DNA of 64,000 nucleotides, taken from contig CALKWQ010000023.1 of assembly GCA_938003925.1 (NCBI GenBank), positions 150,554 through 214,553 of the forward strand. Direction: 5' to 3'. The DNA comes from an uncultured bacterium (GTDB lineage: Bacteria > Patescibacteriota > Patescibacteriia > Patescibacteriales > UBA12465). How positions within the stretch are numbered: position 1 is the first letter of the stretch; every line of letters starts with the position of its first letter. A program made the translations under genes and the position numbers. Shown piece after piece: positions 1 to 64,000 of this stretch. Under the pieces are notes generated by a model that saw nothing but the letters and a program-made list of their open reading frames with translations, was not told where the DNA came from and did no database searches.

Positions 1-1
1 T

Positions 2-865
2 CGGTTTGATCGCCAGGTAATGATTGATCGCCCCGACCTTAAAGACCGCGAAGCAATCTTAAAGGTGCATGTGAAGAAAAAACCTCTGGCGAAGGAAGTT
101 GATTTAAAGCGCATCGCGGAAAGAACGCCGGGATTTTCTGGCGCCGATTTGGCCAATTTATTAAACGAGGCGGCAATTTTAACCGCACGTTTAAATAAAA
201 CAGTCATTGGTATGGAAGAATTGTTTTCGGCAATTGAGAAAGTTATGATTGGGCCGGAGCGTAAAAGCAGAGTGATTAATGACAAAGAAAAAAAGATTAC
301 AGCTTATCACGAAGCCGGGCATGCCTTAGTTGCCCATTTTCTGCCCAATAGTGACCCGGTGCAGAAAGTTTCCATTATTGCTCGCGGTAGTGCCGGTGGC
401 TATACCCTTAAGGTCCCAACGGAGGATCGTTATTTTCAATCCAAGTCAGATTTTATTGATGAAATTGCTGTTTTGCTGGCTGGTCATTTGGTGGAAAAAG
501 ATATTTTTGGCGAGGTAACCACTGGAGCTACTTCTGATTTGCGTCGGGCGACTTCGGTGGCTAGGAGTTTAATTACTGATTATGGCATGAGTGACTTGCT
601 TGGTCCACGTACTTTTGGCCAGAAAGAAGAGCTTATTTTTTTAGGCAGAGAAATTCATGAGCAACGTGATTACAGTGAGAAGATCGCCGAACAGATCGAT
701 TCGGAAATTTCCACCTTCATTAATCAGGCGACTCTTAAAGCTCAAGACGTCTTGCGTCAGCACCGAGAAAAATTAGAGCAAGTAGTTCAGGCTTTGTTAC
801 GTCAAGAGACTTTAGAGAAGGAGGAATTCGAAGCTATTGTTGGTTCTGCAACAGTGGCAGTCTAG
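2..865 (+). CDS. ftsH: ATP-dependent zinc metalloprotease FtsH, C-terminal part. The 5' end is truncated by the window edge, and the frame is open from nt 2 (…RFDRQVMIDRPD…).
   Basis: It carries the AAA C-terminal segment and the HEAGHALV zinc-binding motif (HExxH). The M41 peptidase domain has the expected length and ends with a coiled C-terminus. Confidence 0.9.
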   Translation, partial: RFDRQVMIDRPDLKDREAILKVHVKKKPLAKEVDLKRIAERTPGFSGADLANLLNEAAILTARLNKTVIGMEELFSAIEKVMIGPERKSRVINDKEKKITAYHEAGHALVAHFLPNSDPVQKVSIIARGSAGGYTLKVPTEDRYFQSKSDFIDEIAVLLAGHLVEKDIFGEVTTGATSDLRRATSVARSLITDYGMSDLLGPRTFGQKEELIFLGREIHEQRDYSEKIAEQIDSEISTFINQATLKAQDVLRQHREKLEQVVQALLRQETLEKEEFEAIVGSATVAV

Positions 866-974
866 AGTTCAGAATTTGACTAATATTATTTTTTAGTTAT
901 ACTAAAAACAGATACGCGGCGCTCAAGATAAATTTTGCTGTAAATTGTTTAATTTTTGCGTTTAATATAAATAT

Positions 975-1175
975 ATGGCTAATCCTAAGAAAAGAAAATC
1001 AAGTAGTGCGGTGCGTACCAATCGGGCGCATTTAGCTTTAGATGTCGTCGCCTTAGATAAATGTCCTCAATGTGGTAAGGCAAAAAAACCACACACCGTG
1101 TGCGCTTTTTGTGGCACTTATCGGGGCCGTCAAGTTTTAAAAGTAGCGGCTAAGCCAGCTAAGGCTAAGAAATAA
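975..1175 (+). CDS. rpmF: 50S ribosomal protein L32
   Basis: The product is a 66-aa basic protein starting [10 protein letters not shown] and containing a CPxCG…C…C zinc-ribbon motif typical of L32. It has a short KA-rich C-terminal tail. Confidence 0.8.
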
Positions 1176-1180
1176 TCTCT

Positions 1181-1705
1181 ATGTCCAACCGTCATTTAGC
1201 TCGTACTATCGCTTTGCAAACTTTGTTTGCTTGGGATTTTAACGGCAAAAATGGCCAGAACACCGAGTCTCTGATGCGTGATAATTTTGTTAATTTCGCG
1301 CCTAATTTTGACGATGGTGGTTTTGTGGGGGAATTAGTGAGAGGAGTTGTAGATAATTTAGCCGATATTGATGTTTTAATCGTCCGCTATGCCACCGAAT
1401 GGCCTTTAGACCAAATTACTACGATTGACCGTAATATTTTGCGTTTAGGTATCTTTGAATTAGTTTATACCGCTATACCGCCACGGGTCGCCATTAATGA
1501 GGCTATTGAGGTTGCCAAGAGTTTCGGCGGTGATGCTTCAGGCAAGTTTGTTAACGGTGTTTTAGGGGCCATTTATAATGATTGGCCCGAAGAAGAAAAA
1601 AAGAAAAGAGACAATCATTGGGATAAGGAGTCCGCTGCCATCCCCGAGGAGGGAGAAACGGTCGTTGCTGATCAAGAATCAGAATCTGCGCCGGCGTCCG
1701 ATTAA
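1181..1705 (+). CDS. nusB: Transcription antitermination factor NusB
   Basis: The N-terminus [14 protein letters not shown] and the overall 140-aa helical NusB-like core match NusB. It ends in an acidic C-terminal tail. A boxA-like element is present in the rRNA leader of this same window. Confidence 0.8.
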
Positions 1706-1794
1706 TAATAGTCATAATCTAAGCCCGCGTTTTTCGCGGGCCTTTGTTTAATCTTAACTTGTTGTGCAACGGTGTGGTGGCGCCTCATCTTTAG

Positions 1795-2517
1795 ATGCCA
1801 CGATTCCGCTACGTAACCAAATTTATGCCCGAGTTATCTAAATTACAAAAGACCATCAATTTACATTTTCACAATCAAGAAATTTTGCGCCAAGCTATGG
1901 TGCATCGTTCTTATTTAAATGAACATCCTGAATTCCCCTGCGGGCATAATGAACGTTTGGAGTTTTTGGGTGATGCGGTATTAGAAATTATTGTAACTGA
2001 GCATTTATATATTAATTATCCAGAGACGCCAGAAGGTGATTTAACTAATTGGCGCGCTTCCTTAGTTAATGCTAAAATGCTTTACGTTATTGCTAATGAG
2101 TTATCTTTAGAATCATATCTGTATTTATCTCGTGGTGAAGCCAAAGACAAGGACAAAAAGTCACGTCACTACATTTTAGCTAATGCCGTTGAAGCTTTAA
2201 TTGGTGCAATTTATTTAGATCAGGGCCTAGATAAGGCTAAGGACTTTGTTTTGCACTGGATTGTGGTGAAATTACCAGAGATACTTAAGACGCAAGCTTA
2301 TCTCGACCCGAAATCACGTTTTCAAGAACAGGCGCAAGATAAACGTGGTATTACACCTCGATATGATATTTTAGGCGAAGAGGGCCCTGACCACGCCAAG
2401 ATGTTTAAAGTTGGACTTTATTTGGGTGAAGAGCTGGTCTCCACGGGTGAGGGTTCATCTAAACAAGAGGCTCAGGTGGACGCCGCTGCTAAAGGTTTAA
2501 AAAAGCTTAATTGGTAA
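1795..2517 (+). CDS. rnc: Ribonuclease III. An alternative start at Met 1825 (MPELSKLQ) is possible.
   Basis: It has the RNase III signature ERLEFLGDAVLE. A C-terminal dsRBD-like segment (GEGSSKQEAQVDAAAKGL) is present. Confidence 0.9.
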   Translation: MPRFRYVTKFMPELSKLQKTINLHFHNQEILRQAMVHRSYLNEHPEFPCGHNERLEFLGDAVLEIIVTEHLYINYPETPEGDLTNWRASLVNAKMLYVIANELSLESYLYLSRGEAKDKDKKSRHYILANAVEALIGAIYLDQGLDKAKDFVLHWIVVKLPEILKTQAYLDPKSRFQEQAQDKRGITPRYDILGEEGPDHAKMFKVGLYLGEELVSTGEGSSKQEAQVDAAAKGLKKLNW

Positions 2518-2523
2518 AAATCT

Positions 2524-3576
2524 ATGGACGTTAGAAAAATGTTGAGTCTGGCTGGCCAACAAGGTGCTTCTGATTTACACCTGGTTTTTGGTTTAGCCCC
2601 GATGGCTAGATACGACGGTCAATTACGTGCGCTCGTATCTGGTGATAAATCCTATCCACTGTTGTCAGATTTAGATTTAGAACAGGCAACTAAAACATTA
2701 TTAGACGTTAATCAGCGCGCCAGATTAGAAGAAGATAGAGATTTAGACGCCGCTACCTCTGTTGATTCATATCGTTTTCGTTTGAATTTTTGTTTTGAGC
2801 GTGGGCATCTTAAAATTGTTGCTCGTGTTATCGATGAGCATAAGCCTACTTTGGAAGAAATTGGTATGCCTGCCTCTGTTACTGATTTATTGAATTTACC
2901 CCAAGGCCTAATTCTCGTTACTGGTCCTACCGGATGCGGTAAATCTACTACTTTAGCGGCCATGATTAATCAGATTAATAATCAGCGCACTTGTCACATT
3001 GTTACCTTGGAAGATCCAATTGAATATGTTTTTATCCCGGATAAAAGCATCATCTCTCAGCGCCAACTCGGTGATGATATGCTGTCTTTCGAAGCTGGCT
3101 TAAAGCATGCTTTGCGCCAAGACCCCAATGTTATTATGATTGGCGAAATGCGCGATTTAGAGACTATTTCTGCCGCTATTACCTTGGCTGAGACTGGTCA
3201 CTTAGTTTTAGCTACCCTTCATACTTATAGTGCTGCTCAGACCATCGATCGTATAATTGATATCTTTCCTGCCCATCAGCAGTCTCAAATCCGCTCTCAG
3301 TTGTCTATGATCCTGGCGGCGGTTATTTCTCAGAGATTATTGCCACGCATCTCTGGCGGACGCATAGCGGCCAGAGAAATTTTGATTAGCAATAATGCCA
3401 TTGCTAATCTAATTAGAGAGGGTAAAATTGCTCAGATTAAGACAGTGCTAGAAACTAATATCCAAAATGGCATGACCACCATGGACCGGCATTTAAAGCA
3501 ATTATATCAGGCGGGCGAAATTGAACGTGAAGTGGCTTTAAACTACATGGAGGAAAGCGGCTTTATCGACTCTTAA
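2524..3576 (+). CDS. pilT: Type IV pilus retraction ATPase PilT (PilT/PilU family)
   Basis: It has the Walker A motif GPTGCGKSTT. Asp/His box regions typical of the PilT/VirB11 secretion ATPase family are present, and its 350 aa fits PilT rather than PilB. It starts 7 nt after the rnc stop. Confidence 0.8.
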   Translation: MDVRKMLSLAGQQGASDLHLVFGLAPMARYDGQLRALVSGDKSYPLLSDLDLEQATKTLLDVNQRARLEEDRDLDAATSVDSYRFRLNFCFERGHLKIVARVIDEHKPTLEEIGMPASVTDLLNLPQGLILVTGPTGCGKSTTLAAMINQINNQRTCHIVTLEDPIEYVFIPDKSIISQRQLGDDMLSFEAGLKHALRQDPNVIMIGEMRDLETISAAITLAETGHLVLATLHTYSAAQTIDRIIDIFPAHQQSQIRSQLSMILAAVISQRLLPRISGGRIAAREILISNNAIANLIREGKIAQIKTVLETNIQNGMTTMDRHLKQLYQAGEIEREVALNYMEESGFIDS

Positions 3577-3620
3577 TATTAATCTAAATTATTGTTAAAA
3601 TAAGCCCTTTTTACAGGACT

Positions 3621-3655
3621 TGACATTATTTTTAAAAGCCCTATAATTAATATCA
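3621..3655 (+). promoter_or_regulatory. Consensus sigma70-type promoter (TTGACA-N16-TATAAT)
   Basis: Both hexamers are exact matches (ttgaca…tataat) at 16-nt spacing. It sits about 330 nt upstream of the 23S rRNA 5' end. Confidence 0.6.
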
Positions 3656-3741
3656 GTTTTTATAAAGCCTATGTATATTCATTTTAGTGTCTCAAAAATT
3701 AAGCGGTTATAGAATAATTGGCTATTTTGCGATTATTTTAA

Positions 3742-3764
3742 AACCGCGACCATCGCGGTTTTTT
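3742..3764 (+). terminator. Rho-independent terminator-like hairpin in the rRNA leader. The stem accgcga/tcgcggt is followed by a T6 tract.
   Basis: The hairpin is perfect over 7 bp with a 3-nt loop and is followed by tttttt. It lies between the consensus promoter and the boxA element. Confidence 0.55.
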
Positions 3765-3846
3765 GGACCTCTAGAATGGATTTATCTCAAATTAAATATT
3801 TACTCGCCTTTATCAGTTCGCTGGTAATGGCAACGGAATATTTAAT

Positions 3847-3859
3847 TGCACTTTAACAG
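3847..3859 (+). promoter_or_regulatory. boxA-like antitermination element in the rRNA leader
   Basis: The sequence tgcactttaacag(ttaaata) closely resembles the rrn boxA consensus TGCTCTTTAACAATTTA. It lies about 130 nt upstream of the 23S 5' end. Confidence 0.55.
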
Positions 3860-3987
3860 TTAAATATTTTTTTGTCGCTTTTTTCTAAAAAGCGAACTGT
3901 CTATCGTCGGTTTATTTTGCAATTTCCGGGCGATAGACAAAGTTAATCACGTTCGCGAAGGAACGTGTACGCTTTTGAAAACAAAAG

Positions 3988-6995
<3,008 letters not shown>

Positions 6996-7056
6996 TCCCA
7001 CGCTTTTGTTTTTCAAGCAAAAATACTTCGAAAATATATAAAAAGACGCCATTGTT

Positions 7057-7170
7057 CTGGTGGTTAAAGCGGAGGGGTCACACCTGATCCCTTCCCGAAC
7101 TCAGCAGTTAAGCCCTCCAGCGCCGATGATACTTGGGCCTGAGCCCTGGGAAAGTAGGTCGCCGCCAGAA
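7057..7170 (+). rRNA. rrf: 5S ribosomal RNA
   Basis: The terminal helix pairs tctggtggt with gccgccaga. Internally it has CCTGATCCCTTCCCGAACTCAG…GCCGATGATACTTGGG…GGGAAAGTAGGTCGCCGCC, typical of bacterial 5S. It lies 60 nt downstream of the 23S. Confidence 0.9.
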
Positions 7171-7225
7171 CAATGGTGTTTTTTTATTGGAAATTTATTT
7201 CTCATCTTAGAAGCTATTCAAAAAA

Positions 7226-7251
7226 GCACCGTCTCAAAGCGGTGTTTTTTT
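7226..7251 (+). terminator. Rho-independent terminator after the 5S rRNA
   Basis: The hairpin gcaccg-tctcaaag-cggtgt is followed by ttttttt. Confidence 0.7.
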
Positions 7252-7308
7252 GTGCTCTATTTTTTTATTAGTGAAAAGGCATTATAATAAAATAATAATA
7301 TATAACCT

Positions 7309-8715
7309 ATGTCTTTAATTAAATCCATTTCCGGTATCCGGGGAACTATTGGTGGTGAGCCTGGTAATAATTTGACGCCAGTAGATTTAGTTACTTTTTT
7401 GTCCGCGTTTGCTGTTCAATTACATCGCCAATTTCCAGATTTACCAACACCGGCAGTCGTGTTGGGGAGAGATGGTCGTGTCAGCGGCCCCGTACTACAT
7501 GATTTAAGCCGATCAATTTTACAGTTAAACGGATTAAAGGTCTTAGATGCTGGCTTGGCGACCACTCCCACCATAGCTATGGCGGTTACTAAACATCAAG
7601 CTCAAGGAGGGGTGATATTAAGCGCTTCACATAATCCTCGTCAATGGAACGCTTTAAAATTATTAAATAATCAGGGAGAATTTATAACTAAAGATGATGG
7701 CCTGGAGTTATTAAAACTTGCTGGTGAGGCTAAATTTATTTATCCAGGTATTGACTCACTTGGAGCAGTAGAGGGTTTGTCTACAGCCTTAGAGGAGCAT
7801 TTAGAGGCTATTTTAAAACTAAAGCTGGTAGATGTCACTGCTATTGCTGGGCGTGATTTTAAAATCATAGTTGATGGTATTAATTCCGTTGGCGCCATGG
7901 CTATTCCCGCTCTCTTAACAGCTTTAGGTGTGACTCAAATAGAGGTTATTAACAGCGAGATAAATGGTGAATTTGCTCATAATCCCGAGCCTTTAGATGA
8001 GCATTTAAGTGCCGTTAAAGAGCGCGTTAAAGCGAGTGGGGCTGACTTGGGCATTGTTGTCGACCCTGATGTCGACCGTCTTGCTTTTATTGATGAACAC
8101 GGCGAGATGTTTGGCGAGGAGTATACCCTAGTGGCTGTGGCTGATTACGTATTACATGATTATTGCCCTTGCTTCTATCAGAAGATATCAGTTTCCAATC
8201 TATCTTCTTCTCGGGCTCTGCGTGATATTACTGAAAAGCGCGGTGGCTCTTATTATGCTACAGCTGTAGGAGAAATTAATGTCGTGGCTAAAATGAAAGA
8301 AGTGGGGGCAGTAATTGGGGGCGAAGGTAATGGCGGTATTATCTATCCAGAGTTGCATTATGGTCGCGATGCCTTGGTGGGGGTAGCCTTATTCTTAAGT
8401 CATTTGGCACAAAGCGACGTTTCCGTCTCATCTTTGCGGCAGACATTGCCTGCTTATGAGATGGTTAAGGATAGACTGGACTTGCCCGTTGGTGCAGATT
8501 TATCGGCAATTTTAAATTTAGTAAAACAAGCTTACGTCGGAGAGCAAATAACAGACGTTGATGGCATAAAGATTGATTGGCCCGAGTCTTGGGTGCATCT
8601 GCGGGCTTCCAACACCGAACCAATCATACGTATTTATGCGGAAGCTACTTCCAAGGAAAAGGCTAGATTAATTGTTGACCAGGTTAAGACGGTTGTTTCT
8701 AGCTTAATTAAGTAG
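7309..8715 (+). CDS. Phosphohexomutase of the GlmM/ManB family (phosphoglucosamine mutase or phosphomannomutase)
   Basis: It has the active-site Ser motif ILSASHNP. The N-terminal SGIRGTIG, a metal-binding DPDVDR and a sugar-binding GEGNGG are also present. Its 468 aa fit the family. Confidence 0.8.
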   Translation: MSLIKSISGIRGTIGGEPGNNLTPVDLVTFLSAFAVQLHRQFPDLPTPAVVLGRDGRVSGPVLHDLSRSILQLNGLKVLDAGLATTPTIAMAVTKHQAQGGVILSASHNPRQWNALKLLNNQGEFITKDDGLELLKLAGEAKFIYPGIDSLGAVEGLSTALEEHLEAILKLKLVDVTAIAGRDFKIIVDGINSVGAMAIPALLTALGVTQIEVINSEINGEFAHNPEPLDEHLSAVKERVKASGADLGIVVDPDVDRLAFIDEHGEMFGEEYTLVAVADYVLHDYCPCFYQKISVSNLSSSRALRDITEKRGGSYYATAVGEINVVAKMKEVGAVIGGEGNGGIIYPELHYGRDALVGVALFLSHLAQSDVSVSSLRQTLPAYEMVKDRLDLPVGADLSAILNLVKQAYVGEQITDVDGIKIDWPESWVHLRASNTEPIIRIYAEATSKEKARLIVDQVKTVVSSLIK

Positions 8716-8766
8716 TGGATTTTAAAAGAGGCCCGGATATCGTGTGATGATTTCCGGGCCTTTGTT

Positions 8767-9294
8767 TTAGGCTTTTTTAGCCCTTCGTGTCGCCGCTCGC
8801 TTAATCCTTTGGTATCGCCAGTAGGAATAGATAATTTTTCTTAAATGAAATAGTAAGGGCGGACCGATAGCGATTAGTCCGAAGGAGATAAGGAACACTT
8901 TTAGACTGTTTACACCTAGCCCTAAACCGCCGACTAAGGTAAAACTGAGAGCAAAGAATAGGGGTAGTAATAACGGATTACTACGACAGTAATAACTTTT
9001 ATATTTAATACTATTAATGATTAGAACTAGGGCCAGACACATCATACGTATGTTAGCGGTGAGCTCCGGGTTCTGATTAATTTTGGTAAGCAGTGATACG
9101 GAGCCTAGTACTAAGCCTAGAATAATACCGATAGCGCGCGCCTGTTGTTTGTCTCTGCGGTTACTTTTAACCGATAGCAACAGAGCGATGACTAGAGCTA
9201 AGGAGGCGTCTAGTAATTGGAAGCCGTTTATCCAGGTCACTAAAGCGGCAATAGCGTTAAATAATAATAGGTGGCTGAAGGTGTAGTGTTTCAT
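8767..9294 (-). CDS. Hypothetical integral membrane protein with about 5 TM helices and a basic C-terminus
   Basis: It contains multiple hydrophobic helices, and the C-terminal tail RKIIYSYWRYQRIKRAATRRAKKA is Lys/Arg-rich. No recognisable motif was found. Confidence 0.45.
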   Translation of the reverse strand: MKHYTFSHLLLFNAIAALVTWINGFQLLDASLALVIALLLSVKSNRRDKQQARAIGIILGLVLGSVSLLTKINQNPELTANIRMMCLALVLIINSIKYKSYYCRSNPLLLPLFFALSFTLVGGLGLGVNSLKVFLISFGLIAIGPPLLFHLRKIIYSYWRYQRIKRAATRRAKKA

Positions 9295-9428
9295 TTTACC
9301 GATTGTTAAGGTTCATATTTTTATATAATATTAAATTATTTTTGTCAATATTAGAGTTAATTCTGGGTAGTAATTTACTCGTATTGATGTTAAAATAAAG
9401 ATAAATAAATAGAAGAATCATCCTCTTT

Positions 9429-10175
9429 ATGAAGACAAAAATCATTATTTTAGCAGCCGGCAAAGGTACACGTATGGGTTCAGAGTTGCCTAAGGTGCTA
9501 GTCCCTTTGCATGGTCGACCCATGATGGACTATTTATTAGCTGCCGTACGCGCTTCTGGCGCTGAAGATCGTCCTATCGTGGTTGTCTCGCCCGACAATC
9601 GGGATTTGATTGCACAGACTTTAGCTGCTTATGATTTTGAGATTGCAATTCAAGATCAACAGCTTGGTACTGGACATGCCGTAGCCTGCGCTAGGTCATA
9701 TTTAGATCGAGATGTAGATAATGTTTTAGTTTTATATGGTGATCAGCCTTTTTTAAGGGCAGAGTCTATTAAAACTTTTTGTGAATTAACGCCAACTGCC
9801 TTAACTATCATGTCTACAATTTTGCCTAGCTTTGATGGTTGGTATCATAATTTTTATCATCTTGGCCGCATTGCGCGTGATAGTAATGGTCACGTCCGGG
9901 CGATTGTGGAATATAAAGATGCTAATGATGAGGAAAAAGCCATTACAGAAATTAATCTAGGCTTTATGTGCTTTAACAAGCAGTGGCTGCTGGATAACAT
10001 TGATAAGCTTAATGCTAACAACAAAGCCCATGAATTTTATCTCACTAGCCTAGTCGATATTGCTAGAAATCAAGGCTTTAGTATCGATTGTTTGCCTATA
10101 GATTCGCGGGAGGCGATGGGTATTAATAGCCGCGAAGAATTATCCATCGCTGAAGGTTTAGCGACTAAAGAATGA
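9429..10175 (+). CDS. Sugar-phosphate nucleotidyltransferase resembling the GlmU N-terminal domain. It has only the nucleotidyltransferase domain and lacks a left-handed beta-helix acetyltransferase domain.
   Basis: The N-terminal LAAGKGTRMGSELPKVL is the canonical G-x-G-T-R motif of NTP-sugar pyrophosphorylases. The gene is 248 aa. It lies next to the phosphohexomutase. Confidence 0.7.
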   Translation: MKTKIIILAAGKGTRMGSELPKVLVPLHGRPMMDYLLAAVRASGAEDRPIVVVSPDNRDLIAQTLAAYDFEIAIQDQQLGTGHAVACARSYLDRDVDNVLVLYGDQPFLRAESIKTFCELTPTALTIMSTILPSFDGWYHNFYHLGRIARDSNGHVRAIVEYKDANDEEKAITEINLGFMCFNKQWLLDNIDKLNANNKAHEFYLTSLVDIARNQGFSIDCLPIDSREAMGINSREELSIAEGLATKE

Positions 10176-10231
10176 TTTCTATAGTTAGTGGCTGAAGCCG
10201 AAAATTATTTTTTTGTTTAGCACTAAAATAT

Positions 10232-10711
10232 ATGAGGCGTATTTTTTCACAGGTAATTATACTTATTTTGTTTCTGTTCTTAACTATCTTTGCCGCGGTT
10301 TGGTTTGAGGACACTGGCGGAGAAGAGCGGGATGCGGATAATAAGCGCGCTTCAGTGCGTTGGTTAGTGGTGGCTGGCCAAAACACTTGGTCTCTGATTG
10401 ATGCTTTATTAAAGTTATCCGAGCCGACTGACTATAATGATCCCGATCTTCTGTCTGATCAGCCGTATTCAGGCTCAGATATAGCATCCATTGTCCAATC
10501 GATGTCGCCGACAGCTTCCAGTCAGAATGACAATCTATCTTCTTTAGCTGATACGGCTTTAGCCAGTGAAAATAGTGATTTTAGGGAGTTTTTAAATAGT
10601 TTTTTTGACAGGGCGCCGGCTCTATATTTAGATACTAAAATCTATAGTAATGGTTGGCGTAATTTTGCTTCTTTGTATTGGCTGGAATACCAAAGTTTAC
10701 TTCAAGAATAA
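10232..10711 (+). CDS. Hypothetical protein with an N-terminal TM or signal anchor, then a Ser/Asp-rich segment
   Basis: The only evidence is a 159-aa ORF with a hydrophobic N-terminus (ILILFLFLTIFAAVWF). No motif was recognised. Confidence 0.35.
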   Translation: MRRIFSQVIILILFLFLTIFAAVWFEDTGGEERDADNKRASVRWLVVAGQNTWSLIDALLKLSEPTDYNDPDLLSDQPYSGSDIASIVQSMSPTASSQNDNLSSLADTALASENSDFREFLNSFFDRAPALYLDTKIYSNGWRNFASLYWLEYQSLLQE

Positions 10712-10882
10712 GGCTTTTCTGTTAAAAAAAGAGTTTTTATAGTATAATATATAAGCCGCTATTTGCGGTTTATCCTCTATTTAAGAGGTATTTAATTAGT
10801 TAATGTTAAACTCAATTTATTAATAAATAATGTGCGCCTGCTGACGGTTGGAGCTGATTTTCCCCGTTTTGGCGCTATATGT

Positions 10883-11953
10883 ATGTCTAAAGATAAAAAA
10901 AGCCCTGAGCTCAAGGAAGAGACTGCTGGCGCCCTTGCGCACGACAAGCGAGTCGAGGCAGCTGCTAATGCTATGGAGCAAATTAAGACTAAATTCGGTG
11001 ATGGCGCCATTATGAAATTTGGAGATGTGCGTAAAACTAACGTAGACGCTATCTCTACCGGTTGTTTATCTTTAGATTTAGCTTTTGGTATTGGTGGCGT
11101 GCCTCGCGGTCGCGTGATTGAAATTTTTGGCCCAGAATCTTCAGGCAAAACCACTTTAGCTCAACATATCGTAGCCGAGGTACAAAAATTAGGCGGTATT
11201 GCTGCCTTTGTTGACGCTGAACACGCTCTAGATCCTGATTACGCTGCTAAAATCGGAGTTAATGTTAATGAGTTACTAATCTCCCAGCCGGATTCAGGTG
11301 AACAAGCCTTAGAGATTGTAGAGACTCTGGTGAGATCTAATGCGGTCGATGTGGTGGTGGTAGATAGTGTGGCAGCTTTGGTTCCACAGAAAGAAATCGA
11401 GGGAGATATGGGGGACCAGCATATGGGCCTGCAGGCTAGATTAATGAGCCAAGCTTTACGCAAGCTCACCGGCATTATTGCTAAAACTAAAACTAGCGTT
11501 ATTTTTATTAATCAGATTCGTAATAAGATTGGCGTCTTCTTTGGCAACCCAGAAACCACTACCGGCGGTAATGCTTTGAAATTTTATTGTTCAGTTAGAG
11601 TTGAGGTCAGAAGAGCAGCCCAAATCAAGCAGGGTGAAAATATCATTGGCAATCGTGTAAAGGTAAAAATTGTGAAGAATAAAGTGGCAGCCCCTTTTCG
11701 TACCTGTGAATTTGATATTATGTATAATGAAGGCATTTCAGTGGCTGGAGATTTAGTTGATACTGGTGTAGAGTATGGCGTAGTTAAGAAAAATGGTAAT
11801 TCTTATACCTTTGGTGATATTAAGTTAGGCGTTGGTCGTGAGAACGCCAAGAAAACCATCAAAGAAGATAAAAAATTATTAGCTGAGATCCGAAAGGCTA
11901 TATTAACAGAAGTTAAAAGCAAAGAAATTGAAGCCGCTGGTGGCAAAAAATAG
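10883..11953 (+). CDS. recA: Recombinase RecA. The start is taken at MSKDKK, and the longer ORF from 10832 is probably an upstream extension.
   Basis: It has Walker [10 protein letters not shown] and the L2 region. Characteristic RecA segments such as [14 protein letters not shown] and [11 protein letters not shown] are present, and its 357 aa fit RecA. Confidence 0.95.
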
Positions 11954-11968
11954 CACTATCAATTAATC

Positions 11969-11990
11969 GGGCGCCCTAGTTAAGGCGCCC
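11969..11990 (+). terminator. Terminator hairpin after recA (gggcgcc-ctagttaa-ggcgccc)
   Basis: A 7-bp GC-rich stem is followed by a gttgtttatc U-rich tract. Confidence 0.55.
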
Positions 11991-11991
11991 G

Positions 11992-12681
11992 TTGTTTATC
12001 TATATGACTTACGTGTTATCAGTGGGTGGTTCGCTGTTAGCTCCTTCCTCTGGGGTGGATTTGAAATTTATCAAATCTTTTCGTAATTTTGTGCAAAAAC
12101 GTCTTGCTCGAGGGGATAGGTTAATTGTAGTTGCTGGCGGAGGATCAACTGCTCGTGAATATGTACGTGCGGCTGCCTCTAACGGTGCCAATGTCTACGA
12201 ACAAGACTATGTGGGCATTTTAGCTACCCGTCTAAACGCCGAGCTGCTTAGAGCTTCTTTGCGTCCGTGGTCAAGTAAACAAATTATTATTGACCCTCTG
12301 GGGCCGATAAATAAGAGGTCACGGTTACTGGTTGCTGGCGGCTACAAGCCGGGCAGGTCAACTGATTATGTAGCAGTAATGTTGGCTCGTCGTTACGGAG
12401 CTAAAACAGTTATTAATTTATCCAATATAGACTATGTCCGCGTAGAAGATCCGCATAAAAACCCGGAAGCGGGCGTGATTACTGATATTGATTGGATTGG
12501 CTTTCGACGTATAGTTGGTGATAATTGGCGCCCGGGCATGAACTCGCCTTTTGATCCAGTAGCCTCTAAAGAGGCTCAAAAAATTGGTTTGACCGTAGCT
12601 ATTATTAATGGGGCTAAATTAGCTAATTTACAGCGTTTTGTTGATGGCAAGAGTTTTGAGGGCACGATTATTCATGATTAG
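11992..12681 (+). CDS. pyrH: Amino-acid-kinase-family protein, a probable UMP kinase of the archaeal/eukaryal-like PyrH type. An alternative start lies at 12004.
   Basis: The N-terminal VLSVGGSLL and the LIVVAGGGSTAREY glycine-rich loop are characteristic of the carbamate/UMP kinase fold. Its roughly 225 aa fit this family. Confidence 0.6.
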   Translation: MFIYMTYVLSVGGSLLAPSSGVDLKFIKSFRNFVQKRLARGDRLIVVAGGGSTAREYVRAAASNGANVYEQDYVGILATRLNAELLRASLRPWSSKQIIIDPLGPINKRSRLLVAGGYKPGRSTDYVAVMLARRYGAKTVINLSNIDYVRVEDPHKNPEAGVITDIDWIGFRRIVGDNWRPGMNSPFDPVASKEAQKIGLTVAIINGAKLANLQRFVDGKSFEGTIIHD

Positions 12682-12713
12682 CAGTTATAATGATTTAATC
12701 GAAAGGTGATAAT

Positions 12714-12745
12714 AAAAAGACCCGCTTTGCGCGGGTTCTTTTTAT
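12714..12745. terminator. Bidirectional terminator hairpin between the pyrH-like gene (+) and adk (-)
   Basis: aaaagacccgc-tttg-cgcgggttcttttt is flanked by A-runs and T-runs on both sides. Confidence 0.65.
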
Positions 12746-13317
12746 TATGCTTGAATAATCAATTTTATCTGTTCTTCCAGGCGGCGATAAACTTCGTCAA
12801 CCTCTCCTTGCCCGTGAACACTGATCAGGCGTTTTTGGTCATGATAGAAGTCGAGTAATGGTTTAGTGCGCTCGGCATAGATAGAGAGACGATTTCTGAT
12901 CGTGGCTCCATTATCGTCGGCGCGGTTTATTTCTTGTCCGCGCAACAGCAGTCTTTTAGCTAGCTCTTCGGAGTCTACCTCCAAGCTTAATATCAACGGG
13001 AGAGCCTTTGCGGCAAGGAGTACATCCAAGGTGTGTGCTTGGTTAATAGTGCGAGGATAGCCATCAAAAATAAAACCGGCATCGTGGCCGTTTTCTTCTA
13101 TTTTATCTTTAACAAGTTTGTCTACGATTTTGTCGTCAACTAACTCTCCTTTAGCCATTATATCTTGTACTCTTTTTCCAATTAAGGTTTGGCGGGAAAC
13201 TTCTTCCCGCAACAGCGCTCCAGTAGAGAGGTGGAATAAATTAAATTGCTCCGCGATTTTTTTAGCTTGTGTGCCTTTGCCTGCACCTGGTGGTCCAAAT
13301 ATAATAAGATTAAGCAT
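12745..13317 (-). CDS. adk: Adenylate kinase, short form without a zinc lid
   Basis: It has the P-loop GPPGAGKGTQ. Its 190 aa and the LSTGALLR motif fit adenylate kinase. Confidence 0.9.
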   Translation of the reverse strand: MLNLIIFGPPGAGKGTQAKKIAEQFNLFHLSTGALLREEVSRQTLIGKRVQDIMAKGELVDDKIVDKLVKDKIEENGHDAGFIFDGYPRTINQAHTLDVLLAAKALPLILSLEVDSEELAKRLLLRGQEINRADDNGATIRNRLSIYAERTKPLLDFYHDQKRLISVHGQGEVDEVYRRLEEQIKLIIQA

Positions 13318-13349
13318 AGTTTAGGTTAAATAAAAGAACAATTATCAGG

Positions 13350-13422
13350 TGCGCCCAGAGGGATTCGAACCCACGACCGTCTCCTTAAGAGGGAGCTGCT
13401 CTACCAGCTGAGCTATAGGCGC
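13350..13422 (-). tRNA. tRNA-Lys (anticodon CUU)
   Basis: The reverse complement GCGCCTATAGCTCAGCTGGTAGAGCAGCTCCCTCTTAAGGAGACGGTCGTGGGTTCGAATCCCTCTGGGCGCA folds as a cloverleaf. Its anticodon loop is CUCUUAA. Confidence 0.8.
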
Positions 13423-13439
13423 AAATTGTTTGTTTTTTG

Positions 13440-13513
13440 TGGCTGGGGAGGGGCTCGAACCCTCGACCTTAGCGTTATGAGTGCTACGCTCTAACCAGCT
13501 GAGCTACCCAGCC
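13440..13513 (-). tRNA. tRNA with a CAU anticodon and a G1-C72 acceptor, so elongator tRNA-Met or the lysidine-modified tRNA-Ile2
   Basis: The reverse complement is GGCTGGGTAGCTCAGCTGGTTAGAGCGTAGCACTCATAACGCTAAGGTCGAGGGTTCGAGCCCCTCCCCAGCCA. The anticodon loop is CUCAUAA. Confidence 0.75.
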
Positions 13514-13606
13514 TTTATTCTTCACTTCTAACCTATCTGCAGCTCGACCGCACAGGTTCTATTATATTTATCTCGGGCTTAAGAGTCAAGCCCTCTGACA
13601 ATTTAT

Positions 13607-13683
13607 TGGTGCTCCGGAGAGGATTTGAACCCCTAACCTTGTGGTCCGAAGCCACACACTCTATCCAGTTGAGCTACCGGAGC
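13607..13683 (-). tRNA. tRNA-Arg (anticodon UCG) with the 3' CCA encoded
   Basis: The reverse complement is GCTCCGGTAGCTCAACTGGATAGAGTGTGTGGCTTCGGACCACAAGGTTAGGGGTTCAAATCCTCTCCGGAGCACCA. The anticodon stem is TGTGG/CCACA and the loop is CUUCGGA. Confidence 0.8.
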
Positions 13684-13798
13684 GGTCTCTTTGATCTTTA
13701 TATAGCTTATAACTACACAGTTACAGTCATTTGATAGGCACAAGGCTTGCCCAGATATCATATCCAAGCAAGCCCGATACCTAAATGGTCTTATTGAG

Positions 13799-14086
13799 TT
13801 ATCGCTTACCCTTTAAGGCTTGTTTCAGATTGTAGCCAGTTTTAAACTTAGCTACTTTCACAGCCGGGATCGTAATCCTTTCTTTAGGGTTCTGCGGATT
13901 AACGCCACCGCGGGAGTAGCGGACGCGGGAAAGAAAAGTGCCGAAGCCGGTGATAGTGACTTCGCGATCATTTTTCAGCTCATCAATAATAGTGTCAGTT
14001 AAAACGTCAAGCATTTTTTCTGCTTGTTTTTTGTTTAAACCTTCCACCTCACGATAAAGCTTGTCGATAAGTTGCGCTTTGTTCAT
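13799..14086 (-). CDS. hup: DNA-binding protein HU (HU/IHF family)
   Basis: The product is 95 aa and contains the GFGTF arm motif with an RITIPA beta-arm. Confidence 0.9.
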   Translation of the reverse strand: MNKAQLIDKLYREVEGLNKKQAEKMLDVLTDTIIDELKNDREVTITGFGTFLSRVRYSRGGVNPQNPKERITIPAVKVAKFKTGYNLKQALKGKR

Positions 14087-14131
14087 ATATTTGGCGCCCG
14101 GATCCAGCGGAGCCAGGGGCGTTAATTATAA

Positions 14132-15667
14132 TTATCTGGCGTATTCTATAACCCTTGTTTCTCTAATAACGTTAATTTTAATCTCTCCTGGATATTTTAG
14201 CTCACTTTCTATCTTTTTAGCAATATCTCTAGCCAAATTATGAGCTTTCAGGTCGTCCACTGCCTCCGGTTTAACGAAGACGCGTACTTCGCGACCGGCT
14301 TGGATGGCGTAAGCTTTTTCAATGCCTTCGAAGGTGGTGGCAATCTTTTCTAATTCTTCTAAACGCTGAATATAATTTTCGTGGCTATCACTACGCGCGC
14401 CTGGTCTGGCCGAGGAGATGGCATCAGCCACCTTGACTATGACGGAGGTAAGGGTGGCGGGCTGGTCATCATGATGAGTGGCAATGGGAGCGATAATTTC
14501 TTCGGGGAGGTTAAATTTCTTGGCAATATCGCGACCAATTTCCGTGTGATTACCTTGCACCTCGTGATCAACTGCCTTTCCAATGTCATGTAGTAATCCA
14601 CCTTTTTTAGCTAAAGTCACGTCTGAGCCTAATTCCTCGGCTAACATGGCCGCTAGGTGAGCTACTTCGATGGAGTGACTGAGTGTATTCTGTCCGTAGC
14701 TGGTGCGATATTTAAGGCGGCCAAGTATTTGCACTAATTTAGGGTCGAAACCAGTAATGCCGACTTCGTACATCGCTTCTTCGCCGGCTTTTTTAATATC
14801 TACCGCCAATTCTTTTTTAGCCATTTCTACAGCATCTTCAATCTTGGTGGGGTGGATCCGGCCGTCTTTAATTAAATAGTCCAAGGTTTTTTTGGCGATA
14901 TGGCGACGGATGAGAGAGAAGCCAGACACGGTAATAGCATTGGGGGTGTCGTCAACAATAATTTCAACGCCGGTCATCTGTTCAATAGCCTTGATATTTC
15001 TACCCTCACGTCCGATAATACGCCCCTTCATTTCATCGTTTGGCAGATCAATAGTGGTGGTGGTTAGTTCTACGGTATAAGATGATACCATTCGCTGCAT
15101 GGCTAAAGCCATGATGTCTTTAGCTTTTTCTTGCAGTTTGTCGCTGGAATCATCTTCTAATTTTTTAATTCTGACAATTAAATCTTCAGCTGCCTTTTCT
15201 TCCACGCTCTTAAGTAGCAAGTTTTTTGCATCCTCTTGATTCAATTTGGCGACTTCTTCCAATTTAGCTAATTGCTCTTCTTTAATAGCTTTAATTCTTT
15301 CCTTAATTTCTTGAACTTCATTAACTTTATCGTATAATTTCTGTTGTTTGTCTTGTAAGTCTAGTAATTTTTGAGAAAAAGAATTTTCTCTTTGCTCTAA
15401 TCTGCTCTGTAGACCATTAATCTCTTTGCGGCGCTGGCTCTCTTCCTGTTTAGCCTCTTCTATAATTTTAAGAGCCTTGTCTTGAGCTTTAAGTAATAGA
15501 TCTTTTTCCTTGCTCTTGGCTTCGTTTAACAGCTTTTCCGCTTTGTTTTGAGCGTTATCCATCTGCCGGCTGGATTTTCTTTGGTAAAACCAAATACCAA
15601 TAAAAAAACCACCCACGACAGCAATAGCGGCAATTACGTATTCCATAAAAGTAAAGACCGAAAGCAA
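14132..15667 (-). CDS. rny: Ribonuclease Y
   Basis: It has an N-terminal TM helix and a long coiled-coil. A KH domain (GRIIGREGRNIK) and an HD domain (LLHDIGKAVDHE…H…D) follow. Its 511 aa fit RNase Y. Confidence 0.9.
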   Translation of the reverse strand: MLSVFTFMEYVIAAIAVVGGFFIGIWFYQRKSSRQMDNAQNKAEKLLNEAKSKEKDLLLKAQDKALKIIEEAKQEESQRRKEINGLQSRLEQRENSFSQKLLDLQDKQQKLYDKVNEVQEIKERIKAIKEEQLAKLEEVAKLNQEDAKNLLLKSVEEKAAEDLIVRIKKLEDDSSDKLQEKAKDIMALAMQRMVSSYTVELTTTTIDLPNDEMKGRIIGREGRNIKAIEQMTGVEIIVDDTPNAITVSGFSLIRRHIAKKTLDYLIKDGRIHPTKIEDAVEMAKKELAVDIKKAGEEAMYEVGITGFDPKLVQILGRLKYRTSYGQNTLSHSIEVAHLAAMLAEELGSDVTLAKKGGLLHDIGKAVDHEVQGNHTEIGRDIAKKFNLPEEIIAPIATHHDDQPATLTSVIVKVADAISSARPGARSDSHENYIQRLEELEKIATTFEGIEKAYAIQAGREVRVFVKPEAVDDLKAHNLARDIAKKIESELKYPGEIKINVIRETRVIEYAR

Positions 15668-16037
15668 GACAGCAGATGGCGTACGGGGACAACACTAAAA
15701 TTTTCCTCTTATATTAGGGATTTTTGATGATATAAGTAAAAATGAAGGGGGGTGAAAATCAACATGTAGGCAGAAATTTGATATAAGATAAAAATCAAAT
15801 AATGGTGAGCGGCTGTTTTTAGTGGCCAAGTTAGCCATTCAATAACCGCGCTAGTCTTGGATTACGGCTAATTAATAAATTTGCTAAGTAATATTAGTAA
15901 TTATCTTAGCAAGGATTTTTTAATTTGTAAAGTGATTTTTGACCTGTTTTTTATTGACTAAATTTAAAAAATGACGTAATATTTAGAAATAATTAATATA
16001 TTTAGCCCTATCAACTAGGCTTTTAGCTCAATTTTTT

Positions 16038-18023
16038 ATGAATATAACAGAATTAGCTCGAATTTTACGTATTTCTCCTCAAGAATTGCGCGATCTTTTG
16101 CCTGAGCTTGGTTTTGCGATTGGACAAAAGGCAATTAAGGTTGATAATAATACCGCCAAAAAAATTATTAAAAATTGGCCAATTTTTAGAAGACAATGGG
16201 AACAACGCAAGGCGGTGGAGAGGGCTAAAAAACAGGATGAGGCTATTTTGCCCAAAGAAAAGAAGACTATTTACATTCCCAGTGTTATTACGGTGCGCGC
16301 TCTTGCCGAAGTTTCACAAATTCCAGTCAATCGTCTATTGACTGAATTAATTAAAAATGGAGTTTTTGCCTCTATTAATGAGAAAATTGATTTTGATACC
16401 GCCGCTATCATTGGTAGTGATTTAAATTTTGATGTCCAGTTGTTGGTAGAGGATGATTCGGCTGGAGATGAAGCTGAAGAAAAGAAGCTGCAGGATATTT
16501 TAAACCAAGAAAAACCTGAAGATATGCATGGCCGTCCGCCAGTGATTGTGGTGATGGGACACGTAGATCATGGTAAAACGAAATTACTAGACTCTATTCG
16601 TTTAACCGATGTGGTTGCTGGCGAAGCTGGTGGTATTACTCAGCATATTGGCGCCTATCAGGTAACCCGCAAAGATAAACGTCTAACTTTTATCGATACT
16701 CCCGGTCACGAGGCCTTTACGGCTATGCGTAGTCGTGGGGCTAAGGTAGCTGATATCGCGATTTTGGTGGTAGCAGCTGATGATGGTGTCAAACCGCAGA
16801 CGGTGGAAGCTTTTCGTATCATTGAAGCGGCTAAATTGCCATTTTTAGTGGCAATTAATAAAATTGATAAGCCCGAGGCTGACGTCATGCGGACTAAACA
16901 AGATTTAGCTAATCAATTAAATATAACCCCTGAAGATTGGGGTGGAAAAACTATTTGTGTGCCCATTTCAGCCAAAGATGGTACCGGTATCGAAGATCTC
17001 TTAGATATGGTTATTTTAACAGCAGACGCTGAATTAGGCGACTCTCTTAAGGCTAACCCAGATGCAGAGGCGGCCGGTACAGTAGTGGAATCCAATATGG
17101 ATAAAGCCGCTGGCCCAGTAGCCACCATTTTAATTCAAAATGGTACTTTGGTAGTTGGGGACCAGCTCTGTTTTGAAGATATTATTTATGGGAAAGTAAA
17201 AGCTTTGAAAAACTATAAAGGTGAAAATATCACTGAAGCTGGACCGTCAATGCCTGTCAAAATTTTAGGTTTAAAAATATCCCCAGCGGTTGGTGATATT
17301 TTGTATGTTGGTGATGGCCAGAAAGTAAAGATGCGCAAAATCAAGAGTGCGGATGTGCGCAAGGAAAAAATCATGTCTATTGCTCAGCAAGAGAATGGTG
17401 ATGAAAATATTCCCAAGGTCAATGTCTTGGTCAAGAGTGATTTCTTAGGTTCGGCCGAAGCAATTGAAGAGTCTCTGATGAAAATTAATACGGAGAAGGT
17501 CAAAGTCAAGATTATTGCTAAAGGTTTGGGTAATGTTACCGAGGGTGATATTAAGAGGGCTGAAGATTCAGGGGCTCAGATTATTTGTTTTAATACTAAG
17601 ATGCCACCTAATGTAGAAACTCTGGCCCGTAGTAAAAACATCCCAGTCTCTTCTTTTTCTATCATCTATGATTTAATTAAATACGTGCGCTCGGAGATGC
17701 AGAAATTAGTGCCGGAAGAAGTGACTAGAGTAAATTTAGGTAAGTTAAAAATTTTAGCTATCTTCCGCACCGAAAAACAACAGCAAATTGTTGGCGGCAA
17801 AGTTATTGAAGGCAAGCCGGAAAATAATGCTTTGGTTAATGTTTGGCGCGGCGAAGAGTTTGTAACTACCGGCAAGATTGCCAGTCTCCAGTCGGCTAAA
17901 CAGGAGGTTAAATTTGTGGAAGAAGGCGAGGAGTGCGGACTTAAGTTTGAAGGAGCTCCGATTGTACAGGAAGGAGATATTTTTGAATTCTATCGTGAAG
18001 ACAGAAAGATAGAAAAAATATAA
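16038..18023 (+). CDS. infB: Translation initiation factor IF-2, short form
   Basis: It has the G domain motifs VVMGHVDHGKTKLLD, DTPGHEAF and NKIDK. The C-terminal beta-barrel domains are present. The gene is followed directly by rbfA. Confidence 0.95.
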   Translation: MNITELARILRISPQELRDLLPELGFAIGQKAIKVDNNTAKKIIKNWPIFRRQWEQRKAVERAKKQDEAILPKEKKTIYIPSVITVRALAEVSQIPVNRLLTELIKNGVFASINEKIDFDTAAIIGSDLNFDVQLLVEDDSAGDEAEEKKLQDILNQEKPEDMHGRPPVIVVMGHVDHGKTKLLDSIRLTDVVAGEAGGITQHIGAYQVTRKDKRLTFIDTPGHEAFTAMRSRGAKVADIAILVVAADDGVKPQTVEAFRIIEAAKLPFLVAINKIDKPEADVMRTKQDLANQLNITPEDWGGKTICVPISAKDGTGIEDLLDMVILTADAELGDSLKANPDAEAAGTVVESNMDKAAGPVATILIQNGTLVVGDQLCFEDIIYGKVKALKNYKGENITEAGPSMPVKILGLKISPAVGDILYVGDGQKVKMRKIKSADVRKEKIMSIAQQENGDENIPKVNVLVKSDFLGSAEAIEESLMKINTEKVKVKIIAKGLGNVTEGDIKRAEDSGAQIICFNTKMPPNVETLARSKNIPVSSFSIIYDLIKYVRSEMQKLVPEEVTRVNLGKLKILAIFRTEKQQQIVGGKVIEGKPENNALVNVWRGEEFVTTGKIASLQSAKQEVKFVEEGEECGLKFEGAPIVQEGDIFEFYREDRKIEKI

Positions 18024-18025
18024 TT

Positions 18026-18388
18026 ATGTCCAAAGTAGAACAGTTAAATGAATTATTGCATCGCGAATTAGCTTTAGCGGTTAATCAGGAACTGGAGTTT
18101 CCAGAAGCTTTTATTACTATTACTTACGTTTCTTGTAATCCAGATTTACAGTTTGCTAAAGTGATTGTTTCCGTTCTTCCCGATCATTTAGCGGGCACAG
18201 CTTTAAAGAAGTTAAAGGGTGCATCTGGACGTTTAGCCGCGGCGGTGGTAAAAAGAACGCGTTTGCGCAAAGTGCCTCGCTTGTTGTGGGAGTTTGACCC
18301 CACAGAGCGAAAGGCGGCTGTTTTAGAAGACGTTTTTTTGAGAATAGACGAAGAGGATGATACTGATGTGCTAAAAATTAATGACTAA
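18026..18388 (+). CDS. rbfA: Ribosome-binding factor A
   Basis: The 120-aa gene sits immediately downstream of infB, with a 2-nt gap. It has the KH-like RbfA fold and an acidic tail. Confidence 0.75.
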   Translation: MSKVEQLNELLHRELALAVNQELEFPEAFITITYVSCNPDLQFAKVIVSVLPDHLAGTALKKLKGASGRLAAAVVKRTRLRKVPRLLWEFDPTERKAAVLEDVFLRIDEEDDTDVLKIND

Positions 18389-18407
18389 TTTTTTGATGCT
18401 AATTACT

Positions 18408-18436
18408 TCCGCCCTCACAGTGGGGGCGGATTTTTA
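18408..18436 (+). terminator. Terminator hairpin after rbfA (tccgccc-tcacagt-gggcgga-ttttta)
   Basis: A 7-bp GC stem is followed by a T-run. Confidence 0.6.
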
Positions 18437-18476
18437 GTTTTGACATTTAAGCTTTTTACCTATAAAATAGGGGGTT

Positions 18477-19499
18477 ATGCTGATTAATCCTCGCTTCCAA
18501 CAGGCCTACCAAATAATGCAGAATTCTGCTCGCGTTTTAATATTGGGCCATTTACGACCGGATGGAGACGCTTTGTCTGCGGTCTGCGCCTTAGGTTTAA
18601 TAGTGGCTAATTTGGGTAAAGAGGTTTCACTATTCTGTCAGGACAAAAATCACACTCTGTTTGATTACTTGCCTGGTTTCACCGATATCTTGGCAGACAA
18701 AGCTGATTTATTGAGATTGACTTCAGCCGGTTCACTAAAAAATAACTTTGATTTAATCATTGTAGCTGATTGCGGTTCTTTGGCTCGTACCGGGCTAGTG
18801 GAGGAAATTCTAGCTTTTAAAAAACAGGGTGGCTTAATTATTGAATTTGATCACCATCCCCAGATTGATAATTATGCCGACTTAGAGTTACGTCAACCGG
18901 AATTATCATCCACCGCCGAATTAGTTTACAATTTTATTACTAGCAATAGAATCGTACTTACCCGTGAATTAGCCGATTGTATTTTAACGGGAATCCTCAC
19001 CGACACGGGTAATTTTCTATATCCCTCCGCCAGTGATGCCACTATGCAAGCTGCTTCAGCGGCCATGGAGGCGGGTGCGCACTATGCTAAGATTGTAAAT
19101 TATACTTTGCGCAATAAAGATGTAGCTATGATTAAGTTGTGGGGACTAGCTTTGGAGCGTTTATATTTAAATGCCCGTTATCAAGTGGCTATTTCAGTCC
19201 TAACCAGAGCAGACATTGTTAATTCCCTAGATACTGCTAATATGGATAATGCCGCTGAGAGTGATTTATTGAGTGGCTTAGCCGGTTTTTTAAGCAATCT
19301 GGCTGGTGCCAAAGCTGTGGCTTTATTGTATGAGGATCGAAACGGGGTAGTTAAAGGCAGTCTGCGCAGCACTCCGGATGGTTTTCTGGTGTCCGATTTA
19401 GCTAGAGCCCTTGGTGGCGGAGGTCATGAGCGGGCGGCTGGTTTTGCTTTGCCTGGTCGTCTCGAACAACGAGGGGTTAATTGGGTGGTAATAAATTAA
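18477..19499 (+). CDS. nrnA: DHH/DHHA1 family phosphoesterase, an NrnA-like nanoRNase/pAp phosphatase
   Basis: The DHH motifs are GHLRPDGDALSAV, IVADCGS and IIEFDHHPQ. The DHHA1 region LGGGGHERAAG is also present. Confidence 0.8.
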   Translation: MLINPRFQQAYQIMQNSARVLILGHLRPDGDALSAVCALGLIVANLGKEVSLFCQDKNHTLFDYLPGFTDILADKADLLRLTSAGSLKNNFDLIIVADCGSLARTGLVEEILAFKKQGGLIIEFDHHPQIDNYADLELRQPELSSTAELVYNFITSNRIVLTRELADCILTGILTDTGNFLYPSASDATMQAASAAMEAGAHYAKIVNYTLRNKDVAMIKLWGLALERLYLNARYQVAISVLTRADIVNSLDTANMDNAAESDLLSGLAGFLSNLAGAKAVALLYEDRNGVVKGSLRSTPDGFLVSDLARALGGGGHERAAGFALPGRLEQRGVNWVVIN

Positions 19500-19536
19500 A
19501 ATTAATATATTGTTGTACCTTTTAAATCTTTAATAC

Positions 19537-19827
19537 ATGAGAAAAATAAAAACTTTCTGGTTTATCGAGCCGCTATCGGCCGAAACCAACCAAAGTATCG
19601 CCGCTGAATTGGCCAAAACCGCCGATGTTTGTGAGGCTATTGATTTGCCGGTAGGCGACGGATCTGAGCATCATGCTTTTCAGTTGCCAAGTTATCATTT
19701 AGTTTCCATGATCTATGCGGCTAAAGATAAGTTTGGTTTGAAATTCCGTGTTTACCGACGCCAAGGCAAATATGGAAAAATTGAAGAGTGGCATTTTGGC
19801 GCCAAGAAGAAAAAAGTGAAAATTTAA
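19537..19827 (+). CDS. Hypothetical small protein (96 aa)
   Basis: The ORF is followed by a bidirectional terminator. No motif was recognised. Confidence 0.3.
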   Translation: MRKIKTFWFIEPLSAETNQSIAAELAKTADVCEAIDLPVGDGSEHHAFQLPSYHLVSMIYAAKDKFGLKFRVYRRQGKYGKIEEWHFGAKKKKVKI

Positions 19828-19847
19828 TTTTAGTTTTAACATCTATT

Positions 19848-19878
19848 AAAAAGGCCCTTATTCAGGGCCTTTTTCTTT
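19848..19878. terminator. Bidirectional terminator hairpin (aaaaaggccc-ttattca-gggccttttt) overlapping the last codons of trmD
   Basis: The 7-bp stem is flanked by A-runs and T-runs. Confidence 0.55.
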
Positions 19879-20542
19879 TTGTTTTTTGTTGCTGTTCGCG
19901 CCAAGCTTTAATTTTAGCGTGATTACCTTCTAGTAATACTTTCGGCACTTTGTATTGATTCTGGTTAGCCGTAAAGATGGCGGGGCGAGTATACTGAGGA
20001 TACTCTAAAATATTTTCGGTTGAATGTGATTCTTCGGTGATGCTGGCTGCATTACCGAGGGCGCCGGGTAGTAGGCGCGTGACAGAATCAATAATAATTA
20101 AGGCGGGCAATTCTCCTCCGGTCAGGACATAGTCACCGATAGATATTTCTTTGTCTATAAATTTTTTAATACGTGCATCCACTCCTTCATAACGGCCACA
20201 GACGAACACTAATTCTTCTAGCTTAGCGTACTGGCGAGCCATTTTCTGATTCCAAGTGGTGCCGCTGGCGGATAATAAGATTACCTTTCTTTTATTTTTA
20301 ATGGTACGACTTTTTTGTTTAAGTTCTTTGAGAGCTAGATATAATGGTTCTATTTTCATTAGCATGCCAGCGCCACCGCCATAAGGCGTATCATCTACAG
20401 TTTTATGTCGATCGTATGTCCAGTCGCGCAAGTCAAGCTTTTCTACTTTAATCAGTTTCTTATCCTGAGCTCTTTTAATAATGCTGTCTTGGAGATAGGA
20501 ATCTAAAATGTTGGGAAAAATGCTTAAGATTTTGAATTTCAT
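19862..20542 (-). CDS. trmD: tRNA (guanine37-N1)-methyltransferase TrmD
   Basis: The N-terminus MKFKILSIFP is SPOUT-like. The downstream motifs DDTPYGGGAGM and LVFVCGRYEGVD are also typical of TrmD. Its genomic context with rpsP and a KH protein supports the call. Confidence 0.9.
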   Translation of the reverse strand: MKFKILSIFPNILDSYLQDSIIKRAQDKKLIKVEKLDLRDWTYDRHKTVDDTPYGGGAGMLMKIEPLYLALKELKQKSRTIKNKRKVILLSASGTTWNQKMARQYAKLEELVFVCGRYEGVDARIKKFIDKEISIGDYVLTGGELPALIIIDSVTRLLPGALGNAASITEESHSTENILEYPQYTRPAIFTANQNQYKVPKVLLEGNHAKIKAWREQQQKTKRKRP

Positions 20543-20561
20543 ATGCCTATATTTTACAACA

Positions 20562-20590
20562 AAAAAGTCGGGTTGGAAACCCGACTTTTT
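20562..20590 (-). terminator. Hairpin between the KH-protein gene and trmD (aaaaagtcgggtt-ggaa-acccgacttttt)
   Basis: A 9-bp stem is flanked by A-runs and T-runs. It may act as an attenuator or terminator within the rpsP operon. Confidence 0.5.
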
Positions 20591-20606
20591 ATATTCTGCT
20601 TTGAGA

Positions 20607-20942
20607 TTAAATTTTGAGATCGTCTAAAGCGGAAGTATCAACATCGCTCAAGTCAGCGGAATGTTCGCTGCTCGGGCGACTGCTGCGACGATTGCCGCCT
20701 TCTGGGTCGTAGATCTTTAAGTTGACGCGAGAGTTATTTTTAGCACCCACAATCTTGAGTAAAGTGCGGATTGCCTGTGCAGTCTGACCTTTACGACCGA
20801 TAACATAGCCCATATCGGCTGGATTGATCTTCAGGGTTAAAAGTACCCCCATCTCATCCACGGTCCGATCAACGGCGACGTCGTTAGGATTACTGACGAT
20901 GCTTTTTACGATCATCTCGAGAAACTGTTTGTCTGCTTCCAT
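20607..20942 (-). CDS. khpA: KH-domain RNA-binding protein (KhpA/YlqC-like) with a Ser/Arg/Asp-rich tail
   Basis: It has a KH GxxG loop (VIGRKGQTAQAIR). Its position between rpsP and trmD matches the conserved rpsP-khpA-(rimM)-trmD operon. rimM is absent here. Confidence 0.7.
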   Translation of the reverse strand: MEADKQFLEMIVKSIVSNPNDVAVDRTVDEMGVLLTLKINPADMGYVIGRKGQTAQAIRTLLKIVGAKNNSRVNLKIYDPEGGNRRSSRPSSEHSADLSDVDTSALDDLKI

Positions 20943-21075
20943 ATTTGTTGTTGCTGGGCTTTCAAATGAGCCGAACTGGTGCTCGCCAAACTTGAAAGAT
21001 CCTAGACTTAAATTATATTACCTTGCTGACGCAAGATTTATACTAATATTATAATTATCACTTACTTTTGTCAAT

Positions 21076-21474
21076 TTAAGACTGAACTTCTTCGGTTGCC
21101 GCTTCTTCAGTGACAACTTCTTCTGCTGGGGCTTGGACATCTTCTTTGGTTGCAGCCGCTTTTTTATCAGCCTTGCTCTTCAACTGAGAAGCGCGTTTTT
21201 CATTAACTTTCCCAGCTTTAGAAGCGGTAACCTTTTTGCCTTCAATCACGCCTTTGCCCACCAAAAGGTTGTTAATGGTAGCGGTCATGCCGGCGCCTTT
21301 TTCTAGCCAATACTTAACCCGCTCTCCCTTAACTTGTAGGTCTTTGGAATAAGGGTTGTATGAACCTAAAATTTCCAAAGCGTTGCCATAAGGATCACGG
21401 CCTTTTTCAGAGATGATGAGGCGAAACACTTTTTTGTTGGTTTTGCCGATCTTAGATAATTTAATCATTAACAT
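21076..21474 (-). CDS. rpsP: 30S ribosomal protein S16 with a Lys/Ala-rich C-terminal extension
   Basis: The N-terminus MIKLSKIGKTNKKVFRLII…YNP is typical S16. Its 132 aa exceed the usual roughly 80 aa. Confidence 0.85.
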   Translation of the reverse strand: MLMIKLSKIGKTNKKVFRLIISEKGRDPYGNALEILGSYNPYSKDLQVKGERVKYWLEKGAGMTATINNLLVGKGVIEGKKVTASKAGKVNEKRASQLKSKADKKAAATKEDVQAPAEEVVTEEAATEEVQS

Positions 21475-21580
21475 ATGGTGTTGTTTAGGGGCGCATCCGA
21501 TCGGAATATCCTGACGAATAACGCTATGCTATTTTTTTCTTTATTGACAAATATTAGCTCAAGGCTTCTAAAAAGTCAAG

Positions 21581-23836
21581 TTAGAAGCGAGGGCGGCGCG
21601 GACCGTTGTCGCGTCGCTGAAAACCACCAGGAGCAGGGCGGCGGAAACCACCGCCAGCACTTTCTCCATTGGATTTGCCCTTTTCTCCCTGCCACAGAGC
21701 TTCATTTTCTGGCAAATTCTTCATAGTCAGGTTAATGCGACCCTGATCATCTATTTCCCGAATTTTGACGGTGACAATGTCGCCGATTTGTAAGAAGTCG
21801 CTAGGTTTTTCAATGCGGTAGGGAGCTAGTTCGCTGACGTGAGCCATGCCGTCTTGACTATTGTTAAGTTGAATAAAAGCACCGAAATCTAGGAGGCGTA
21901 CCACTTTACCCTTAATAATCTCACCAACCGCAAATACATGGACAATTTCTTTGACTTTGTTGACAGCTTCATCAACTTTTTCTTTATCGGTGCCGCAGAC
22001 CATTACTAATCCGTCATCATCGATATCGATGCTGACGCCAGTTTCGTCAATAATCTTATTAATCACCTTGCCGCCCGGTCCAATGATAGCGCCAATCTTC
22101 TCAGGGTCAACGTGAAAACTAATGATTCTGGGAGCATAAGGCGATAGGTCGGCGCGCGGAGCGGGGATGGAAGCAGTAATAACGCCTAATATTTTGTTTA
22201 AAGCTTCTCGACCCTGTTTAAAGGTTCGGCTAATGATTTCTGGGGTTAAGCCTTCGGTCTTGGTATCTAATTGAATGGCAGTTAAGCCATCGGCAGTGCC
22301 AGTGATTTTGAAGTCCATGCCACCGTTACCGTCTTCTAAGTCTTGAATATCAGTTAAGACCTGCCACTTGCTTAGGTTATCATATGAAGCTAAGCCCATA
22401 GCGATGCCTACTACTGGTTTTTTAATTGGTACACCGGCATCCATAAGGGCGAGAGTAGAAGCGCAAGTTGAGGCCATCGAGGAAGAACCGTTAGAACCGA
22501 GAGTTTCGCTAACTACTCTGATAGCATAAGGGAAGTCTTCTTTATTAGGAATCATGGGTAGGAGTGCTTTTTCAGCTAGAGCGCCGTGACCAATTTCGCG
22601 ACGTCCAGTTCCACGCAGAGGCGCAGCCTCACCTACACTGAAAGGTGGAAAATTATAGTGGTGCATGTAGCGTTTCTTGCTTTGTCCCTCCATCCCTTCC
22701 AATGATTGCTCCAAGCCAGGAGCGCCTAAAGTCACAATAGACAAGACTTGTGTTTCGCCGCGAGAGAATAGGGAGGTTCCGTGGTCGCGGGGTAAAAGGG
22801 CTACCTCAGCGTTTAAGGCTCGAATTTCATCAAGGCCACGACCATCAACCCGGCGACCTTCTTCTAAGATGGCTCTAGTAACTTCCTCATCTACGGCCTT
22901 TTCTACCAAAGTCTTGATAGCATAATTACGTTTATCGGCGCTGATATTTTGAGCAAATAGATAAGCGTCAAGTTGTTCCTTGATAGCCGCAATAGCTGCT
23001 TTACGCTCTCCTTTGGTGTAGTACTCTTTATTAAATAAAATACTCTTAACATTATCTTTTAACCAAGTAGATCCCAGAGCCAGTATTTCTTTTTTATCAT
23101 TTTCGCTCTTTAATTCTTCTTCGTTTTTTAGGGCCTTCTTGCTAGAAGCAGTCTTAGGTTCAATTTGTCGTTGTAGTTCTTCGATTAAATCGATAGCCGG
23201 CTGCATTTTTTCTTGTCCGGCTAAGATTGCCTCCAGCATAATCTCTTCCGTCACTTCGTTGGCGCCAGCTTCAATCATGATGGTTTTATTTTTAGTGCCA
23301 GCCACAATCAAATCTAAACTACTAATTGCCTGTTCGGCATAGGTGGGATTAAAGACTAATTTATCTTCTACCCGACCAACGCGGATGCCGCCAATCGGTC
23401 CCCGCCATTCAATGCCGGAAATAGCCAAAGCGGCTGAGGCCGCCACTAAAGAGACTACGTCGTGGTCATTTTCTTGATCAACCGCCAGAACGGTGGTGAT
23501 AACTTGTACATCACGGCGATCATCTTGATTAAATAGGGGGCGAATAGAGCGATCAATCATGCGGCCAGTTAAGACGGAGTCATCAGTCGGACGACCTTCG
23601 CGTTTAATCCAGCGAGAACCTTTGATAATACCAGCGGCGTAAAGCTTTTCCTGAAATTCAACCATTAAAGGAAAGAAATCCGTGCCTTCTCGGGCGGTTT
23701 TATTTTGGACGACCGTAGCCATAACTACAGTTTCTCCATATTGTACCAAAACAGCGGCATCGGCCTGTAGGGCCATTTTGCCGGTTTTAATTTGAAGCTG
23801 ACGACCAAGCCAGTCGGTGCTGACAATCTTTTCCAT
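21581..23836 (-). CDS. pnp: Polynucleotide phosphorylase
   Basis: It has two RNase PH domains, then KH (GPGGKVINKI) and S1 domains. It ends in an RGG-rich tail (GGGFRRPAPGGFQRRDNGPRRPRF). Its 751 aa fit PNPase. Confidence 0.95.
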   Translation of the reverse strand: MEKIVSTDWLGRQLQIKTGKMALQADAAVLVQYGETVVMATVVQNKTAREGTDFFPLMVEFQEKLYAAGIIKGSRWIKREGRPTDDSVLTGRMIDRSIRPLFNQDDRRDVQVITTVLAVDQENDHDVVSLVAASAALAISGIEWRGPIGGIRVGRVEDKLVFNPTYAEQAISSLDLIVAGTKNKTIMIEAGANEVTEEIMLEAILAGQEKMQPAIDLIEELQRQIEPKTASSKKALKNEEELKSENDKKEILALGSTWLKDNVKSILFNKEYYTKGERKAAIAAIKEQLDAYLFAQNISADKRNYAIKTLVEKAVDEEVTRAILEEGRRVDGRGLDEIRALNAEVALLPRDHGTSLFSRGETQVLSIVTLGAPGLEQSLEGMEGQSKKRYMHHYNFPPFSVGEAAPLRGTGRREIGHGALAEKALLPMIPNKEDFPYAIRVVSETLGSNGSSSMASTCASTLALMDAGVPIKKPVVGIAMGLASYDNLSKWQVLTDIQDLEDGNGGMDFKITGTADGLTAIQLDTKTEGLTPEIISRTFKQGREALNKILGVITASIPAPRADLSPYAPRIISFHVDPEKIGAIIGPGGKVINKIIDETGVSIDIDDDGLVMVCGTDKEKVDEAVNKVKEIVHVFAVGEIIKGKVVRLLDFGAFIQLNNSQDGMAHVSELAPYRIEKPSDFLQIGDIVTVKIREIDDQGRINLTMKNLPENEALWQGEKGKSNGESAGGGFRRPAPGGFQRRDNGPRRPRF

Positions 23837-23970
23837 AATTTTTTGTGGTCTTGGCCTTTAAATTACAGGACTGTATCGCTTTCCGTGGCTTAACGGCATA
23901 TCCGTTAAGGGGGAATAACTACAGTACTATCTATTTAAAGGTCAAGATATTATTAATTAGTTATTATATT

Positions 23971-24471
23971 TTAACGTCCGATCAAAAATTTACGATCACC
24001 GCTTAAGTCGGTAAAATCGTCTACTTCTTCAATCAGGCGAGAAGAACAAGTTTTACGAAAGGCCATTACTTCCACCAAACAACCTTTGTTGTTTTGTAGG
24101 TAAGAGACCAGAGGCAGGTAATCACCATCTCCGGAAACCAGCACAATAACATCCAGTTTGTCAGCTAATTTGATGGCATCAATAGCAATACCAACATCCC
24201 AGTCAGCCTTTTTAGCGCCACCTGCAAAAATCTGCAGATCTTTCATGCGCACCTCAAAACCCTGCTGACTGAGCGCTTCAAAAAAGGCTGTTTCCTCGTC
24301 ATTTTCTGCCCGGATAACATAAGCAGTGGCCCGGATTAATTTCCGGTCGGCCACTGCTTTAGTCAATATTTCTTTAAAGTTAACGCGTCTACCGTAAAGG
24401 TTTTTAGCAGAGTGGTACATGTTAGCGACATCTATCAAGACGCCGACGCGCTGTTCTTTGTGTTTAATCAT
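23971..24471 (-). CDS. NYN-domain (LabA/PIN-like) putative ribonuclease
   Basis: It has VGVLIDVANMY…VLVSGDGDYLPLV, with the acidic residues characteristic of NYN/LabA nucleases. The gene lies between rpsO and pnp. Confidence 0.65.
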   Translation of the reverse strand: MIKHKEQRVGVLIDVANMYHSAKNLYGRRVNFKEILTKAVADRKLIRATAYVIRAENDEETAFFEALSQQGFEVRMKDLQIFAGGAKKADWDVGIAIDAIKLADKLDVIVLVSGDGDYLPLVSYLQNNKGCLVEVMAFRKTCSSRLIEEVDDFTDLSGDRKFLIGR

Positions 24472-24477
24472 AGGTAT

Positions 24478-24861
24478 TTATTCGTTGTCTTCAGTTTCTT
24501 CAGGGATAATTTCAGCAACCTCCTCATCCTCACTGGCAACGCTGTATTTCTTCTCCTTTAATTTTTCTTCTTCTTCCTCAGCCTGTAATTTCTGGGCTAT
24601 TTTAAGTTTCAACTTTTCAGCTAGTTCTTTAAATTGTTCGGCGTTCTCTTTCTGTAAATATTTTAACAATTTGCGACGTTCGCCGACTTTCTTTAATAAG
24701 CCTCGGCGAGAAGAGTAGTCATGTTTGTGCTGTTTGAGATGATCGGTTAATTGCTTAATTTCTTCAGTTAAAATAGCAATCTGTACCTGAGGTGAACCGG
24801 TATCAGTGTCGTGGACACGAAACTTTTTGATGATTTTCTCTTTACTTTTTTTGTCTAACAT
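24478..24861 (-). CDS. rpsO: 30S ribosomal protein S15 with an acidic C-terminal extension. The start is taken at MLDKKSKEK.
   Basis: It has [48 protein letters not shown], a clear S15 signature. An additional tail of about 40 aa rich in Glu and Asp follows. Confidence 0.85.
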
Positions 24862-24932
24862 AGTGATAGCGCTTTTTCCGAGCAAGGGGGTTTGCACCCG
24901 TTGCCCAGAAGAAGTGATTAATTATAAAACGC

Positions 24933-25193
24933 TTATTTCAGCGCATTGATTTTTTTAGCTAAACGTGATTTTTTGCGAGCAGCTGCGCCTTTCTTAATGA
25001 CGCCTTTCTTGGCGGCTTTATCAACCGCCTTCATTACTTGAGACAGGTCTTCTTTTACGCTCTTATCAGCAACTGCTACTTTTTTCAAACTCTTTTTAAC
25101 TGCGGTTTTCATGACGTTTTTTACTTTGAGGTTAGCCACTTCTCTTTTAATGCTTTTGCGCAGTTCTTTTTTGGCCGATTTCTTATTAGGCAT
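24933..25193 (-). CDS. rpsT: 30S ribosomal protein S20
   Basis: The product is an 86-aa basic helical protein starting MPNKKSAKKELRKSIKR, which is the S20 pattern. Confidence 0.8.
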   Translation of the reverse strand: MPNKKSAKKELRKSIKREVANLKVKNVMKTAVKKSLKKVAVADKSVKEDLSQVMKAVDKAAKKGVIKKGAAARKKSRLAKKINALK

Positions 25194-25321
25194 ACTAAAT
25201 TTTGATAAATTAGGTAAATTATTAAAAGTATTCTTATGTTAGCACAAAACTAAACAAAAATCAAGACTTAAATTACACTAGTTTTGAGGTGATATTATTA
25301 TAAAAAATTTGTTTTTAGTCT

Positions 25322-26209
25322 TTACAATTTAATGATTTTTTGGCCAGTGGCAAGTAATCTTTTTGCGTCCACGGTATATAGTACTGGTGCTAAATTTTTT
25401 ACTAATAATTCTTCTTTTTTTACTTCTCCTCTCTCTTTTTCTTGTCGCCAGATTTCATTATAGCGATAAAAAAGATGGTTTTTCTTCAAGAAATAATGAT
25501 TTTTCTCTATCAGTTTAAAGCGTTTTGTGGATTTTTCTTTTGCCAAAACCAGTCCCTTTAGGTGTTTATCGCTCAGCCACAACTTTAGCTGCAGGTCTTG
25601 TTGGCTGATATTTTTAATTTGTAAATCAATAAAATTATAGAGCACGGTAGCACCGCTGCCGAAAGGCAAGCTGCGTCCCGAGTCAGGAAAAACATCTAAG
25701 GAGTGGTGATATCGTTCTTTGATCTCGGTGTCGCAATGCATTAAAATCCAGAACAAGAAATTAGACAGTTGGCATAATCCTCCCCCGATTCCTTCGGTTA
25801 CTCTGCCGTCAGCCAGCAGCATGCCGTTCACGTAGCCTTTGCGCCTGCTCGGTTGACCAATACTGTGCCAGTAGGAAAATGTTTGCCCGGCGGGGATGAT
25901 TAGTTTGTCCAGTTTTTTAATGGCTTGTTGGAGATTTACTGTCTTTGCTTCTTGTAGACGCGGGTCGCTATTGCCTAGTTGACGCCGTAGCACGCTCTGA
26001 TGACGCGCCAAAATATAGGGGTAATAGTCTTTTGCGCGTTTGTTTTTTATCTGTGGAGTGCTGATGTTTTGATAATGCTTGGCAATCCTTCGGATTTTAA
26101 TAATCGGTTCTTTAAAAAAAGGAAAACGCGCCGATAAGGCGCGTCGGCTCGGATGTTCAATTTTTTCAATTTCTATCAGTAGTTGCTGATGCAGAGCGGC
26201 GGGAATCAT
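25322..26209 (-). CDS. VanW-family protein
   Basis: The GGGLCQLSN motif and surrounding region (…TFSYWHSIGQP…) resemble the VanW domain. The gene is 295 aa. Confidence 0.55.
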   Translation of the reverse strand: MIPAALHQQLLIEIEKIEHPSRRALSARFPFFKEPIIKIRRIAKHYQNISTPQIKNKRAKDYYPYILARHQSVLRRQLGNSDPRLQEAKTVNLQQAIKKLDKLIIPAGQTFSYWHSIGQPSRRKGYVNGMLLADGRVTEGIGGGLCQLSNFLFWILMHCDTEIKERYHHSLDVFPDSGRSLPFGSGATVLYNFIDLQIKNISQQDLQLKLWLSDKHLKGLVLAKEKSTKRFKLIEKNHYFLKKNHLFYRYNEIWRQEKERGEVKKEELLVKNLAPVLYTVDAKRLLATGQKIIKL

Positions 26210-26248
26210 TTGGTTGATATAAATATTTTATATCTTCGTTATCACATG

Positions 26249-26323
26249 TCGGGGTACTGGGACTTGAACCCAGAATCTCCTGCTCCCAAAGCAGGCGCCC
26301 TAGCCAATTAGGCCATACCCCGT
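26249..26323 (-). tRNA. tRNA-Pro (anticodon UGG)
   Basis: The reverse complement is CGGGGTATGGCCTAATTGGCTAGGGCGCCTGCTTTGGGAGCAGGAGATTCTGGGTTCAAGTCCCAGTACCCCGA. The anticodon stem is CCTGC/GCAGG and the loop is UUUGGGA. Confidence 0.8.
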
Positions 26324-26331
26324 TATTATAT

Positions 26332-27024
26332 TTAATTTTCGAACTTTTTCTTTAGAAAGTCAATCCAACCTATTAAACGAAAAAAAAGGTTGACGTTATT
26401 AATTCTAATATGAATGGTTCCGTGTGGCAATTTGTTAATAGTTTTTTTCCGGCTAGCTTTGCTTATTACATGGCTAACTTTACAAAAATTATTGCTATCA
26501 AGCTTAGTTATCTTCTTCCAGAAGGCAATACTCTTTTTGTCCTGGCTCTCACTGTTGTTATGTAACATTAGCTGCGCGGTTATGTCTGATTTTGTAATTG
26601 GCAAGAATCGTAAAAAGAATTTCATCATTATTCTAATCATTTCTGGATCGGAATTTGCGAAGTCTATGCTTTTCCACTTACTGCCTTGCGCACCCTTTTT
26701 ATATCCTTCCCCCCAGTATAATGCTAGTCCAGTAATGAATAGCGGATCTGATAAAAATCTAATAGCTTCTTTAGAGGCTTTAGCTCTATTTTTTTCATGT
26801 TTATTCTGTATTAATTTACTTCTATCCTTATTGCGTTTTATTAATTTCTTTATTTTTATCGCCTGAATATGTTGGTGAATCTTCGCGCTTGCTTTTTTAT
26901 CAAGATTTAAGTTTTTTAACCAAGAGCTGAGAGTGCTTTTAGAAACGCCGAGTTTCAAGCCTATCTGGCTGTAGGTTAATCCGTTTCTCCTTAATTTTAT
27001 TGCTAACGCTTTATCGCTTCTCAT
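26332..27024 (-). CDS. Hypothetical HTH-domain protein. It has an N-terminal resolvase/Hin-like HTH and a C-terminal domain of unknown function that may be degenerate endonuclease-like.
   Basis: The N-terminus LTYSQIGLKLGVSKSTLSSWLKN is a classic HTH. The middle segment FITGLALYWGEGYKKG loosely resembles a LAGLIDADG-type motif. The gene is embedded between tRNA genes on the same strand. Confidence 0.4.
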   Translation of the reverse strand: MRSDKALAIKLRRNGLTYSQIGLKLGVSKSTLSSWLKNLNLDKKASAKIHQHIQAIKIKKLIKRNKDRSKLIQNKHEKNRAKASKEAIRFLSDPLFITGLALYWGEGYKKGAQGSKWKSIDFANSDPEMIRIMMKFFLRFLPITKSDITAQLMLHNNSESQDKKSIAFWKKITKLDSNNFCKVSHVISKASRKKTINKLPHGTIHIRINNVNLFFRLIGWIDFLKKKFEN

Positions 27025-27084
27025 AAAAAAATAAACCTAGTATTATCAATGTACCATAGGTTCATTTTTTTGTCTATTTATTTG

Positions 27085-27405
27085 TGCCCCGGGTCAGAAT
27101 CGAACTGACGACACAAGGATTTTCCTTTTTCTGAGCCTAAGTTTCCCTAGGGATTGGACTATATCATCTCCGTTTTATTAAAAATAATAAAGGGCGGAGT
27201 TGGGCGCTCGCGGCGGGGTTATTGTTGGGCTCACCCGCTAGTCTCTACACCTTCTTCAATTTGAAACCCAATTGAAGCTTGGCTCGGAATTACCATTACG
27301 TCTTCACGCTTTAGGCTTCTCCGAATTCACCCAATTTTCATTCCAGCGTTTCCGCTGGACGGACCGAAAATCCAGTCCTTTGCTCTACCACTGAGCTACC
27401 GAGGC
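27085..27405 (-). tRNA. tRNA-Phe (anticodon GAA) interrupted by a 249-nt group I intron. Exon 1 is 27374..27405 and exon 2 is 27085..27124.
   Basis: Exon 1 is GCCTCGGTAGCTCAGTGGTAGAGCAAAGGACT. Exon 2 is GAAAATCCTTGTGTCGTCAGTTCGATTCTGACCCGGGGCA. Joined, they give a canonical class I tRNA with anticodon loop CUGAAAA. Confidence 0.8.
27125..27373 (-). ncRNA. Group I self-splicing intron in the tRNA-Phe anticodon loop with no internal ORF
   Basis: The intron begins GGAUUUUCGGUCC. Its GGUCC pairs with exon GGACU to form P1 with a U•G wobble at the 5' splice site. Its GGAUUUUC is complementary to the first 8 nt of the 3' exon, forming P10. P2 is CCAGCG-GAAA-CGCUGG. An R-like GUAGAGACUA and an S-like GAUAUAGUCC form the P7 GACUA/UAGUC pairing. 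The intron ends in G. Confidence 0.75.
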
Positions 27406-27426
27406 ATAACTGAATATACAGATTAG

Positions 27427-27499
27427 TTGCGGGAGCTGGATTCGAACCAGCGACCTCCAGGTTATGGGCCTGGCGAGCTGCCAACTGCTCTATCCCGCG
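27427..27499 (-). tRNA. Initiator tRNA-fMet (anticodon CAU)
   Basis: The reverse complement is CGCGGGATAGAGCAGTTGGCAGCTCGCCAGGCCCATAACCTGGAGGTCGCTGGTTCGAATCCAGCTCCCGCAA. It shows a C1:A72 mismatch, an A11:U24 pair and G-C pairs at the base of the anticodon stem, which are initiator identity elements. Position 33 is C rather than U. Confidence 0.75.
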
Positions 27500-27526
27500 A
27501 TTTTGGTTAATTTAATAACGGAAGGG

Positions 27527-27600
27527 TGGGCAATGGAGGATTCGAACCTCCGACCTCAACATTATCAGTGTTGCGCTCTAACCAACTGAGCTAATTGCCC
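27527..27600 (-). tRNA. tRNA-Ile (anticodon GAU)
   Basis: The reverse complement is GGGCAATTAGCTCAGTTGGTTAGAGCGCAACACTGATAATGTTGAGGTCGGAGGTTCGAATCCTCCATTGCCCA. The anticodon loop is CUGAUAA. Confidence 0.85.
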
Positions 27601-27702
27601 TTTATTATGGTAAAGTAACAATAAAAAATAAGTTTCTGGCAACTTCTTGATAAAATATAACAGAAGGAGAATAAAAAAGCAAGGGTTTCTAATCTACTTT
27701 TT

Positions 27703-28671
27703 TTAGGCTAAAGAAGCTGTTAAAACGTATAGTTCGCTTTTGAGATCACTTTGCCCTTGTTTATTCTTAAAGTCTAGTCGTAAGAGCTTATCTAGACCGC
27801 CCCGTAATTCATTAATAGAAAATTTAGCGCTTTGACTTAAGCCCTTTTTAATTACAAAGGGATGTAATTTTAAATGGGTGGCTAACTGAGCTTCAGTTAA
27901 TCCCTCTTCTGCCTGCAGGGCTTTTAGAGTAAGCATAATTCTAAATTGGCGCTGGAACATGGCCAATAGATATTCAGCGCTTAGGCCGGCAGCAAATTGT
28001 TCTTCTAGTAGCTGCAGAGCGAGATTACGGTTTTTTGTGCCTAGGGCATCGGTAAGAGCAAAGATATTGTCCTCCACTTCACTATTTACTAAGCTCTGCA
28101 CCAAGTTGTTGTCAATTATTCCTCCTTGGCTAGCGGCCACTAATTTGTTGATTTCATTGTGTAGTCGCCATAAATCGCTGCCAGTGGCGGCGATTAACAG
28201 GGATAGAGCACTAGGTCCAATTTTGCCACCTTTTTGAGTGATTGCTTTTTTGGCAAAATCTAAAGCTTGGGTGTTGTTGAGAGTTTTAAATTCTTGTACG
28301 TATGGCTGTTTTAATAACCAAGCATATAATTTTTTAGCTTCAGCCTTTAACTTACTGGGCACAATCTCACCTTCATTGAAAATAATTGCGTTATCTTCAG
28401 CCCCACTTTGCTTGGTGGCTAGAGTTAACAACAAACTAAAAATTGCTTCACTCTTGTTGAGAAAAATATCTTCAATGATTACCATTCTCTTTTTAGTGAA
28501 GAGGGAACCGCCACTAACCTTTTCCTGCAATTCTCTGGACTCAATTTGGCGACCGTCTAGTGTAGTCAAACTTTGTCCCAGGGTGTCAACCGTGGACATA
28601 AAACGTTCTTTCAGTTCATTCAGTTTTTGGCGGCGGCGGAAAGAGTCAGCGCCGTGTAATAAAAATATCAT
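27703..28671 (-). CDS. holA: DNA polymerase III delta subunit
   Basis: The 322-aa product starts MIFLLHGADSF. It has the delta-subunit helical C-terminal domain. Its context next to mur genes is also consistent. Confidence 0.7.
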   Translation of the reverse strand: MIFLLHGADSFRRRQKLNELKERFMSTVDTLGQSLTTLDGRQIESRELQEKVSGGSLFTKKRMVIIEDIFLNKSEAIFSLLLTLATKQSGAEDNAIIFNEGEIVPSKLKAEAKKLYAWLLKQPYVQEFKTLNNTQALDFAKKAITQKGGKIGPSALSLLIAATGSDLWRLHNEINKLVAASQGGIIDNNLVQSLVNSEVEDNIFALTDALGTKNRNLALQLLEEQFAAGLSAEYLLAMFQRQFRIMLTLKALQAEEGLTEAQLATHLKLHPFVIKKGLSQSAKFSINELRGGLDKLLRLDFKNKQGQSDLKSELYVLTASLA

Positions 28672-29510
28672 AAAGAAACTATTTGCCAGTCAGCTATTTT
28701 TTGTTCTAAGAAATTTTCGCCTAAACGCAAAAAATTTTCTGGCTTATCGGTTAGACAAAAACGTCTTTTGCCAGGCTGTTTATTTTTTGTTTTAAAATCA
28801 GGATGTCTGTCTAAATATTTTTCTAAGCTGGCAGCGATAATTTCTCCCGGGTCAGGCACTAGACAGTTCTTGCCCATTAAGCGACGGGCGTCTGTTAGCA
28901 GAAAAGCATAATGTGTGCAACCCAAAATTAAGGTCTTAATTTTTTTTATTTTTAAAGGGCGCAAGTAGTTTTTGAGAATTTTGTTGGTTACATCCTTGCC
29001 GGCTAATCCCTCTTCAATAAGGGGTACTAGCAGAGGGGCGCTCGCGGTAGTCAGCTTAGCATCAGGGCGCAACTTTCTGATTTCTTGTTCATAGGCCTGA
29101 GAGGCAATGGTTGCACGAGTACCTATAACACCAATCTCATCATACTGAGCAGCATATTCTGCTAGCGGAATAATGACGCCTAAAATACGGCGATCTGGAT
29201 ATTTGAGGGGCAAATATTCTTGTTGTAATCGGCGCAAGGCTTGAGAGGAGGCAGTGTTGCACGCCAAAATTACCAGGCGGCAACCTTGGTTAAATAGGAA
29301 TTCTACAGCTTCGGCGGTGTAGCGATAGATGACTTCTTGCGAGTGACCACCGTAAGGGACTCGGGCGGTATCACCCAGATAAAGATAATCGTATTGAGGT
29401 AAACGCTGTAGAAAATGTTTCAGCACGGTCAGCCCGCCTAAGCCAGAGTCAAACACGCCAATAGTATTAGTTGTTTTATTGTCGGGCATAATATTTAAAT
29501 TGATCACCAC
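28668..29510 (-). CDS. murI: Glutamate racemase
   Basis: It has the motifs GVFDSGLGGLTV and ILACNTAS. Its second catalytic Cys lies in GCTHY. Confidence 0.9.
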   Translation of the reverse strand: MVINLNIMPDNKTTNTIGVFDSGLGGLTVLKHFLQRLPQYDYLYLGDTARVPYGGHSQEVIYRYTAEAVEFLFNQGCRLVILACNTASSQALRRLQQEYLPLKYPDRRILGVIIPLAEYAAQYDEIGVIGTRATIASQAYEQEIRKLRPDAKLTTASAPLLVPLIEEGLAGKDVTNKILKNYLRPLKIKKIKTLILGCTHYAFLLTDARRLMGKNCLVPDPGEIIAASLEKYLDRHPDFKTKNKQPGKRRFCLTDKPENFLRLGENFLEQKIADWQIVSL

Positions 29511-30792
29511 GTTCTTTATAGTTTTTAAAGATGCCGAAACTGGCGCACGCTGTAGACAGTAGCACCACGTCTCCAGTCGTAGCTATTTTTTTGGCTAAAT
29601 TCACGGCTTGCGCCATGTTTTTGGCTGAGTATATTTTTTTCTTGTCCAGACCAGCTTTTTTTGTTTCGGTTAATAAGCGCGGAGTGGCGGCGCCGGTTAA
29701 TAAAATTAAAGCTTTGACTTTTTTAGCAATAATTTTAGCTAACGGTTTAAAGTCAGCTCCTTTGTCGGCTCCGCCAGCAATTTGGATTAGCGGCTCAGTA
29801 AATGACAACAAATCTAAAGCCGTGCTTTCAGGGGTGGTAGAAAAACTGTTGTCAAAATATTTCACTCCGGCGTAAGTGCCGACGAATTCTAAACGATGCT
29901 CTAAATTACGGAAAGACTTGATGGCGGCAGTGTAGGCTGCGGTTGGTAGTTTTAGTGCTTGACTAAGTGCCACGGCAGCGCCGATATTTTCTTGGTTATA
30001 CGTTCCTTGTAGTTTAGAAGGTAGAGCGGAGGCTTGGAAATAGATAGTCTTACCGGATAATTTTTTAGTTTTTAGTTTAGATTTTAATTTTTGGTTAATA
30101 ACTAAAATCTTATTGTCAGGATGATTTGCAATATTGAGTTTAGCTTGCCAATAGTCACTGTAAGAGTGGTGATAATTAGGATTAAGTGGGTCGGCTGGAG
30201 AGAGGTGTTCTTTAAACAGGTTGGTGATGATGGCATAGCGCGGTCCTACACGGAGAGCTTCTAATTGGAAACTAGAAAGTTCCAATACTACCCAGTCGTG
30301 TGGTCGAATACGATCAAAAAAACTGAAAGGAGCAATGCCAATATTGCCGCCCAGCCATACTTTTTTACCAGCCTTTTTAAGAATAGCTGTCATGATAGAG
30401 GCGGTAGTTCCTTTGCCTTTACTGCCAGTGACACCGATAATTTGTTGGCTGGGGCAAGTAGCTAGAAAAAATTCCATAGCGCTGGTTACCAGTGTTCGTC
30501 GCTTGAGCGCTTGTTGGATGCCTGGGCAAGCCAGGGGCCAACCTGGAGAACGAAAGAGTACTTCAAAATCTTCTAAGCGGCGGTTAAAGTCTCGACCTGT
30601 GCGCCAGTGGAGATGTTTGGTATATAAGCTTAGATTTTTATCAGCCTCAATAATAGTAGTTAATTGCGCCGGTGTGCGTTGGTCACAGACAGTGATTTGT
30701 CCTTGGTAATCATGCTTAAACAGCCACGCTAATAGAGCTTGGTTTTCTTTGCCTAGTCCCAGCAGGGCAATATTGTTAGACTGCAAATACAT
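29476..30792 (-). CDS. murD: UDP-N-acetylmuramoyl-L-alanine--D-glutamate ligase
   Basis: It has an N-terminal Rossmann-like segment and the Mur ligase P-loop GVTGSKGKGTTA. Its 438 aa and its position adjacent to murI fit MurD. It overlaps murI by 35 nt. Confidence 0.8.
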   Translation of the reverse strand: MYLQSNNIALLGLGKENQALLAWLFKHDYQGQITVCDQRTPAQLTTIIEADKNLSLYTKHLHWRTGRDFNRRLEDFEVLFRSPGWPLACPGIQQALKRRTLVTSAMEFFLATCPSQQIIGVTGSKGKGTTASIMTAILKKAGKKVWLGGNIGIAPFSFFDRIRPHDWVVLELSSFQLEALRVGPRYAIITNLFKEHLSPADPLNPNYHHSYSDYWQAKLNIANHPDNKILVINQKLKSKLKTKKLSGKTIYFQASALPSKLQGTYNQENIGAAVALSQALKLPTAAYTAAIKSFRNLEHRLEFVGTYAGVKYFDNSFSTTPESTALDLLSFTEPLIQIAGGADKGADFKPLAKIIAKKVKALILLTGAATPRLLTETKKAGLDKKKIYSAKNMAQAVNLAKKIATTGDVVLLSTACASFGIFKNYKERGDQFKYYARQ

Positions 30793-30801
30793 ATTTTATG
30801 T

Positions 30802-33594
30802 TTATTTTAGTTCTCCCCAGTTATCGCCACTAGCAGCCTCCACTACCACTGGCACGGACAAAGGCAAGGCAGACGCCATCAGATTTATTAGGGGCTGAGT
30901 ATATTGTTCCAGCTTATCGGCTTTAACTTCGAAAATCAACTCATCATGCACTTGCAGTAGTAGGCGGATATCAGCCTCTTTGCCTGTTAAGAAATTATTG
31001 ATGTCTAACATCGCTTGTTTAATCATATCAGCAGCAGTTCCCTGAATAGGCATATTAATGGCCATGCGTTCTGCTGCGCGGCGAATCTGTGGTAAGTCGG
31101 CATTTAAGTCAGGCAATGGTCGTCTACGTTTAAATAGGGTTTCAGCATAACCTTGTTGTCTGGCTTCGTTAATGAAGCGTTCCATCATAGTTTTGATACC
31201 CGGATAAACCTGGAGATAGCGGTCAATAAAATTTTTAGCTTCAGCATAGCTAATGCCTGCCCCCTGACTGAGTCCGTGTGGTCCCTGTCCGTAGAGAATG
31301 CCGAAGTTGATAGCTTTAGCTGCGCGACGCATTTCTTTAGTGACGGCTGTTAGCTCAACGCCATTGATGGCCGCAGCTGTAGCGGTATGAATATCTTCCT
31401 GGTTTTTAAAAGCGGCCATCATCTTGTGGTCTTGTGATAGATGAGCAGCTAGACGGAGCTCAATTTGTGAATAATCTAAACTAAGTAATTTATATCCAGT
31501 TTCAGCTACAAAAGCGGCGCGGATGGAGCGACCCTCGGCAGTGCGAGTGGGAATATTTTGAAGATTAGGCTCGGTGGAAGAGAGGCGACCAGTTGCCGCG
31601 ACGCTTTGGTTAAAACTGGTGTGGATGCGTCCATCCTTGGCACTGATTAAAGCAGGTAGGGCTAGGACGTAAGTATTTTGCAGCTTGCTTAATTCTCTGT
31701 ATTTTTGGATTAGCGGGATAATATCATGAGCGCCAATCATTTTTTCTAATTCATCGTCAGCGGTAGAAATGCCGGTCTTGGTTTTTTTAATTCCGCGACT
31801 GTCTAGCTGTAGTGTGTTAAATAAAATATGCTGCAGTTGTTTAGGCGAGTTAAGATTAAATTCGGTGCCAGCTAAAGTATAAGCTTCAGCAGTGAGAGAG
31901 TTTAAGCTTTGTTCCAGTTGTTGCGCTAATATTTTTAAGGGTTTAGGATCCAACTTAATACCAGCATCCTCCATGTCAGCTAAAACTCTAAGTAAGGGCA
32001 TTTCTAAGTGATTGAACAATTCTTGGAAGCCACCTTGGACTAGTTCCGGATTTAAGACTTTTTGCAATTGCCAGGCGCAGTCAGCGTCTTCGCCAGCGTA
32101 TTGAGCCATTTTTTCAGCCGGCACTTGGGAGAAGGCGACAGCGTCTTTACTCTTGCCAATTAATTCCTCGGTACTTATTTTCTCCCAACCGAGTGAGCGT
32201 AAAGTAACGCTGTCTATATTATGCTGGCGATTATCAGGATGGAGTAGATAGGAAGCGAGCAGGCTATCAAAAGCCAGGCCTCTCATTCGAATGCCTTGAT
32301 GTTTTAGCACGCGATAGTCGAACTTAAGGTTGTGTCCATATTTTTTGATTTGTTCATTTTCTAACAGCGGTTGTAATTTTTTTAACCAAGGATGGGCGCT
32401 GTTATTTGGCGCTTGTTGATAGCTAAATAAATCAAGGTTAGCACTGGTTTGTGCTCCCAAGTGAAGATAATAGGCTACGCCTGGTTCCCAGGCAAAAGAT
32501 AAGCCTAGTAGCTGGGCCTGTAAGGGGTCTAGGCCTTCAGTTTCAGTATCAAGCGCAAAGGCTGTCTGAGTTTGCAGTTTTTTAAAGAAAGCTTGGAAGT
32601 CCGCGTCATTGTCTATTAACTGGTATTTTTTAGTCGCTTGGTTACGGGTAAATTTATCAGCGTATTCGTCGCTTTTAATTATTGTGTTTGCTTGGTGAAG
32701 ATTTTTTATCTGTTTGAGCTTGCCTAAAAGAGAACGAAACTCTAATTCTTGGAATAAGCCGACCGCTCTATCTTCGTTAAAGTTGTCTAGGCGCAAATTA
32801 TCCCAGTTAATTTTAATTGGCGCTTGGCGATTGATAGTAGCCAGGCTTTGGCTTAAGTAGGCCTTGTCTTTATCTTGCAGTAAAAGTTCGCGCAGTCGCG
32901 GACGAATGCGTTCATCATTATTATTGGCTGCGGTATAAACACCATCTAAAGTTTGAAAAATTTGTAGTAATTCGGTAGCGCCCTTTTCGCCGATACCTTT
33001 AACGCCGGGTATATTATCGCTAGCATCACCACGTAAAGCCTTATAGTCAACAATCTGGTCTGGCCTGAGACCGTAACGTTCTTTAACCTCTTGATCACCA
33101 TATAGCACGCTCTCACTCAAGCCGCGACTCATGGTGTAGACCGAGGTGCGTGAATCTATCAGTTGTAGGGTGTCCATGTCTCCAGTGATAATAATGCTGT
33201 GCCAAGTAGTGGTGGTTTTAGCTTGGGTGACAATAGTACCAATTAGGTCATCGGCCTCAAAACCATCTTTTTCAAAGATTGGTATTTCTAAAGCTTTAGC
33301 CACTTCTTTAACTAGCGGTATTTGGTCGTAGAGCTCGTCCGGAGCCTTTTCTCTGGTAGCTTTATATTCTTTATATTCTTCATGCCGGAAGGTTGGCGCT
33401 GGTCGATCTAGAGTTAATACGACAAATTCGGGCTTCAATTCCAAAAAAGCCTTTAAAATAAAAGACGTAAAGCCGTAGACGGCATTAACTAAGCGCCCAT
33501 CTTTAGTGGTTAGGGTTGGTGGAATAGCGTGAAAACTGCGGTGAATGAGGGCGTTACCGTCAATAATAACGAATTTAGGTACAGTAGTCTTCAT
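30802..33594 (-). CDS. polA: DNA polymerase I
   Basis: It has the 5'-3' exonuclease domain (VIIDGNALIHRSFHA), a 3'-5' exo-like domain and the polymerase motif A DYSQIELR. Motif B RRAAKAINFGILYG and motif C VHDE are also present. The gene is 930 aa. Confidence 0.95.
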   Translation of the reverse strand: MKTTVPKFVIIDGNALIHRSFHAIPPTLTTKDGRLVNAVYGFTSFILKAFLELKPEFVVLTLDRPAPTFRHEEYKEYKATREKAPDELYDQIPLVKEVAKALEIPIFEKDGFEADDLIGTIVTQAKTTTTWHSIIITGDMDTLQLIDSRTSVYTMSRGLSESVLYGDQEVKERYGLRPDQIVDYKALRGDASDNIPGVKGIGEKGATELLQIFQTLDGVYTAANNNDERIRPRLRELLLQDKDKAYLSQSLATINRQAPIKINWDNLRLDNFNEDRAVGLFQELEFRSLLGKLKQIKNLHQANTIIKSDEYADKFTRNQATKKYQLIDNDADFQAFFKKLQTQTAFALDTETEGLDPLQAQLLGLSFAWEPGVAYYLHLGAQTSANLDLFSYQQAPNNSAHPWLKKLQPLLENEQIKKYGHNLKFDYRVLKHQGIRMRGLAFDSLLASYLLHPDNRQHNIDSVTLRSLGWEKISTEELIGKSKDAVAFSQVPAEKMAQYAGEDADCAWQLQKVLNPELVQGGFQELFNHLEMPLLRVLADMEDAGIKLDPKPLKILAQQLEQSLNSLTAEAYTLAGTEFNLNSPKQLQHILFNTLQLDSRGIKKTKTGISTADDELEKMIGAHDIIPLIQKYRELSKLQNTYVLALPALISAKDGRIHTSFNQSVAATGRLSSTEPNLQNIPTRTAEGRSIRAAFVAETGYKLLSLDYSQIELRLAAHLSQDHKMMAAFKNQEDIHTATAAAINGVELTAVTKEMRRAAKAINFGILYGQGPHGLSQGAGISYAEAKNFIDRYLQVYPGIKTMMERFINEARQQGYAETLFKRRRPLPDLNADLPQIRRAAERMAINMPIQGTAADMIKQAMLDINNFLTGKEADIRLLLQVHDELIFEVKADKLEQYTQPLINLMASALPLSVPVVVEAASGDNWGELK

Positions 33595-33646
33595 AACTTT
33601 ATTTTACCACGGCCTGGAGTTAATAGGCAAAGGCCGATGCGGAGAT

Positions 33647-33675
33647 AAAAAAAGCGCCCACAAAAGTGTAGGCGC
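33647..33675 (-). terminator. Rho-independent terminator on the minus strand (gcgcctacacttttgtgggcgc + T7), just upstream of polA
   Basis: A 5-bp GC stem with a 12-nt loop is followed by ttttttt when read on the minus strand. Confidence 0.5.
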
Positions 33676-34090
33676 AGGGTGAAAATGAAACCGACGTAAT
33701 AACTAGATGGGGAGTCTGACCGAAGTCAGTGGGGGCAAAAGTTATACGTATTCACAATGAGAGTCCGACCGAGGCCGGTTGAAGAAAGAACAAGCCGGTT
33801 AGCGAAGTTGACTAGCTAGGGTGGGTGGTAAACCACCAGCCCGTGGGATTCGTCTTCAACAACTTCATCCAATGCAGCGGCGCATCCATTCGTCGTTGTA
33901 AAAACGACGGGTAAGGGTAGGCTCACGAGTGTGGGCATAATAGCGGCCAGCGCTATGAAAACCAGAGTCGTGCAAGCCATTGCAACATTTAGTTCTTCCA
34001 TGGCTACATTGTTGGATGTCCTTATCTTAGGCCAACGGCTAAAAAAGTCAAGACCGTTTGTCCACAGTGGGAAATTTATTCATCACATTA
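33676..34090. ncRNA. Candidate structured ncRNA with RNase P-RNA-like motifs. Its strand and exact ends are unresolved.
   Basis: The 560-nt gap between polA and the antiporter gene is non-coding and GC-enriched. The + strand shows a long hairpin (ACGUAAUAACU…GGGGAGUCUGAC-CGAA-GUCAG…AGUUAUACGU) followed by AAUGAGAGUCCGACC. The latter resembles P4/CR-I GGAAAGUCCGGGC and pairs with the nearby ACAAGCCGGUUA through a bulged U. AGGGUGGGUGGUAAACCACC resembles CR-II/III AGGGUGAAA-GGUG-CGGUAAGAGCG-CACC. GGGUAAGGGUAGGCUCACGAG resembles the P15 GGGUAGGCUGCUUGAG. The order of these elements is not fully canonical. Confidence 0.4.
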
Positions 34091-34154
34091 AAGATAGGAT
34101 TTTATTTTTTGTGGTCATTTTGGTAAGATAAGATTAATATTAAATCAGTTAATT

Positions 34155-35156
34155 ATGACGACTATTATCTCTCTAGTATTGTTAGCTGCCGTCTTTTTTG
34201 TCATTCTGGGGCATGGCGCTGACTTGTTAGTTGGTAACTTGCGGGCCTTAGCAGACAAAACCAAAATTCATCCCGTGTTACTGGGTACTATTTTAGGTTT
34301 TTTGACCACCATGCCAGAATTTATGGTGGGTCTAAACGCAGTTCGTCAGGGGGTGCCAACTCTTTCTCTGGGTAATATCTGGGGCGGCATCATTGTCATC
34401 TTTGCTCTCATTCTGGGTACATCTATCATCTTACAGCGAGAAATTAAAACCGATGGCCGCCTAGTAGTCATTTTACCCAGTTTTATTTTGATAATCTTTT
34501 CCTTATTTTTAGGCTTGAAGGGGCAATTGCATTATTATGACGGTCTGTTGCTGATTGCTTTTTATTTAGTATTGATTTATTTGGATTATTTGGCCGGTGG
34601 TCACTATCAAGCTGACACTTCTACAGAAAAAGCAGTGTTGGCTGCGGAAAATAAGCAAGAGGCTTGGCGCCATTGGAGCGAACGTTTTCTTTTTTGGAGA
34701 CGTGAACTTAGTCGAGAAACACTGTGGGCGGTCATTGGTCTTTGTTTGGTTTCCGTTGCTTCCTATGCGATTATGGAAATAGCTGATATCGCCTTAGGTA
34801 TTTTCCCTTTGCCGCCATTTTTGGTGGGGTTACTAATTTTTGCCATTGGCACCAATTTGCCAGAAATTACAGTGATGCTGAGGTCCTTAAAGACTAAGAG
34901 TGGTGATTTATCTTTTGGTCATTTAGTTGGCTCGGCGGTGAGTAATGTTTTAGTTTTAGCCCTGCTTACCTTTTTAACTCCCGTGTCGATTAATATCTCT
35001 TGGCGCTATTATTTTTTAATTTTAGCCGTCTTTATCTTATTATCCGTAGTATCCTTATTTTATGTCACCAGGCGCCGTTTCAATCGTTGGGAAGGTTTGG
35101 TCTTAATGGCTTTATATTTTTTATTTGTCGTCTGTGAGCTGTTTGTACGGTGGTAA
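34155..35156 (+). CDS. Putative Ca2+/cation antiporter of the CaCA family (YrbG-like), with about 10 TM helices
   Basis: It contains two internal alpha-repeat-like segments (GTILGFLTTMPEFMVGL and IGTNLPEITVML). The product is a hydrophobic 333-aa protein. Confidence 0.55.
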   Translation: MTTIISLVLLAAVFFVILGHGADLLVGNLRALADKTKIHPVLLGTILGFLTTMPEFMVGLNAVRQGVPTLSLGNIWGGIIVIFALILGTSIILQREIKTDGRLVVILPSFILIIFSLFLGLKGQLHYYDGLLLIAFYLVLIYLDYLAGGHYQADTSTEKAVLAAENKQEAWRHWSERFLFWRRELSRETLWAVIGLCLVSVASYAIMEIADIALGIFPLPPFLVGLLIFAIGTNLPEITVMLRSLKTKSGDLSFGHLVGSAVSNVLVLALLTFLTPVSINISWRYYFLILAVFILLSVVSLFYVTRRRFNRWEGLVLMALYFLFVVCELFVRW

Positions 35157-35184
35157 TAATTAAATTCTTTGTCTTTAATATAAA

Positions 35185-35212
35185 AACTCCGTGATTGCTC
35201 ACGGAGTTTTTT
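35185..35212 (+). terminator. Rho-independent terminator after the antiporter gene (aactccgtga-ttgc-tcacggagtt-ttttt)
   Basis: A perfect 10-bp stem is followed by T5. Confidence 0.75.
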
Positions 35213-35213
35213 G

Positions 35214-35286
35214 TGGACCCTACAGGACTCGAACCTGCCACCCCCTGCTTGCAAAGCAGGTGCTCTACCAGATGAGCTAAGGGCCC
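35214..35286 (-). tRNA. tRNA-Ala (anticodon UGC)
   Basis: The reverse complement is GGGCCCTTAGCTCATCTGGTAGAGCACCTGCTTTGCAAGCAGGGGGTGGCAGGTTCGAGTCCTGTAGGGTCCA. The G3:U70 identity pair is present. The anticodon loop is UUUGCAA. Confidence 0.85.
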
Positions 35287-35342
35287 TCGTCTGACACTGG
35301 ATAGTTTATATGGATTTTTGTCAGTCGTCAATTGGTGTTTGT

Positions 35343-35585
35343 CTATTGCTTGGGGATTAGCGGACTCAGTAGCCAGGAAAAGAAGTTGTTGCCATTACCG
35401 CTCATTAAAACAATGCCGATAAAAATAGCCAGAATGCCTAGTAATTTATAGCCCAAGCGTGAACCACCCTCGCTGCCAAGCTTGTCTTCAAACCAAGCCA
35501 CGCGACCAAAGTTTTGGACAAACCATTCAGTTTTTATGACTAACAAAGCGCCGATGGCGATAACAATCAATCCAAGGATAATCAT
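35343..35585 (-). CDS. Hypothetical small membrane protein with 2 TM helices, translationally coupled to the upstream M23 peptidase gene
   Basis: An 80-aa ORF begins 1 nt after the peptidase stop. It has two hydrophobic helices. Confidence 0.4.
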   Translation of the reverse strand: MIILGLIVIAIGALLVIKTEWFVQNFGRVAWFEDKLGSEGGSRLGYKLLGILAIFIGIVLMSGNGNNFFSWLLSPLIPKQ

Positions 35586-35586
35586 A

Positions 35587-36921
35587 TTATTTAATATAGT
35601 TTAGAGGATTATATCTAGTGCCGTTAATAACAACCTCAAAATGAAGATGGGAGCCGGTAGAGCGGCCGGTTGAACCCATTAAGGCAATTAATTGCCCTTT
35701 TTCGACTTCTTCACCCTTCTTAACCAAGAGCTTAGAGGCATGGCCGTAGCGAGTTTTTTTGCCGCCTCCATGGTTGATAACAATGGTGTTGCCATAACCA
35801 CCATTATAGCCACCTTGAGAAATTTCTACCACCCCCGAATCGGCGGCGTATAGTGGTGTTCCCACCTTGTTGGCTATATCAACACCGTTGTGTTTCCAGG
35901 AAAAGTATTGAGTAATGCGGTGGCCGACTGTGGGCCAAACCATTTTATTGCTACTGATGATTGGTTTATCAGCCGAGACAATATCCTTAATTACCTCTAA
36001 ACCGGAATAGCTATTTTGGCTAGTATTTTTAGCGATATTGCTGCTAGCCGTAGTTGTGCGTTTCACGCCAGGAATAATTAATTGTTGTCCGATAGCAATA
36101 GTGCCAGCGCCACTCAGGCTGTTGCTAGCCATAATTTTATCAGCGCTAGTGTCATAAGTTTGCGCGAGTTTGCCAATAGTATCGCCGCGCTTTACCGTGT
36201 ACAAGAAGCCGTCGGTAGGCAGTATCTTTAATTCATCGCCAATACGGATTAAGCCGAAGGAGCTTAAGTCATTAGCCCAGAGCACGGTGTTAACATTGAG
36301 ACGAAAACGACGAGCAATAGTGCTGATAGTGTCGCCAGCTTTAACTGTATAAGTGATGATACTTGTACGTTCGGCAGGAGTATCAGTTTCAGAGACATTA
36401 CCATTATTATTATTAGTAATAATTTGTTTAGGCTTAACTAGCATGTTGTTGTTTTTTGCTATCAAGCCAGTATCGACTTCTTCATTATTAGCCACCACCC
36501 CCCTAGGGGCAGAAACAGCGCTGCGACGACCGAGGTATTTTTCGGCGCTGAGGGTTTCTGGATTAATGGTTTGGGCATTCTCTTGTACTAATTCATCATT
36601 ATATTGACCAACATCGCTGAATTCGTTTTTAACAATTTCAGCCATTACGCTACGCTTAGTTTTTCCTACTGACGCGCTGGCTTGCTTTTTGTCGGTTAAG
36701 TTTAAAATAAGGGCGGCGAAGATTAAAATCAAGGCTGCTAGGTGTAGCGATTTTTTCTTAATGAGTTCACGCTTGGATTGTCGGCCGAGGTCATACTTTT
36801 TTACCCTAAAAATTAGATAATAGAGTTGGACAAAGGGTCGATAAAACACAAATTTTACCAGCCAAAAAAGCGGCTGAAAGATAGCCGGCAGAGTATGCGC
36901 AATCAGTCCTTTGAGTCCCAT
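35587..36921 (-). CDS. LysM-domain-containing M23 family metallopeptidase with an N-terminal membrane anchor
   Basis: Two LysM repeats are present (YTVKAGDTISTIARRF and YTVKRGDTIGKLAQTY). The C-terminal M23 motifs are HxGxD-like GVDIA and HLHFEV. Confidence 0.8.
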   Translation of the reverse strand: MGLKGLIAHTLPAIFQPLFWLVKFVFYRPFVQLYYLIFRVKKYDLGRQSKRELIKKKSLHLAALILIFAALILNLTDKKQASASVGKTKRSVMAEIVKNEFSDVGQYNDELVQENAQTINPETLSAEKYLGRRSAVSAPRGVVANNEEVDTGLIAKNNNMLVKPKQIITNNNNGNVSETDTPAERTSIITYTVKAGDTISTIARRFRLNVNTVLWANDLSSFGLIRIGDELKILPTDGFLYTVKRGDTIGKLAQTYDTSADKIMASNSLSGAGTIAIGQQLIIPGVKRTTTASSNIAKNTSQNSYSGLEVIKDIVSADKPIISSNKMVWPTVGHRITQYFSWKHNGVDIANKVGTPLYAADSGVVEISQGGYNGGYGNTIVINHGGGKKTRYGHASKLLVKKGEEVEKGQLIALMGSTGRSTGSHLHFEVVINGTRYNPLNYIK

Positions 36922-37120
36922 TAGTAGTTTGAGACTGAAAAGTAAGGATTCAATTGCTATTTTCTTTAGTTTTAGGTTTTTCTTAAGTGTAATATTGTTA
37001 TTACTTAAGTCTTTTTATACTACCATCTAAGCTCATTGCCCGTCAATTTGCGCAGGTCCATTTTTGTTTGCTATAATAATAAAAAAGCAATAGTTTTAGC
37101 TAATAATTAATTTTTAGAAT

Positions 37121-37858
37121 ATGAATAAGCTGGTTTTACTTCGTCATGGTGAAAGTGTGTGGAATCAAAAAGGTTTGTTTACCGGTTGGACAGATGTAGA
37201 CTTAAGTTCTAACGGTGTTTTAGAAGCAAAGAAAGCTGGCCAGAAGCTAAAAAAAGCAGGCTTTAGTTTTGATGTTGCTTATAGTTCCTACTTAAAGCGC
37301 GCACTCAAGACTTTAGATATTGTGTTAGAGGAGACCGATCAGCTCTGGCTGCCGGTGGCTAAAGACTGGCGCTTAAATGAGCGTCACTATGGCAATTTAC
37401 AGGGTTTAAATAAGCAGCAGATGGCTAAAAAATTTGGCGAGGAGCAGGTAAAAATTTGGCGCCGCAGTTACGATGTGCGGCCGCCTAAGATTGAGGCTAG
37501 TAATAAATTTAATCAAAAAGGCGAAGCTAAATATCGAGGCATCAAAGTCCCGACCGCTGAAAGTTTGCAGGACGTTGTCGCCAGGGTACAGCCGATTTGG
37601 GAGCAAGAATTGGCTCCTATGATTAAGGCTGGGTATCGCCTGCTAATAACCGCGTCCGGTAATAGTTTGCGAGCTTTAGTAAAAATTTTGGAAAATATGC
37701 CAGTTGCGGAAATTGTGGATTTTAACATTCCCACCGCCATTCCTTTGGTTTATGAATTGAATGATAAGCTGCAAACTAAATCCAGATATTATCTAGCCAG
37801 CGCTAAAGAATTGAAAGCAGCAACTGATAAGGTAAAAAACCAAGGCAAAAGAAAATAG
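37121..37858 (+). CDS. gpmA: 2,3-bisphosphoglycerate-dependent phosphoglycerate mutase
   Basis: The N-terminal LVLLRHGESVWNQKGLFTGWTDVDLS carries the catalytic His in RHGES. The gene is 245 aa. Confidence 0.9.
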   Translation: MNKLVLLRHGESVWNQKGLFTGWTDVDLSSNGVLEAKKAGQKLKKAGFSFDVAYSSYLKRALKTLDIVLEETDQLWLPVAKDWRLNERHYGNLQGLNKQQMAKKFGEEQVKIWRRSYDVRPPKIEASNKFNQKGEAKYRGIKVPTAESLQDVVARVQPIWEQELAPMIKAGYRLLITASGNSLRALVKILENMPVAEIVDFNIPTAIPLVYELNDKLQTKSRYYLASAKELKAATDKVKNQGKRK

Positions 37859-37882
37859 ATCAAGTAAATTTTAGTCAACATA

Positions 37883-37908
37883 AAAGCCCTGTAAAATACA
37901 GGGCTTTT
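37883..37908. terminator. Bidirectional terminator hairpin between gpmA (+) and the SIS-domain gene (-)
   Basis: aaagccctgta-aaa-tacagggcttt is flanked by A-runs and T-runs. Confidence 0.7.
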
Positions 37909-37928
37909 ATAATTTAATTGAAGAGGGT

Positions 37929-38849
37929 TTAGTTGCCGGGAACCATTAGCGAGAACGGCTTGGCTCCAGGGTAGGCTTTGTAGCCATAATCAGTGCAGAA
38001 GTTATTGATGTTGCTTTGGAAATAGTCTGGTTGTGCACTTTGAATGAGTCCAATTAGAAAATAATTAACCGCCATCATCCAAGCTTGGTCAGCTTGTCGG
38101 GGAGGAGTAATAATGAGGCGATGCTTTGGGTGGCCGAAGTAGTCATTATTGCCATAAGAGATAACTAATTCCTTTTGTGATCTGACCACGAATTTAGCGT
38201 GCCTGGCTTCACCGTAAGAGAAAGCGCGCAGGGAGAGATTGGGACCAAAAAGTTCATCTCTTTTGATTTCCAGCATAGGCGCGATGGCCATAAATTCATC
38301 CGGCAAGATAAAAGAATAAGCATGATACTTTTTGAAATTCTTTGGCAGTTTAAGTTGGAGGATAAAGCGAGCAATATCTTCGGTCTTCTCCCCACTTACC
38401 GCTAGCATCATTCCCATATAAGTTGAGGTATTGTAAGTGTATGGTTCTGGTAGTTTGCGGAAAATGTGAACCTCGTCGGCCAACTTGGCCCCACTAGAGT
38501 CCGCTGCGCAAGTAAATAAGGTTGTTTTGAGCCCACGTTTTTTGGCCATTTTTATTTCCCAAACTGAGTCTTTTTCGCCGGAAGCAGAAATAATGACCGC
38601 GTGAGTGATGGTTTTGTTTTTTATTAAATCCCGGTATCTGGTTAGTGTCTCTTTAAAATTACTTTCGTTAGCGAAGATAGCTTTTTGCTGACTAAAAATA
38701 ACCGTGCCTGCGTTATAAGCGTTGCCGCTGCCAACGACAATTGGAAAAGTATATTTTTTTAAACTGAGACGAGCCGGCCTATTTTTCTGGAAAAAATCTA
38801 GAGCTTTTAGGACGCTTAAGTTTAAAGAATCTAATTTTACTTGAGCCAT
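37929..38849 (-). CDS. Hypothetical protein with an N-terminal SIS-like (sugar isomerase) domain and a C-terminal domain of unknown function
   Basis: FPIVVGSGNAYNAG…VIISASGEKDSVWEIKMAKKRG resembles the SIS-domain phosphosugar-binding pattern (G-x-G-x-S … IS-x-SG-x-T). The remaining roughly 150 aa were not recognised. Confidence 0.4.
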   Translation of the reverse strand: MAQVKLDSLNLSVLKALDFFQKNRPARLSLKKYTFPIVVGSGNAYNAGTVIFSQQKAIFANESNFKETLTRYRDLIKNKTITHAVIISASGEKDSVWEIKMAKKRGLKTTLFTCAADSSGAKLADEVHIFRKLPEPYTYNTSTYMGMMLAVSGEKTEDIARFILQLKLPKNFKKYHAYSFILPDEFMAIAPMLEIKRDELFGPNLSLRAFSYGEARHAKFVVRSQKELVISYGNNDYFGHPKHRLIITPPRQADQAWMMAVNYFLIGLIQSAQPDYFQSNINNFCTDYGYKAYPGAKPFSLMVPGN

Positions 38850-38957
38850 ATTTTTAATTAATTTGCCTAATTTTATTGATGTTTACATTATAGAGGATAT
38901 TGATTTTTATTTCAATTTAGGATAAGATGGGGGCGTAATAATTAATCTTAAAATGCT

Positions 38958-39680
38958 ATGTCCGGACACTCCAAATGGGCGACTACGCATCGTCAAAAAG
39001 AATTAGTTGATGCTAAGCGTGGCGCCATTTTTACCAAGCTGGCTAATATTATCGCTATTGCTGCTAAGCAAGGTGGCGACCCTGCTGTTAATCCTGCTCT
39101 AAGAGCAGCTATAGACCGAGCCAGGGAGGTAAGTATGCCCAAAGATAATATAGAACGAGCTATTAAGAAGGGTACGGGAGAGTTAGGCGGAGAACAGGTG
39201 GAAGAATTGTATTATGAGGGCATCGGTCCGGCCGGTATTCAAGTAATTGTAAAGTGCACGACTGATAATAGAAATCGTAGCGCCTCTACCGTTCGGCATG
39301 CTTTCACTAAGAATGGAGGTTCCTTTGGTGCGGTGATGTGGAATTTCGAGCAGGCCGGAGTTATTCTGCTAGCTCAGGCAGAAATCGCGACTAAACATCT
39401 AAATCTTGATGATTGGGAATTGGAATTAATAGACCATGGCGCTAAAGATGTGGTTAGGGCCGAAGAAGGAATTACGATTTATACTGCTTTGAATGATTTT
39501 CAAAAGATGCAGGATTATCTCAAGTCACTAGGCTTAAAAGTAGAATCGGCAGCTGTAGAATATGTAGCTAAAGAAAAAGCACAGTTGAGTGCTGAGGATC
39601 AGGTTAAGTGCGACAAGTTTTTAGACGAGTTAGAAAATAATGAGGATGTAAGTGATTACTATACTAATTTAGCCGATTAA
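38958..39680 (+). CDS. yebC: YebC/PmpR family DNA-binding transcriptional regulator
   Basis: The N-terminus MSGHSKWATTHRQK…KRGAIFTKL is the hallmark of the YebC family. It is 240 aa and lies upstream of ruvC, as in many bacteria. Confidence 0.9.
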   Translation: MSGHSKWATTHRQKELVDAKRGAIFTKLANIIAIAAKQGGDPAVNPALRAAIDRAREVSMPKDNIERAIKKGTGELGGEQVEELYYEGIGPAGIQVIVKCTTDNRNRSASTVRHAFTKNGGSFGAVMWNFEQAGVILLAQAEIATKHLNLDDWELELIDHGAKDVVRAEEGITIYTALNDFQKMQDYLKSLGLKVESAAVEYVAKEKAQLSAEDQVKCDKFLDELENNEDVSDYYTNLAD

Positions 39681-39749
39681 ACATTTTATCGTCTCATAAC
39701 TATTATCTAGGCTCGGAATCAGGCTCTAACTAATTCCGAGCCGCTATGT

Positions 39750-40229
39750 ATGGAGAGAATCGTTTTAGGAATCGACCCTGGCATTGCTGACACCGGTTAC
39801 GGCGTGATTAGTGTAAACGGCGGTCGTTTGGAGTGCCTAGAGTATGGGTCTATTAAAACGCCGCCCAACCTAGCTTTGCCCAATAGGCTATCCCAGCTTT
39901 ATCAGGAGTTAACAGGCCTGTTGATTAAATATCAGCCTCAAGCCGCCGCCATTGAACAATTATTTTTTAATAAGAACGTGAAGACGGCTCTGATTGTGGG
40001 GCAGGCTAGAGGCGTTGTTTTGCTGGCTTTAAATCAAGCGAATGTGCCGATTATTGACTTTAGCCCGGCTCAAGTTAAAAGAGCGGTTTCAGCTTATGGG
40101 CAAGCCTCTAAATTGCAGGTACAAAAAATGGTGCAGATGATGCTTAAATTAAAAGAGCTGCCGCGACCAGATGATGCCGCCGATGCTTTAGCTGTGGCTA
40201 TCTGCGGCGCTAATTATCGCCAGTATTAA
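39750..40229 (+). CDS. ruvC: Holliday junction resolvase RuvC
   Basis: The N-terminal ILGIDPGIADTGYGVI is the RNase H-like fold with the catalytic Asp. The 159-aa gene follows yebC. Confidence 0.9.
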   Translation: MERIVLGIDPGIADTGYGVISVNGGRLECLEYGSIKTPPNLALPNRLSQLYQELTGLLIKYQPQAAAIEQLFFNKNVKTALIVGQARGVVLLALNQANVPIIDFSPAQVKRAVSAYGQASKLQVQKMVQMMLKLKELPRPDDAADALAVAICGANYRQY

Positions 40230-40238
40230 TTTAAAAAT

Positions 40239-41708
40239 ATGGGCAAGATGTTGAAAATTGTACATATAGCCTCTGAAGTCGCTCCTTTTTCTAAGACGGG
40301 TGGCTTAGGTGATGTGGCTCGCAGTCTACCTAAATCGCTTAAGCGCTTAGGTCATGATGTATGTTTAATTACACCCCTATATACTAAAGTGATTAATCGA
40401 GAAGAATACAAGCTGACGCCCTTATTCATGGAAGTTAAGCTGAGGCTTAATTCAACGGAGAGTATCGTAGTCAATTATTGGCAGGGACAGCTAATGGATG
40501 GGTTGCCAGTATATTTTGTTGAGTGTAAAAAATATTTTTCTAAACATAAGAATCTTTATGGCTCTAGTCATGAAAACGCTAGATTCCTAGTGTTTGATGT
40601 AGCTGCTTTAAAACTCTTATCTTTGTTAAAATTTCAGGCCGATATTATTCACTGCCATGATTGGCAAACTGGCCTTATTCCTTATTATCTCAAACACGAT
40701 TTTCGTTATTCCAAAACCTTGAAGAACGCCAAGACAGTTTTTACTATTCATAATCTGATTTTTCAGTTTGGGCATAATTGGTGGGAGGTGCCATCAGAGC
40801 GGAAAGACTACGGCCGCGGCAAAATTCCACATCTTAGCGATCCTCGCTTGGAAGATGTTAATTTTGCTAAAAGAGCAATCCTATCTGCCGATATTATTAA
40901 TACGGTGAGTGAGCAGTATCGATCGGAGATTATGACTAAGAAATTCGGTCAGGATTTACACCAAATTTTGAGGAATCGTTCGGACCGCTTATTTGGTATC
41001 ATTAATGGTATTGATTATAACGCCTATAATCCGGATAAAGATGAGGGTTTGGCCCAGCGTTATAGTGCTAGTTCCTTAGGTAAGCGTTTATCGGCCAAGA
41101 AGGCTAATAAATTATCCCTACAGGCTTTAGTAGGTTTGCCGCAAGAATCACTAACCCCGATGTTATGCACCACTTCACGCGTTACTTTTCAAAAAGGCTT
41201 TAATCTGATTTTGAAAATTATGCCCGCGTTGTTGCGCTTGGATATCCAACTGGTGTTTATGGGCGATGGCAGTAAAGAGTATATCCAGCCTTTGAAGAAG
41301 CTGCAGAAGAAGTTTGGTCGTAAGTTAGTTTGGCTGCCTTTTGACCCCAAAATTGAAACCGCTCTTTATGCCGCCGCTGATTTGTTTCTCTTGCCCTCCA
41401 ATCATGAGCCTTGTGGTATTAACCAATTAATCGCTATGCGTTATGGCTGTATTCCGGTAGTAAGAGAGATTGGCGGCTTACATGATACCGTGGATGATTA
41501 TAATCCTGCTACGGGGCGTGGCAATGGCTTTACTTTTGTTCAAGAGGACTCTTTAGATTTTTTTGGCGCTATTGTCCGCGGCTTGGAAAACTATCAGCAT
41601 CGTATGGCCTGGGAATCTTTAGTGCGTCAGGCGATGAAGCAATCTAATAGTTGGGAAATTCCAGCTAAAAAATATATCCAGCTGTATCGCCGGTCTAAGC
41701 GTTTATAA
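40239..41708 (+). CDS. glgA: Glycogen/starch synthase (GT5, GlgA-like), copy 1
   Basis: The N-terminal KIVHIASEVAPFSKTGGLGDV carries the K-x-GGL motif of ADP-glucose-type alpha-glucan synthases. The C-terminal GT-B domain has the E-x7-E region (HEPCGINQLIAMRYG). Confidence 0.8.
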   Translation: MGKMLKIVHIASEVAPFSKTGGLGDVARSLPKSLKRLGHDVCLITPLYTKVINREEYKLTPLFMEVKLRLNSTESIVVNYWQGQLMDGLPVYFVECKKYFSKHKNLYGSSHENARFLVFDVAALKLLSLLKFQADIIHCHDWQTGLIPYYLKHDFRYSKTLKNAKTVFTIHNLIFQFGHNWWEVPSERKDYGRGKIPHLSDPRLEDVNFAKRAILSADIINTVSEQYRSEIMTKKFGQDLHQILRNRSDRLFGIINGIDYNAYNPDKDEGLAQRYSASSLGKRLSAKKANKLSLQALVGLPQESLTPMLCTTSRVTFQKGFNLILKIMPALLRLDIQLVFMGDGSKEYIQPLKKLQKKFGRKLVWLPFDPKIETALYAAADLFLLPSNHEPCGINQLIAMRYGCIPVVREIGGLHDTVDDYNPATGRGNGFTFVQEDSLDFFGAIVRGLENYQHRMAWESLVRQAMKQSNSWEIPAKKYIQLYRRSKRL

Positions 41709-41711
41709 ATT

Positions 41712-42866
41712 ATGTTGTGGTTGAATTTTATCCATCTCTATCAGCCGGCCAATAGCTCTTCGGCGCGCATTAAAGAAGCGGCGGATAAAAGTTATTGGCG
41801 CCTGACACGTCTCTTGGAAGAAAATCCAAGTCTCTTTTTTACTGCCAATATCAGCGCCTGTTTATTAGAGCGATTACGTGATGAGGGTTATGAAGACTTG
41901 TTAGAAAGTTGGCGCCGATTAATCAAAGACGGTCATCTGGAATTAGTAGGCTCAGCCGCCTATCATGGTTTTTTGCCGTTTTTGCCAACCAGAGAAGTTT
42001 TATATCAAATTAAGCGTCAAGAAGAAATTATCTTAGAAATATTAGGCGTTGATGTGCGTGGTGGCGGCTTTTTCTTGCCAGAAATGGCTTATACTCCAGA
42101 ATTAGCTAAATTAGTGCGGCAGCAAGGTTATAGCTGGCTGATTTTAGATGAAGCTGTGTTACCTAAGGATGCTAAAAATGTCAATGTTTGTCTGGATAAT
42201 AATAGCGATTTGAAAATTATAATCCGTCATCGGTCAACATCAAATGCTTATTTGCCAGATACCTTAAACAAGTTGTCGCTTGCAGACCAGCGGCCAGAAT
42301 TAATTATTACTGCTACCGACGCTGAGCTCTATGGATTAAGGCATGAGGATCCCACAGCTGAGTTAGAGAAAATGGTAAGAATTAAAGACCTAAGAACTCA
42401 AACAGTTTCTAATTTTTTGCAGCAACAAGTAGATTTTCCAACCTTAACCTTGCGTTCAGCTTCTTGGGAAACCAATCAGCAATCAAGACGGGAGCAACCT
42501 TTTGTTATTTGGCGTGATCGCCATAATCGTGTGCAAACCGATTTATGGCATCTAGCCGCCCTAGCTTTGGCAGCTGGAGAAAATTATCCTAATGACCCCG
42601 GTTATCAGTGGTATCGCTGGCATTTAAATCGCGGTTTAGCTAGTTGCGCTTTTTGGTGGGCTAGTGGTTGGGATTTTTTTCATAATTTTGGTCCCGTAGC
42701 TTGGAATCCCGATGAAGTAGAAAATGGTTTAAATGATTTGGTGAGATCTTTGCGGTCTTTGCAAGACCAGCGTAGTCTAAGAGAGAAAATCAAAGTGGAA
42801 AAATTGGCAGCTAAAATTCGCCGTCATCTCTGGGAGCTTCATTGGCAAAAGTATTGGTTAAAATAA
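41712..42866 (+). CDS. Glycoside hydrolase family 57 protein. It is compact at 384 aa, and whether it is a glucanotransferase, branching enzyme or amylopullulanase-like enzyme is undetermined.
   Basis: GH57 conserved regions are recognisable. They are FIHLYQP (region I-like), GHLELVGSAAYHGFLPFLP (region II) and FFLPEMAY (region III, with a Glu nucleophile). ITATDAELYG (region IV) carries the acid/base Asp. Confidence 0.6.
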   Translation: MLWLNFIHLYQPANSSSARIKEAADKSYWRLTRLLEENPSLFFTANISACLLERLRDEGYEDLLESWRRLIKDGHLELVGSAAYHGFLPFLPTREVLYQIKRQEEIILEILGVDVRGGGFFLPEMAYTPELAKLVRQQGYSWLILDEAVLPKDAKNVNVCLDNNSDLKIIIRHRSTSNAYLPDTLNKLSLADQRPELIITATDAELYGLRHEDPTAELEKMVRIKDLRTQTVSNFLQQQVDFPTLTLRSASWETNQQSRREQPFVIWRDRHNRVQTDLWHLAALALAAGENYPNDPGYQWYRWHLNRGLASCAFWWASGWDFFHNFGPVAWNPDEVENGLNDLVRSLRSLQDQRSLREKIKVEKLAAKIRRHLWELHWQKYWLK

Positions 42867-42919
42867 AAATATTTATTTAATTTTTAAAATTTATTTTCCG
42901 AGGAGGTCGGAACATTTTT

Positions 42920-43963
42920 ATGAATAAGGCTTTAAGCCTGTTCGATGAACAGGCTGTGCGCGTGTTGTTAGAAAGAGAGGTTTTACCTCTCTATCCAGTT
43001 TTTACCGGGATAGTTCGTTTGCAAGTGGTGCCCTATAAGAAGTTGATTTGGGAAACAACTTACCATGTGGTAATAGCTTACCGTGTCGTTTTCGCCACCA
43101 AAACAGGGGGCGAAGAAAATTTAGAAATTGTGTGCTCAGCTCATAGTAGTGAGCCGCGCGAGTTAGTATTTAAAGTGTTAAATTTTTTGTGGCAAAGCAA
43201 TTTGGCTGATGATGAAATTATCCTGCCTCGACCCTTATTTTATTCGGCTGAATTTAAGGGCACCTTTTATCGCGCTATTGAGGGTAAAAATTTGTTGGAC
43301 TTTATTAAACGCGATGACCGTGTTCGTGTGCAGACGATGGTAGCTCAAGCTGCTCGTTTGTTAGCGCGTTTACACGCAGTGAAGCCGCCGCAGGATAATA
43401 GTATTTTTAGTGATGATAATCGTCTATTGCGTAGCGTTGTGCCGGGCAGGGACATGATAATTTCAGAAATTAAAGAACGTTTTAAAGGTGAATTTGTCGA
43501 TGATGTGGCTGCTCTTTATCAGCGTTTTATCGAGCAAGAGGAATTATTTTTCCGGGATAACTCTCAGCGCTGGTTAATTCATGGTGATGCTCATCCAGAA
43601 AACATTATTGCTGTGGGCGAACACAAAATTGGCATCATTGATTTTACCGACTTCTGTCCCGCCGATTTTGCTCGTGATTTAGGAGCCTTCTTACAGCAAC
43701 TAGAATATAAAATTACACGTCATTTAAATGATAGTGATTTTGCGATAGCGATGAAAAAGTTATTTTTAAATACTTATTTGCAAGCTTCCGGTATTATTCT
43801 AGTAGACGCTTTGCAGGCCCGCTTAGATTTATACTATAACTGGACGGCTATTAGGACAGCAACTTTCTGGTTACTTAAACATGACTGCGAGCCAGGTAAG
43901 GCGGCTTTGGCTATTGAGCGCGTTAAGGAAAATATTAACACCAACAAACATGCCCAAGATTAA
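42920..43963 (+). CDS. Phosphotransferase of the aminoglycoside-phosphotransferase/choline-kinase fold. It may be a maltokinase-like sugar kinase.
   Basis: The catalytic loop IHGDAHPENII and the metal-binding IDFTDF (a DFG-like motif) are typical of APH-fold kinases. The gene is embedded between two glgA genes. Confidence 0.55.
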   Translation: MNKALSLFDEQAVRVLLEREVLPLYPVFTGIVRLQVVPYKKLIWETTYHVVIAYRVVFATKTGGEENLEIVCSAHSSEPRELVFKVLNFLWQSNLADDEIILPRPLFYSAEFKGTFYRAIEGKNLLDFIKRDDRVRVQTMVAQAARLLARLHAVKPPQDNSIFSDDNRLLRSVVPGRDMIISEIKERFKGEFVDDVAALYQRFIEQEELFFRDNSQRWLIHGDAHPENIIAVGEHKIGIIDFTDFCPADFARDLGAFLQQLEYKITRHLNDSDFAIAMKKLFLNTYLQASGIILVDALQARLDLYYNWTAIRTATFWLLKHDCEPGKAALAIERVKENINTNKHAQD

Positions 43964-45362
43964 ATCTAAGAAAAAAGTATTATTTTGCGCAGCTGAAGCT
44001 ACTCCCTTGGCTAAAGTCGGCGGTTTGGCGGACGTGGTCGGTTCTTTGCCTGCGGCCTTAAAGTCACAACAAATTGAAGCTAGAGTTCTAATGCCTGCTC
44101 ACGGATCAATTATGTGGCGCGGTCTACGGGCAAAAAGCATAGCCACTTTTTATGTAGTAATTGGTGGCCAGAGGGAGAGGGTTGTCGTGCGTGAAGTTCG
44201 TGTGCAGGGCGTACATTATTATTTGCTAGTCAACAAAAAATATTTTTCCGGTAATGTTTATGACGGCGATAATATTAGTAAATATCTGTTTTTTTGTCGG
44301 GCCGCTTTAGTTGCTTTGTCTTATTTACCTTTTCGTCCGGCAGTTATCCATGCTCATGATTTTCATGCCGCTCCCATTATTACTGAACTAGCGGTTAGAA
44401 AACGACGTCCAGGGTTAATTTTAACTATTCATAATTTACAGCATCAAGGCTGGACGGATATTACCACCTTAAAGGCTTTTGGTTTTCAGGAGACCTCTTT
44501 TTTAGGGCGTGTTAATCTTGGTAAAGATAATCAAACAGTTAATTTATTAGCAGCCGGCATTGCTACCGCTGATAAGATTACAACAGTGAGCGCCACCTAT
44601 GCTAGGGAAATTTTAACTAGTGCTTATGGACAAGGCTTAGATAAATTATTACGTAGCCGTCGCCGTGATTTAGTGGGTATTGTTAATGGCATAGATGTCA
44701 ATGATTATAATCCAGAAACAGATCGGTGGTTGGTAGACAACTATACCTCACTTAATTTAACCGCGGGGAAACAGGTTAATAAGAAGGCGGTTTTCAGTTA
44801 TTTTGGCTGGCAAGAGGATGGCTCTCCTTTACTCGTTTTTATTGCTCGTTTTTCCAGTCAGAAAGGCTTAGATCTATTTGCCGAGACTGCGTGGCGGCAG
44901 CTCGCTCAGCGCTATGCTTTTAAATTAGTGTTATTGGGCAGCGGTGAAAAGAAATATGAAAATATTGCTTTAAGTCTGCAGAGCGCCTTACCTGCCAATA
45001 TTAGGACGGTAGTCGCTTTTGATAACGCGTTAGCCCGTAATTTATACGCTGCTGCTGATTATTTTTTAGTACCCTCCCAATTTGAACCTTGCGGGTTAAC
45101 TCAGATGATGGCGATGCGCTATGGCGCCGTGCCCATCGTCCGTGCTACTGGAGGCTTGAAAGATACAGTTAAGCACGGTCAGACTGGATTAACTTTCTCT
45201 ACTTATACTATTCCAGCATTTACGAAAATAGTAGAACAGGCTCTGCGTCTTTATTATCGTCAGCCGAAAAAATTTCAGGCTTTACGTTTGGCCGGCAGGA
45301 GACAAGACTGGTCCTGGTCTGCCTCAGCTCCAGCCTATCGTCGTCTGTATGATTTAGTGTAA
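43950..45362 (+). CDS. glgA: Glycogen/starch synthase (GT5, GlgA-like), copy 2. The start is taken at MPKIKSKKK and overlaps the upstream gene by 14 nt.
   Basis: VLFCAAEATPLAKVGGLADV has the K-x-GGL motif. The C-terminus HAHDFH…EPCGLTQMMAMRYG follows a GT-B pattern paralogous to copy 1. Confidence 0.75.
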   Translation: MPKIKSKKKVLFCAAEATPLAKVGGLADVVGSLPAALKSQQIEARVLMPAHGSIMWRGLRAKSIATFYVVIGGQRERVVVREVRVQGVHYYLLVNKKYFSGNVYDGDNISKYLFFCRAALVALSYLPFRPAVIHAHDFHAAPIITELAVRKRRPGLILTIHNLQHQGWTDITTLKAFGFQETSFLGRVNLGKDNQTVNLLAAGIATADKITTVSATYAREILTSAYGQGLDKLLRSRRRDLVGIVNGIDVNDYNPETDRWLVDNYTSLNLTAGKQVNKKAVFSYFGWQEDGSPLLVFIARFSSQKGLDLFAETAWRQLAQRYAFKLVLLGSGEKKYENIALSLQSALPANIRTVVAFDNALARNLYAAADYFLVPSQFEPCGLTQMMAMRYGAVPIVRATGGLKDTVKHGQTGLTFSTYTIPAFTKIVEQALRLYYRQPKKFQALRLAGRRQDWSWSASAPAYRRLYDLV

Positions 45363-45373
45363 TATTTTATTTT

Positions 45374-46381
45374 ATGTCTTCCGCTCATTCTGCTGGCTTT
45401 TGGCCAGTTTTGGCCGCTTTTGTAGGAAATGCTACCGTCTGTGTTGGCAAATTCCTTGGTTTTTTAGTCTCTGGTTCTAGCGCGATGTTTTCTGAGGCTA
45501 TCCATAGTTTTGCTGATACTGCTAACCAATCCTTGCTTCTGGTTGGTTTAAAGCGTTCACGTTTAGCTATTTCAGTAGAATATCCTTATGGCCATGGCCG
45601 CGAGCGTTATATTTGGGCGCTTATTTCTGCTTGCGGTATCTTTTTTGTTGGCGCTGGTGTTACTGTTTATCATGGCGTGTCTGCCTTGTGGCAGCCTTCA
45701 ACCTTTCGTTTTAGCTTTTGGCCAGTACTTATTTTAATTATCTCTTTTGTTATCGAGAGCTTTACTCTCTGGCTAGCTTTTCGTGAATTACGTCGTGATC
45801 ATCAAGGTCAGCGCTGGTTAAAAATATTAAAGACGGCCGACCCCACCACCTTGGCCGTGGTCTACGAAGATGGTCTGGCTGTTTTCGGGGTTTTAGTGGC
45901 TTTGTTAGCATATCTCTTAACGGAGTTTACCGGTAATCATTATTGGGATGCGGGCGGTTCTATTTTTATCGGCGTGTTGCTAGGTGTGGCGGCGGTGATG
46001 TTAATTAATAAGAATAGACATTATTTAGTCACTACTTCTATTCCGCCAGAGATAGAAGCGGAGGTAAAAAAGATTCTACTATCTGATCCGACGATTGAAA
46101 AATTAATTGACTTCAAGTCGGCCGTTTTAGACATTGATAAATATCTGATTAAATGTGATGTAGAATTTAATGCCGCCGCCATGATTCAGTATCTAGAGAG
46201 TTATCATTTTTTAGCCAATGAATATAAGGAAATTCAGGGAGATTACGAGGAGTATATGAAATTTTGCGTGGACTATATGGACCGGGTACCCCGTTTAATT
46301 GGGCGTAAAATAGATGAAATCGAAAAGCGCATCCAAGAGCGTTTCCCTAAGATTGTTTTTATTGACATTGAGATTAATTAG
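45374..46381 (+). CDS. Cation diffusion facilitator (CDF) family metal efflux transporter
   Basis: It has six TM helices. The signature FSEAIHSFADTANQ and the C-terminal cytoplasmic metallochaperone-like domain fit CDF transporters. Confidence 0.8.
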   Translation: MSSAHSAGFWPVLAAFVGNATVCVGKFLGFLVSGSSAMFSEAIHSFADTANQSLLLVGLKRSRLAISVEYPYGHGRERYIWALISACGIFFVGAGVTVYHGVSALWQPSTFRFSFWPVLILIISFVIESFTLWLAFRELRRDHQGQRWLKILKTADPTTLAVVYEDGLAVFGVLVALLAYLLTEFTGNHYWDAGGSIFIGVLLGVAAVMLINKNRHYLVTTSIPPEIEAEVKKILLSDPTIEKLIDFKSAVLDIDKYLIKCDVEFNAAAMIQYLESYHFLANEYKEIQGDYEEYMKFCVDYMDRVPRLIGRKIDEIEKRIQERFPKIVFIDIEIN

Positions 46382-46480
46382 ATTGGGCGTAGAATCGTCT
46401 GATTTGAGCTTTCGTCTCGCTTTTTGTATAATGAGAGCGTAGTTATTAACGCCACCGTGTTGACGGAGGCCTTTACTTTT

Positions 46481-49018
46481 ATGGGTAGAAAAAAGAAAAA
46501 CGCCGCTAATTCTCTGGCAGAGTTTAATCTACCTAGTTTTGAGCTAGACAATAGAGCTAAGCGCAGCATCGGCATTGTTATTGTCTTCGCTTTCGGCCTT
46601 ATCGCTTTATTGGGCTTGTTTAATCTTTCTGGCCAAGCCGGCCTCTTCTTGTCTAAGTGGTTGACCCTTATTTTTGGCTTCGGTAAATGGCTGGTGCCGT
46701 TGATTTTTCTTTTCTGGGGCATATTGTTAGTGCGTGATAAGACGGTGGAGGTTAAATTTAGTGATTATTTGGGTTTGCTATTACTTTTTGTTTCTTATCA
46801 GACTTTATTTCATTTTTTCTTAGACCAGGCGGAATGGTTAAGCGGCGTTAAAGAGGGTATTGGCGGTGGTTATGCCGGTTACTACTTAAGTAGATTTTTC
46901 TTTTATTGCTTCGGTTTTTGGGGCGGAGTTATTATTTTACTGTGTTTATTTTTAGTTTCTTTAGTAATTGTTTTTAACACTTCTTTGTCTAAAATCATTG
47001 GTAAAGAAAGTTTTCTGGCTGCTATTTTCAAGACTATTACCCAGGCTTTTCGGGGTATTTTTTCGCCTGCGCCAGCCGAACCGGATGATCGGGGTAGCCA
47101 ATTAGTGGAGCGAGCCAAAGAGGAAATATTGGAATCTTGGCAGCGTAAGCCGGTTGCCATAGAAGAAGTTGATGAAGAGGTCGCCGAAGAGGTGGCAGCC
47201 GTACACGCCAAAATTTCCCAGTCCGTTAATGATCGCGTACAAGAAAAAATAATTTTACCCAAAAAACAGATTAGGATTGACTTGCCTTTGGAATTATTAA
47301 ATGGTAAGGCTGGCCAAGCTATCAGCGGCGATACTCAAACCGGAGCAGCTAAAATCAAGCGTACTCTAGAAAATTTTGGCATAGCAGTGGATATGGCTGA
47401 TACTAAGGTTGGACCGACTGTAACTCAGTATACCTTTAAACCAGCTGAGGGGGTAAAAGTCTCTCGCATCATTACCTTAAATAATGATTTGTCTTTGGCT
47501 TTAGCCGCGCATCCTATTCGTATTGAAGCGCCGATTCCTGGTCAGTCCTTGGTGGGGGTAGAGGTGCCTAACAAAACTAAGGCGATTGTAGGGTTAAGAG
47601 AAATTTTGGAAGACGGGGTGTTTAAGGGGCGTAAACACAACATGATGATTGCTTTGGGTAAGGATGTTTCTGGCACTTCCTGGATTTATGATATTACGCG
47701 CATGCCTCACTTGTTGGTGGCAGGAGCGACTAATTCCGGTAAATCAGTTTGTTTAAATACCATTATTATTTCTTTGTTGTATCAAAATAATCCCGAAGAT
47801 TTACGCTTCATCATGGTTGATCCTAAGCGGGTAGAGCTGCCAGCCTATAATGGTATTCCTCATTTATTAACTCCTGTTATTACCGACGTATCTAAAACTA
47901 TTAATGCCTTGAAATGGTGCCTTAACGAAATGGATCGTCGTTACGATGTGCTTAACAAGGCGGGCAAAAAGAATATCCAGAGCTATAATAGTGATAAGCC
48001 ATCGGAAAAAATGCCCTACATCATCTTTATCATCGATGAACTGGCTGATTTTATGATGACTTCCGGTAAGGAAATGGAAGCAGCTATTATTCGTTTAGCT
48101 CAGATGTCTCGGGCGGTCGGGATACATTTAATTTTAGCTACTCAGCGTCCTAGTGTAGATGTTATTACCGGCTTAATTAAAGCCAATGTGCCTGCTCGTA
48201 TCGCTTTTTCTGTAGCCTCTTTGGTTGATTCTAAGACGATTTTAGATATGAGTGGGGCGGAGAAGCTGTTGGGCCAGGGTGATATGTTATTAACTACCGC
48301 TGAGCTGGCTAAGCCAAAACGTATTCAAGGCGTCTATGTGAGCGATCAAGAAATTAATGACGTAATTAGTTATATTAAAGAAAAGAGCGGCGAGGTTGAC
48401 TATTTAGAAGGTGTCACTGACCGTCAAAAAGTTGGTGGTGTAGCCGGAGTTGGCTTGGATGGCACTCATGGCGATGAAGATGAACTGATGGCTGAAGCCC
48501 AAGAGATTATTATTAAAGCCGGTAAGGCTTCCACTTCTCTATTGCAACGTCGTTTATCTATTGGTTACGGCCGGGCTGCTAAAATATTGGACATGCTGGA
48601 GGATGCTGGTATTATCGGTCCATCTAATGGTTCTAAGCCACGTGAAATCTTAATCAGTAGAGAACAATTTGAAAATATGCAGAGTCAAAGTGTCAGCGCT
48701 TTACCGGTTCACCATCGCAGCGAGGCCGCAGCTCCTAGTAGTTATTTGGCTGACGAAGGCAATGATGACACCTTAGCTTTTGTTGCCGAGACTGAAAATG
48801 ATGAAGAGGCGGAAGAATTAGTACTGGCGGCCGACGAAACGGATAATGATACCCCCGACTTTTTATTAGACGACACCGGCCCGGAAGATGACATCCAAGA
48901 TGAAGACGAAATTTTAGAGTCTATGCCAGCCCCTCAAGAGCCAGTAGAAGCTCCGAAGAGAGAGGTTAAGCCTAGAGTTTTTGATGAAGAAGAGGACGGT
49001 ATGTTTTTCAGTCGTTGA
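46481..49018 (+). CDS. ftsK: DNA translocase FtsK/SpoIIIE with a long acidic C-terminal extension. The start is taken at MGRKKKN.
   Basis: It has N-terminal TM helices. The motor domain carries Walker A GATNSGKSV and Walker B IIFIIDELAD. A gamma winged-helix domain (LLQRRLSIGYGRAAKILDMLE) is followed by a tail of about 110 aa rich in Asp and Glu. Confidence 0.9.
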   Translation: MGRKKKNAANSLAEFNLPSFELDNRAKRSIGIVIVFAFGLIALLGLFNLSGQAGLFLSKWLTLIFGFGKWLVPLIFLFWGILLVRDKTVEVKFSDYLGLLLLFVSYQTLFHFFLDQAEWLSGVKEGIGGGYAGYYLSRFFFYCFGFWGGVIILLCLFLVSLVIVFNTSLSKIIGKESFLAAIFKTITQAFRGIFSPAPAEPDDRGSQLVERAKEEILESWQRKPVAIEEVDEEVAEEVAAVHAKISQSVNDRVQEKIILPKKQIRIDLPLELLNGKAGQAISGDTQTGAAKIKRTLENFGIAVDMADTKVGPTVTQYTFKPAEGVKVSRIITLNNDLSLALAAHPIRIEAPIPGQSLVGVEVPNKTKAIVGLREILEDGVFKGRKHNMMIALGKDVSGTSWIYDITRMPHLLVAGATNSGKSVCLNTIIISLLYQNNPEDLRFIMVDPKRVELPAYNGIPHLLTPVITDVSKTINALKWCLNEMDRRYDVLNKAGKKNIQSYNSDKPSEKMPYIIFIIDELADFMMTSGKEMEAAIIRLAQMSRAVGIHLILATQRPSVDVITGLIKANVPARIAFSVASLVDSKTILDMSGAEKLLGQGDMLLTTAELAKPKRIQGVYVSDQEINDVISYIKEKSGEVDYLEGVTDRQKVGGVAGVGLDGTHGDEDELMAEAQEIIIKAGKASTSLLQRRLSIGYGRAAKILDMLEDAGIIGPSNGSKPREILISREQFENMQSQSVSALPVHHRSEAAAPSSYLADEGNDDTLAFVAETENDEEAEELVLAADETDNDTPDFLLDDTGPEDDIQDEDEILESMPAPQEPVEAPKREVKPRVFDEEEDGMFFSR

Positions 49019-49068
49019 ACGAATAGTTAAACAATATGATTACATCCTAAAGGCCGGCAACGGCCTTT

Positions 49069-50535
49069 GTGGTAAAGTTTTTTCTTTTCTCTTTTCTTGT
49101 TATAATAAAATATATGCTTGCAAAAATAAAAAAGATTATTCCTTTTAAGATCTTCCGGGTTTGTCAGCCTGCCTATCATTTTGTGCTAGGTTATTTGGCA
49201 GCTTTGTATTATCGCTTTCCTAGTCGTCAGCTTTTGATTATTGGCGTCACTGGCACTACCGGCAAGACTACCACAGTCTATTTCTTGTCTCGTCTATTAT
49301 CAGCTAGCGGTTATAAGGCTGGCTATACTTCAACTGCTCAGTTTAACGATGGTCAGCGTGAATGGCTAAACGACAAGAAGATGACCATGCCAGGACGCTT
49401 TTTTTTACAAAAAATGTTGAGACAAATGGTTAAAAATGGTTGTCGAGTGGCAATTGTAGAAACAACCTCTCAAGGTATTGAGCAATTTAGGCATCGTTTT
49501 ATCAATTATGACATCATACTTTTTACTAATCTGTACCCAGAGCATATTGAGGCTCATGGCGGCTTTGAAAATTATAAACAAGCTAAGGGCAAGCTGTTTG
49601 CGCATTTACAGCGTTGTCAACTTAAGTATTTAGATGAGAAGCGTAAGGTGGTGCTGAAGCCAAGTGGCTTGCGTCAAACTGAGTTGAGAAAAATAAAAAA
49701 GAGTATTATTGTAAACGGTGACGATGAACACGCTTCTTATTTTTTATCATTTCCGGCTGAAAGGAAGTACGTCTATACTCTAAATAAAGATTTGCGTGCA
49801 CATCATTTAGCTGGCGCAGGAGGAGAGGAGGTGCAGCCGAGACCGGAGTTATTGTTATTTGAACCTTTATTTTCTGAAGCTGCTGGCTCCGATTTTTACT
49901 TGACTGGTGAGCGTTATCATCTGCCAATTCTTGGTTCCTATAATGTCTTCAATGCTGTGGCCGCCCTGGCAGCAGCACTGTCTTTGGATATTACTAGCAA
50001 GGAGTTGATAGTCGCCCTAGCTGAGATTAAGGTGTTGGCTGGTAAAATGGAAAAGATTGAACTGGGACAGTCATTTACCGTGCTAATCGATTACGCCTTT
50101 GAGCCCAAAGCTTTGGAGGCACTGTATCAGAATTTGGATTTCTTGCCCCACGAGCGCTTACTCCACGTCCTGGGTTCTGCCGGAGGTGGCCGCGATCAGT
50201 CTCGTCGTCCTTTATTAGGAAAAATGGCAGGAGAAAAGGCGGATATCGTTATTGTTACTAACGAAGACCCGTATGATGAGGATCCTCAGCTAATTATTGA
50301 TCAAGTAGCTCTGGGGGTCGAACATGCCGGCAAATCTTTAGGACAAGATTTATATAAGATTTTAGACCGTCGTCTGGCTATTAGGGAGGCTTTACGTTTA
50401 GCCCAACCTGGCGATTTAGTTCTAATTACCGGCAAGGGGGCAGAGCAATATATTTGTGGACCACGGGAAACTAAAGAGCCTTGGGATGATAGACAGGTGG
50501 TCAGGGAAGAGTTGGTCAATCTTTTGTCGGTTTAA
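49069..50535 (+). CDS. murE: Mur ligase family protein, MurE-like UDP-MurNAc-tripeptide synthetase. An alternative start lies at 49114.
   Basis: It has the P-loop GVTGTTGKTTT. The Mur ligase middle and C-terminal domains carry the DxxR-like C-terminal region. Its 488 aa fit MurE. Confidence 0.65.
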   Translation: MVKFFLFSFLVIIKYMLAKIKKIIPFKIFRVCQPAYHFVLGYLAALYYRFPSRQLLIIGVTGTTGKTTTVYFLSRLLSASGYKAGYTSTAQFNDGQREWLNDKKMTMPGRFFLQKMLRQMVKNGCRVAIVETTSQGIEQFRHRFINYDIILFTNLYPEHIEAHGGFENYKQAKGKLFAHLQRCQLKYLDEKRKVVLKPSGLRQTELRKIKKSIIVNGDDEHASYFLSFPAERKYVYTLNKDLRAHHLAGAGGEEVQPRPELLLFEPLFSEAAGSDFYLTGERYHLPILGSYNVFNAVAALAAALSLDITSKELIVALAEIKVLAGKMEKIELGQSFTVLIDYAFEPKALEALYQNLDFLPHERLLHVLGSAGGGRDQSRRPLLGKMAGEKADIVIVTNEDPYDEDPQLIIDQVALGVEHAGKSLGQDLYKILDRRLAIREALRLAQPGDLVLITGKGAEQYICGPRETKEPWDDRQVVREELVNLLSV

Positions 50536-50557
50536 ATAACTGTGTACAAGCTGTGTA

Positions 50558-50586
50558 TTGACAAATATTGGCTATTGTAATATTAT
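50558..50586 (+). promoter_or_regulatory. Candidate sigma70 promoter upstream of rpoB (TTGACA-N17-TATTAT)
   Basis: ttgaca is a perfect -35. It is separated by 17 nt from tattat, a near-consensus -10. It lies 300 nt upstream of the rpoB start, leaving a long leader. Confidence 0.45.
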
Positions 50587-50887
50587 AGAAAATACAATCA
50601 GCTATTAGGTAAAAAAATTAAAAAAACGGTCGGTAAGGTGTAAAATTATTCTCTGTCCTACATTCCGTTTTTTTTGTATTTTTTGCCAAAATTCACTTTA
50701 TAAATAACCTCTATTCTAAAGTGATTATAAATTCCAGGCGCAACTAAATATTCAACTCCCAACTCAAGCTGTGAGAAGTTTGAGATTTTTTTGTTGAAAG
50801 CGCCCCTCATCAAGTCAATAAAATTCAGGCCGGACTATCGCCCTTCTGCTCCACAGATGGCGATTGGTTTGCTGCCCCTAAAGTTCT

Positions 50888-53800
50888 ATGTCTAATGCGA
50901 CTGCCGTGGATAAAAAAATCGCCGAGCGCAAGTTCTTTACTGACTTCAAGGAAGTAATGCCCTTGCCAGATTTGATTGAAATTCAGAAAGATTCCTATCG
51001 CTGGTTTCTAGAAGAGGGTTTAGCTGAATTATTTGACGAAATTAATCCTGTCACCGATTTTATCGGCCGCGATTTAGAATTATATTTTGAAGATTATTAT
51101 TTAGATGAGCCGAAGTTTTCTGAGGTGGAGAGCCGTGAAAAGAATATTACCTATGAAGCGCCTTTGCGAGTGAAGACGCGTTTAGTTAACAAGAAGACTG
51201 ACCATGTATCTAATCAGGAGGTCTATTTAGGGGATTTCCCCATCATGACCGATAAAGGCACCTTTATTATTAATGGAATTGAGCGTGTCGTCGTATCTCA
51301 GTTGATTCGTTCTGCTGGGGTAATGTTTACCGCCGAGTTTATTAAAGGTAAAAAATGTTACGGTGCGAAGATTATTCCTAATCGCGGCGCCTGGTTAGAG
51401 ATTGAAACTGACTCTAACAAAGTAATTTGGGTGCGTATTGATAGAAAACGCAAAGTGGCGGTGACGTCGCTCTTGCGTGCTTTTGGTTATGAAACCGACG
51501 AGGAATTGAAAAAATTATTCAGCGACGTTGATTTAGTTAAGAGCAGTGACGAACCGACTTACATTGAAGCTACTATAGAAAAAGATACGGCCAAGACCGA
51601 AGCCGAGGGTTTACAGGAAGTTTATCGTCGTATTCGACCTGGTGATTTAGCTTCGGTAGAAAATGCTCGTCAGTTGATTCATTCCATGTTTTTCCGCTTT
51701 GATCGTTATGATTTTGGCAGAGTGGGCCGTTATAAACTTAACCGCCGTTTTAGTCTTGATTTAGCTAACAAAAAAGAGAATCGAGTTTTACGCAAAGAAG
51801 ATTTGTTGTTGATTGTCAAAGAAGTAATTCGTTTGAATATTACCAAGGAAGCCGAAGACGATATTGATCACTTAGGTAATCGTCGCATTCGCGCCATCGG
51901 CGGCCTGATTCAGAATCGTTTCCGTGTGGGTTTGGCACGTATGGAGCGCATCATCAAGGATCGCATGTCTACTACCGATATTGCCACTCTAACTCCGAAT
52001 AAATTGGTTAATTCCCGCCCAGTTATTGGTGTGGTAAAGGAGTTTTTCATGTCTTCCCAGCTCTCTCAATTCATGGATCAAACTAATCCTTTGGCCGAGT
52101 TGGAGCATAAGCGTCGTTTGTCAGCCACGGGTCCAGGTGGTTTAACCAGGGAGCGTGCTGGTTTCGACGTCCGCGACGTTCATGCCACTCACTACGGTCG
52201 TATTTGTCCTATTGCTACTCCAGAAGGTCCAAATATTGGTTTAGTGGGTCACTTAGCCAGTTATGCTCGTTTAAATAGCTATGGCTTTTTAGAAACCCCT
52301 TATCGTCGTGTTAAACACGAGAAGAGTGGCAGCCGTATCACCGATGAAGTTGTCTATATCGATGCTTTTGAAGAAGAGAAATTTATTACCGTTGACTCTA
52401 CTATTCCAGTGGATGCCAATGGTTGTTTTGCTGTCAGTCGTTATGAGGTGCGCAAATATGGCCAACCGGGAGTGGAGGATGTGAACAAGATTGATTTTGT
52501 CGGCGTGGCTGCTAATCAAATTATTTCTATTGCCACTTCTTTAATTCCTTTCATGGAACATAACGATGGCCAGCGCTCGTTAATGGGCACTAACATGCAA
52601 CGTCAGGCTGTGCCTTTGGTTAAAGCGGAAGCGCCTATTGTTGGTACCGGCGTAGAAGCGCGGGCGGCGCGTGACAGCGGTCATGTGATTATTGCTAAAG
52701 AAGACGGCGTAGTAGTGAAATCAGATGCCGACGTGATTGAGGTGGAAAACAAAAAAGGCCAAATTACTAAATACGTATTGAATAAATTTTTGCGTTCCAA
52801 TTCTTCTACTTGTATTAATCAGCATCCTTTAGTGATGGTTGGAGATAAGGTAAAAGCCGATCAGATTTTATCCGACGGACCTTCTATTAATAATGGAGAA
52901 TTGGCTCTAGGACGCAACGTTTTGGTAGCTTTTATGACCTGGGATGGTTATAACTATGAAGACGCTGTAATTATTTCTGAACGTTTAGTGAAAGAAGACG
53001 TCTATTCTTCCATTCACATTGAAAATTATACTATTGATGTTCGTGACACGAAGTTAGGTCCGGAAGTTATTACTAACGATATTCCTAACATCAGCGAGGA
53101 GAAATTAAAGAATCTGGATGAAGACGGCATTATTCATATCGGTGCCGAAGTTTCTTCTGGTGATATTTTGGTTGGTAAAATTACGCCCAAAGGCGAGACT
53201 ACTTTATCAGCTGAAGAAAAATTATTACGTGCTATTTTCGGGGAAAAAGCTAAAGATGTCCGTGATTCTTCTTTATATCTCGAACACGGTGAACACGGTA
53301 AAGTGGTAGATGTGAAGATTTTCTCCCGCGAGGAAGGTGATAAGTTATCAGCTGGAGTATTAAAGTCAATCCAAGTTTCGGTGGCCAATTTACGTAAGAT
53401 TCAGGTGGGCGATAAGATGTCTGGTCGTCACGGTAATAAGGGTGTTATCTCTAAGGTGGTGCCGGCTGAAGATATGCCTTATTTAGCCGACGGCACGCCT
53501 ATTGATATTATTCTTTCTCCTTTGGGTATTATCTCTCGTATGAATCTTGGCCAGTTGCTAGAGACTCATTTAGGTTTTGCTGCTCAGAAGCTTGGTTATA
53601 GAATTGCTACCCCCGCCTTAAATGGTATCAATGAAGATCAAATCAAAGGCGAGCTCAAGAAGGCCGGTTTACCGGAAGATGGTAAAGTTACGCTTTTTGA
53701 TGGTCGTACCGGCGAAGCTTTCGATCACAAGATTACGGTGGGCTATAAGTATGTGTTGAAATTGAATCACATGGTGGAAGACAAGATTCACCAGCGTTCT

Positions 53801-54223
53801 ATCGGTCCTTATTCTCTGATTACGCAACAGCCTTTAGGAGGTAAAGCTCAATTCGGTGGCCAGCGTTTTGGTGAAATGGAAGTTTGGGCCTTGGAAGGCT
53901 ATGGTGCCTCTCACACCTTACAAGAGATGTTGACCATTAAGTCTGACGATGTTCCTGGCCGCAGCAAGGCTTATGAAGCTATCATTAAAGGTGAAGAAAT
54001 AGAAAAACTGAACGTGCCAGAATCTTTCAATGTATTGATTCGCGAACTTAAAGGCCTAGGTTTAAGTGTGGAGTTGTTGGGAGGCAGTGGCGGCCAACCA
54101 GCTTCAGAAGTAGAAACAGAGCTGGATTTAGCAGAGAAACAAGACCCTCGCTATGATTATGATAAGCCGGAAATTATTGTGGCTGAAGATCGGGTAGAGG
54201 GCCCAGCACCGACTGAAGAGTAG
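50888..54223 (+). CDS. rpoB: DNA-directed RNA polymerase subunit beta
   Basis: The 1111-aa product carries the conserved block [28 protein letters not shown]. The block [17 protein letters not shown] and the rifampicin-cluster region are also present. Confidence 0.98.
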   Translation: [1111 protein letters not shown]

Positions 54224-54263
54224 TTTTAGGCCAAAGTTTTAATCAATTTATTCCATAATATAT

Positions 54264-57200
54264 ATGTTGAACCCAATTAAAACTAGCGACTTCAACGCCA
54301 TCCGCCTGAAGCTCGCCTCTCCCGAAGAGATTCTTTCTTGGTCTCATGGAGAAGTGATTCGTCCGGAAACCATCAACTATCGCACTCAGAAGCCTGAAAA
54401 AGACGGCTTGTTTTGCGAGAAGATTTTTGGTCCGACCAAGGATTGGGAATGTGCTTGCGGCAAGTATAAGAAGATTCGCTATAAGGGTATTGTTTGTGAT
54501 AAATGCGGCGTAGAAGTTACACGTAGCGTGGTTCGTCGTGAACGCATGGGCCACATCAATCTGCAGATACCTTGTACGCATATCTGGTTTTTACGCGGCA
54601 TTTCCTCTAAAATTGGCTTACTACTTAACTTAGGTATCCAATCTTTGGAGAAGGTAATTTATTTTGCTAGCTTTATTGTCACTGATGTTGACGAAGGTCT
54701 TAAAGAGGCTGCTTTAGAACAAATTAAGAGTGAGCATAAATCAAAACGCAAGAGTATAGACAATGAATTTAATCAACAGGTTAAGCGCGCTCAAGATAGT
54801 CGTGCACAGCTGATTAAAGATGGCAAGAGTAAGGATGACGCTGATGATGAGATTAAAGAAGCCATTAAAGTGGCCACTAAAGAGCGCGATGAAAAGGCCG
54901 AGAATTTAGAAGAAGATTTTATCCAGGTTACCAAGGAGTTAAAAGAGCTCAAGCCGTTGTTAATCTTGTCTGAACATCAGTATCAAAATTTAAGTTTGAA
55001 ATTTGGTCACTTGTTTGAAGCTGGTATCGGCGCTGAAGCTATTCGCCATCTCTTGGAAAGAATTGACCTGGAAAAGAGCGTGGTTAAGGTTGAAGAAAAA
55101 CTTAAGGACGCCGTTGATTCTAAACGCGATAAGTTGATTAAGCGCTTGAAGTTGCTCAAGAGCTTCCGTAATAATAATTTACGTCCCGAGTGGATGATTT
55201 TAGCCGTGTTACCAGTGGTTCCGCCCGATTTACGCCCTATGGTGGCTTTAGATGGTGGTCGTTTTGCAGCCTCTGATTTAAATGATTTATATCGTCGGGT
55301 GATTAACCGCAACAATCGTTTAAAGCAACTGATTGATTTAAATGCTCCGGAGGTTATCTGCCGCAACGAAAAACGCATGTTGCAGGAAGCAGTTGATGCC
55401 TTGATTGATAACTCCGCTCGTCATACTAAAACCGTTACCGCTTCTACCGGACAGAAGCGTCAGTTAAAATCTTTGGCCGATGGCCTTAAAGGTAAACAGG
55501 GACGTTTTCGTCAAAATTTGTTGGGTAAGCGCGTAGATTATTCCGGCCGTAGCGTAATTGTGGTTAATCCTAAGCTTAATCTTGATCAGTGCGGTTTGCC
55601 CAAGATTATGGCACTTGAATTATTTAAACCTTTTATCATCAGCCAGTTAATCAAACGAGAGATTGTGCACAATGTGCGCAGCGCTTCTCGTTATATTGAA
55701 GCCGGACATGATGAAGTTTGGGATATTTTAGAAGAAACGGTTAAGGAGGCTTATGTATTATTAAACCGCGCCCCCACCCTGCATCGTTTAGGTATCCAGG
55801 CCTTTAAGCCGATTTTGATTGAAGGCAAGGCGATTCAGATTCATCCTTTGGTCTGTACAGCTTTTAACGCCGACTTTGACGGCGACCAAATGGCGGTGCA
55901 TGTGCCTTTAACTAAGGATGCTAAGAATGAGGCAGCCAACATCATGCTGTCTTCTCATAACTTGCTCAAACCAGCTACCGGTGATCCCATTGTTGCTCCT
56001 GCCCAGGACATCGTGTGGGGTACTTATTATATTACTTTAGAAGATCCGGCTTATAAGGATCGTCAAAACCAAGAGTTGAAGCATTTTTATGATGATAGTG
56101 ACGCCATGTTGGCTTATGATAATGGGCATGTGGCTCTGAATGAACCAGTTATTATAAAACTTGGCGGTGAACGTATTCGCACTACCGTTGGTCGCATGAT
56201 TTTTAATTTAATACTGCCCGAGAAATTACGCTACATCAATGAAGTTGTGGGCAAGGGCAAGTTAAAGGACTTAATTAGAGAGTGCTTACGTCTTTATAGC
56301 GAGGAGGAAACAGTTAAGTTTATCGATAATCTGAAGAATAAGAGCTTTTCCTTTATTACTAAATCCGGGCTATCTTGGGGTTTTGGCGATTTACCGACTT
56401 TACCAGAAAAAGATCGCTTGATTGATAGCGCTAACAAGAACGTAGATTTAATCCAGGAACAGTATGAAGAGGGTTTGTTGACTGAGAGTGAGCGCTACGC
56501 TAAGGTCATCGAAGAATGGACTAATACGAAGGACAAAATTGCTGATATTTGTAAGAAGGGTTTGCTGGATATTTTGCCCGTGTATTCTATGATTGATTCC
56601 GGTGCGCGCGGATCTTGGGCTCAGCCAGTGCAGATTTTAGGCATGAAAGGTTTGGTGACCTCTCCTTCCGGTGCCATTATTGAATTGCCGGTGAAGGGTA
56701 ATTTTAAAGAAGGCTTCGGAGTGTTGGAATATTTTATCTCCACTCACGGTGTACGCAAGGGTTTGTCCGATACCGCTTTAAGAACGGCTAACGCTGGTTA
56801 TTTGACTCGTCGTTTGATTGATGTTTCTCAGGATGTCATTGTCACTGAAGAGGACTGCGGCGATAAGAAGGGCGTACTTTATACTCGGGCAGAAACCGAT
56901 AAGACGGGTGAAGATTTCTATAAGAAAATTATTGGTCGCTACTTAGCTCAAGATTTACAGGATGATAAGGGTAAAGTGATTTTGAAGGCCGGGTCTTTGA
57001 TTAGTGAAGATGTGGCTAGAGACTTTAAAGCCAAGTCTGTCGATGCTTTATACTTGCGCTCAGTGCTGAGTTGTCATTTACATAAAGGCGTTTGCGCTAA
57101 GTGTTATGGTTGGGATTTGGCCTATAATAAAGAAGTTAAACTTGGTTCGGCAGTCGGCATTATCGCCGCTCAGTCTATCGGTGAACCTGGTACGCAGTTA

Positions 57201-58259
57201 ACGATGAGAACTTTTCATACTGGTGGTGTAGCTGGACAGGACGATATTACTCAAGGTTTGCCGCGTGTAGAAGAAATATTTGAAGCTAGAAGTCCGAAGA
57301 AAAAGGCGTTAATGTCTGATGTCGCCGGCCAGGTAAAGATTGAATATGCTCAGAAGACGATTAAAGATCAAGACGGCAAAGACATTGTCGTGCCTAATAT
57401 GCAGGCTAAGATTTTAAGCATCATCTATCGTGGTAAGGAGCAGGAAAAATACTATTTCTCTGAAAAGATTAACGAAATGAAATTAGCTTCTGGTGCCACC
57501 GCTAAGGATAAGAAAAAATTATCGGCTGAAGTTTTAGTTAAGGATGGCGATAAGGTAGCAAAAAATACTGAACTTTTCCGAGTGGCCGGCGAAAGCGTAA
57601 AAGCTAAGAGTGCGGGCTTAGTCGTAGTTAATGATAAATTTATTGGCGTTGCTAAAGAGGTGGATAAGATTAAGGAGTTTTCTATCTTGAAGGGCACGAT
57701 GTTAATGGTTAAAGATGGTGATACCGTAGAAAAGGGCACTCAGTTGACCGAGGGTAGTCTGGATTTGCGTGAGCTCTATAAGCTGAAAGGTGAATTAGAG
57801 ACTCAAAAATATATTATTCGGGAAATTCAATATGTTTATTCTTCTCAAGGCCAGCCTTTAAATGATAAACATGTAGAAATTATCGCTAGGCAGATGTTCT
57901 CCCGTTATTTGATTAAGGATCCCGGTGATACTAACATGTTGCCCGGAGAAACAGTTGAGGCTGAAGTTTTTGAACACGCCAATCAGGTAGTTAAAGACCA
58001 CGCCAAGGCCGACCGCTTACTTATGGGCATTACCAAAGCTTCTTTGACGACGGACAGCTTTTTGTCGGCGGCATCTTTCCAGGAGACTCCACGCGTTTTG
58101 ATTGAAGCGGCTGTTAACGGTAAAATTGACTACCTGGAAGGCCTTAAAGAGAATGTTATTATTGGTTGCTTAATTCCGGCTGGTACGGGGTATAAGGGTA
58201 AAAAAGCAAGGGAAGAGTATGAGCAAATTCAACCCCAGGCTACTACCGGCAAGTCTTAG
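54264..58259 (+). CDS. rpoC: DNA-directed RNA polymerase subunit beta'
   Basis: The 1331-aa product has an N-terminal zinc finger CxxC…CxxC. The catalytic NADFDGD motif, bridge helix and trigger loop regions are all present. Confidence 0.98.
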   Translation: MLNPIKTSDFNAIRLKLASPEEILSWSHGEVIRPETINYRTQKPEKDGLFCEKIFGPTKDWECACGKYKKIRYKGIVCDKCGVEVTRSVVRRERMGHINLQIPCTHIWFLRGISSKIGLLLNLGIQSLEKVIYFASFIVTDVDEGLKEAALEQIKSEHKSKRKSIDNEFNQQVKRAQDSRAQLIKDGKSKDDADDEIKEAIKVATKERDEKAENLEEDFIQVTKELKELKPLLILSEHQYQNLSLKFGHLFEAGIGAEAIRHLLERIDLEKSVVKVEEKLKDAVDSKRDKLIKRLKLLKSFRNNNLRPEWMILAVLPVVPPDLRPMVALDGGRFAASDLNDLYRRVINRNNRLKQLIDLNAPEVICRNEKRMLQEAVDALIDNSARHTKTVTASTGQKRQLKSLADGLKGKQGRFRQNLLGKRVDYSGRSVIVVNPKLNLDQCGLPKIMALELFKPFIISQLIKREIVHNVRSASRYIEAGHDEVWDILEETVKEAYVLLNRAPTLHRLGIQAFKPILIEGKAIQIHPLVCTAFNADFDGDQMAVHVPLTKDAKNEAANIMLSSHNLLKPATGDPIVAPAQDIVWGTYYITLEDPAYKDRQNQELKHFYDDSDAMLAYDNGHVALNEPVIIKLGGERIRTTVGRMIFNLILPEKLRYINEVVGKGKLKDLIRECLRLYSEEETVKFIDNLKNKSFSFITKSGLSWGFGDLPTLPEKDRLIDSANKNVDLIQEQYEEGLLTESERYAKVIEEWTNTKDKIADICKKGLLDILPVYSMIDSGARGSWAQPVQILGMKGLVTSPSGAIIELPVKGNFKEGFGVLEYFISTHGVRKGLSDTALRTANAGYLTRRLIDVSQDVIVTEEDCGDKKGVLYTRAETDKTGEDFYKKIIGRYLAQDLQDDKGKVILKAGSLISEDVARDFKAKSVDALYLRSVLSCHLHKGVCAKCYGWDLAYNKEVKLGSAVGIIAAQSIGEPGTQLTMRTFHTGGVAGQDDITQGLPRVEEIFEARSPKKKALMSDVAGQVKIEYAQKTIKDQDGKDIVVPNMQAKILSIIYRGKEQEKYYFSEKINEMKLASGATAKDKKKLSAEVLVKDGDKVAKNTELFRVAGESVKAKSAGLVVVNDKFIGVAKEVDKIKEFSILKGTMLMVKDGDTVEKGTQLTEGSLDLRELYKLKGELETQKYIIREIQYVYSSQGQPLNDKHVEIIARQMFSRYLIKDPGDTNMLPGETVEAEVFEHANQVVKDHAKADRLLMGITKASLTTDSFLSAASFQETPRVLIEAAVNGKIDYLEGLKENVIIGCLIPAGTGYKGKKAREEYEQIQPQATTGKS

Positions 58260-58284
58260 ATTTAACCTTTTAGCAGTTAGTTAA

Positions 58285-58316
58285 AAATCCTTCCTGATAT
58301 GGAAGGATTTTTATTT
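58285..58316 (+). terminator. Rho-independent terminator after rpoC (aaatccttcc-tgatat-ggaaggattt + ttatttttcc)
   Basis: A 10-bp perfect stem is followed by a T-rich tract. Confidence 0.7.
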
Positions 58317-58368
58317 TTCCCTGTTATTTTTATATAAATCTAGTATAATAGAAGTAGCTTGCTAAAGA

Positions 58369-59880
58369 TTGCAGACCAAGAAAAAATCTTCTTTTATGTT
58401 AAAAATAATCAAGAATATCAGAATATTTTGGCTAGCTTTATTGGGATTAATCGTCCTATTTTTTGCTTATCAGTTGGTGTCTCCTACTGGTGCTTGGACT
58501 TGTAGTCAAGATTTTAGTCGCAATTATTACGGACTGTTATCGGGATCGTCTTGTCTCGGCTCCGCCTCACCCTCAGAGCGAGTTGCTCGTAGCCAAAATG
58601 GTTCGCTTTTAGTTTTAGCTGAACCGGTATATTTTTCTGTTTTTAGCCCCAGGGCTTTTAGTAGGGCGGAAGTAGAGATTAGTTATCGCCCCCAATTAAG
58701 TTCAGCCACTCCTATTTTTGAAGCCGGTTTTTTGGCCGATAAAAAATTATGGCGTTATCAGTTACAGCCGGTTTATAATTTATGGTTAGAGCGGGGTCTA
58801 GCTGGTTGGCATGAAGTGGCTGACGGCAATCTACGCTTGTGGCAGCGTCAGCCAAAATTTGATTCCATCTCAGATTTTTTATCAACTTGGCGGCGGGCGG
58901 GCGTATGCACTTCAGGCAGCTGTTTAGCAGTATATAACCTTGATTTAACTCAGATGCCACCGGCACTCAATTTAGCCAATTTAAATCAAGTTAAGACTGA
59001 CAGTATATTTCCTTATGCTTTGCGTGGTGCTCATCAATTTTATCTCTACTCGCCAGACGGACAATTAGAGCTTAGTGGATCAATCCAAGATTTGAATAAT
59101 AATAAAGATCGGGATGACGCTGAAATTTTGGTCTTTGCCGGACAACATCAAATTGCTCAAGTTAGTCTACCTGACCAACGCCCAGAATTAGAGGAGAGTG
59201 GCAATATTAGTTCGGCTCAAGCCTTTAAGCTCAGTAAAGAAGACTTGAATCCTGGTCTATATCGAGTAGAATTTAAGGCTGGAGACGATCTGATTTTAGC
59301 CTCTTTTCGCTCCGCTTCGATTTATTTGTCGGCTATCAATAAAGTCTGGCCTGTTACTGACGGCCCAGTTTCTTTGTTAACCGATGCTAGCTATTTGCAA
59401 CTCAAAGCAGTGGACCCGGTGGCTTTGCAGACAGTAGTTTTAGGTCAAGCTAGTTTGGAGATGAAAGAGATCTATCGCCAGTATGAATTACGTCATCGTG
59501 TTAATGGTGTTCAAGCCGTTACTTTAGAGCGGGGCGGGGTAGTATTAGAGAATAACGGCGTTTTTGCTGGTAGCGCTGAATCTTTATTAAATCCAGATTA
59601 TCCGCGCTTTGATCGTTTTGCGCCCTTAGCAGAACAGTTGGATTTTGTTTTGGCTGAGTATAATCTATCTAGCGTTGGTGAGGACGGCTGGCTGACTTCT
59701 TCTTTGGACTTTGCTGTTAGTGATTTTTATCGCGAAAACGGCCGTTACAGCCTAATTTTATCAGTTCCAGGTTTAAATTTGGATAATGGTGCTGGTGGCT
59801 TGATTGAAATTAAGGAGATTAGAGTTAGGTTTTATGGTAAAAGCTTATGGGAAAAATTACGTGAACTGGTTCTTAATTAA
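58369..59880 (+). CDS. Hypothetical secreted or membrane-anchored protein (503 aa)
   Basis: It has an N-terminal TM/signal anchor (IFWLALLGLIVLFFAY) followed by a large extracytoplasmic domain with two Cys pairs. No motif was recognised. Confidence 0.45.
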   Translation: MQTKKKSSFMLKIIKNIRIFWLALLGLIVLFFAYQLVSPTGAWTCSQDFSRNYYGLLSGSSCLGSASPSERVARSQNGSLLVLAEPVYFSVFSPRAFSRAEVEISYRPQLSSATPIFEAGFLADKKLWRYQLQPVYNLWLERGLAGWHEVADGNLRLWQRQPKFDSISDFLSTWRRAGVCTSGSCLAVYNLDLTQMPPALNLANLNQVKTDSIFPYALRGAHQFYLYSPDGQLELSGSIQDLNNNKDRDDAEILVFAGQHQIAQVSLPDQRPELEESGNISSAQAFKLSKEDLNPGLYRVEFKAGDDLILASFRSASIYLSAINKVWPVTDGPVSLLTDASYLQLKAVDPVALQTVVLGQASLEMKEIYRQYELRHRVNGVQAVTLERGGVVLENNGVFAGSAESLLNPDYPRFDRFAPLAEQLDFVLAEYNLSSVGEDGWLTSSLDFAVSDFYRENGRYSLILSVPGLNLDNGAGGLIEIKEIRVRFYGKSLWEKLRELVLN

Positions 59881-59889
59881 ATAAATTTC

Positions 59890-60096
59890 ATGACTGAAAA
59901 AAAACGAGACATTTCTAGATCAGTGGTAGCGCTTTTAATGAAAGAGGCCGTTTATTTTTTAAGTGGTCTTTTATTGTTAGGAGCAGTTTGTGAACTTATT
60001 TTTCCCGGTCTTTTTTTGCTATATTTTAATGTGGCTTTAGTCGCTGGTTTGTGGTTAGTGGCGATTTTAGCTTGCCTACTTTATGTACGCCGGTAA
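59890..60096 (+). CDS. Hypothetical small membrane protein (68 aa, 2 TM) overlapping the start of the downstream GT2 gene
   Basis: It has two hydrophobic helices. It lies 10 nt after the previous gene and overlaps the next by 14 nt. Confidence 0.4.
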
Positions 60097-60796
60097 TAAG
60101 ATTGTTGTAGTATTGCCAGCCTATAATGCCGTCGCTACTCTAGAGCGCACCGTGGCTGATTTACCATCGCTGGTTGATGAAATTATTTTAGTTGATGACG
60201 GAAGCCATGATCAGACTGCCGAGTTAGCCGCTAGACTGGGATTAATTGTTTTTCGCCATGAGCGTAATTTAGGTTACGGTGCTAACCAAAAAACTTGTTA
60301 TCATTTAGCCTTAAAACGAGGAGCCGATATTGTGGTTATGGTTCATCCAGATTATCAATATGATCCGCGTCTGGTATCTTATTTTGTAACTTTTATCGCT
60401 GATGGTTATTTCGATGTTATGTTAGGATCGCGTATTCGCAGTCGCCAAGAAGCCCTGGCCGGCGGTATGCCACGCTACAAATATTATGCCAATCGTTTTT
60501 TAACATTAGTTGAGAATTTGGTTAGTGGACAGAACCTCTCGGAGTGGCATACGGGCATGAGGGCTTATTCGCGTCAGGCGTTGGAGAGTTTAAATTTAAG
60601 CCAAACTAGTGATGATTTTGTTTTTGATTCTCAAATATTATTTCAATTAGTTTCTAGAAAGTGGCGTTTAGGCGAGATTCCCGTGCCGGTGCGCTATTTT
60701 CCCGAAGCCTCATCTATTAACTGGCGTCGTAGTTTGCGTTACGGTTTTAGCACTTTAATTATAGCCGTCGCTTATTGGTTCGGTTATCGTCCTTAG
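60083..60796 (+). CDS. Family 2 glycosyltransferase (DPM1/polyprenyl-phosphate sugar synthase-like)
   Basis: The N-terminal [16 protein letters not shown] (DxD-like) and [11 protein letters not shown] are typical of GT-A GT2 enzymes that transfer sugar to a lipid carrier. Confidence 0.75.
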
Positions 60797-60799
60797 TTT

Positions 60800-62383
60800 A
60801 TGAATTTTCTGCATAAGTTTAATTTCAAAACAACTTATCAGTGGCGCCAATGGCATGCCTATTTTTTAATCGCCCTAGCAGCGGTCATTGTTTATGGGCA
60901 GAGCTTATTTTTTGATTATAGCTATTTTGACGATCAGCAATTGATTTTAGAAAATGCTGCTATTTTGGAGCGAGCGGAACCGGCAGAAATATTCTTTAAT
61001 GATGTTTTTTTCGGGCAAAATAAATTTTATTATCGCCCTTTGCTAACTTGGTCTTTAGTCTGGGACTGGCACTGGGGAGGGGGAACGGTTTTTGCTTTCC
61101 ATTTTAGTAATATCATTTTTCATTTTCTGGCTGCCAGTTTATTATTTTACCTATTACGTTTAATTTTCGTTAAGGCAGACTCGGCATTAGTTTTAACTTT
61201 GATTTTTACTGTGCACCCGGCGTTGACACAGGCGGTGGCCTGGATACCTGGCCGCAATGATGTTTTGGCGGCCATCTTTATCTTTAGCGCTCTGATTTTT
61301 TTATCACGCTGGTTTCGCAGAGAACGTCTTTTAGATTTGATTTGTTTATGGTTATTTTTTTTGTTAGCCTTGTTTACCAAAGAAACCACAGCTTTATTAC
61401 CATTTCTGGCTTTACTCTGGGTGATAGTATTTGAGCGTCAGCATTTTACTTGGTTTAAATTAGGATTAAGCGCGGCTGGAGCGACAGTCGCCGGCATTAT
61501 CTGGTATTTAGCTCGTTTAGCTGCTCTGGGGCCTACTGTTAGCGGCTCAATTTGGTCTTCTTTGTTAACTAGTTTGACTACTCCGGTTGTTTTCTTGGGT
61601 AAAGTTTTTTTCCCTGTTAATTTGTCAGTTTATCCCGTAGCTCAAGATGTGATTTGGTTTTATGGAATTTTAGCTGTCATCTTATTAGCGTTTTTATTCT
61701 ATAGTGCTCGCGTTAAAAAATATGGTCCTTCTCTGTTTGGCTTACTGTGGTTCTGGTTTTTTATCATGTTAGGGTCTTCGCGCCCCGATGGTGATATTTT
61801 TCGTAATTTTATGGAGCATCGGCTGTATGTGCCTATGCTGGGCTTATTAATTGTGTTAGCGGAGACTGATAATTTTTGGCGTCATTGGCCACTGCAGCGC
61901 CGTCGGCAACTATTGGCGGCTCTGCTGTTTTTATTATCATTTCTAGCTTGGAGGCATAGCAATAATTTCCGTGATCGTTTCAGTTTTTGGCAACAGGCAA
62001 CTGAGAGCTCTCCTCACGCAGCTTTAGCTTGGCGTAATTTGGGGGCAATGCATTATCTGGACGGAGATTTGGCCAAGGCTGAAAATTATTTTCGCCAATC
62101 TCTATTGCTTAACGACCAAGAACCGATGGCGCATAATAATTTAGCGGTGGTTTATCTTGATCGGGGTGATTTATGGCGAGCAGAAGCAGAATTGAAAAAA
62201 GAACTGGCAATTAATCCCGGTTACGATTTAGCTTTATATAATCTGGGAAGGGTGTATTATGAAAAGCAGCGCTATTTAGAAGCAGCTTCGTTGTGGCGAG
62301 AGGTTTTACGAGTTAACCCTTACCATCAAGCAGCTGCGCAGAAATTGCAAGCAGTACAACTAAAAATTCAGACTCAAAACTAA
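60800..62383 (+). CDS. Polytopic membrane protein with C-terminal TPR repeats. It is probably a GT-C-like (PMT/ArnT-like) glycosyltransferase that uses a lipid-linked sugar donor.
   Basis: It has about 10 TM helices followed by TPR-like repeats (…AWRNLGAMHYLDGDLAKAENYFRQSL…AHNNLAVVYLDRGDLWRAE…). It is adjacent to the GT2 polyprenyl-phosphate glycosyltransferase. Confidence 0.5.
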   Translation: MNFLHKFNFKTTYQWRQWHAYFLIALAAVIVYGQSLFFDYSYFDDQQLILENAAILERAEPAEIFFNDVFFGQNKFYYRPLLTWSLVWDWHWGGGTVFAFHFSNIIFHFLAASLLFYLLRLIFVKADSALVLTLIFTVHPALTQAVAWIPGRNDVLAAIFIFSALIFLSRWFRRERLLDLICLWLFFLLALFTKETTALLPFLALLWVIVFERQHFTWFKLGLSAAGATVAGIIWYLARLAALGPTVSGSIWSSLLTSLTTPVVFLGKVFFPVNLSVYPVAQDVIWFYGILAVILLAFLFYSARVKKYGPSLFGLLWFWFFIMLGSSRPDGDIFRNFMEHRLYVPMLGLLIVLAETDNFWRHWPLQRRRQLLAALLFLLSFLAWRHSNNFRDRFSFWQQATESSPHAALAWRNLGAMHYLDGDLAKAENYFRQSLLLNDQEPMAHNNLAVVYLDRGDLWRAEAELKKELAINPGYDLALYNLGRVYYEKQRYLEAASLWREVLRVNPYHQAAAQKLQAVQLKIQTQN

Positions 62384-62391
62384 TTTAAATT

Positions 62392-64000
62392 ATGTCTTAT
62401 TTACTAAGATTAGCTAATAATCCCATTAAAAGTATTACGGCCGCCGCAGCTCTAGTCGCTTTATTTTCGATTGCCTCTCGTTTTTTAGGGGTGGTCAGGG
62501 ATCATATTTTAGCGGGGGCTTTTGGCGCAGGAGTGGAGCTGGATGTTTATTATGCCGCTTTTCGAGTACCGGATTTTATCTACAATCTAGTGGTGCTGGG
62601 GGCTTTGTCGGCCGGTTTTATTCCTGTTTTTTCGGAGATGATTAAACGCGCGGAGATTAATCCGAGCGACAAAGAAAAGTTACGCCTGTTGGCCAGTAAT
62701 GTTTTTAATGCCCTACTGTTGTTATTATTAATTTTATCAGTGATAGGTATTATTTTTGCTCAACCTTTAACAGCTTGGATTGCTCCTGGTTTTAGTCCTA
62801 AAGTGCAAGCAGACACCGTTGCTTTGACGAGGATTATGTTTTTATCGCCTTTATTTTTAGGAATGTCCGGGGTACTGGGCGGAATTTTACAAAGTTATAA
62901 GCGTTTTTTTGTTTATTCCTTGTCGCCTATCTTCTATAACTTAGGCATTATTTTTGGCGCCTTATTTTTAGTAGAACCCTTTGGTTTAACTGGCCTGGCT
63001 TGGGGGGTAGTGTTAGGGGCGGCGCTACACTTTGCGGTGCAGTTACCCTCGGTTTATCACTTAGGTTTTGCTTATCGTTTTTACTTGGATTTACGTAATC
63101 GCGGTTTACGCCAAATTGCCGGTATGATGGGTCCGCGCACTTTGTCTCTCGCTGTTTCTCAAGTTAACTTGGTGGCTATGACTGCTTTGGCCTCCTCGCT
63201 TGATAGCGGTTCTTTGGCAATTTTTAATTTAGCTAATAATTTGCAGTCTTTTCCGATGGGGGTATTTGGCGTTTCTTTCGCGGTAGCGGCTTTCCCGTTC
63301 TTATCGGAAAATGCCTATAAGCCAGAGGAGTTAAAAGCCAGATTTTCTTCTACCATGAGGCAAATATTATTTTTCATTATTCCTGCGTCGGTTCTATTAA
63401 TTACTTTACGTGCTCAAATTATTCGCGTTATTTTTGGGAGCGGTGCTTTTAGTTGGCGTGATACAGTTTTGACTATGGATACTTTAGGTTTTTTTGCTCT
63501 TAGCTTATTTGCTCAGGCCACTATTCCTTTATTGGTGAGAGTTTTTTATGCTCGTCGCGATTCTTGGACTCCTTTTTATCTAGGTTTGTTTTCGGTTGTA
63601 GTTAATATTATTTTAGCTATATATTTACGACTTCAGTTAGGAGTTGCTGGCTTAGCTTTAGCTTTCTCTATCGCCAGTATTATTAATTTCTTGAGTCTTT
63701 GGTTGTGGCTGTATTTTCGGGTTGGCTCTTTAGATTTAGATAAGATTTTTAATTCGGTTATCAAGTTTGCTGCTGCTGCTATCGGAGCTGGGGCAGTGGT
63801 ACAAATTCTAAAAGTCGCTATCTGGCCATTTATTAATATGGAAACCTTTGCCGGTGTTTTTACTCAGCTCTTAGTGGCTGGCGGCGGCGGTGTACTGGCT
63901 TATGTCTTTTTCTGTTATCTGTTTAAGAGCGAAGAGCTATTGGCTGCCTGGGTGATACTGAGACGTCGTCTGCCCTGGAAAAAGGCTAATTTAGCCGATC
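62392..64000 (+). CDS. murJ: Lipid II flippase MurJ (MviN), 3'-truncated by the window edge
   Basis: The N-terminal ASRFLGVVRDHILAGAFGAGVELDVYYAAFRVPDF is characteristic of MurJ. The open frame continues with multiple TM helices to the end of the window. Confidence 0.85.
   Translation, partial: MSYLLRLANNPIKSITAAAALVALFSIASRFLGVVRDHILAGAFGAGVELDVYYAAFRVPDFIYNLVVLGALSAGFIPVFSEMIKRAEINPSDKEKLRLLASNVFNALLLLLLILSVIGIIFAQPLTAWIAPGFSPKVQADTVALTRIMFLSPLFLGMSGVLGGILQSYKRFFVYSLSPIFYNLGIIFGALFLVEPFGLTGLAWGVVLGAALHFAVQLPSVYHLGFAYRFYLDLRNRGLRQIAGMMGPRTLSLAVSQVNLVAMTALASSLDSGSLAIFNLANNLQSFPMGVFGVSFAVAAFPFLSENAYKPEELKARFSSTMRQILFFIIPASVLLITLRAQIIRVIFGSGAFSWRDTVLTMDTLGFFALSLFAQATIPLLVRVFYARRDSWTPFYLGLFSVVVNIILAIYLRLQLGVAGLALAFSIASIINFLSLWLWLYFRVGSLDLDKIFNSVIKFAAAAIGAGAVVQILKVAIWPFINMETFAGVFTQLLVAGGGGVLAYVFFCYLFKSEELLAAWVILRRRLPWKKANLAD

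Follow-up and report, generated by a model that had tools for sequence, protein, structure and literature searches.

A NYN-domain gene between rpsO and pnp and a conserved pnp leader RNA in Patescibacteria

The hairpin between rpsO and pnp of Escherichia coli and Streptomyces is a processing site of RNase III and is needed for the autoregulation of polynucleotide phosphorylase (PNPase) (PMC5872136). The NYN family (PF01936), which includes LabA-like proteins, is also known, and endoribonuclease activity has been demonstrated for the NYN domain of MARF1 (PMC6294520). The function of the NYN.COG1432 / LabA-like group is listed as unknown in the classification of the PIN superfamily (PMC5499597), and in work of 2024 the RNase activity of LabA was still deduced from its domain (PMC11127020); by these two accounts, of 2017 and 2024, biochemical characterisation was lacking for every bacterial member of the group. 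The literature that we searched, which omits most subscription journals, contained no published account of NYN proteins in connection with rpsO or pnp, Patescibacteria or CPR.

The Patescibacteria (CPR) account for a large share of bacterial diversity and have tiny genomes, and we know of almost nothing that has been established about their RNA metabolism. Here we describe an operon of this lineage in which a LabA-like NYN gene stands between the genes for S15 and PNPase. The fixed S15-NYN-PNPase operon, the exceptional constraint on its NYN protein and the conserved RNA of its pnp leader are apparently undescribed in the literature searched.

The S15-NYN-PNPase locus and its distribution

The features of the locus in the window, i.e. 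the whole 64-kb stretch of DNA that was analysed, are listed in Table 1. The ORF list, the sequence and Pfam agree with the original prediction that rpsO and pnp are separated by a same-strand NYN ORF of 166 aa, and the upstream gap is of the predicted length; the downstream gap, for which 135 nt had been given, is actually 134 nt (23837-23970). The ATG start of rpsO is the one called on identical contigs, and an upstream GTG would extend the ORF to 24897. The C-terminal 40 aa or so of S15 form a Glu-rich tail, and PNPase has two RNase PH domains, a KH domain and an S1 domain. The wider neighbourhood is a classical ribosome-biogenesis region with rpsT, rpsP, a KhpA-like KH gene, trmD, rbfA and infB, and no rRNA or other stable-RNA gene adjoins NYN.

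Table 1. Features of the rpsO-NYN-pnp locus in the window
Feature	Position	Strand	Evidence
rpsO, ribosomal protein S15, 127 aa	24478..24861	-	Pfam Ribosomal_S15 E 3.9e-32; TIGR00952 117 bits
Spacer from rpsO stop to NYN start, 6 nt, without Shine-Dalgarno sequence	24472..24477	-	Sequence
NYN gene, LabA-like, NYN.COG1432 group, 166 aa, predicted Mg2+-dependent endoribonuclease	23971..24471	-	PF01936 E 4.7e-35
AT-rich spacer from NYN stop to leader stem-loop, 23 nt	23948..23970	-	Fold; terminator/promoter scan
Conserved pnp 5'-leader stem-loop, 99 nt	23849..23947	-	Fold, covariation, covariance model
Small apical hairpin CUUAACGG-AUAUG-CCGUUAAG, end of the leader's apical extension, which is specific to the lineage	23889..23909	-	Fold
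A-rich single-stranded linker ACCACAAAAAAUU from leader stem-loop to pnp ATG, without Shine-Dalgarno sequence	23837..23848	-	Sequence, fold
pnp, polynucleotide phosphorylase, 751 aa	21581..23836	-	NF008805 (NCBIfam equivalog) 853 bits; Pfam RNase_PH, KH_1, S1

Two further RNases are encoded in the window, RNase III at 1795-2517 on the plus strand (Ribonuclease_3 E 8.4e-40, dsrm E 1.1e-15) and RNase Y at 14132-15667. Since both are encoded together with the NYN gene, the latter is an extra enzyme and not a replacement, and we rejected the idea that it makes up for the lack of RNase III or of an endonuclease that initiates decay.

The NYN protein has thousands of close relatives, and those with an organism name are almost all from Patescibacteria (Falkowbacteria and others). 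For a species-level set, one genome per species was taken, giving 80 loci with NYN identities of 65-98% that are labelled Falkowbacteria, Buchananbacteria, Moraniibacteriota, Parcubacteria or 'Patescibacteria group'; the label 'uncultured Gammaproteobacteria', which many of them carry, was taken as a placeholder. Every surveyed locus was fetched with NYN as bait, and rpsO-pnp loci without NYN fall outside the counts. In 77 of the 80 loci the gene directly upstream, on the same strand, is that of S15, and in 75 the PNPase gene follows downstream. Of the five loci that lack PNPase, four are on contigs that end 40-350 nt beyond NYN, and the fifth (L081) is on a short contig with tandemly repeated non-coding sequence after NYN. 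Thus, among these NYN-baited loci, the place of the gene is stable and not variable between relatives, the point for which the original prediction had proposed such a survey.

The outer neighbours rpsT and rpsP are gone in the more distant loci, and the S15-NYN-PNPase triad is kept. A second NYN subclade, from Paceibacteria (Pacebacteria and Nomurabacteria; 55% identity), had the triad in 3/3 loci, where the other neighbours are entirely different from those in the window. When these three loci were pooled with a third subclade from JGI metagenomes, S15 was present in 70 of the 72 loci with room upstream and PNPase in all 58 with room downstream. Neither rpsO nor pnp was near NYN in four of the nearest relatives from outside the Patescibacteria (40-46% identity; Margulisbacteria, Armatimonadota and two others). 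Because the triad is kept across deep subclades, the NYN gene is no local insertion in this genome, as had been supposed at first. Rather, the order is lineage-wide: it is old and fixed, and is ancestral to a large part of Patescibacteria. This gene order is an indirect pointer to a functional or physical partnership of NYN with PNPase. One database protein (P0188) is a read-through fusion of NYN and PNPase.

The median identity to the window protein, determined for 70 loci, was 79% for NYN, 77% for S15 and 68% for PNPase. NYN was more conserved than PNPase in all 70 loci and more conserved than S15 in 47 of them. Its position between rpsO and pnp across deep branches, with constraint at the level of a ribosomal protein, makes NYN a strong candidate for a lineage-specific core RNA-processing enzyme.

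Fold and active site of the NYN protein

The match of the NYN protein to PF01936 scored 121.7 bits in the Pfam scan (cut-off 24.2) and aligned residues 8-156 with profile positions 1-144 of 145, i.e. the whole domain. The only solved relative detected by sequence was VPA0982 of Vibrio parahaemolyticus (2QIP; phmmer E 3.5e-25, residues 4-159). The same structure was the best Foldseek match (E 2.4e-17, TM 0.89/0.91, 32% identity) of an AlphaFold2 model with a pLDDT of 87.1 and a pTM of 0.86, and the runners-up were the endoribonuclease (NYN) domains of MARF1 from human and mouse (6fdl/5yaa, TM 0.62-0.75). The PIN-like alpha/beta/alpha fold seen in 2QIP is present in the model.

The active-site residues are D14, N17, D90, D92, D98, D115 and D117, and the acidic ones among them are predicted to bind the catalytic metal. 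Their conservation was determined in an alignment of 231 sequences, made from the orthologues of the 80 genomes and 150 representatives of clusters at 50% identity, and was 99% for D14 and N17, 93% for D90 (otherwise Asn), 100% for D92, 97% for D98, 100% for D115 and 98% for D117. The catalytic acidic residues, whose loss would have spoken against the original prediction, are therefore all in place on alignment. The protein is a true representative of the NYN / PIN-like nuclease fold, complete in its catalytic acidic residues. The fold and these residues predict that it is a nuclease, and by the classification of PMC5499597 it is assigned to the NYN.COG1432 / LabA-like group.

With 25.2 bits, the protein missed the threshold of TIGR00288, a hypothetical equivalog of NYN proteins (178.45 bits), and the Pfam scan gave no match to PF05991, the family of Rae1/YacP, at E<=0.01. 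Relatives are already annotated as 'NYN domain-containing protein' at NCBI. Many orthologues at 50-65% identity carry long tails rich in Lys, Ser and Pro, as expected for non-specific RNA binding.

We also considered whether the protein may be something other than an active housekeeping nuclease, namely a non-catalytic RNA-binding or regulatory protein like LabA, or a selfish or defensive PIN-like toxin that landed in the operon. For the first of these it can be said that what is known of cyanobacterial LabA comes from genetics alone, which identified it as a clock-output regulator (PMC5499597, PMC11127020), and for the second that the 'NYN' defence model of PADLOC matched in part, with 41 bits over residues 58-156 only (model positions 198-295 of 310). 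This match is, however, at the level of the domain and the neighbourhood is a housekeeping one, and PF01936 alone was matched, not PIN PF01850 as would be the case for a VapC-type toxin, with no small partner ORF beside the gene. Moreover, according to the ORF list, the window has no antitoxin partner ORF, mobile-element gene or NYN paralogue. The conservation of the catalytic residues and a synteny that is fixed over at least three deep subclades argue in the same direction, and we regard both possibilities as very improbable. Defence and toxin readings in particular were rejected on the missing partner ORF and the partial PADLOC match.

The leader RNA upstream of pnp

Folding of the spacer between NYN and pnp gave a single long irregular stem-loop with a dG of -38.1 kcal/mol and a z of -8.27, and none of 200 shuffled sequences was as stable. 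The basal stem, CUUG.ACCUUUAAAU / AUUUAAAGG.CAAG, leads via an internal loop (AG/A) into a core that is conserved (AUAG-N-ACUGUA ... UACAGU-N-CUGU) and contains a wobble-A:U-G:C trio; beyond the core is an apical extension that varies. The stem-loop ends 12 nt ahead of the pnp ATG. The consensus in relatives is YUGACCGUUAAAU-AG-AUAG-N-ACUGUA...UACAGU-Y-CUGU-A-AUUUAACGGCCAR, with the end of the stem 6-13 nt from the ATG in most loci. The hairpin cttaacgg/ccgttaag, proposed at the outset as the pnp leader stem, does lie within this leader structure but forms only its non-conserved tip. It is not conserved beyond the closest relatives, being replaced elsewhere by a short variable loop, and in the two closest contigs (L002 and L003) the apical stem is altered on both strands, CTTAATGG...CCATTGAG.

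Covariation supports the structure. An alignment of 40 loci (A1; MAFFT, RNAalifold) contained 23 pairs, 17 of them with compensatory changes. Paired cells amounted to 95.3%, as against 32-43% when the partners were slid by 1-3 columns, the covariation score was 0.421 as against 0.107 at most, and on no measure did any of 500 shuffles attain the observed value. With a covariance model based on A1 (R1), exactly one sense-strand match was found in each of 66 of the 80 loci, and every match was located between NYN and pnp; 26 of these loci were outside the seed and two matches were weak (E 0.014 and 0.11). The sole sense match in the 64-kb window was at 23834-23949 (72 bits, E 1.3e-14). Antisense scores were much lower, as expected from the G.U pairs in the structure. 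No family of Rfam 15 reached its gathering score across the window, and a search of 23700-25400 at E<=10 returned nothing but a chance snoRNA match inside rpsO. The pnp leader is thus a well-supported structured RNA.

In the other subclades, a stem-loop of the same shape and position was found with a different sequence (...GAGAU-NUCGAG-loop-CUCGAN-AUCUU...), and 13 of its 17 pairs were compensatory in 32 sequences. A trio of a wobble (G.U or U.G), an A:U and a G:C pair beside the internal loop is common to both versions, and R1 weakly detects five leaders of this second set just upstream of pnp. It is likely that the two versions share descent. In 13 of the 68 loci of the second set, the NYN stop is 1-32 nt before pnp and there is no leader hairpin.

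Several other identities of the leader were considered, and those of a promoter box, an intrinsic terminator and a known Rfam family were rejected. A TTGACC that resembles a -35 box stands at the hairpin's 5' base, but as a main reading this fails on the covariation of TTGACC with the 3' strand (TTGACC/GGCCAA, CTGACC/GGCCAG, TTGGTC/GACCAA, CTGCCC/GGCCAGG), and the promoter scan found no minus-strand site there. An intrinsic terminator would not fit the downstream tract, which is A-rich and not U-rich. Known Rfam families, including the S15 leaders, gave no match. Sequestration of a Shine-Dalgarno sequence by the basal stem is suggested by AGGA/GGGA in the 3' strand of the second subclade, but the spacing is variable and ABY1-type leaders are without it.

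The original prediction of a role in RNA processing or autoregulation of this operon bears on the leader directly. As an operon-specific regulator, NYN would cleave the pnp leader, or the rpsO-NYN-pnp transcript elsewhere, and thereby set the S15:NYN:PNPase ratio and the autoregulation of PNPase. The structured leader is directly downstream of the NYN stop in most loci, and its core is kept in both sequence and structure, suggesting a specific protein partner. Related eukaryotic NYN-like enzymes recognise stem-loops, which may also be counted in favour of this model. However, RNase III, which carries out this step in E. coli and Streptomyces (PMC5872136), is encoded in the window, and the 13 loci without the hairpin have NYN nevertheless. 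Where the spacer is long (0.5-1.1 kb; L031, L042, L043 and L046), the motif adjoins pnp and not NYN, and constraint like that of a ribosomal protein is unlikely for an enzyme with a single transcript as its target. Regulation of this operon alone is therefore not favoured, and we consider it quite improbable as the main role of NYN. That NYN is kept where the hairpin is absent also makes it unlikely that cleavage of the leader is all that NYN does. A general part in RNA processing or decay, alongside PNPase, is the preferred candidate role.

Expression, proposed role and comparison with known systems

The gap between the S15 and NYN genes has a median of 9 nt in the 80 related loci, and the start contexts are AT-rich and without a Shine-Dalgarno sequence. 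Such a gap points to co-transcription of NYN with rpsO, and translation of the two is possibly coupled by termination-reinitiation. The terminator/promoter scan called no minus-strand terminator and no promoter in the spacer at 23948-23970. Terminator-like hairpins after NYN were found in 9/78 and 2/48 distinct spacers of the two sets (11/126) and, where present, are placed between NYN and the leader. As they are rare and the window has none, pnp is probably read through from the rpsO-NYN transcript here.

The gap to S15 is 50-160 nt in Paceibacteria and the third subclade, and NYN can abut pnp there. Many of the NYN proteins from the 13 loci without the hairpin have an acidic C-terminal extension with the conserved end ...FFxxL...EESRTRRLEF, and this tail looks like a docking peptide. 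In one subclade with such a tail, the NYN stop is 1-14 nt before pnp. Abutting genes and the acidic tail together hint at direct coupling to PNPase.

We favour, with moderate confidence, the explanation that NYN acts as a housekeeping endoribonuclease, is expressed together with S15 and cooperates with PNPase, and that the leader controls pnp as in E. coli. NYN would be a catalytically competent, single-domain and metal-dependent enzyme belonging to the housekeeping RNA metabolism of Patescibacteria. The rpsO transcript would yield NYN, probably through coupled translation, at levels tied to S15. NYN would then cut RNA internally, its proposed targets being mRNA and/or precursors of stable RNA, and PNPase, a 3'-5' exonuclease, would remove the resulting 3'-ended fragments. 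Judging from E. coli and Streptomyces, the leader stem-loop most likely serves as the site at which pnp is processed and autoregulated. Given the precedent in these bacteria and the presence of RNase III, it may be read simply as the same mechanism without NYN; the genome's own RNase III would probably cut the leader and NYN would be dispensable for that step.

The following observations stand against this explanation. RNase Y and RNase III are both present, leaving no obvious missing activity for NYN, and in the clade of the window the coupling is tighter to rpsO than to pnp, with a terminator-like hairpin after NYN in 11 of 126 spacers. The tighter coupling to rpsO and the terminators after NYN fit a ribosome-related role at least as well.

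The main alternative is accordingly a nuclease linked to the ribosome, made stoichiometrically with S15 and acting on the precursor of small-subunit rRNA or on ribosome-bound RNA, the products of which PNPase would trim. Possible roles are maturation of the 16S ends, excision of the insertions that rRNA often has in this lineage and cleavage of mRNA in the A-site, like that by Rae1/YacP. This alternative is consistent with the 6-nt gap (median 9 nt), with conservation of NYN equal to that of a ribosomal protein, and with the basic Lys/Ser/Pro-rich tails of many orthologues, which recall ribosomal and RNA-chaperone proteins. The ribosome-biogenesis genes around the locus agree with it as well, and earlier gene-neighbourhood work tied bacterial NYN genes to tRNA and rRNA processing (PMC5499597). 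On the other hand, the tight coupling to S15 is not general, as the wider gaps in Paceibacteria and the third subclade and the abutment of NYN on pnp indicate, the locus adjoins no rRNA or other stable-RNA gene, and the protein does not match the YacP family. We consider the alternative unlikely.

The preferred explanation, a housekeeping endoribonuclease working with PNPase, also has a stronger form. NYN would be essential and lineage-defining, docked on PNPase (e.g. via the ...EESRTRRLEF end found in one subclade) in a minimal degradosome of an endonuclease and a 3'-exonuclease, and NYN instead of RNase III would recognise the core of the leader. We regard this form as a doubtful, speculative extension. 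If it is true, a biochemical role would be assigned for the first time to the large bacterial LabA/COG1432 NYN family, and the leader would represent a new class of cis-regulatory RNA. More generally, the NYN operon may be read as an addition, made in this lineage, to the core machinery of RNA processing. It also offers a testable context for the bacterial LabA-like NYN family, with its thousands of members, in which PNPase is the candidate partner, and the leader RNA and rRNA precursors are the candidate substrates.

Comparison with described proteins places the window NYN closest to VPA0982, with which it shares the family, the fold, the acidic motifs DxxN...DWD...D...GDGD and approximately the length (165 aa in VPA0982). 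VPA0982 is, however, a structural-genomics protein of unknown function, whereas the Patescibacteria protein is a tightly conserved subfamily of its own in a fixed rpsO/pnp context. LabA and LalA, the circadian output regulators of Synechococcus elongatus, belong by classification to the same Pfam family and COG1432 group (PMC5499597), and LabA, like the window NYN, is presumed to be an RNase from its NYN domain (PMC11127020); LabA is described by clock-output phenotypes only, and no linkage to rpsO-pnp is reported for it. The MARF1 NYN domains (6FDL and 5YAA), the next-best structural match, share only 14-16% identity with the window NYN. In MARF1 the domain is embedded in a large protein that also has RNA-binding domains of the RRM and LOTUS types, whereas the window protein consists of the NYN domain alone. 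In Bacillus subtilis, Rae1/YacP (NYN_YacP, PF05991) is a small ribosome-dependent endoribonuclease of the NYN superfamily whose gene lies among genes for translation and rRNA maturation. It is a precedent for a NYN enzyme acting with the ribosome, but it is from a different Pfam family, of which the window protein is no member.

The leader resembles the rpsO-pnp hairpin of E. coli and Streptomyces coelicolor in its place, from the gene upstream of pnp to the pnp start, in forming a long irregular stem-loop, and in the presence of RNase III in the genome (PMC5872136). Cleavage by RNase III was shown for E. coli and Streptomyces and is assigned here by analogy. Unlike in those bacteria, the NYN gene separates rpsO from the hairpin. 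The spacer with the leader is usually without a terminator or recognisable promoter in Patescibacteria, and no Rfam model covers the leader. Its core, in contrast to the hairpin of E. coli and S. coelicolor, shows strong sequence conservation over many species and contains the conserved wobble-A:U-G:C trio. In position and type the leader is thus similar to the pnp hairpin of E. coli and Streptomyces, yet it is a distinct, sequence-conserved motif, and it extends the paradigm of pnp leader control from these bacteria to a very distant lineage.

Ribonuclease and rRNA genes encoded in the same window

The NYN gene, which encodes a predicted endoribonuclease, is accompanied in the window by two other RNase genes, those of a canonical RNase III and of RNase Y, indicating that the organism has standard dsRNA and decay-initiating endonucleases besides NYN. 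The rRNA genes of the window are a 23S rRNA gene, 3009 nt long versus the 2925 positions of the model, and an adjacent 5S rRNA gene. No 16S rRNA gene was found anywhere within the 64-kb window, and the rRNA genes may be unlinked in this organism.

Positions, strands and characteristics of the features in the window
Feature	Position	Strand	Characteristics
RNase III, canonical	1795-2517	+	Ribonuclease_3 and dsrm domains; after nusB, with the 23S rRNA gene ~1.5 kb downstream
23S and 5S rRNA genes, adjacent	3992-7170	+	
RNase Y	14132-15667	-	RNase_Y_N, KH and HD domains
S15, C-terminal tail	24478-24600	-	~40 extra residues, very Glu-rich
ORF with HTH_23 domain	26332-27024	-	230 aa, domain at N-terminus; between intron-bearing tRNA-Phe (upstream) and tRNA-Pro (downstream)
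tRNA-Phe(GAA) gene	27085-27405	-	exons 27405-27374 and 27124-27085; intron 27373-27125

A group I intron in tRNA-Phe and the neighboring ORF

The anticodon loop of tRNA-Phe(GAA) is split by a group I intron of 249 nt (Rfam RF00028, 79 bits), and the tRNA, missed by ARAGORN in the genomic sequence, was called by the same program when the exons were joined. The tRNA-tRNA-intron arrangement of the window was also observed in a related NYN-bearing locus, L031 (4778-5037). The ORF with the HTH_23 domain may be an intron-associated gene, either homing-endonuclease-like or mobile. In L031, the distance from the intron to the next tRNA is only ~100 nt, in which an ORF of this size cannot fit.

Sequences flanking NYN in related loci

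Inspection of the sequence downstream of NYN revealed a single locus, L081 (1176-4909), that has space after the gene yet lacks pnp. Non-coding, AT-rich DNA extends for at least 0.6 kb after NYN in this locus and contains two copies of a repeat unit of ~190 nt, and the remaining 3.7 kb contains no ORF of 60 aa or longer; either an error of assembly or a genuine rearrangement could account for this layout. In many loci of the second subclade (L104, L107-L111, L128, L129, L133-L139 and L157-L164), an additional, very stable GC-rich hairpin without a U-tract is located directly 3′ of NYN, between its stop codon and the pnp leader hairpin. This hairpin could protect the rpsO-NYN transcript at its 3′ end; alternatively, it could act as a terminator of atypical form.

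On the other side of NYN, the Glu-rich tail of S15 falls outside the 81-position Pfam S15 domain, and tblastn matches in the more distant loci mostly end short of it.

Variation of the NYN protein

In one NYN subclade (L114, L116, L140, L145, L149-L151 and L159), the protein is extended at its C-terminus by an acidic stretch that has an FF motif and terminates in a conserved …EESRTRRLEF, a possible peptide for docking to PNPase or to a different partner. In these loci pnp starts 1-14 nt past the NYN stop codon, and the pnp leader hairpin is absent. Beyond the clade of the window, most Patescibacteria orthologues (P0122-P0190, representatives with 50-65% identity) have low-complexity basic tails, rich in Lys, Ser, Pro and Thr and 50-250 residues long, at the C- or N-terminus; in contrast, the NYN protein of the window is a bare domain. 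In addition, the homologue P0222 and its cluster members P0393 and P0394 have Trp where other NYN homologues have an invariant Gly (…KKWDWDLW…, …TWDSDF…). This is the pattern that would be expected if UGA, encoding Gly in code 25 (Gracilibacteria/Absconditabacteria), had been read as Trp, and, judged from these protein sequences, it suggests that the NYN family is present in recoded lineages too.

What the first reader, a model, noticed from the sequence alone, without database searches (positions are those of the whole stretch)
27085..27405. The tRNA-Phe(GAA) gene is split by an ORF-less group I intron in the anticodon loop
A canonical tRNA can only be assembled from two minus-strand pieces 249 nt apart. 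Exon 1 supplies the acceptor, D arm and the 5' anticodon stem plus CU. Exon 2 supplies GAAAA, the 3' anticodon stem, variable loop, T arm and acceptor. The insert has the defining group I architecture. P1 forms between exon GGACU and intron GGUCC with a U•G at the 5' splice site. P10 forms between the intron's first 8 nt and the first 8 nt of exon 2. P2 has a GAAA tetraloop. R/S-like elements form P7 (GACUA/UAGUC), and the intron ends in G. Group I introns in bacterial tRNA genes are known mainly for tRNA-Leu(UAA), tRNA-fMet, tRNA-Arg and tRNA-Ile. A tRNA-Phe(GAA) host with a 33/34 insertion site, in a CPR-like genome, would be unusual. The intron carries no homing endonuclease ORF.
Basis: seen in the sequence. 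Interest (0 to 1): 0.8.

Follow-up and report, generated by a model that had tools for sequence, protein, structure and literature searches.

The report
Group I intron splitting tRNA-Phe gene
The only tRNA-Phe gene in this window is interrupted in its anticodon loop by a 249-base group I intron; this type of intron was reported in Patescibacteria in 2025-26, so the finding is correct but not new.

Summary
On the minus strand, exon 1 (27405-27374), a 249-nt intron (27373-27125) and exon 2 (27124-27085) assemble a canonical tRNA-Phe(GAA). The intron scores 79 bits against Rfam Intron_gpI (gathering score 50, E 2e-18). It has U(-1)•G in P1, an 8-bp P10, GAAA loops on P2 and P9, an invariant P7 and a terminal G. 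Twenty-eight further species-level genomes, nearly all Patescibacteria, carry the same interrupted tRNA-Phe. Across 30 sequences, 94.6% of the proposed pairs form and 40 of 78 pairs show compensatory changes, so the fold is under selection. A hairpin between P7 and P3' (P7.1) and similarity to published examples place it in subgroup IA1, not the classical IC3. The claim that this would be unusual is out of date. Nakagawa et al. (mSystems 2026) list Phe(GAA) 33/34 in a Doudnabacteria genome, and that intron is homologous. The window's intron is a new member of a known kind. One side lead is new. A 230-aa helix-turn-helix gene (26332-27024) directly follows the interrupted tRNA-Phe in 18 of 30 relatives and in 8 of 11 independently sampled homolog clusters. 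Its function is unresolved.

The parts
27374..27405 (-). tRNA-Phe exon 1 (32 nt): acceptor 5' strand, D arm, anticodon stem 5' strand, C32, U33
   Evidence: Sequence; ARAGORN with introns and on the joined exons
27125..27373 (-). Group I intron, 249 nt, no ORF; starts after U33 and ends with the terminal G at 27125
   Evidence: RF00028 79.0 bits, E 2.1e-18; ARAGORN intron call; covariation; single-sequence fold recovers P2-P9, z -2.8
27085..27124 (-). tRNA-Phe exon 2 (40 nt): G34 A35 A36, anticodon stem 3' strand, variable loop, T arm, acceptor 3' strand, discriminator A73
   Evidence: the identical anticodon arm occurs in at least 120 uninterrupted tRNA-Phe genes
27361..27378 (-). P1: exon GGACU (27378-27374) pairs with intron guide GGUCC (27365-27361), with U33•G at the 5' splice site; the loop between them is the P10 strand
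   Evidence: 4-5 contiguous pairs including U•G in 30 of 30 homologs
27366..27373 (-). P10 5' strand GGAUUUUC; pairs with exon 2 GAAAAUCC (27124-27117)
   Evidence: 8 of 8 pairs in the window; 4-8 contiguous pairs in 30 of 30; U-A to C-G compensatory change where the tRNA has G37 (columns 16/300)
27343..27358 (-). P2 hairpin CCAGCG-GAAA-CGCUGG
   Evidence: all 6 pairs show changes on both sides; the loop is GAAA, GUAA or GCAA (GNRA) in all 30 homologs
27328..27334 (-). P3 5' strand UUGGGUG; pairs with CGCCCAA at 27206-27200
   Evidence: 100% of cells paired, 2 pairs compensatory. This rules out the look-alike GCCCAAC in the P7.1 loop as the partner
27284..27324 (-). P4-P5-P5a domain, with CCUAAAG/UAAUGG internal loop resembling a tetraloop receptor
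   Evidence: Receptor resemblance is inferred from the sequence only
27250..27282 (-). P6 and P6a hairpin
   Evidence: all 8 P6a pairs show changes on both sides
27239..27245 (-). P7 5' strand G(A)GACUA with bulged A; pairs with UAGUCC at 27161-27156 (pseudoknot with P3; guanosine-binding helix)
   Evidence: invariant in 30 of 30, but the 5' strand was part of the search pattern
27213..27238 (-). P7.1 hairpin GCGGG-(16-nt loop UGAGCCCAACAAUAAC)-CCCGC between P7 and P3'; mark of the IA-type architecture
   Evidence: 100% paired, 3 of 5 pairs compensatory; P7-to-P7' spacing of 75 nt matches IA1-labelled introns (74-75) against 27-39 in the four IC3, IB and IA3 examples where the spacing could be measured
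27168..27199 (-). P8 and P8a hairpin
27136..27151 (-). P9 hairpin CCUAGG-GAAA-CUUAGG
   Evidence: 100% paired, 5 of 6 pairs compensatory; absent in the four Doudnabacteria-type homologs
26332..27024 (-). 230-aa ORF filling the spacer between tRNA-Phe and tRNA-Pro: N-terminal helix-turn-helix, long helix, uncharacterised alpha/beta domain. Linked to the interrupted tRNA-Phe in relatives; function unknown
   Evidence: Pfam HTH_23 3.6e-8; linkage; models; fold searches inconclusive
27031..27076 (-). Promoter-like site TAGACA-17-TACATT (27076-27048) overlapping an imperfect hairpin (about 27063-27032) and a T run just before the ORF start codon
   Evidence: the same arrangement is conserved in relatives. 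Function is inferred
27426..27600 (-). Upstream members of the tRNA cluster: tRNA-Ile(GAU) 27525-27600 and tRNA-Met(CAU) 27426-27499
26248..26322 (-). Downstream tRNA-Pro(UGG), 9 nt after the ORF stop codon

Best explanation
This is a working tRNA-Phe(GAA) gene of a Patescibacteria (CPR) bacterium, and its precursor must lose a 249-nt IA1-type group I intron before it can be used. The gene lies in a minus-strand Ile-Met-Phe-(ORF)-Pro tRNA cluster. In the precursor, the intron's guide sequence GGUCC pairs with the 5' half of the anticodon stem plus C32 and U33 to form P1, placing U33•G at the 5' splice site. An external guanosine bound in P7 attacks after U33. The adjacent guide segment GGAUUUUC then holds the start of exon 2 (GAAAAUCC) in P10. 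The terminal G (27125) replaces the external guanosine in P7, and the freed U33 3'-OH attacks after it, joining U33 to G34. P3-P8 and P4-P6 form the core. The GAAA loops of P2 and P9 and the P7.1 hairpin probably stabilise it. Shown here: the sequence elements, the model match, conservation of the fold by compensatory change, and the canonical spliced product. Inferred: that catalysis occurs, and that it needs no protein.
For: RF00028 scores 79 bits over the whole model. ARAGORN assembles tRNA-Phe(gaa) with a 249-nt intron and folds the joined exons as a canonical cloverleaf. A core-sequence scan of one genome per species found 30 loci. Twenty-eight are tRNA-Phe(GAA) interrupted at the same site (207-266 nt), a 29th (L010) carries the same intron at 76.9 bits but is cut at the locus end, and one is tRNA-Asn; 20 of the 28 have tRNA-Met(CAU) immediately upstream, 9 of them also tRNA-Ile(GAU), while 2 Doudnabacteria-type loci have tRNA-Val and 6 show no upstream tRNA in the stretch examined. 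On 30 aligned sequences, 94.6% of cells pair, 40 of 78 pairs have changes on both sides, and 0 of 500 shuffles reach any of the five measures. Sliding the partners drops pairing to 30-51%. U(-1) and the terminal G are present in 30 of 30. P1 has 4-5 pairs and P10 has 4-8 pairs in all, and P10 changes along with tRNA position 37. The single-sequence fold recovers P2-P9. No other tRNA-Phe lies in the 64-kb window. In the complete genome GCA_016699995.1 all three tRNA finders count exactly one tRNA-Phe, the interrupted one. [quoted passage not shown] The identical locus occurs in independent assemblies (L031, L032).
Against: No expression or splicing data exist for this intron or for any Phe intron. 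Nakagawa et al. tested only Asn and Asp introns. P7 and the P7.1 loop look invariant partly because the search pattern contained them. The rest of this genome could not be scanned for a second tRNA-Phe. The conserved neighbouring protein leaves open that efficient splicing in the cell needs a cofactor.
Confidence: 0.9

Rival explanations
1. The intron is real but depends on a protein. The 230-aa helix-turn-helix protein encoded just downstream, or another host factor, acts as a splicing helper (maturase-like), so the RNA alone does not splice efficiently.
Against: At least 9 of the 28 intron-bearing loci lack the ORF beside the gene; five of them (L006, L022, L007, L018, L029) show no ORF remnant, L001 and L005 keep fragments of its start and L005 and L013 its upstream hairpin. 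The fold match was not reproduced with the domain-only model. No sequence profile links the protein to any known family. All core RNA elements are intact, and related IA introns self-splice.
Confidence: 0.12
2. The intron and the downstream ORF form a two-part mobile unit. The ORF would be a free-standing homing endonuclease that cuts intron-less tRNA-Phe alleles at or near the insertion site, and repair copies both the intron and the ORF (collaborative, or trans, homing). Splicing itself remains RNA-catalysed, so this adds to the best explanation and does not replace it.
For: The linkage is as above. No ORF was seen beside an uninterrupted tRNA-Phe. The ORF is present or absent at one fixed site. 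L001 and L005 retain remnants of the ORF start, and L005 and L013 retain its upstream hairpin, as expected for endonuclease gene decay. The ORF has its own promoter-like site. It has a DNA-binding helix-turn-helix and an invariant acidic motif LYW(A/G)EG plus NSDP. Precedents are F-CphI with the psbA intron and mobE with I-TevIII (PMC3984707; PMC2790892).
Against: No nuclease domain was recognised by Pfam, NCBIfam, PHROGs or PDB sequence searches. The structural hint is weak and was not reproduced. Three of 11 sampled clusters have no tRNA-Phe upstream (L033, L044, L175). The test against intron-less alleles sampled only non-Patescibacteria tRNA-Phe genes, so it was not a fair test.
Confidence: 0.25
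3. The locus is a decaying pseudogene. The intron no longer splices, and the cell obtains tRNA-Phe from another gene or from its host.
For: Only the absence of direct expression data, and the fact that the rest of the genome was not scanned.
Against: The exons are nearly invariant across 30 genomes and fold canonically. Helices are kept by compensatory changes, which needs selection on the RNA fold. U(-1), the terminal G, P7 and the guide sequences are intact in all. In a complete relative it is the only tRNA-Phe gene.
Confidence: 0.03
4. The interruption is an assembly artefact, or the true splice site is 34/35 rather than 33/34.
For: ARAGORN places the boundary one base to the right in 17 of the 28 homologous tRNA-Phe calls because a G is duplicated at both junctions.
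Against: The same locus was recovered from independent samples and in 28 species. Both boundary placements give the identical mature tRNA. Only 33/34 has U before the 5' splice site paired to G in P1 and a G as the last intron base.
Confidence: 0.02

Closest known systems
tRNA-Phe(GAA) 33/34 group I intron of Patescibacteria genome GCA_016699995.1 (Doudnabacteria), Nakagawa et al., mSystems 2026, PMC13011429, Table 1 and Table S3
   Same: Same host tRNA and same insertion site. Same U(-1) and terminal G. Homologous core, with shared strings AAAUCGGGUGAA, GUAGAGACUAG-hairpin-AGCGCCCGAC and GAUGAUAUAGUCC. No ORF inside the intron. A homolog of the downstream ORF is present in Doudnabacteria-type loci (L014, L023, L025).
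   Different: About 65% identical to the window intron. 211 nt against 249 nt. It lacks the P9 GAAA hairpin. The tRNA has a different anticodon stem and G37, with matching changes in P1 and P10. The tRNA cluster differs: Val-Phe-ORF-Gly.
[quoted passage not shown] 2026), shown there to self-splice in vitro
   Same: Same architecture, including the P7.1 hairpin. The window scores best against the IA1-labelled examples (188-212 against 110-162 for the others) and has the same 75-nt P7-to-P7' spacing. Locus L004, a tRNA-Asn 35/36 intron, even shares the 27-base core string.
   Different: Different tRNA and an insertion site two bases away, so the guide sequences differ. Some Asn introns carry an HNH endonuclease gene inside; this one carries none.
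Classical bacterial tRNA group I introns of subgroup IC3: cyanobacterial tRNA-Leu(UAA) 34/35, tRNA-fMet 33/34, Agrobacterium tRNA-Arg, Azoarcus tRNA-Ile
   Same: Small ORF-less ribozymes in the anticodon loop. P1 and P10 are built from the anticodon stem-loop. There are GNRA loops on P2 and P9. The tRNA-fMet introns share the 33/34 site.
   Different: IC3 introns lack P7.1; measured examples have a P7-to-P7' spacing of about 39 nt against 75 nt here. Nakagawa et al. report that no Patescibacteria tRNA intron is IC.
Collaborative (trans) homing pairs: cyanophage S-PM2 F-CphI with the ORF-less psbA intron, and phage T4 mobE with the nrdB intron (PMC3984707; PMC2790892; PMC6083498)
   Same: [quoted passage not shown] The gene is present or absent at a fixed neighbouring site.
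   Different: Those proteins are proven nucleases of known families. Here no nuclease domain or activity is established. The host is a bacterial chromosome, not a phage.

Membership tests
Group I intron (Rfam RF00028) | Covariance-model score at or above the curated gathering score | tested here: met
   79.0 bits against 50, E 2.1e-18, model positions 1-253 of 253
Group I intron (Rfam RF00028) | P1 formed by the 5' exon and an internal guide sequence, with U•G at the 5' splice site | tested here: met
   GGACU/GGUCC with U33•G; 4-5 pairs with U•G in 30 of 30 homologs
Group I intron (Rfam RF00028) | Terminal G as the last intron base, and P10 with the 3' exon | tested here: met
   G at 27125 and in 30 of 30. 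P10 has 8 pairs in the window and 4-8 in all, with a compensatory change tracking tRNA position 37
Group I intron (Rfam RF00028) | Conserved core: P3-P8 and P4-P6 domains and the P7 guanosine-binding helix forming a pseudoknot with P3 | tested here: met
   All helices present. 94.6% paired, 40 pairs compensatory, 0 of 500 shuffles reach this. P7 is invariant, so it is uninformative for covariation
Group I intron (Rfam RF00028) | Guanosine-initiated self-splicing | not testable with these tools
   Needs an in vitro transcript with GTP and Mg2+. Demonstrated only for related Asn and Asp introns (PMC13011429)
Subgroup IA (IA1-like) | Extra helix P7.1 between the P7 5' strand and the P3 3' strand | tested here: met
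   Hairpin at 27238-27213, 100% paired, 3 of 5 pairs compensatory. Spacing of 75 nt as in IA1-labelled introns. That this position defines IA rests on established knowledge (Michel and Westhof classification)
Subgroup IA (IA1-like) | Best score with the IA1 subgroup covariance model (Group1IntronDatabase models, as used by Nakagawa et al.) | not tested
   Those models are not available here. As a substitute, pairwise scores against labelled examples were 212, 211 and 188 for IA1, against 124 for IA3, 142-162 for IC3 and 110-122 for IB
Subgroup IC3 (classical tRNA introns) | Compact link between P7 and P3' with no P7.1 | tested here: not met
   A 26-nt hairpin is inserted. The spacing is 75 nt, against 39 nt in the one IC3 example where it could be measured and 27-39 nt across the four measurable non-IA1 examples
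tRNA-Phe | Canonical cloverleaf with anticodon GAA after removal of the intron | tested here: met
   ARAGORN reports tRNA-Phe(gaa), 72 nt, on the joined exons. The anticodon arm is identical to at least 120 uninterrupted tRNA-Phe genes. The discriminator is A73
tRNA-Phe | Aminoacylation with phenylalanine; only tRNA-Phe of the genome | not testable with these tools
   No other tRNA-Phe in the window. The rest of the genome is not available. A complete relative has a single tRNA-Phe gene, the interrupted one
LAGLIDADG homing endonuclease (considered for the ORF at 26332-27024) | Match to a LAGLIDADG sequence family | tested here: not met
   No Pfam, NCBIfam or PHROGs LAGLIDADG hit, and no PDB sequence hit with profiles A2 or A4.
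LAGLIDADG homing endonuclease (considered for the ORF at 26332-27024) | alpha-beta-beta-alpha-beta-beta-alpha fold with the acidic residue at the end of the first helix | tested here: inconclusive
LAGLIDADG homing endonuclease (considered for the ORF at 26332-27024) | Site-specific DNA cleavage | not testable with these tools
   Needs purified protein and target DNA

The most novel reading that the evidence does not exclude
The ORF-less tRNA-Phe intron and the helix-turn-helix gene immediately downstream are a conserved two-gene module of Patescibacteria. The protein belongs to a large family with no Pfam model (3,263 representative clusters). It would be a new kind of free-standing homing endonuclease or intron-specific cofactor that mobilises or services the intron from outside it. 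If so, the published conclusion that tRNA introns lacking internal endonuclease genes have limited mobility would be incomplete.
Probability: 0.25. Interest if true: 0.6.

Novelty: new member of a known kind. Interest (0 to 1): 0.32.

Why it matters
The practical point is annotation. Default tRNA finders miss this gene, so the genome would be scored as lacking tRNA-Phe. That distorts completeness estimates and claims of tRNA loss in reduced CPR genomes. The biological point is that a reduced genome appears to depend on a ribozyme to make a tRNA it needs (no other tRNA-Phe was found in this 64-kb window, and a complete relative has only the interrupted gene); this was already made by Nakagawa et al. 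(2026). This analysis adds three things. The Phe intron is not a single case: it occurs in at least 28 species-level genomes across several Patescibacteria lineages. Its fold is under selection. It is persistently accompanied by an uncharacterised helix-turn-helix gene, which gives a testable lead on how an ORF-less intron might persist or move.

Tried and rejected

2. I scanned metagenomes with the spliced-junction sequence to find intron-less alleles and test whether the ORF avoids them. This confirms the junction but is not a fair linkage test.

3. I considered GCCCAAC in the P7.1 loop as the P3 3' strand. I rejected it because the covarying partner of UUGGGUG is the downstream CGCCCAA (columns 51-52 with 215-216).

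4. I tried to name the source genome through the exact protein cluster. The cluster carries no names or accessions. None of the 30 species representatives is the same genome; the best intron identity is 87%.

5. Williams (2020) may already list a Phe class among its 21, but its table is an image and could not be read.

6. The Patescibacteria rows of Table S5, which would give the published subgroup of the Phe intron, are cut off in the stored file.

Full report
**Observation.** The minus strand of 27405-27085 reads as exon 1, intron, exon 2. Exon 1 is GCCUCGGUAGCUCAGUGGUAGAGCAAAGGACU (27405-27374). The insert is 249 nt (27373-27125). Exon 2 is GAAAAUCCUUGUGUCGUCAGUUCGAUUCUGACCCGGGGCA (27124-27085). 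Default ARAGORN finds seven tRNAs in the window and no tRNA-Phe. With intron detection it returns tRNA-Phe(gaa) with a 249-nt intron. The joined exons give a 72-nt canonical cloverleaf with one U•G in the acceptor stem and discriminator A. A gathering-threshold scan of the window against all Rfam families gives a single Intron_gpI hit at 27383-27135 (minus strand), 79.0 bits against a gathering score of 50, E 2.1e-18, over the full model. The intron region holds only three short ORFs (36, 40 and 48 aa, all TTG-start; two lie on the opposite strand and the third merely runs in from upstream).

**Anatomy.** I wrote the structure on the window sequence.
- P1 is GGACU/GGUCC with U33•G at the 5' splice site.
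- P10 is GGAUUUUC/GAAAAUCC, 8 of 8 pairs.
- P2 is a 6-bp stem with a GAAA loop.
- P3 is UUGGGUG/CGCCCAA.
- P4, P5 and P5a include an internal loop CCUAAAG/UAAUGG that resembles a tetraloop receptor (inferred from sequence only).
- P6 and P6a follow.
- P7 is G(A)GACUA/UAGUCC with a bulged A.
- An extra hairpin, GCGGG-16 nt-CCCGC, lies between P7 and the 3' strand of P3. I call it P7.1.
- P8 and P8a follow.
- P9 has a GAAA loop.
- The intron ends CUCAGAAAAAG, with the terminal G at 27125.

Thermodynamic folding of the intron alone independently recovers P2, P3, P4, P5, P5a, P6a, P7.1, P8 and P9, with a z-score of -2.8. A G is duplicated at both junctions, so placing the intron at 34/35 gives the same mature tRNA. 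Only 33/34 puts U before the 5' splice site and G at the intron's end.

[quoted passage not shown] Its Table 1 lists Phe(GAA) 33/34 in GCA_016699995.1 (Doudnabacteria), and the supplement gives the sequence. That intron is clearly homologous to the window's, at about 65% identity.

A 27-base string shared by the two (P7 plus the P7.1 loop) was scanned against one genome for each of 185,579 species. It matched 30 loci, nearly all labelled Patescibacteria. Twenty-eight of them are tRNA-Phe(GAA) interrupted at the same site by 207-266 nt, 20 of them directly downstream of tRNA-Met(CAU) (9 also with tRNA-Ile(GAU)). One (L010) is cut at the locus end but still scores 76.9 bits against Intron_gpI. 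One (L004) is a tRNA-Asn(GUU) 35/36 intron that ARAGORN miscalls as Thr(UGU), exactly the error the paper describes. The window itself recurs in two independent assemblies.

**Covariation.** Thirty sequences were aligned: the window, 28 loci and the published intron. On this alignment the structure has 94.6% of cells paired. Forty of 78 pairs have changes on both sides. The covariation score is 0.264 against 0.114 in column shuffles, and 0 of 500 shuffles reach any of the five measures. Sliding the 3' partners by 1-3 columns drops pairing to 30-51%.

P2, P6a, P7.1, P8 and P9 are rich in compensatory changes. P3 has two compensatory pairs, which identify the downstream CGCCCAA as its partner and not the look-alike in the P7.1 loop. 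P7 never varies. That says nothing either way, and it partly reflects the search pattern.

A register-free check shows P1 with 4-5 contiguous pairs including U•G, and P10 with 4-8 pairs, in all 30. Where the tRNA has G37 (the four Doudnabacteria-type sequences), the P10 strand carries C in place of U. The exons are almost invariant. These patterns are what selection on a working ribozyme and a working tRNA would produce.

**Subgroup.** The held part of the paper's Table S5 gives subgroup labels. The window intron aligns best to IA1-labelled introns: Nitrospirota tRNA-Asn scores 212 and 211, and Bacteroidota tRNA-Ile2 scores 188. IA3, IC3 and IB examples score 110-162. The window also shares the IA1 spacing of 74-75 nt between the P7 strands, against 27-39 nt in the four others where the spacing could be measured. 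This agrees with the paper's statement that no Patescibacteria tRNA intron is IC and nearly all are IA. The subgroup models themselves could not be run here.

**Mechanism and essentiality.** The mechanism is the standard two-step group I pathway set out under the best explanation. The elements are shown; catalysis is inferred. Nakagawa et al. demonstrated self-splicing for Asn and Asp introns of the same phylum and architecture, but not for Phe. No other tRNA-Phe lies in the window. In the complete Doudnabacteria genome every tool counts one tRNA-Phe, the interrupted one, so splicing is probably essential there and, by analogy, here.

**Novelty.** Williams (2020) raised the count to 21 classes. 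Nakagawa et al. found introns at nearly every anticodon-loop position, including Phe 33/34 in Patescibacteria and Phe 31/32 in Elusimicrobiota. This locus is a new member of a published kind. What this analysis adds is breadth (at least 28 species, against one genome in the paper's set of 95 complete genomes) and covariation support.

**Side lead: the downstream ORF.** In several relatives tRNA-Pro follows tRNA-Phe within 32-146 nt. In the window the spacer is 761 nt and is filled by a 230-aa ORF (26332-27024) that ends 9 nt before tRNA-Pro.

- Linkage from the intron side: a homolog lies at the same place and on the same strand in 18 of 30 intron loci, including the divergent Doudnabacteria type at 28-37% identity.
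- Linkage from the protein side: 290 homologs were found. Eleven clusters other than the window's own were looked up. Eight have an intron-containing tRNA-Phe ending about 60 nt upstream, or cut by the contig end. They fall in three different cluster contexts: Ile-Met-Phe-ORF-Pro, Leu-Val-Phe-ORF-Gly (or Met-Gly), and Val-Phe-ORF-Gly. The other three have no tRNA-Phe upstream but still have another tRNA within about 25 nt of their 3' end.
- Signs of loss: some ORF-less loci keep remnants of the ORF start or of its upstream hairpin, which indicates loss by deletion.
- Expression: a promoter-like site precedes the ORF.

The protein has an N-terminal helix-turn-helix and a confident predicted structure, with pLDDT 89. 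Its C-terminal domain belongs to a family of 3,263 representative clusters, and no Pfam model matches that domain in any of the members scanned. The invariant residues are the E-G of LYW(A/G)EG and an NSDP motif.

My LAGLIDADG idea received only one weak structural hint, which was not reproduced, and no sequence support. The function is therefore unknown. Collaborative homing, as for F-CphI with psbA or mobE with nrdB, or a splicing cofactor role, are hypotheses and not findings.

**Verdict.** The finding is real and correctly interpreted. It is ordinary in kind given the 2025-26 literature. The intron-ORF linkage is a modest new lead.

Noticed in passing
window 26332-27024 (-): A 230-aa ORF (helix-turn-helix plus an uncharacterised alpha/beta domain) fills the tRNA-Phe to tRNA-Pro spacer. 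Homologs follow the interrupted tRNA-Phe in 18 of 30 relatives and in 8 of 11 independently sampled clusters. Its C-terminal domain belongs to a family of 3,263 representative clusters, and no Pfam model matched that domain in any member scanned.
   Followed up: yes
window 27076-27031 (-): A promoter-like TAGACA-17-TACATT site with an upstream TG overlaps an imperfect hairpin and a T run directly before the ORF start codon. The same -35, hairpin with TATAAT in its loop, and T-run arrangement is conserved in relatives, and persists in some loci that have lost the ORF (L005, L013).
   Followed up: partly
L001 and L005 (downstream of tRNA-Phe): Loci that lack the ORF retain fragments of its start (ATGCGTTCTGATAAAA... 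or a mutated version), suggesting the ORF was deleted and not that it was never present.
   Followed up: partly
L004 2325-2659: A 332-nt intron shares the exact P7/P7.1 core string but sits in a tRNA that ARAGORN calls Thr(UGU) 33/34. Shifting the boundary by 2 nt gives tRNA-Asn(GUU) 35/36, the miscall described by Nakagawa et al. The Phe and Asn introns are close relatives.
   Followed up: partly
L037 1111-1444: A clearly homologous tRNA-Phe intron (259 nt; GACUAACAAGUGAGUCCCAAC core) was not reported by Rfam Intron_gpI at E up to 0.01, although ARAGORN finds the split tRNA. The Rfam model can therefore miss members of this lineage.
   Followed up: no
alignment A1 columns 69/108 (window 27316 with 27292): The pair closing P5 is G•U in 9 sequences, A-U in 3 and non-standard in 18. 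The non-standard cases read as A opposite C in the rows I checked by eye (for example L001 and the consensus), a G•U to A•C exchange typical of a conserved wobble geometry, next to the receptor-like CCUAAAG/UAAUGG loop.
   Followed up: no
window 3992-7170 (+): 23S rRNA (3992-7000) and 5S rRNA (7056-7170) are present, but no 16S rRNA gene was found anywhere in the window, including the 4 kb upstream. The 23S has two insertions relative to the bacterial model near 4270-4320 and 4351-4378, and no group I intron.
   Followed up: no
L044 254-1144 and L045: One ORF homolog is annotated as a 296-aa fusion with a TruB N-terminal fragment on short low-coverage contigs, followed by tRNA-Pro. This could be a rearrangement, an insertion into truB or a chimeric assembly.
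   Followed up: no
L175 1201-1884: A distant family member (E 2.5e-26 to the domain profile) has no tRNA-Phe upstream, but its stop codon abuts tRNA-Arg(UCG). Every member examined in which a downstream tRNA could be seen lies within about 25 nt of the 5' end of a tRNA gene (0-2 nt in L175 and L033, 9 nt in the window, about 24 nt in L044 and L045).
   Followed up: no
proteins P0180, P0200, P0233, P0240: Some family members of 396-504 aa match the domain profile in two separate stretches, so they may carry two copies of the uncharacterised C-terminal domain (the positions of the second stretches were not checked).
   Followed up: no
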